A stretch of 6,306 nt of DNA from a virus (taxonomy: Duplodnaviria; Heunggongvirae; Uroviricota; Caudoviricetes), in the IMG/VR virus record IMGVR_UViG_2671180405_000009; one strand, 5' to 3'. The position numbers and the translations under genes are program-made. Of the stretch, positions 1 to 6,306 are shown piece after piece; positions within the stretch are counted from its first letter, which is position 1; every line of letters begins with the position of its first letter. The notes beneath the pieces were generated by a model that saw nothing but the letters and a program-made list of their open reading frames with translations, was not told where the DNA came from and did not search any database.

Positions 1-33
<33 letters not shown>

Positions 34-647
34 GCGAGATTTGAGACGAAGGTTGTTATTTGCACTGACACAATATTGTGTGGGAATGTCTGACTCCTTA
101 CCATCTCCTGTTCTGTGATGTTGTTTTGTTGCAGTTCCAGTGCTCTTTTTTCAGCACCAGAATGGTGCATTGTCGGTCAGGTTACGTAGTGAACCTCTGG
201 CAGGGGACTGATAATGCATCATTCTGGTGTTGTAAATATCTCTTCGGACAACTTACAAAATATTCTAAGCAAACCCCGGGAACACACTCTTAACTGCCTT
301 GGCTGGCGGTTTTTTGTACAGCGCTCGGTATGTGTGAGCTGGAAATCAGATTTTGCATGGACTGGAATCATGCTGTTATTTAGGGGCGAAGAACTGGCTT
401 TTTCTTCCGCCTTCTCACCAGTAACGATTAGAAAAATAATGAAATGCCCCCCTCCGGGGAGGAGGACCGTAGAAAAAAGGACCCGCCAGCAAAAACATTG
501 GGGATGAACAGCTTTCGCTACTCAGATTGCTGGCGGGTAAAGTTCCTCATGAATTAAGAATGCTACGCGATCTTTTTTAATGGAAATGAAAATTATTGTC
601 AATTAGTCGTGCGTGTTTTTTCATACAATATTGGTAAAGGTGATTCA

Positions 648-678
648 GGCCATCAGAGTTTTGCTGATGGCCTTTTTT
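648..678 (+). terminator. Rho-independent terminator (perfect 9-bp stem, 7-nt loop, T6 tract)
   Basis: Seen in sequence: ggccatcag (648-656), loop agttttg (657-663), ctgatggcc (664-672), then tttttt (673-678). The reverse strand has no matching T-run, so it is oriented for + strand transcription. Confidence 0.6.
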
Positions 679-713
679 CTTTCCGATAGCACAGGTCTGT
701 CGGGGGGCGGGAT

Positions 714-787
714 ATGTATCAGATGGAAAAAATATCAACAGGCATTGCCTACGGCACCTCCGCCGGCAGTGCCGGCTACTGGTTTTT
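714..787 (+). pseudogene. 5' fragment (about 24 codons) of a second phage-21-type pinholin gene, cut off at the N at 788
   Basis: Translation from ATG 714 is [24 protein letters not shown], paralleling the intact holin start [10 protein letters not shown]... including the Met1/Met4 dual-start pattern. 741-787 is an exact 47-bp copy of 1054-1100, and 723-787 aligns with 1036-1100 with a few mismatches. The upstream flank differs from that of the intact copy. Confidence 0.55.
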
Positions 788-788
788 N

Positions 789-913
789 GAACCGTTCTGA
801 CAGCTTCGGCTTTGAACTCTTTAGAGTAACGTTGGGTTTTTCTGCTCATTATTAGCTCCTTCTGATGCCATTCTATTTTAGGAAGGAGTGTCCGTTAAAC
901 TCAGGCTACCTCA
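789..913 (-). mobile_element. IS3-family insertion-sequence left end (terminal inverted repeat, leader and first 20 codons of orfA); IS600-like from memory; truncated
   Basis: The reverse complement of 904-913 begins tgaggtagcc (an IS3-family-style TG terminus). Minus-strand ATG at 849-847 encodes MSRKTQRYSKEFKAEAVRTV, a helix-turn-helix OrfA N-terminus I recall from IS600-type elements. The transposase reading stops making sense exactly at the N at 788. Confidence 0.55.
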
Positions 914-1026
914 GTGCTTTCCTTACTGTATATATCGTTTCGCCCGCTTTTGCGTTTTTTTCTTTTCAAATCCCTTTCATTTCTCAGTGTAAAACTACGC
1001 CATCCGTTATTTGCGGAGGTGAGGCT

Positions 1027-1248
1027 ATGAAATCCATGGACAAAATTTCAACGGGCATTGCCTACGGCACCTCCGCCGGCAGTGCCGGCTACTGGTTTTT
1101 GCAGTGGTTGGATCAGGTCAGTCCATCACAGTGGGCTGCGATTGGTGTGCTGGGAAGTCTGCTTCTGGGGCTTCTGACTTATCTGACNNNNNNNNNNNNN
1201 NNNNNNNNNNNNNNNNNNNNNNNNNGTAAGGCTGCGAGAGGTGAATAA
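1027..1248 (+). CDS. S: Phage-21-type class II pinholin/antiholin (S21-like), dual-start MKSM motif; interrupted by an assembly gap
   Basis: Translation [53 protein letters not shown]...KAARGE matches my recollection of S21 (two TM domains, Lys-rich C-terminus). RBS ggagg at 1015-1019, 7 nt before ATG 1027; second start ATG 1036. Stop taa 1246-1248 overlaps the endolysin ATG. Frame is preserved across the N run. Confidence 0.85.
1188..1225. other. Assembly gap or masked bases (38 N) inside the holin gene
   Basis: Seen in sequence: an uninterrupted run of n. It implies 14 unknown codons, where I recall about 12 residues in S21 at this position, so the gap length is probably an estimate. Confidence 0.95.
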
Positions 1249-1745
1249 TGTCGCCATCATTACGCAAGGCTGTTGCAGTTGCTATTGGTGGCGGGGCTGT
1301 TGCTATAGCATCTGTGTTAATCACTGGCCCAGGTGGTAACGATGGTCTGGAAGGTGTCAGCTACATACCATACAAAGATATCATTGGTGTATGGACTGTA
1401 TGTCACGGACACACCGGAAAAGACATCATGCCTGGTAAAACGTATACCGAAGCAGAATGCAAAGCTCTCCTGAATAAAGACCTTGCCACTGTCGCCAGAC
1501 AAATTAACCCGTACATCAAAGTCGATATACCGGAAACAACGCGCGGCGCTCTTTACTCGTTCGTTTACAACGTGGGCGCTGGCAATTTCAGAACATCGAC
1601 GCTTCTTCGCAAAATAAACCAGGGCTATATCAAAGGCGCATGTGACCAGCTACGTCGCTGGACATATGCTGGCGGTAAGCAATGGAAAGGGCTGATGACC
1701 CGTCGTGAGATTGAGCGTGAAGTCTGTTTGTGGGGGCAGCAATGA
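1248..1745 (+). CDS. R: SAR (signal-anchor-release) endolysin, T4-lysozyme-like muramidase (R21-like)
   Basis: 165-aa product with a Gly/Ala-rich N-terminal SAR helix ([20 protein letters not shown]) followed by the lysozyme catalytic region ([11 protein letters not shown]...GVWTVCHG, Glu-Asp-Thr). Closely resembles phage 21 R from memory. SD gaggtga at 1238-1244; start overlaps the holin stop by 1 nt; stop tga 1743-1745. Confidence 0.9.
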
Positions 1746-2191
1746 GCAGAGTCACCGCGATTATCTCCGCTCTGGTTATCTGCATCATCGTCCGCCTGTC
1801 ATGGGCTGTTAATCATTACCGTGATAACGCCATTACCTACAAAGAGCAGCGCGACAAAAACGCAAGAGAACTGAAGCTGGCGAACGCAACCATTACTGAC
1901 ATGCAGCAGNATGCACTCGATGCTAAATACACGAAGGAGTTAGCTGATGCGAAAGCTGAAAATGAAACTCTGCGCGCTGATGTTGCCGCTGGTCGTCGTC
2001 GGTTGCACATCAAAGCAGTCTGTCAGTCAGTGCGTGAAGCCACCACCGCCTCCGGCGTGGATAATGCAACCAGCCCCCGACTGGCAGACACCGCTGAACG
2101 GGATTATTTCACCCTCAGAGAGCGGCTGATGACGATGCAGATGCAACTGGAAGGGGCACAGGAGTATATCCGCACTCAGTGCATTAAGTAG
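1742..2191 (+). CDS. Rz: Rz i-spanin (inner-membrane spanin subunit)
   Basis: [49 protein letters not shown]... is near-identical to lambda Rz as I recall it: N-terminal TM helix plus coiled-coil periplasmic domain. ATGA overlap with the R stop; SD ggggg at 1732-1736. One ambiguous codon from the N at 1910. Confidence 0.9.
1947..2129 (+). CDS. Rz1: Rz1 o-spanin (outer-membrane lipoprotein), embedded in the +1 frame of Rz
   Basis: [24 protein letters not shown]... has a lipobox (LVVVGC) and a proline-rich stretch (PPPPP), as in lambda Rz1. SD aaggag at 1934-1939, 7 nt before the ATG. Lies entirely within Rz. Confidence 0.85.
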   Translation: MRKLKMKLCALMLPLVVVGCTSKQSVSQCVKPPPPPAWIMQPAPDWQTPLNGIISPSESG

Positions 2192-2233
2192 CCTTTTTAT
2201 CGTGGTAAACATTTCGCAGGGTATGAGGTATTT

Positions 2234-2584
2234 ATGCCATCACTAATCCCACGTGCCTGCCGTAAGCGTGGATGTGCAGGTACAACCACAGACAGTTCGG
2301 GTTACTGCGATAAACATCGCGGTGAAGGCTGGGTGCAGCACCAGCGCGGACTGAGCCGCCACCAGCGTGGCTATGGCTCAAAATGGACGGTGATTCGTGC
2401 CCGTATTCTGAAGCGCGATAAAGGTCTGTGTCAGTTGTGTCTGCGTGTCGGTGTGGTGAGCGAGGCGAAAACCGTCGACCACATCATCCCGAAAGCGCAT
2501 GGCGGAACAGACGCAGACAGCAACCTGCAGAGTCTGTGCTGGCCCTGCCATAAAGCGAAAACAGCGCGCGAACGAATCCGGTGA
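2234..2584 (+). CDS. Phage HNH endonuclease (terminase-associated type)
   Basis: 116-aa product with an N-terminal Cys cluster (CRKRGCAG...YCDKHR) and an HNH core (DHIIPKAHGGTDADSNLQSLCWPCHKAKT). SD tgagg at 2224-2228. Its position immediately upstream of terS is typical of HK97-like phages. Confidence 0.85.
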   Translation: MPSLIPRACRKRGCAGTTTDSSGYCDKHRGEGWVQHQRGLSRHQRGYGSKWTVIRARILKRDKGLCQLCLRVGVVSEAKTVDHIIPKAHGGTDADSNLQSLCWPCHKAKTARERIR

Positions 2585-2602
2585 TAATTATTCTCACTTG
2601 TA

Positions 2603-2667
2603 GGGAGGGGCGGGGCAAATCCCTGTGACCTGACGTCTTCCGGACTGCCCGCCCCATCGTTTTTTTA
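2603..2667 (+). promoter_or_regulatory. Putative cos / packaging-initiation region (G-rich and C-rich inverted blocks plus T7 tract) between the HNH and terS genes
   Basis: Seen in sequence: ggggcggg (2607-2614) can pair with cccgcccc (2648-2655) around a 33-nt loop containing a gacgtc palindrome, followed by ttttttt (2660-2666). A cos function is inferred only from the gene order and GC-rich character; I cannot identify the cut site. Confidence 0.3.
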
Positions 2668-2705
2668 TACCCGCGAAAAATGAAATTTAACCAGGAGTGC
2701 CGCAT

Positions 2706-3200
2706 ATGGCTGGAACGGCGGGGCGTTCCGGGCGTCGCCCCAAGCCAACGGCGCGCAAGGCGCTGGCCGGAAACCCCGGCAAGCGAGCCCTGAACAAAGA
2801 TGAACCTGTTTTTACGCCCATCAAAGGTGTTGAGCCACCAGAGTGGTTCGCTGAAGAAGATCTCCCTCTCGCCACGATCATGTGGCAACTGACAACCAAA
2901 GAACTCTGCGGTCAGGGCCTGCTGTGCGTGACTGACCTGGCGGTACTTGAGCGGTGGTGCGTGGCCTATGAGTTCTGGCGACGTGCCGTGAAAAATATTG
3001 CCATACAGGGCAACACCATCACCGGTGCAATGGGCGGCAGGGTCAAAAATCCGGAGCTGACCGCCAAAAAAGAACAGGAGTCCGAGATGAGCAGCACGGG
3101 GGCAATGCTCGGACTCGACCCCAGCAGCCGCCAGCGTCTGATTGGCCTGGCGGGGCAGAAGAAAGCCACTAACCCGTTTCTGAAAATTATCGAATCATGA
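2706..3200 (+). CDS. Terminase small subunit (P27-type, assigned from context)
   Basis: About 164-aa basic N-terminal protein ([27 protein letters not shown]...) directly upstream of, and translationally coupled to, the large subunit (ATGA overlap at 3197-3200). SD aggag at 2693-2697, 8 nt before ATG 2706. The GTG at 2697 is an alternative start. Confidence 0.75.
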
Positions 3201-4930
3201 GCCGGAAATCTTACCCCAACGTAAATGCTGCAAATCAGTATGCCCGGGATGTCGTGCGCGGAAAGATTGTTGCCTGCCAGTTTGTGATTCAGGCCTGCCA
3301 GCGCCATCTTGATGACCTGATGGCGGAAAAAAGTAAGTCGTTTCGTTACCGCTTCGACAAGGACCTGGCTGAACGGGCCGCGAAATTTATTCAGCTGTTG
3401 CCGCACACCAAGGGGGAGTGGGCATTCAAACGGATGCCCATCACGCTGGAGCCGTGGCAGCTATTTGTGATCTGCTGTGCGTTTGGCTGGGTCAATAAAG
3501 GCACCCGGTTGCGCCGCTTCCGGGAGGTGTACACCGAAATCCCCCGTAAGAACGGCAAATCAGCAATCTCTGCCGGTGTTGCCCTGTATTGTTTTGCCTG
3601 TGATAACGAGTTTGGCGCGGAAGTGTATTCCGGTGCCACGACAGAGAAACAGGCGTGGGAAGTCTTTCGCCCGGCGCGACTGATGTGTAAACGCACACCC
3701 ATGCTGACGGAAGCGTTCGGGATTGAGGTTAACGCCTCAAACATGAACCGTCCGGAGGATGGCGCGCGGTTTGAACCGCTGATCGGCAACCCAGGTGATG
3801 GTTCATCACCCCACTGTGCCGTGGTTGATGAATATCACGAGCATGCCACCGATGCGCTTTATACCACAATGCTTACCGGGATGGGGGCGCGACGTCAGCC
3901 ACTGATGTGGGCCATCACCACCGCCGGGTACAACATTGAGGGGCCGTGCTACGACAAGCGGCGGGAAGTCATCGAGATGCTCAACGGCTCGGTGCCTAAC
4001 GATGAACTGTTCGGGATCATCTATACCGTTGATGAAGGTGACGACTGGACCGGCCCGCAGGTGCTGGAAAAAGCCAATCCAAATATTGGCGTGTCGGTTT
4101 ATCGCGAATTTTTGTTAAGTCAGCAGCAGCGTGCGAAAAATAACGCCCGTCTGGCAAACGTCTTTAAAACAAAACACCTCAATATCTGGGTGTCGGCGCG
4201 TTCGGCGTATTTCAACTTGGTGAGCTGGCAGAGCTGCGAGGATAAATCACTGACCCTTGAGCAGTTCGAGGGGCAGCCGTGCATTCTGGCCTTTGACCTG
4301 GCGCGTAAGCTGGATATGAACAGCATGGCGCGACTTTATACCCGCGAGATTGACGGTAAAACGCATTACTACAGTGTGGCCCCGCGTTTCTGGGTACCGT
4401 ATGACACGGTGTACAGCGTCGAGAAAAATGAAGATCGACGGACAGCCGAACGCTTTCAGAAATGGGTGGAAATGGGCGTTCTGACCGTTACCGATGGTGC
4501 GGAGGTGGATTATCGCTACATCCTCGAGGAGGCCAAAGCGGCGAACAAAATCAGCCCGGTCAGTGAGTCACCCATCGACCCCTTCGGGGCGACCGGGTTG
4601 TCACATGACCTTGCTGATGAAGACCTGAATCCCGTCACTATCGTCCAGAACTTCACCAATATGTCCGATCCGATGAAAGAGCTGGAAGCAGCGATTGAAT
4701 CGGGACGTTTTCATCATGACGGCAATCCCATCATGACCTGGTGTATCGGCAACGTGGTCGGCAAAAACATGCCGGGTAACGATGATGTGGTGAAACCCGT
4801 CAAAGAGCAGGCGGAAAACAAAATCGATGGTGCAGTTGCGCTGATTATGGCGGTTGGCAGAGCCATGCTGTACGAGAAAGAAGACACGCTGTCTGACCAC
4901 ATTGAGTCCTACGGGATCCGCTCGCTTTAA
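3197..4930 (+). CDS. Terminase large subunit (ATPase plus RNaseH-like nuclease), HK97-like
   Basis: 577-aa product with a Walker A-like motif PRKNGKS (residues about 116-122), a Walker B-like motif [10 protein letters not shown], and a C-terminal acidic nuclease region ([10 protein letters not shown]). Size and position fit a terminase large subunit. Confidence 0.92.
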
Positions 4931-4941
4931 CTGAGGTAATT

Positions 4942-5124
4942 ATGATCATGCTGATTCTCGCGCCTCTGGTGGGCGTGCTGGGTGCGCTTTTGCTGGCGTA
5001 TGGTGCCTGGCTGATTTATCCCCCGGCGGGTTTTGTTGTTGCCGGGGCGCTGTGCCTGTTCTGGTCGTGGCTGGTGGCGCGATATCTCGACCGTACACGG
5101 CAGTCTGTCGGCGGAGGTAAATAG
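4942..5124 (+). CDS. Hypothetical small membrane protein (60 aa, two predicted TM helices) between terL and portal
   Basis: SD gaggt at 4933-4937 before ATG 4942. Product [60 protein letters not shown] has two hydrophobic helices and a basic tail. Codon usage is ctg/gcg-rich like its neighbours. Stop TAG 5122-5124 overlaps a GTG at 5124. Confidence 0.55.
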
Positions 5125-6280
5125 TGTTCTTTTCGGGATTATTTCAACGAAAAAGCGATGTGCCGGTGACCACGCCAGCAGAACTGCTGATGCTATCGGG
5201 CTGTCATACGACACCTATACCGGAAAGCGGATCAGTAGCCAGCGGGCCATGCGCCTGACGGCGGTCTATTCTTGCGTCAGGGTGCTGGCAGAGTCTGTTG
5301 GTATGCTGCCCTGCAGTCTCTACAAAATCAGCGGTACCCTGAAAACACGGGCGGTGGATGAACGACTGCATAAGTTGGTTTCGGCAAAACCTAATGGCTA
5401 CATGACACCGCAGGAATTCTGGGAGCTGGTTATTGTCTGCCTGTGTCTACGGGGGAATTTTTACGCCTACAAGGTAAAGGCACTGGGAGAAGTGGTGGAG
5501 CTTCTTCCGATAGATCCGGGCTGTGTGGAACCGAAGCTGAACAGCCAGTGGCAGCCGGTTTATCAGGTGACGTTTCCGGATGGTTCCGTGGATGTGTTGA
5601 CCCAGAATGAAATCTGGCATGTGCGCACCCTGACGCTGGATGGACTTGTCGGGCTGAATCCCATTGCGTATGCGCGTGAGGCCATTTCACTGGCAGCGGC
5701 AACCGAGGAGCACGGTGCCAGGTTGTTTAGTAATGGTGCGGTGACATCCGGTGTGTTGCGTACGGAACAAAAGCTCACGCCGGATGCTTACGAGCGTCTG
5801 AAGAAAGATTTTGAGGAGTGTCACACGGGGCTTGGCAATGCTCACCGCCCGATGATTCTGGAAATGGGGCTGGACTGGAAGTCGATGGCGCTGAACGCCG
5901 AGGACAGTCAGTTCCTGGAAACCCGCAAGTTTCAGCTGGAAGAAATCTGTCGTCTGTTCCGGGTGCCGTTGCACATGGTGCAGAACACCGATCGCGCCAC
6001 CTTCAACAATATCGAAGAGCTGGGGCTGGGATTTATCAACTATTCACTGGTGCCGTATCTGACCCGCATCGAACAGCGGATCAACACCGGACTGGTACGA
6101 AAAAGTAAGCAGGGCGTTTATTACGCCAAATTTAACGCCGGGGCGTTACTGCGCGGGGATATGAAGTCCCGTTTTGAAGCCTACGCCACCGGGATCAACT
6201 GGGGAATTTACTCTTCCAATGACTGCCGCGACCTGGAAGATATGAATCCGCGTCCCGGTGGTGTAATGCCGATCAGTTAA
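5124..6280 (+). CDS. Portal protein (HK97-family by context), with a reading-frame discontinuity near the 5' end
   Basis: A long ORF (frame of 5033, ending at taa 6278-6280) encodes the portal body. The best start is GTG 5124, with ggagg at 5113-5117 six nt upstream, but it is in a different frame that stops at tga 5256-5258. A 1-nt indel in 5124-5258 is therefore implied; the first in-frame ATG of the long ORF is far downstream (the Met in ...SQRAMRLTAVY...). Confidence 0.75.
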
Positions 6281-6306
6281 GGATCAGTTGACCGATCCAG
6301 TGGCTG

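Follow-up and report, generated by a model that had tools for sequence, protein, structure and literature searches.

The structure upstream of the endolysin in the window (the whole stretch of 6,306 nt that was analysed) is very probably a chimeric scaffold join, in which a contig of prophage P1 was spliced into the lysis region of prophage P3 in a short-read draft of Shigella sonnei. This species carries at least three defective lambdoid prophages (P1, P2 and P3) with a near-identical tRNA cluster, and all three have a common P21-type lysis cassette consisting of a pinholin, a SAR endolysin and Rz/Rz1. In the window, a 399-nt P1 contig with an IS600 end, the P1 spacer and the MKSMDK holin start lies between the P3 holin start and the remainder of the cassette. 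With a chimeric join, neither the holin nor IS600 is truncated, and no rearrangement is left to explain. The preliminary description had offered two readings, a chimeric join of contigs and a real rearrangement or recombination; the former is borne out by closed genomes and by the mosaic that the Ns delimit, and the latter is rejected. That this particular strain lacks the junction is inferred from the genomes of its relatives.

The window is a mosaic of four pieces, here called A to D, and the source changes exactly at the three N features. Its features are as follows.

1-787, plus strand: piece A, from prophage P3, in which the 3' end of a tRNA-Gly (1-33) is followed by a spacer of 680 nt and by 74 nt from the 5' end of the cognate holin
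714-787, plus strand: 5' part of holin 1 (class II, P21 S family, MYQMEK), ended by the contig end and not by biology
741-787, plus strand: repeat copy 1, the first 47 nt common to the holins of the different prophages
788: single N, read as the false scaffold join between piece A (P3) and piece B (P1)
789-913, minus strand: left end of IS600, 125 nt, with the IRL tip at 913 and orfA codons 1-20 at 849-789
914-1187, plus strand: remainder of piece B, with the P1-specific spacer of 113 nt (914-1026) and 161 nt of the 5' part of holin 2, including repeat copy 2
1188-1225: gap of 38 Ns inside the 3' part of the holin, real length 32 bases
1226-1909, plus strand: piece C, with the 3' end of the holin, a SAR-type endolysin (1248-1745) and the 5' part of Rz, all with P1/P2 alleles
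1910: single N in place of a 16-nt stretch of Rz, the second mosaic switch point
1911-6306, plus strand: piece D, with the 3' part of Rz including Rz1, an HNH endonuclease, the small and large terminase and a portal cut by IS4
6264-6306: IS4 end, the last 43 nt of the window

Comparison of the window with itself confirmed the exact 47-nt repeat that had been pointed out before, with 741-787 identical to 1054-1100 and the two starts 313 nt apart. Leftward, the similarity continues at 85% to 701/1014. A chance origin of a 47-nt exact repeat within 6.3 kb is excluded. The Met-x-x-Met motif of the putative dual start, reported for both copies, is likewise present, as ATG TAT CAG ATG at 714 (MYQMEK) and ATG AAA TCC ATG at 1027 (MKSMDK). 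The N at 788 is indeed followed by 125 bp of an IS3-family left end on the minus strand, which belongs to IS600; orfA starts at 849 and only about 20 of its codons are present in the window. What does not hold is the claim of an 'intact holin' downstream, since holin 2 (1027-1248) is broken by the 38 Ns at 1188-1225. The holin copies of the window are a 24-codon fragment and a gene broken by Ns. A tRNA search and an Rfam scan of the window gave no match; the tRNA-Gly sequence at 1-33 is a 3' fragment, recognised via a closed genome. Thirty nucleotides upstream of the holin 1 start, a strong terminator-like hairpin is found at 647-683, with a 10-bp stem followed by a T-run. As expected, this hairpin fits a late operon transcribed by a Q-modified polymerase.

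Closed S. sonnei chromosomes were reached by an exact-protein look-up of the endolysin and the large terminase of the window. They include Ss046 (CP000038.1) and 53G (HE616528.1), the identities of which are confirmed in PMC5447701. Complete E. coli genomes alone were misleading, with the right half of the window only about 92% identical to them, and it was the Shigella chromosomes that resolved the case. In all eight closed S. sonnei loci (L014-L021, including Ss046), window positions 1-787 and 1036-6306 occupy overlapping and collinear positions, for example 7109-7895 and 7831-13110 in L021, and therefore base 787 directly joins base 1101. Deleting 788-1100 (313 nt) from the window yields the closed-genome sequence over the junction, ...CTACTGGTTTTT followed immediately by GCAGTGG.... 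The gene order of P3 is Q antiterminator, ORF6N protein, four tRNA genes of which the last is tRNA-Gly, the 680-nt spacer and one MYQMEK holin, followed by endolysin, Rz, HNH, small and large terminase and the IS4-cut portal. In L021, the tRNA-Gly lies at 7067-7141, and its final 33 nt open the window. The full-length P3 holin (L021 7822-8037) matches PF04971 over the whole of its approximately 71 aa, with E=1.5e-35. In the closed genomes, the MYQMEK and MKSMDK holins are identical from the base equal to 741 onward to the end of the gene, so that the true repeat is longer than 1 kb.

These comparisons reverse the roles that the preliminary description gave to the two holins. The first start, which it called truncated, is the cognate P3 holin and runs into 1101 in the closed genomes. 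The second start, taken there as that of the intact gene, and the IS600 stub form a foreign piece from P1. The question raised there of whether the lysis cassette keeps its native promoter context can be answered for each prophage: the true locus P3 keeps the native order of Q antiterminator, tRNA cluster and holin, and a complete IS600 between tRNA cluster and holin is real in P1.

At the other end of the window, the portal gene (5033-6263) is cut by IS4 about 100 nt short of its normal end, a cut that Ss046 shares with other closed S. sonnei genomes. An IS4 transposase gene comes next in L021 after the portal cut, and the intact portal of E. coli (L003) differs from the window after 6263. 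Beyond IS4, the closed S. sonnei genomes have host genes or further IS elements, so that the prophage is a defective remnant.

Piece B is 100% identical over 789-1187 to prophage P1 (L004-L006, L009, L010 and L012), where the sequence runs left into the rest of IS600 and right into holin, endolysin and Rz. Its part 914-1187 is also 100% identical to E. coli CFSAN029787 (L002 7001-7275). The remaining part, 789-913, is 100% identical to 9548-9672 of L004, L005 and L012, which is the left end of the IS600 upstream of the P1 holin. The complete element at the P1 site is 1264 bp long (L008 8409-9672), with a 3-bp GTG target duplication; elements with 99.8% identity to it are called 'IS3-like element IS600 family transposase' by PGAP. 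A complete IS600, an IS3-family element of Shigella, has orfA (100 aa, PF01527), orfB (272 aa, rve domains) and TG...CA termini. With no more than the terminal 125 nt, the window has no complete IS600, whereas the same site in closed genomes has one. Therefore, the truncation of IS600 in the window is a product of assembly, with a contig ending in a repeat. An empty site without IS600 is found in E. coli CFSAN029787 (...GATAGAGTGCTTTCC...). At position 879, the stub in the window has a T, as does the same-site IS600 of L004, L005 and L012 (most closed genomes examined), and a C is present in other IS600 copies and in the same-site copies of L008 and L011.

In finished genomes, 182 nt separate the P1 tRNA-Gly from the complete IS600 downstream of it, and another 113 nt separate this element from the P1 holin that follows. 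On chromosome CP060117.1, the P1 holin is located near 2,908,416 and the P3 holin near 3,988,512, about 1.08 Mb apart as computed from the look-up ranges, and the two prophages have the same orientation. The two holin types are likewise found in separate prophages of E. coli CFSAN029787, 374 kb apart. The third prophage, P2 (L007), has a MYQMEK holin and a spacer as in P3. The full-length MKSMDK-type holin from closed genomes matches PF04971 with E=1.1e-35.

The other pieces can be assigned in the same way. Piece A is 99.7% identical to P3 (L014-L021), and its two differences (213 and 216) are P2 alleles. Piece C is 100% identical to P1 and P2 (L004-L012) with seven mismatches to P3 (L014-L021), and piece D is again P3, 100% identical over 1911-6263 (L014-L016, L019 and L021). 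The endolysin, which Pfam assigns to PF00959, has P1/P2 alleles (those of P3 include C at 1279 and T at 1292), so that even an N-free stretch of coding sequence in the window does not represent the P3 gene. Six of the seven differences between piece C and P3 (1279-1626) are inside the endolysin gene. According to the alignment, the 38 Ns at 1188-1225 stand for 32 nt in the homologues; the gap sizes are thus wrong. The N at 1910 stands for 16 nt, AGACAGCGTGATGTTA in P3 versus CGCCAGCGTGATGCTG in P1/P2, with identical flanks, and judging from these sequences it has the appearance of an assembly bubble between repeat copies. A further draft, L013, likewise has an N at this position.

The ends of the pieces all lie slightly inside repeats, namely the tRNA cluster, the holin, IS600 and IS4. 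At its left end, the window begins within the tRNA cluster common to P1 and P3, 34 nt ahead of the first difference between these two, at 35. The last base that only holin 1 has is 740, and piece A ends 47 nt past it. In IS600, the copy-specific base is 879, and piece B begins another 90 nt inside the element. The right end of the window is 43 nt into IS4. The window is probably one whole scaffold bounded by repeats. Within piece A, the alleles of different prophages are mixed, with 213A and 216G as in P2 and 322C as in P3, and a sister draft, L013, has the reverse mix. This mix suggests that two copies of a repeat have collapsed in the spacer itself. An inverted repeat of 31 nt (148-178 / 206-236) has both 213 and 216 in one of its arms.

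The chimeric join can be pictured as follows. During assembly, the cassette common to the prophages would have collapsed. Read pairs from the P3-specific spacer would then have had their mates in the common holin and endolysin, held only on the P1-derived contig, and on those mates the scaffolder would have linked A ahead of B. Gap filling may have grown A 47 nt into the common holin and B through IS600 to 90 nt beyond base 879, and the two extensions, unable to merge, would have left one N. One de Bruijn k-mer size for all piece ends was considered and rejected, as the overhangs of 34, 43, 47 and 90 nt fit no single k; the longer ones are therefore ascribed to read-based gap filling. A single N is presumably what SSPACE and GapFiller leave when extensions fail to merge. 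The GapFiller paper (PMC3446322) was examined for a statement on such a single N and none was found; it describes gaps as being extended from each edge and closed only when the extensions merge.

According to PMC5320598, the Sanger pipeline consists of Velvet, SSPACE and GapFiller, its greedy tools SSPACE and GapFiller 'can lead to false joins', and S. sonnei is the most fragmented species of this pipeline, with a mean of 405 contigs. The CXB... accessions are S. sonnei drafts from Holt et al. 2012 (PMC5447701). The window would come from a pipeline of the Sanger type, a link that runs via sister contigs with similar accessions. Its structure resembles the false joins described for such tools (PMC5320598, PMC3446322) in having Ns at the joins, contig ends inside repeats, flanks from separate loci, wrong gap sizes and disagreement between sister assemblies, and no essential difference was seen.

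This disagreement is found in two sister drafts. In L013 (CXCY01000141.1), the same two regions are joined, here with base 707 linked through two Ns to base 909, and 28 Ns stand where the window has 38. The other draft, L022 (CXCJ01000178.1), was found by a look-up of the 97-aa ORF at 214-507. It begins at the same base, is 100% identical over 1-787, and then continues straight through the rest of holin 1, without an N and without an IS. Thus, each of the three drafts has a structure of its own, and all finished genomes examined are uninterrupted. An inherited rearrangement would give one and the same junction, so the differences between the three drafts argue against inheritance. The junction between A and B, either exact or with 0-30 nt between the halves, was searched for in 21 loci without a match. 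It was also absent, in the same forms, from 185,579 species-representative genomes and a metagenome collection, a negative that weighs less than the closed-genome comparison, as S. sonnei may be scarce among species representatives. Of the 4305 blocks in the collection that contain the large terminase, most are on contigs of 2-10 kb; the P3 locus therefore usually breaks at the same repeats in short-read assemblies.

A real scar would mean that illegitimate recombination joined the P3 holin, broken internally after codon 24, to an IS600 broken 125 nt in from its left end, so that holin and IS would both be truncated and a further holin would have come from P1. The structure is present in the sequence as written, S. 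sonnei is IS-rich with heavily rearranged prophages, and L013 joins the same two regions. However, we regard such an event as highly improbable. The junction itself is an N, and IS-mediated deletions begin at the end of the IS and not 125 nt within the element. Both breakpoints are at most one read length from the last copy-specific bases, 740 and 879. The breakpoints in L013 differ from those of the window, L022 has an unbroken holin on an identical piece A, and the junction is missing from all closed genomes and public collections searched. It is accordingly very unlikely that the isolate truly has a holin stub and a 125-nt IS600 stub before a second holin, with the N as one miscalled base. 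The Ns could also be ambiguous or masked bases in a continuous and correct sequence; two of the three N features are single and the holin and Rz reading frames remain open over the Ns. This reading has a negligible probability and, for masked or ambiguous bases as such, is refuted by the length mismatches, since the N at 1910 stands for 16 nt and the 38 Ns at 1188-1225 for 32 nt. Moreover, the two sides of 788 come from loci about 1 Mb apart.

An arrangement that is real in part would have P1-derived B and C placed before P3-derived D by recombination or gene conversion between prophages, with only the join of A to B as an artefact. Such an event would agree with B and C having P1 or P1/P2 alleles followed by P3 sequence, and the cassettes are alike enough for recombination. 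Nevertheless, there is little chance that it took place, for several reasons. The switch from C to D is at an N replacing exactly the 16-nt variable stretch, which has the look of an unresolved bubble. C has the majority alleles, found in P1 and P2 among the three copies, as is expected of the consensus of a collapsed repeat. As P1 and P3 have the same orientation about 1.08 Mb apart, a simple crossover would presumably delete a megabase. Finally, the P3-specific piece A would be left without a holin partner. With a chimeric scaffold join, the reading that we prefer, draft Shigella scaffolds may hold contigs spliced in from other prophages. Gene content, 'pseudogenes' and promoter context that are read over an N in IS- or prophage-rich DNA are not trustworthy. 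Annotation of the window would yield a truncated holin and a truncated transposase as well as a duplicated lysis start, and none of the three is real. The truncated holin start joined to an IS end, as first described, is not a real feature, and its value is that of a caution only. The real biology is already visible in the closed genomes, i.e. several defective lambdoid prophages of S. sonnei with near-identical P21-type cassettes and one real insertion, the complete IS600 between the tRNA cluster and the holin of one prophage (P1).

The genes themselves are ordinary: P21-type holins, lysozyme, Rz/Rz1, HNH and terminase. Both holin types of the window are like that of the P21 lysis cassette, with PF04971 ('Bacteriophage P21 holin S') and a Met-x-x-Met start. 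As in P21, a PF00959 lysozyme comes next, its start overlapping the stop of the holin, and Rz has an embedded Rz1. In contrast to P21, the S. sonnei prophages are defective, IS-cut remnants, and the P3 holin starts with MYQMEK instead of MKSMDK, so that its longer product is without the Lys2 of the S21 antiholin. Lys2 is the source of the extra positive charge of the S21 antiholin, so that an antiholin form of the MYQMEK variant may be in question. This variant (P3/P2; 714-725 versus 1027-1038) is common in E. coli prophages.

Two further observations concern the other drafts. Around 912-931 of L022, a 20-nt IS element end, identical to the element ends at 3081-3100 and 14190-14209 of L021, is present between the 3' end of the holin and the endolysin, without an N. 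This insert looks like a gap-filling error that left no visible mark. In three unscaffolded short-read contigs from other S. sonnei isolates (L026, L027 and L031), the spacer changes to TGCCCCTATTAAGTTGTC... as soon as the G-run at 701-707 ends, which is 7 nt short of the holin start, and piece A of L013 also ends at 707. The position equal to 707 of the window may be another insertion hot spot.

Follow-up and report, generated by a model that had tools for sequence, protein, structure and literature searches.

A portal gene broken by an IS4 insertion and, very probably later, by loss of a single G in a prophage of Shigella sonnei

The window analysed here, which is the whole stretch of 6,306 nucleotides taken from the IMG/VR virus record IMGVR_UViG_2671180405_000009, can be assigned by its sequence to prophage DNA of Shigella sonnei. 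It carries what we identify as the late-gene module of a lambdoid prophage resembling phiP27, ST64B and e14, with tRNAs, lysis genes, HNH, TerS, TerL, ymfR and portal (Table 1). The window starts inside a tRNA-Gly(TCC) gene (positions 1 to 33), the last gene of a prophage-borne tRNA cluster that lies upstream of the lysis genes and reads tRNA-Met(CAT), Arg(TCT), Thr(TGT) and Gly(TCC) in the finished genome L004 (779 to 1089). The product of the identical TerL gene in L004 carries the Pfam domains TerL_ATPase and TerL_nuclease, and the orthologues of the ymfR-like gene have the same 1-nt overlap with the portal start that is seen here.

Table 1. Coordinates of the portal locus and of the genes and elements adjoining it, counted from the first nucleotide of the window
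Feature	Position	Strand	Basis or remarks
Terminase large subunit gene, 577 aa, intact	3197..4930	+	ORF list; carries derived T4217
ymfR-like 60-aa membrane protein gene	4942..5124	+	ORF list; orthologues named 'protein YmfR' or 'membrane protein'
Shine-Dalgarno GGAGG	5113..5117	+	Sequence
Portal pseudogene, HK97-type, PF04860	5124..6263	+	Keeps ancestral residues 1-380 (of 413); lacks 1 nt in codon 21/22; IS4 cuts 3′ end
Leftover 44-codon ORF from the true start	5124..5258	+	21 native codons, 23 out-of-frame codons, TGA
Site of the lost G	5185..5186	+	Ancestral CTGGCT, window CTGCT; either G of the doublet
343-aa ORF called by annotation pipelines, 'portal protein [Shigella sonnei]'	5249..6280	+	Residues 43-380 plus VMPIS
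IS4 target site GTCCCGGTGGTG, 12 nt	6252..6263	+	Copied beyond IS4 in L019 (4197-4208)
IS4 left end, first 43 nt	6264..6306	+	Divergence from portals at 6264; transposase continuation in L009

All Ns of the window and all its differences from L004 are confined to positions 715 to 1910, within the repeated lysis cassette, and from 1911 to 6306 the two sequences are 100% identical. The stretch 715 to 1225 is mis-assembled and holds the 5′ end of the holin gene twice, at 715 to 787 and at 1036 to 1187, the second copy with 3 mismatches against the finished genome. Between the two copies lie an N (788), the end of an IS600-like element of the IS3 family (789 to 931, minus strand, with 95% identity to the IS600 of E. 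coli) and about 100 nt from the region upstream of another prophage's holin, and a gap of 38 Ns (1188 to 1225) follows the second copy. The lysozyme/Rz region at 1226 to 1910 differs by 7 SNPs from finished S. sonnei chromosomes and looks like a consensus into which reads from paralogous lambdoid lysis cassettes were collapsed. A single N at 1910 replaces 16 nt and is the only break in the gene for an Rz-like spanin (1730 to 2191), which holds an embedded, out-of-frame Rz1-like lipoprotein ORF (1947 to 2129) in the normal arrangement.

The start of the portal gene and its body lie in different reading frames. The Shine-Dalgarno motif ends 6 nt ahead of GTG 5124, and this codon shares 1 nt with the TAG (5122 to 5124) of the upstream ORF. 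Frame 0 from the GTG encodes 21 native residues followed by LMLSGCHTTPIPESGSVASGPCA and stops at TGA 5256 to 5258; the portal body is in frame 2, which stays open from 5033 up to 6280. The overlap of the two frames covers 5033 to 5258. These elements had all been described in the initial annotation, namely the start with its ribosome-binding motif and its overlap with the preceding stop, the end of the GTG frame and the separate frame of the body, and every coordinate agrees with the sequence and the ORF list.

A megablast search with positions 4900 to 5500 as query against complete E. coli genomes and phages returned about 1400 relatives, and the top relatives (95 to 96% identity) span 602 nt where the window spans 601. 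In alignments with 25 intact relatives (phiP27, E. coli A36, ST64B, K-12 e14 and 21 more prophages) the only net frame-changing gap is a missing G at 5185/5186, where the window has CTG-C and the relatives CTGGC, one uncompensated gap of 1 nt. The initial annotation had tentatively placed a missing G at about 5184 to 5192, and the gap falls inside that interval. Putting one G back yields ...PAELADAIGLSYDTY..., which agrees letter for letter with the ST64B and e14 proteins there, and after this repair the nearby nucleotide differences from ST64B are synonymous. Since 21 residues match in one frame and about 360 in another, a chance match is excluded.

Portal homologues numbered 3328 at E ≤ 1e-50. 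All full-length homologues aligned, drawn from 12 clusters whose names cover about ten enterobacterial genera, have the N-terminus MFF[SPQ]..F, and in the same clusters the Met encoded at 5249 is an internal, conserved residue, number 43. The portals of phiP27, E. coli A36 and ST64B are 413 to 414 aa long and annotated from the same GTG (3 nt upstream in ST64B), and their starts overlap the stop of a ymfR-like gene. Judged by these homologues, GTG 5124 is the authentic portal start. Portals beginning at the internal Met had been considered in the initial annotation; the homologues found begin with the peptide of the GTG frame, K-12 beeE included. When repaired, the protein matches PF04860 at E = 2.6e-107, with residues 47 to 373 on profile positions 2 to 321 of 321. 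The domain thus lies downstream of the frameshift, and the Pfam alignment that had been suggested for locating the switch could not have found it; full-length homologues were needed. A full-length portal of this kind is an uninterrupted ORF of about 408 to 416 aa, running from MFF..F to an acidic C-terminal tail. The window portal falls short of this because of the frame change at 5185/5186 and the loss of residues 381 to 413 to IS4, and it is best classified as a portal by descent and not as a functional member of the HK97-type family.

The deletion recurs in independent assemblies. The 201 nt from 5100 to 5300 recur unchanged in ten S. sonnei assemblies of chromosome scale (L004 to L013), one of which, CP037997 of S. 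sonnei FC1653, is a hybrid of MinION and Ion Torrent data. At least 1000 contigs carry the exact 343-aa product 'portal protein [Shigella sonnei]', and 1695 blocks of the collection list it, counts that are rough frequencies only, as look-ups by exact protein product select for the allele asked; many chromosomes of 4.8 to 5.0 Mb are among these records. Six IMG/VR contigs were found by a pattern that fits either allele, and all six carry the deletion. Contigs with the deletion allele come from different pipelines, Logan assemblies of raw runs among them, and the deletion site is a GG doublet and no homopolymer. Neither the 44-aa peptide of the GTG frame nor the 415-aa ORF from TTG 5033 is on record by exact look-up, an absence that is uninformative either way since gene callers do not call these ORFs. 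Pattern scans of one-genome-per-species and metagenome contigs gave no match, and S. sonnei has no separate species representative there. The 1-nt deletion is, on this comparison of assemblies, real and heritable, and the absent ancestral G is no draft artefact.

Other interrupted genes were seen in some of the same assemblies. In L007, L011 and L012, TerL, TerS, recN or nadK is split into two ORFs, where others have the gene intact, and these splits probably stem from leftover long-read errors, not from genuine decay. Unlike them, the portal deletion is present in all the chromosome-scale assemblies.

An un-frameshifted product of 385 aa (P0136, S. sonnei, ending in ...GGVMPIS with the same IS4 tail) was found in 19 contigs and 31 blocks, again as a rough frequency, and testifies to the persistence of the ancestral allele in a minority of S. 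sonnei assemblies. A sequence search located the G in ten such loci (L020 to L029), nine of which were aligned to the window over 2200 to 6306 or from the contig start, and L024 only to 5038. Over 4.1 kb the differences from the window that these loci share are only the G and a C, not T, at 4217, and one locus has one additional SNP. T4217 lies in TerL and is a synonymous change in a Leu codon (CTG to TTG), and its linkage to the portal deletion was complete across the 20 S. sonnei loci compared. As the outgroups carry C4217 and G5186, the deletion and T4217 are both derived and linked, and together they appear as marks of the dominant S. sonnei clade. No paper was found in a literature search for the runs carrying the G allele; the rarity of this allele might fit a minor S. 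sonnei lineage, for example lineage 1. Phase variation of the portal was considered and rejected, there being no repeat tract and the alleles being linked to a SNP.

The other lesion, which the initial annotation had overlooked and which is the older of the two, lies at 6263/6264. In alignments all portals part from the window after 6263, and the portal is thereby cut after residue 380 of 413, with its last 33 residues lost. The end of the window matches L004 and L009 from position 7016, and in L009 (7100 to 8425) the terminal sequence of the window continues into the gene for a 442-aa transposase with the domains Nterm_IS4 and DDE_Tnp_1. IS1 as the source of the last 43 nt was rejected, the transposase domains in L009 being those of IS4. 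Insertion of IS4 duplicates 11 to 13 bp of target sequence, and the 12-bp duplication found here, with GTCCCGGTGGTG at the left junction and again to the right of IS4 in the IMG/VR scaffold L019, is within this range. Beyond the right end of IS4, L019 has this duplication, the last portal codons, a prohead protease gene, a capsid gene and lambda-like tail genes. The contig of the window ends at the same base within IS4 as those of two other S. sonnei drafts (L021 and L022).

Finished S. sonnei genomes have TerL and ymfR upstream of the portal, and IS4 followed by chromosomal genes downstream. The right flank of IS4 is there either bamE-recN-nadK or raiA-pheL-pheA-tyrA-aroF, and the target duplication is absent from it (L004, L009). 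The bamE-recN-nadK flank is found in most finished genomes, where IS4 is split by an IS3-family element (L004, 7016 to 9830), and the raiA-pheA-tyrA-aroF flank in L009 and L013 (7016 to 8470). The missing target duplication indicates a later recombination between IS4 copies, and with chromosomal genes as right flanks the two halves of the portal are no longer adjacent in these genomes. Protease, capsid and tail genes after the other end of IS4 were found only in L019, which also gave the only match in a pattern search for the junction. Exact look-ups of the protease (P0150) and the capsid (P0165) returned only prophages with intact 413-aa portals, and none of L004 to L013. In K-12, bamE-recN-nadK and raiA-pheA-tyrA-aroF lie at opposite ends of a 16.8-kb segment (2,737,154 to 2,753,946); with the two ends swapped beside IS4, this segment appears inverted between S. 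sonnei strains.

The IS4 insertion is common to both alleles, all ten G-allele loci running into the IS4 junction seen in the window, and it is therefore older than the frameshift, which would have arisen in a portal gene that was already dead. We hold it as very probable that the portal is a pseudogene formed by ordinary decay, with IS4 entering codon 381 first and one G lost from codon 21/22 later. In the proposed course of events, IS4 would have transposed into codon 381 with a target duplication of 12 bp and removed the end of the protein, and a later recombination between IS4 copies would have parted the 5′ end of the portal from the remaining morphogenesis genes. One G of the GG doublet would then have been deleted in the ancestor of the S. 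sonnei clade that is dominant today, after which translation from the authentic GTG would stop after 44 codons. The deletion may well have been selectively neutral, the gene being non-functional already. An inactivated portal in a defective prophage had been the fallback reading of the initial annotation, and it holds.

The reading preferred there, an indel that sequencing or assembly introduced in this draft alone, draws on the Ns in the window and on its mis-assembled repeats. All this trouble, however, sits in the lysis cassette, and from 1911 onward the window follows finished chromosomes base for base; the same deletion is present in the ten chromosome-scale assemblies, the six IMG/VR contigs and the at least 1000 contigs described above, at a doublet and not at a homopolymer. 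The alternative allele is furthermore tied to a second SNP, and such co-segregation is what a lineage polymorphism would show and random error would not, so that a draft indel has practically no probability left. The reverse order of the lesions, in which the frameshift inactivated the gene and IS4 came later, would follow from L019 if this scaffold were taken at face value, since in it the deletion allele runs on into an intact 3′ end of the portal gene. At 2445 to 2838 the frameshifted portal is bridged to the intact 3′ end and to a partial protease gene, and after this bridge come IS4 and the region once more, this time complete. Against the window the bridge has mismatches at 6215 and 6262, just ahead of the junction, and at 3 of 386 positions it disagrees with the genuine copy flanking IS4 on the same scaffold. 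With these differences in a paralogue-like stretch of a single scaffold that contains N, the bridge is read as chimeric, probably a join with a paralogous prophage, and it would mislead attempts to order IS4 and frameshift. L019 itself also holds the genuine right end of IS4 with the target duplication and the portal 3′ end. The G allele, moreover, has the identical IS4 junction (31 blocks), and a frameshift that came first would require the same IS4 insertion twice, or recombination; we consider that order very unlikely.

Two further explanations would let the interrupted gene still yield a product. A programmed −1 ribosomal frameshift, or other recoding, could join the N-terminus of the GTG frame to the body and give a full-length portal, and the shift needed is indeed −1, with overlapping frames. 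Programmed −1 frameshifts are known from phage morphogenesis genes in tail assembly chaperones of the G/GT type, and like these the window portal belongs to the late genes of a phage and has two frames that overlap, and a −1 shift would restore its product. Unlike them, it has no slippery heptamer, the frame change is not conserved, and an unshifted allele is found in the same species. No X XXY YYZ heptamer in frame 0 occurs anywhere in 5124 to 5258, and the sole runs, TTTT at 5130 and AAAAA at 5150, are both upstream of the point at which homology changes frame. The gene is read in a single frame in the 25 intact relatives at the DNA level and in 12 full-length homologues at the protein level, the G allele of S. 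sonnei needs no shift, and the 3′ end of the portal is missing anyway; recoding of this kind is extremely improbable. Internal initiation at ATG 5249, perhaps coupled to termination, would instead give an N-truncated portal fragment with some role. This ATG and the TGA of the leader overlap as ATGCGCCTGA, the TGA lying 5 nt past the ATG, a geometry at 5249 to 5258 that is compatible with termination-reinitiation. The 343-aa ORF that starts here at Met43 is the annotation found in the databases, and it holds the whole PF04860 domain (E = 1.7e-107). However, no Shine-Dalgarno sequence stands ahead of 5249, Met43 is internal and conserved across homologues, and the 33 C-terminal residues are swapped for five that IS4 encodes (VMPIS), with the stop at 6278 to 6280 inside the element. 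No protease or capsid gene is adjacent in finished genomes, which together with the lost C-terminus makes a role in virion assembly not credible, and S. sonnei is too young for an intact ORF to signal selection. Internal initiation of a fragment with a role is thus very unlikely, and still less likely is its domestication through reinitiation at ATGCGCCTGA, for example as a decoy that would poison the head assembly of superinfecting HK97-like phages. The 343-aa 'portal protein' would rather be an artefact of gene calling and no product with a role.

The closest intact relatives found are L38 (NP_543090) of the Stx2e phage phiP27 and portals of 413 aa from E. coli prophages such as that of strain A36, with 92.6 to 92.7% DNA identity over 5124 to 6263. 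They share with the window gene the start, the flanking ymfR and TerL and the PF04860 domain, and differ from it in being intact at 413 aa in one frame, with prohead protease and capsid genes next to them. A truncated portal in a defective prophage is also known from E. coli K-12, where the cryptic prophage e14 carries beeE (b1151). The order of terminase, ymfR and portal is the same there (ymfN-ymfR-beeE), the GTG start overlaps the ymfR stop by 1 nt, and the N-terminus is near-identical to that of the window. beeE differs in that a deletion or fusion ends it after about 135 native residues, with no frameshift at codon 21/22 and IS4 not involved, and over the stretch in common its DNA identity to the window is only about 79%.

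Genomes of S. sonnei hold about 660 to 860 PGAP pseudogenes and about 480 to 500 IS copies (PMC12795559, PMC6836418, PMC7373316), and five IS, namely IS1, IS2, IS4, IS600 and IS911, have expanded throughout Shigella (PMC7373316, PMC12795559, PMC6836418). The locus matches this IS-driven decay in having IS4 in the portal, an IS3-family element in that IS4 (in most finished genomes) and the IS600-like end at 789 to 931. A pseudogene formed by a small indel also matches the Shigella pattern, with no difference in kind, and the portal lesions are ordinary Shigella pseudogene decay. The feature is ordinary and its sequence lies in thousands of public records; in the literature searched, no description of this locus or of the order of its two lesions was found.

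The finding carries little biological weight, the portal being one among several hundred pseudogenes of an IS-expanded S. sonnei. Ns elsewhere in a contig are uninformative on the accuracy of its unique sequence, and annotators should neither 'repair' 5185/5186 nor blame the quality of the draft. What databases list as a 343-aa 'portal protein' is the body of a gene broken twice, with an internal Met taken as its start. The two haplotypes, deletion with T4217 and G with C4217, are a candidate marker of S. sonnei clades, at roughly 98% and 2% of records, and the IS4 junction that is shared by this pair of alleles offers a small worked example of how events of decay can be ordered.
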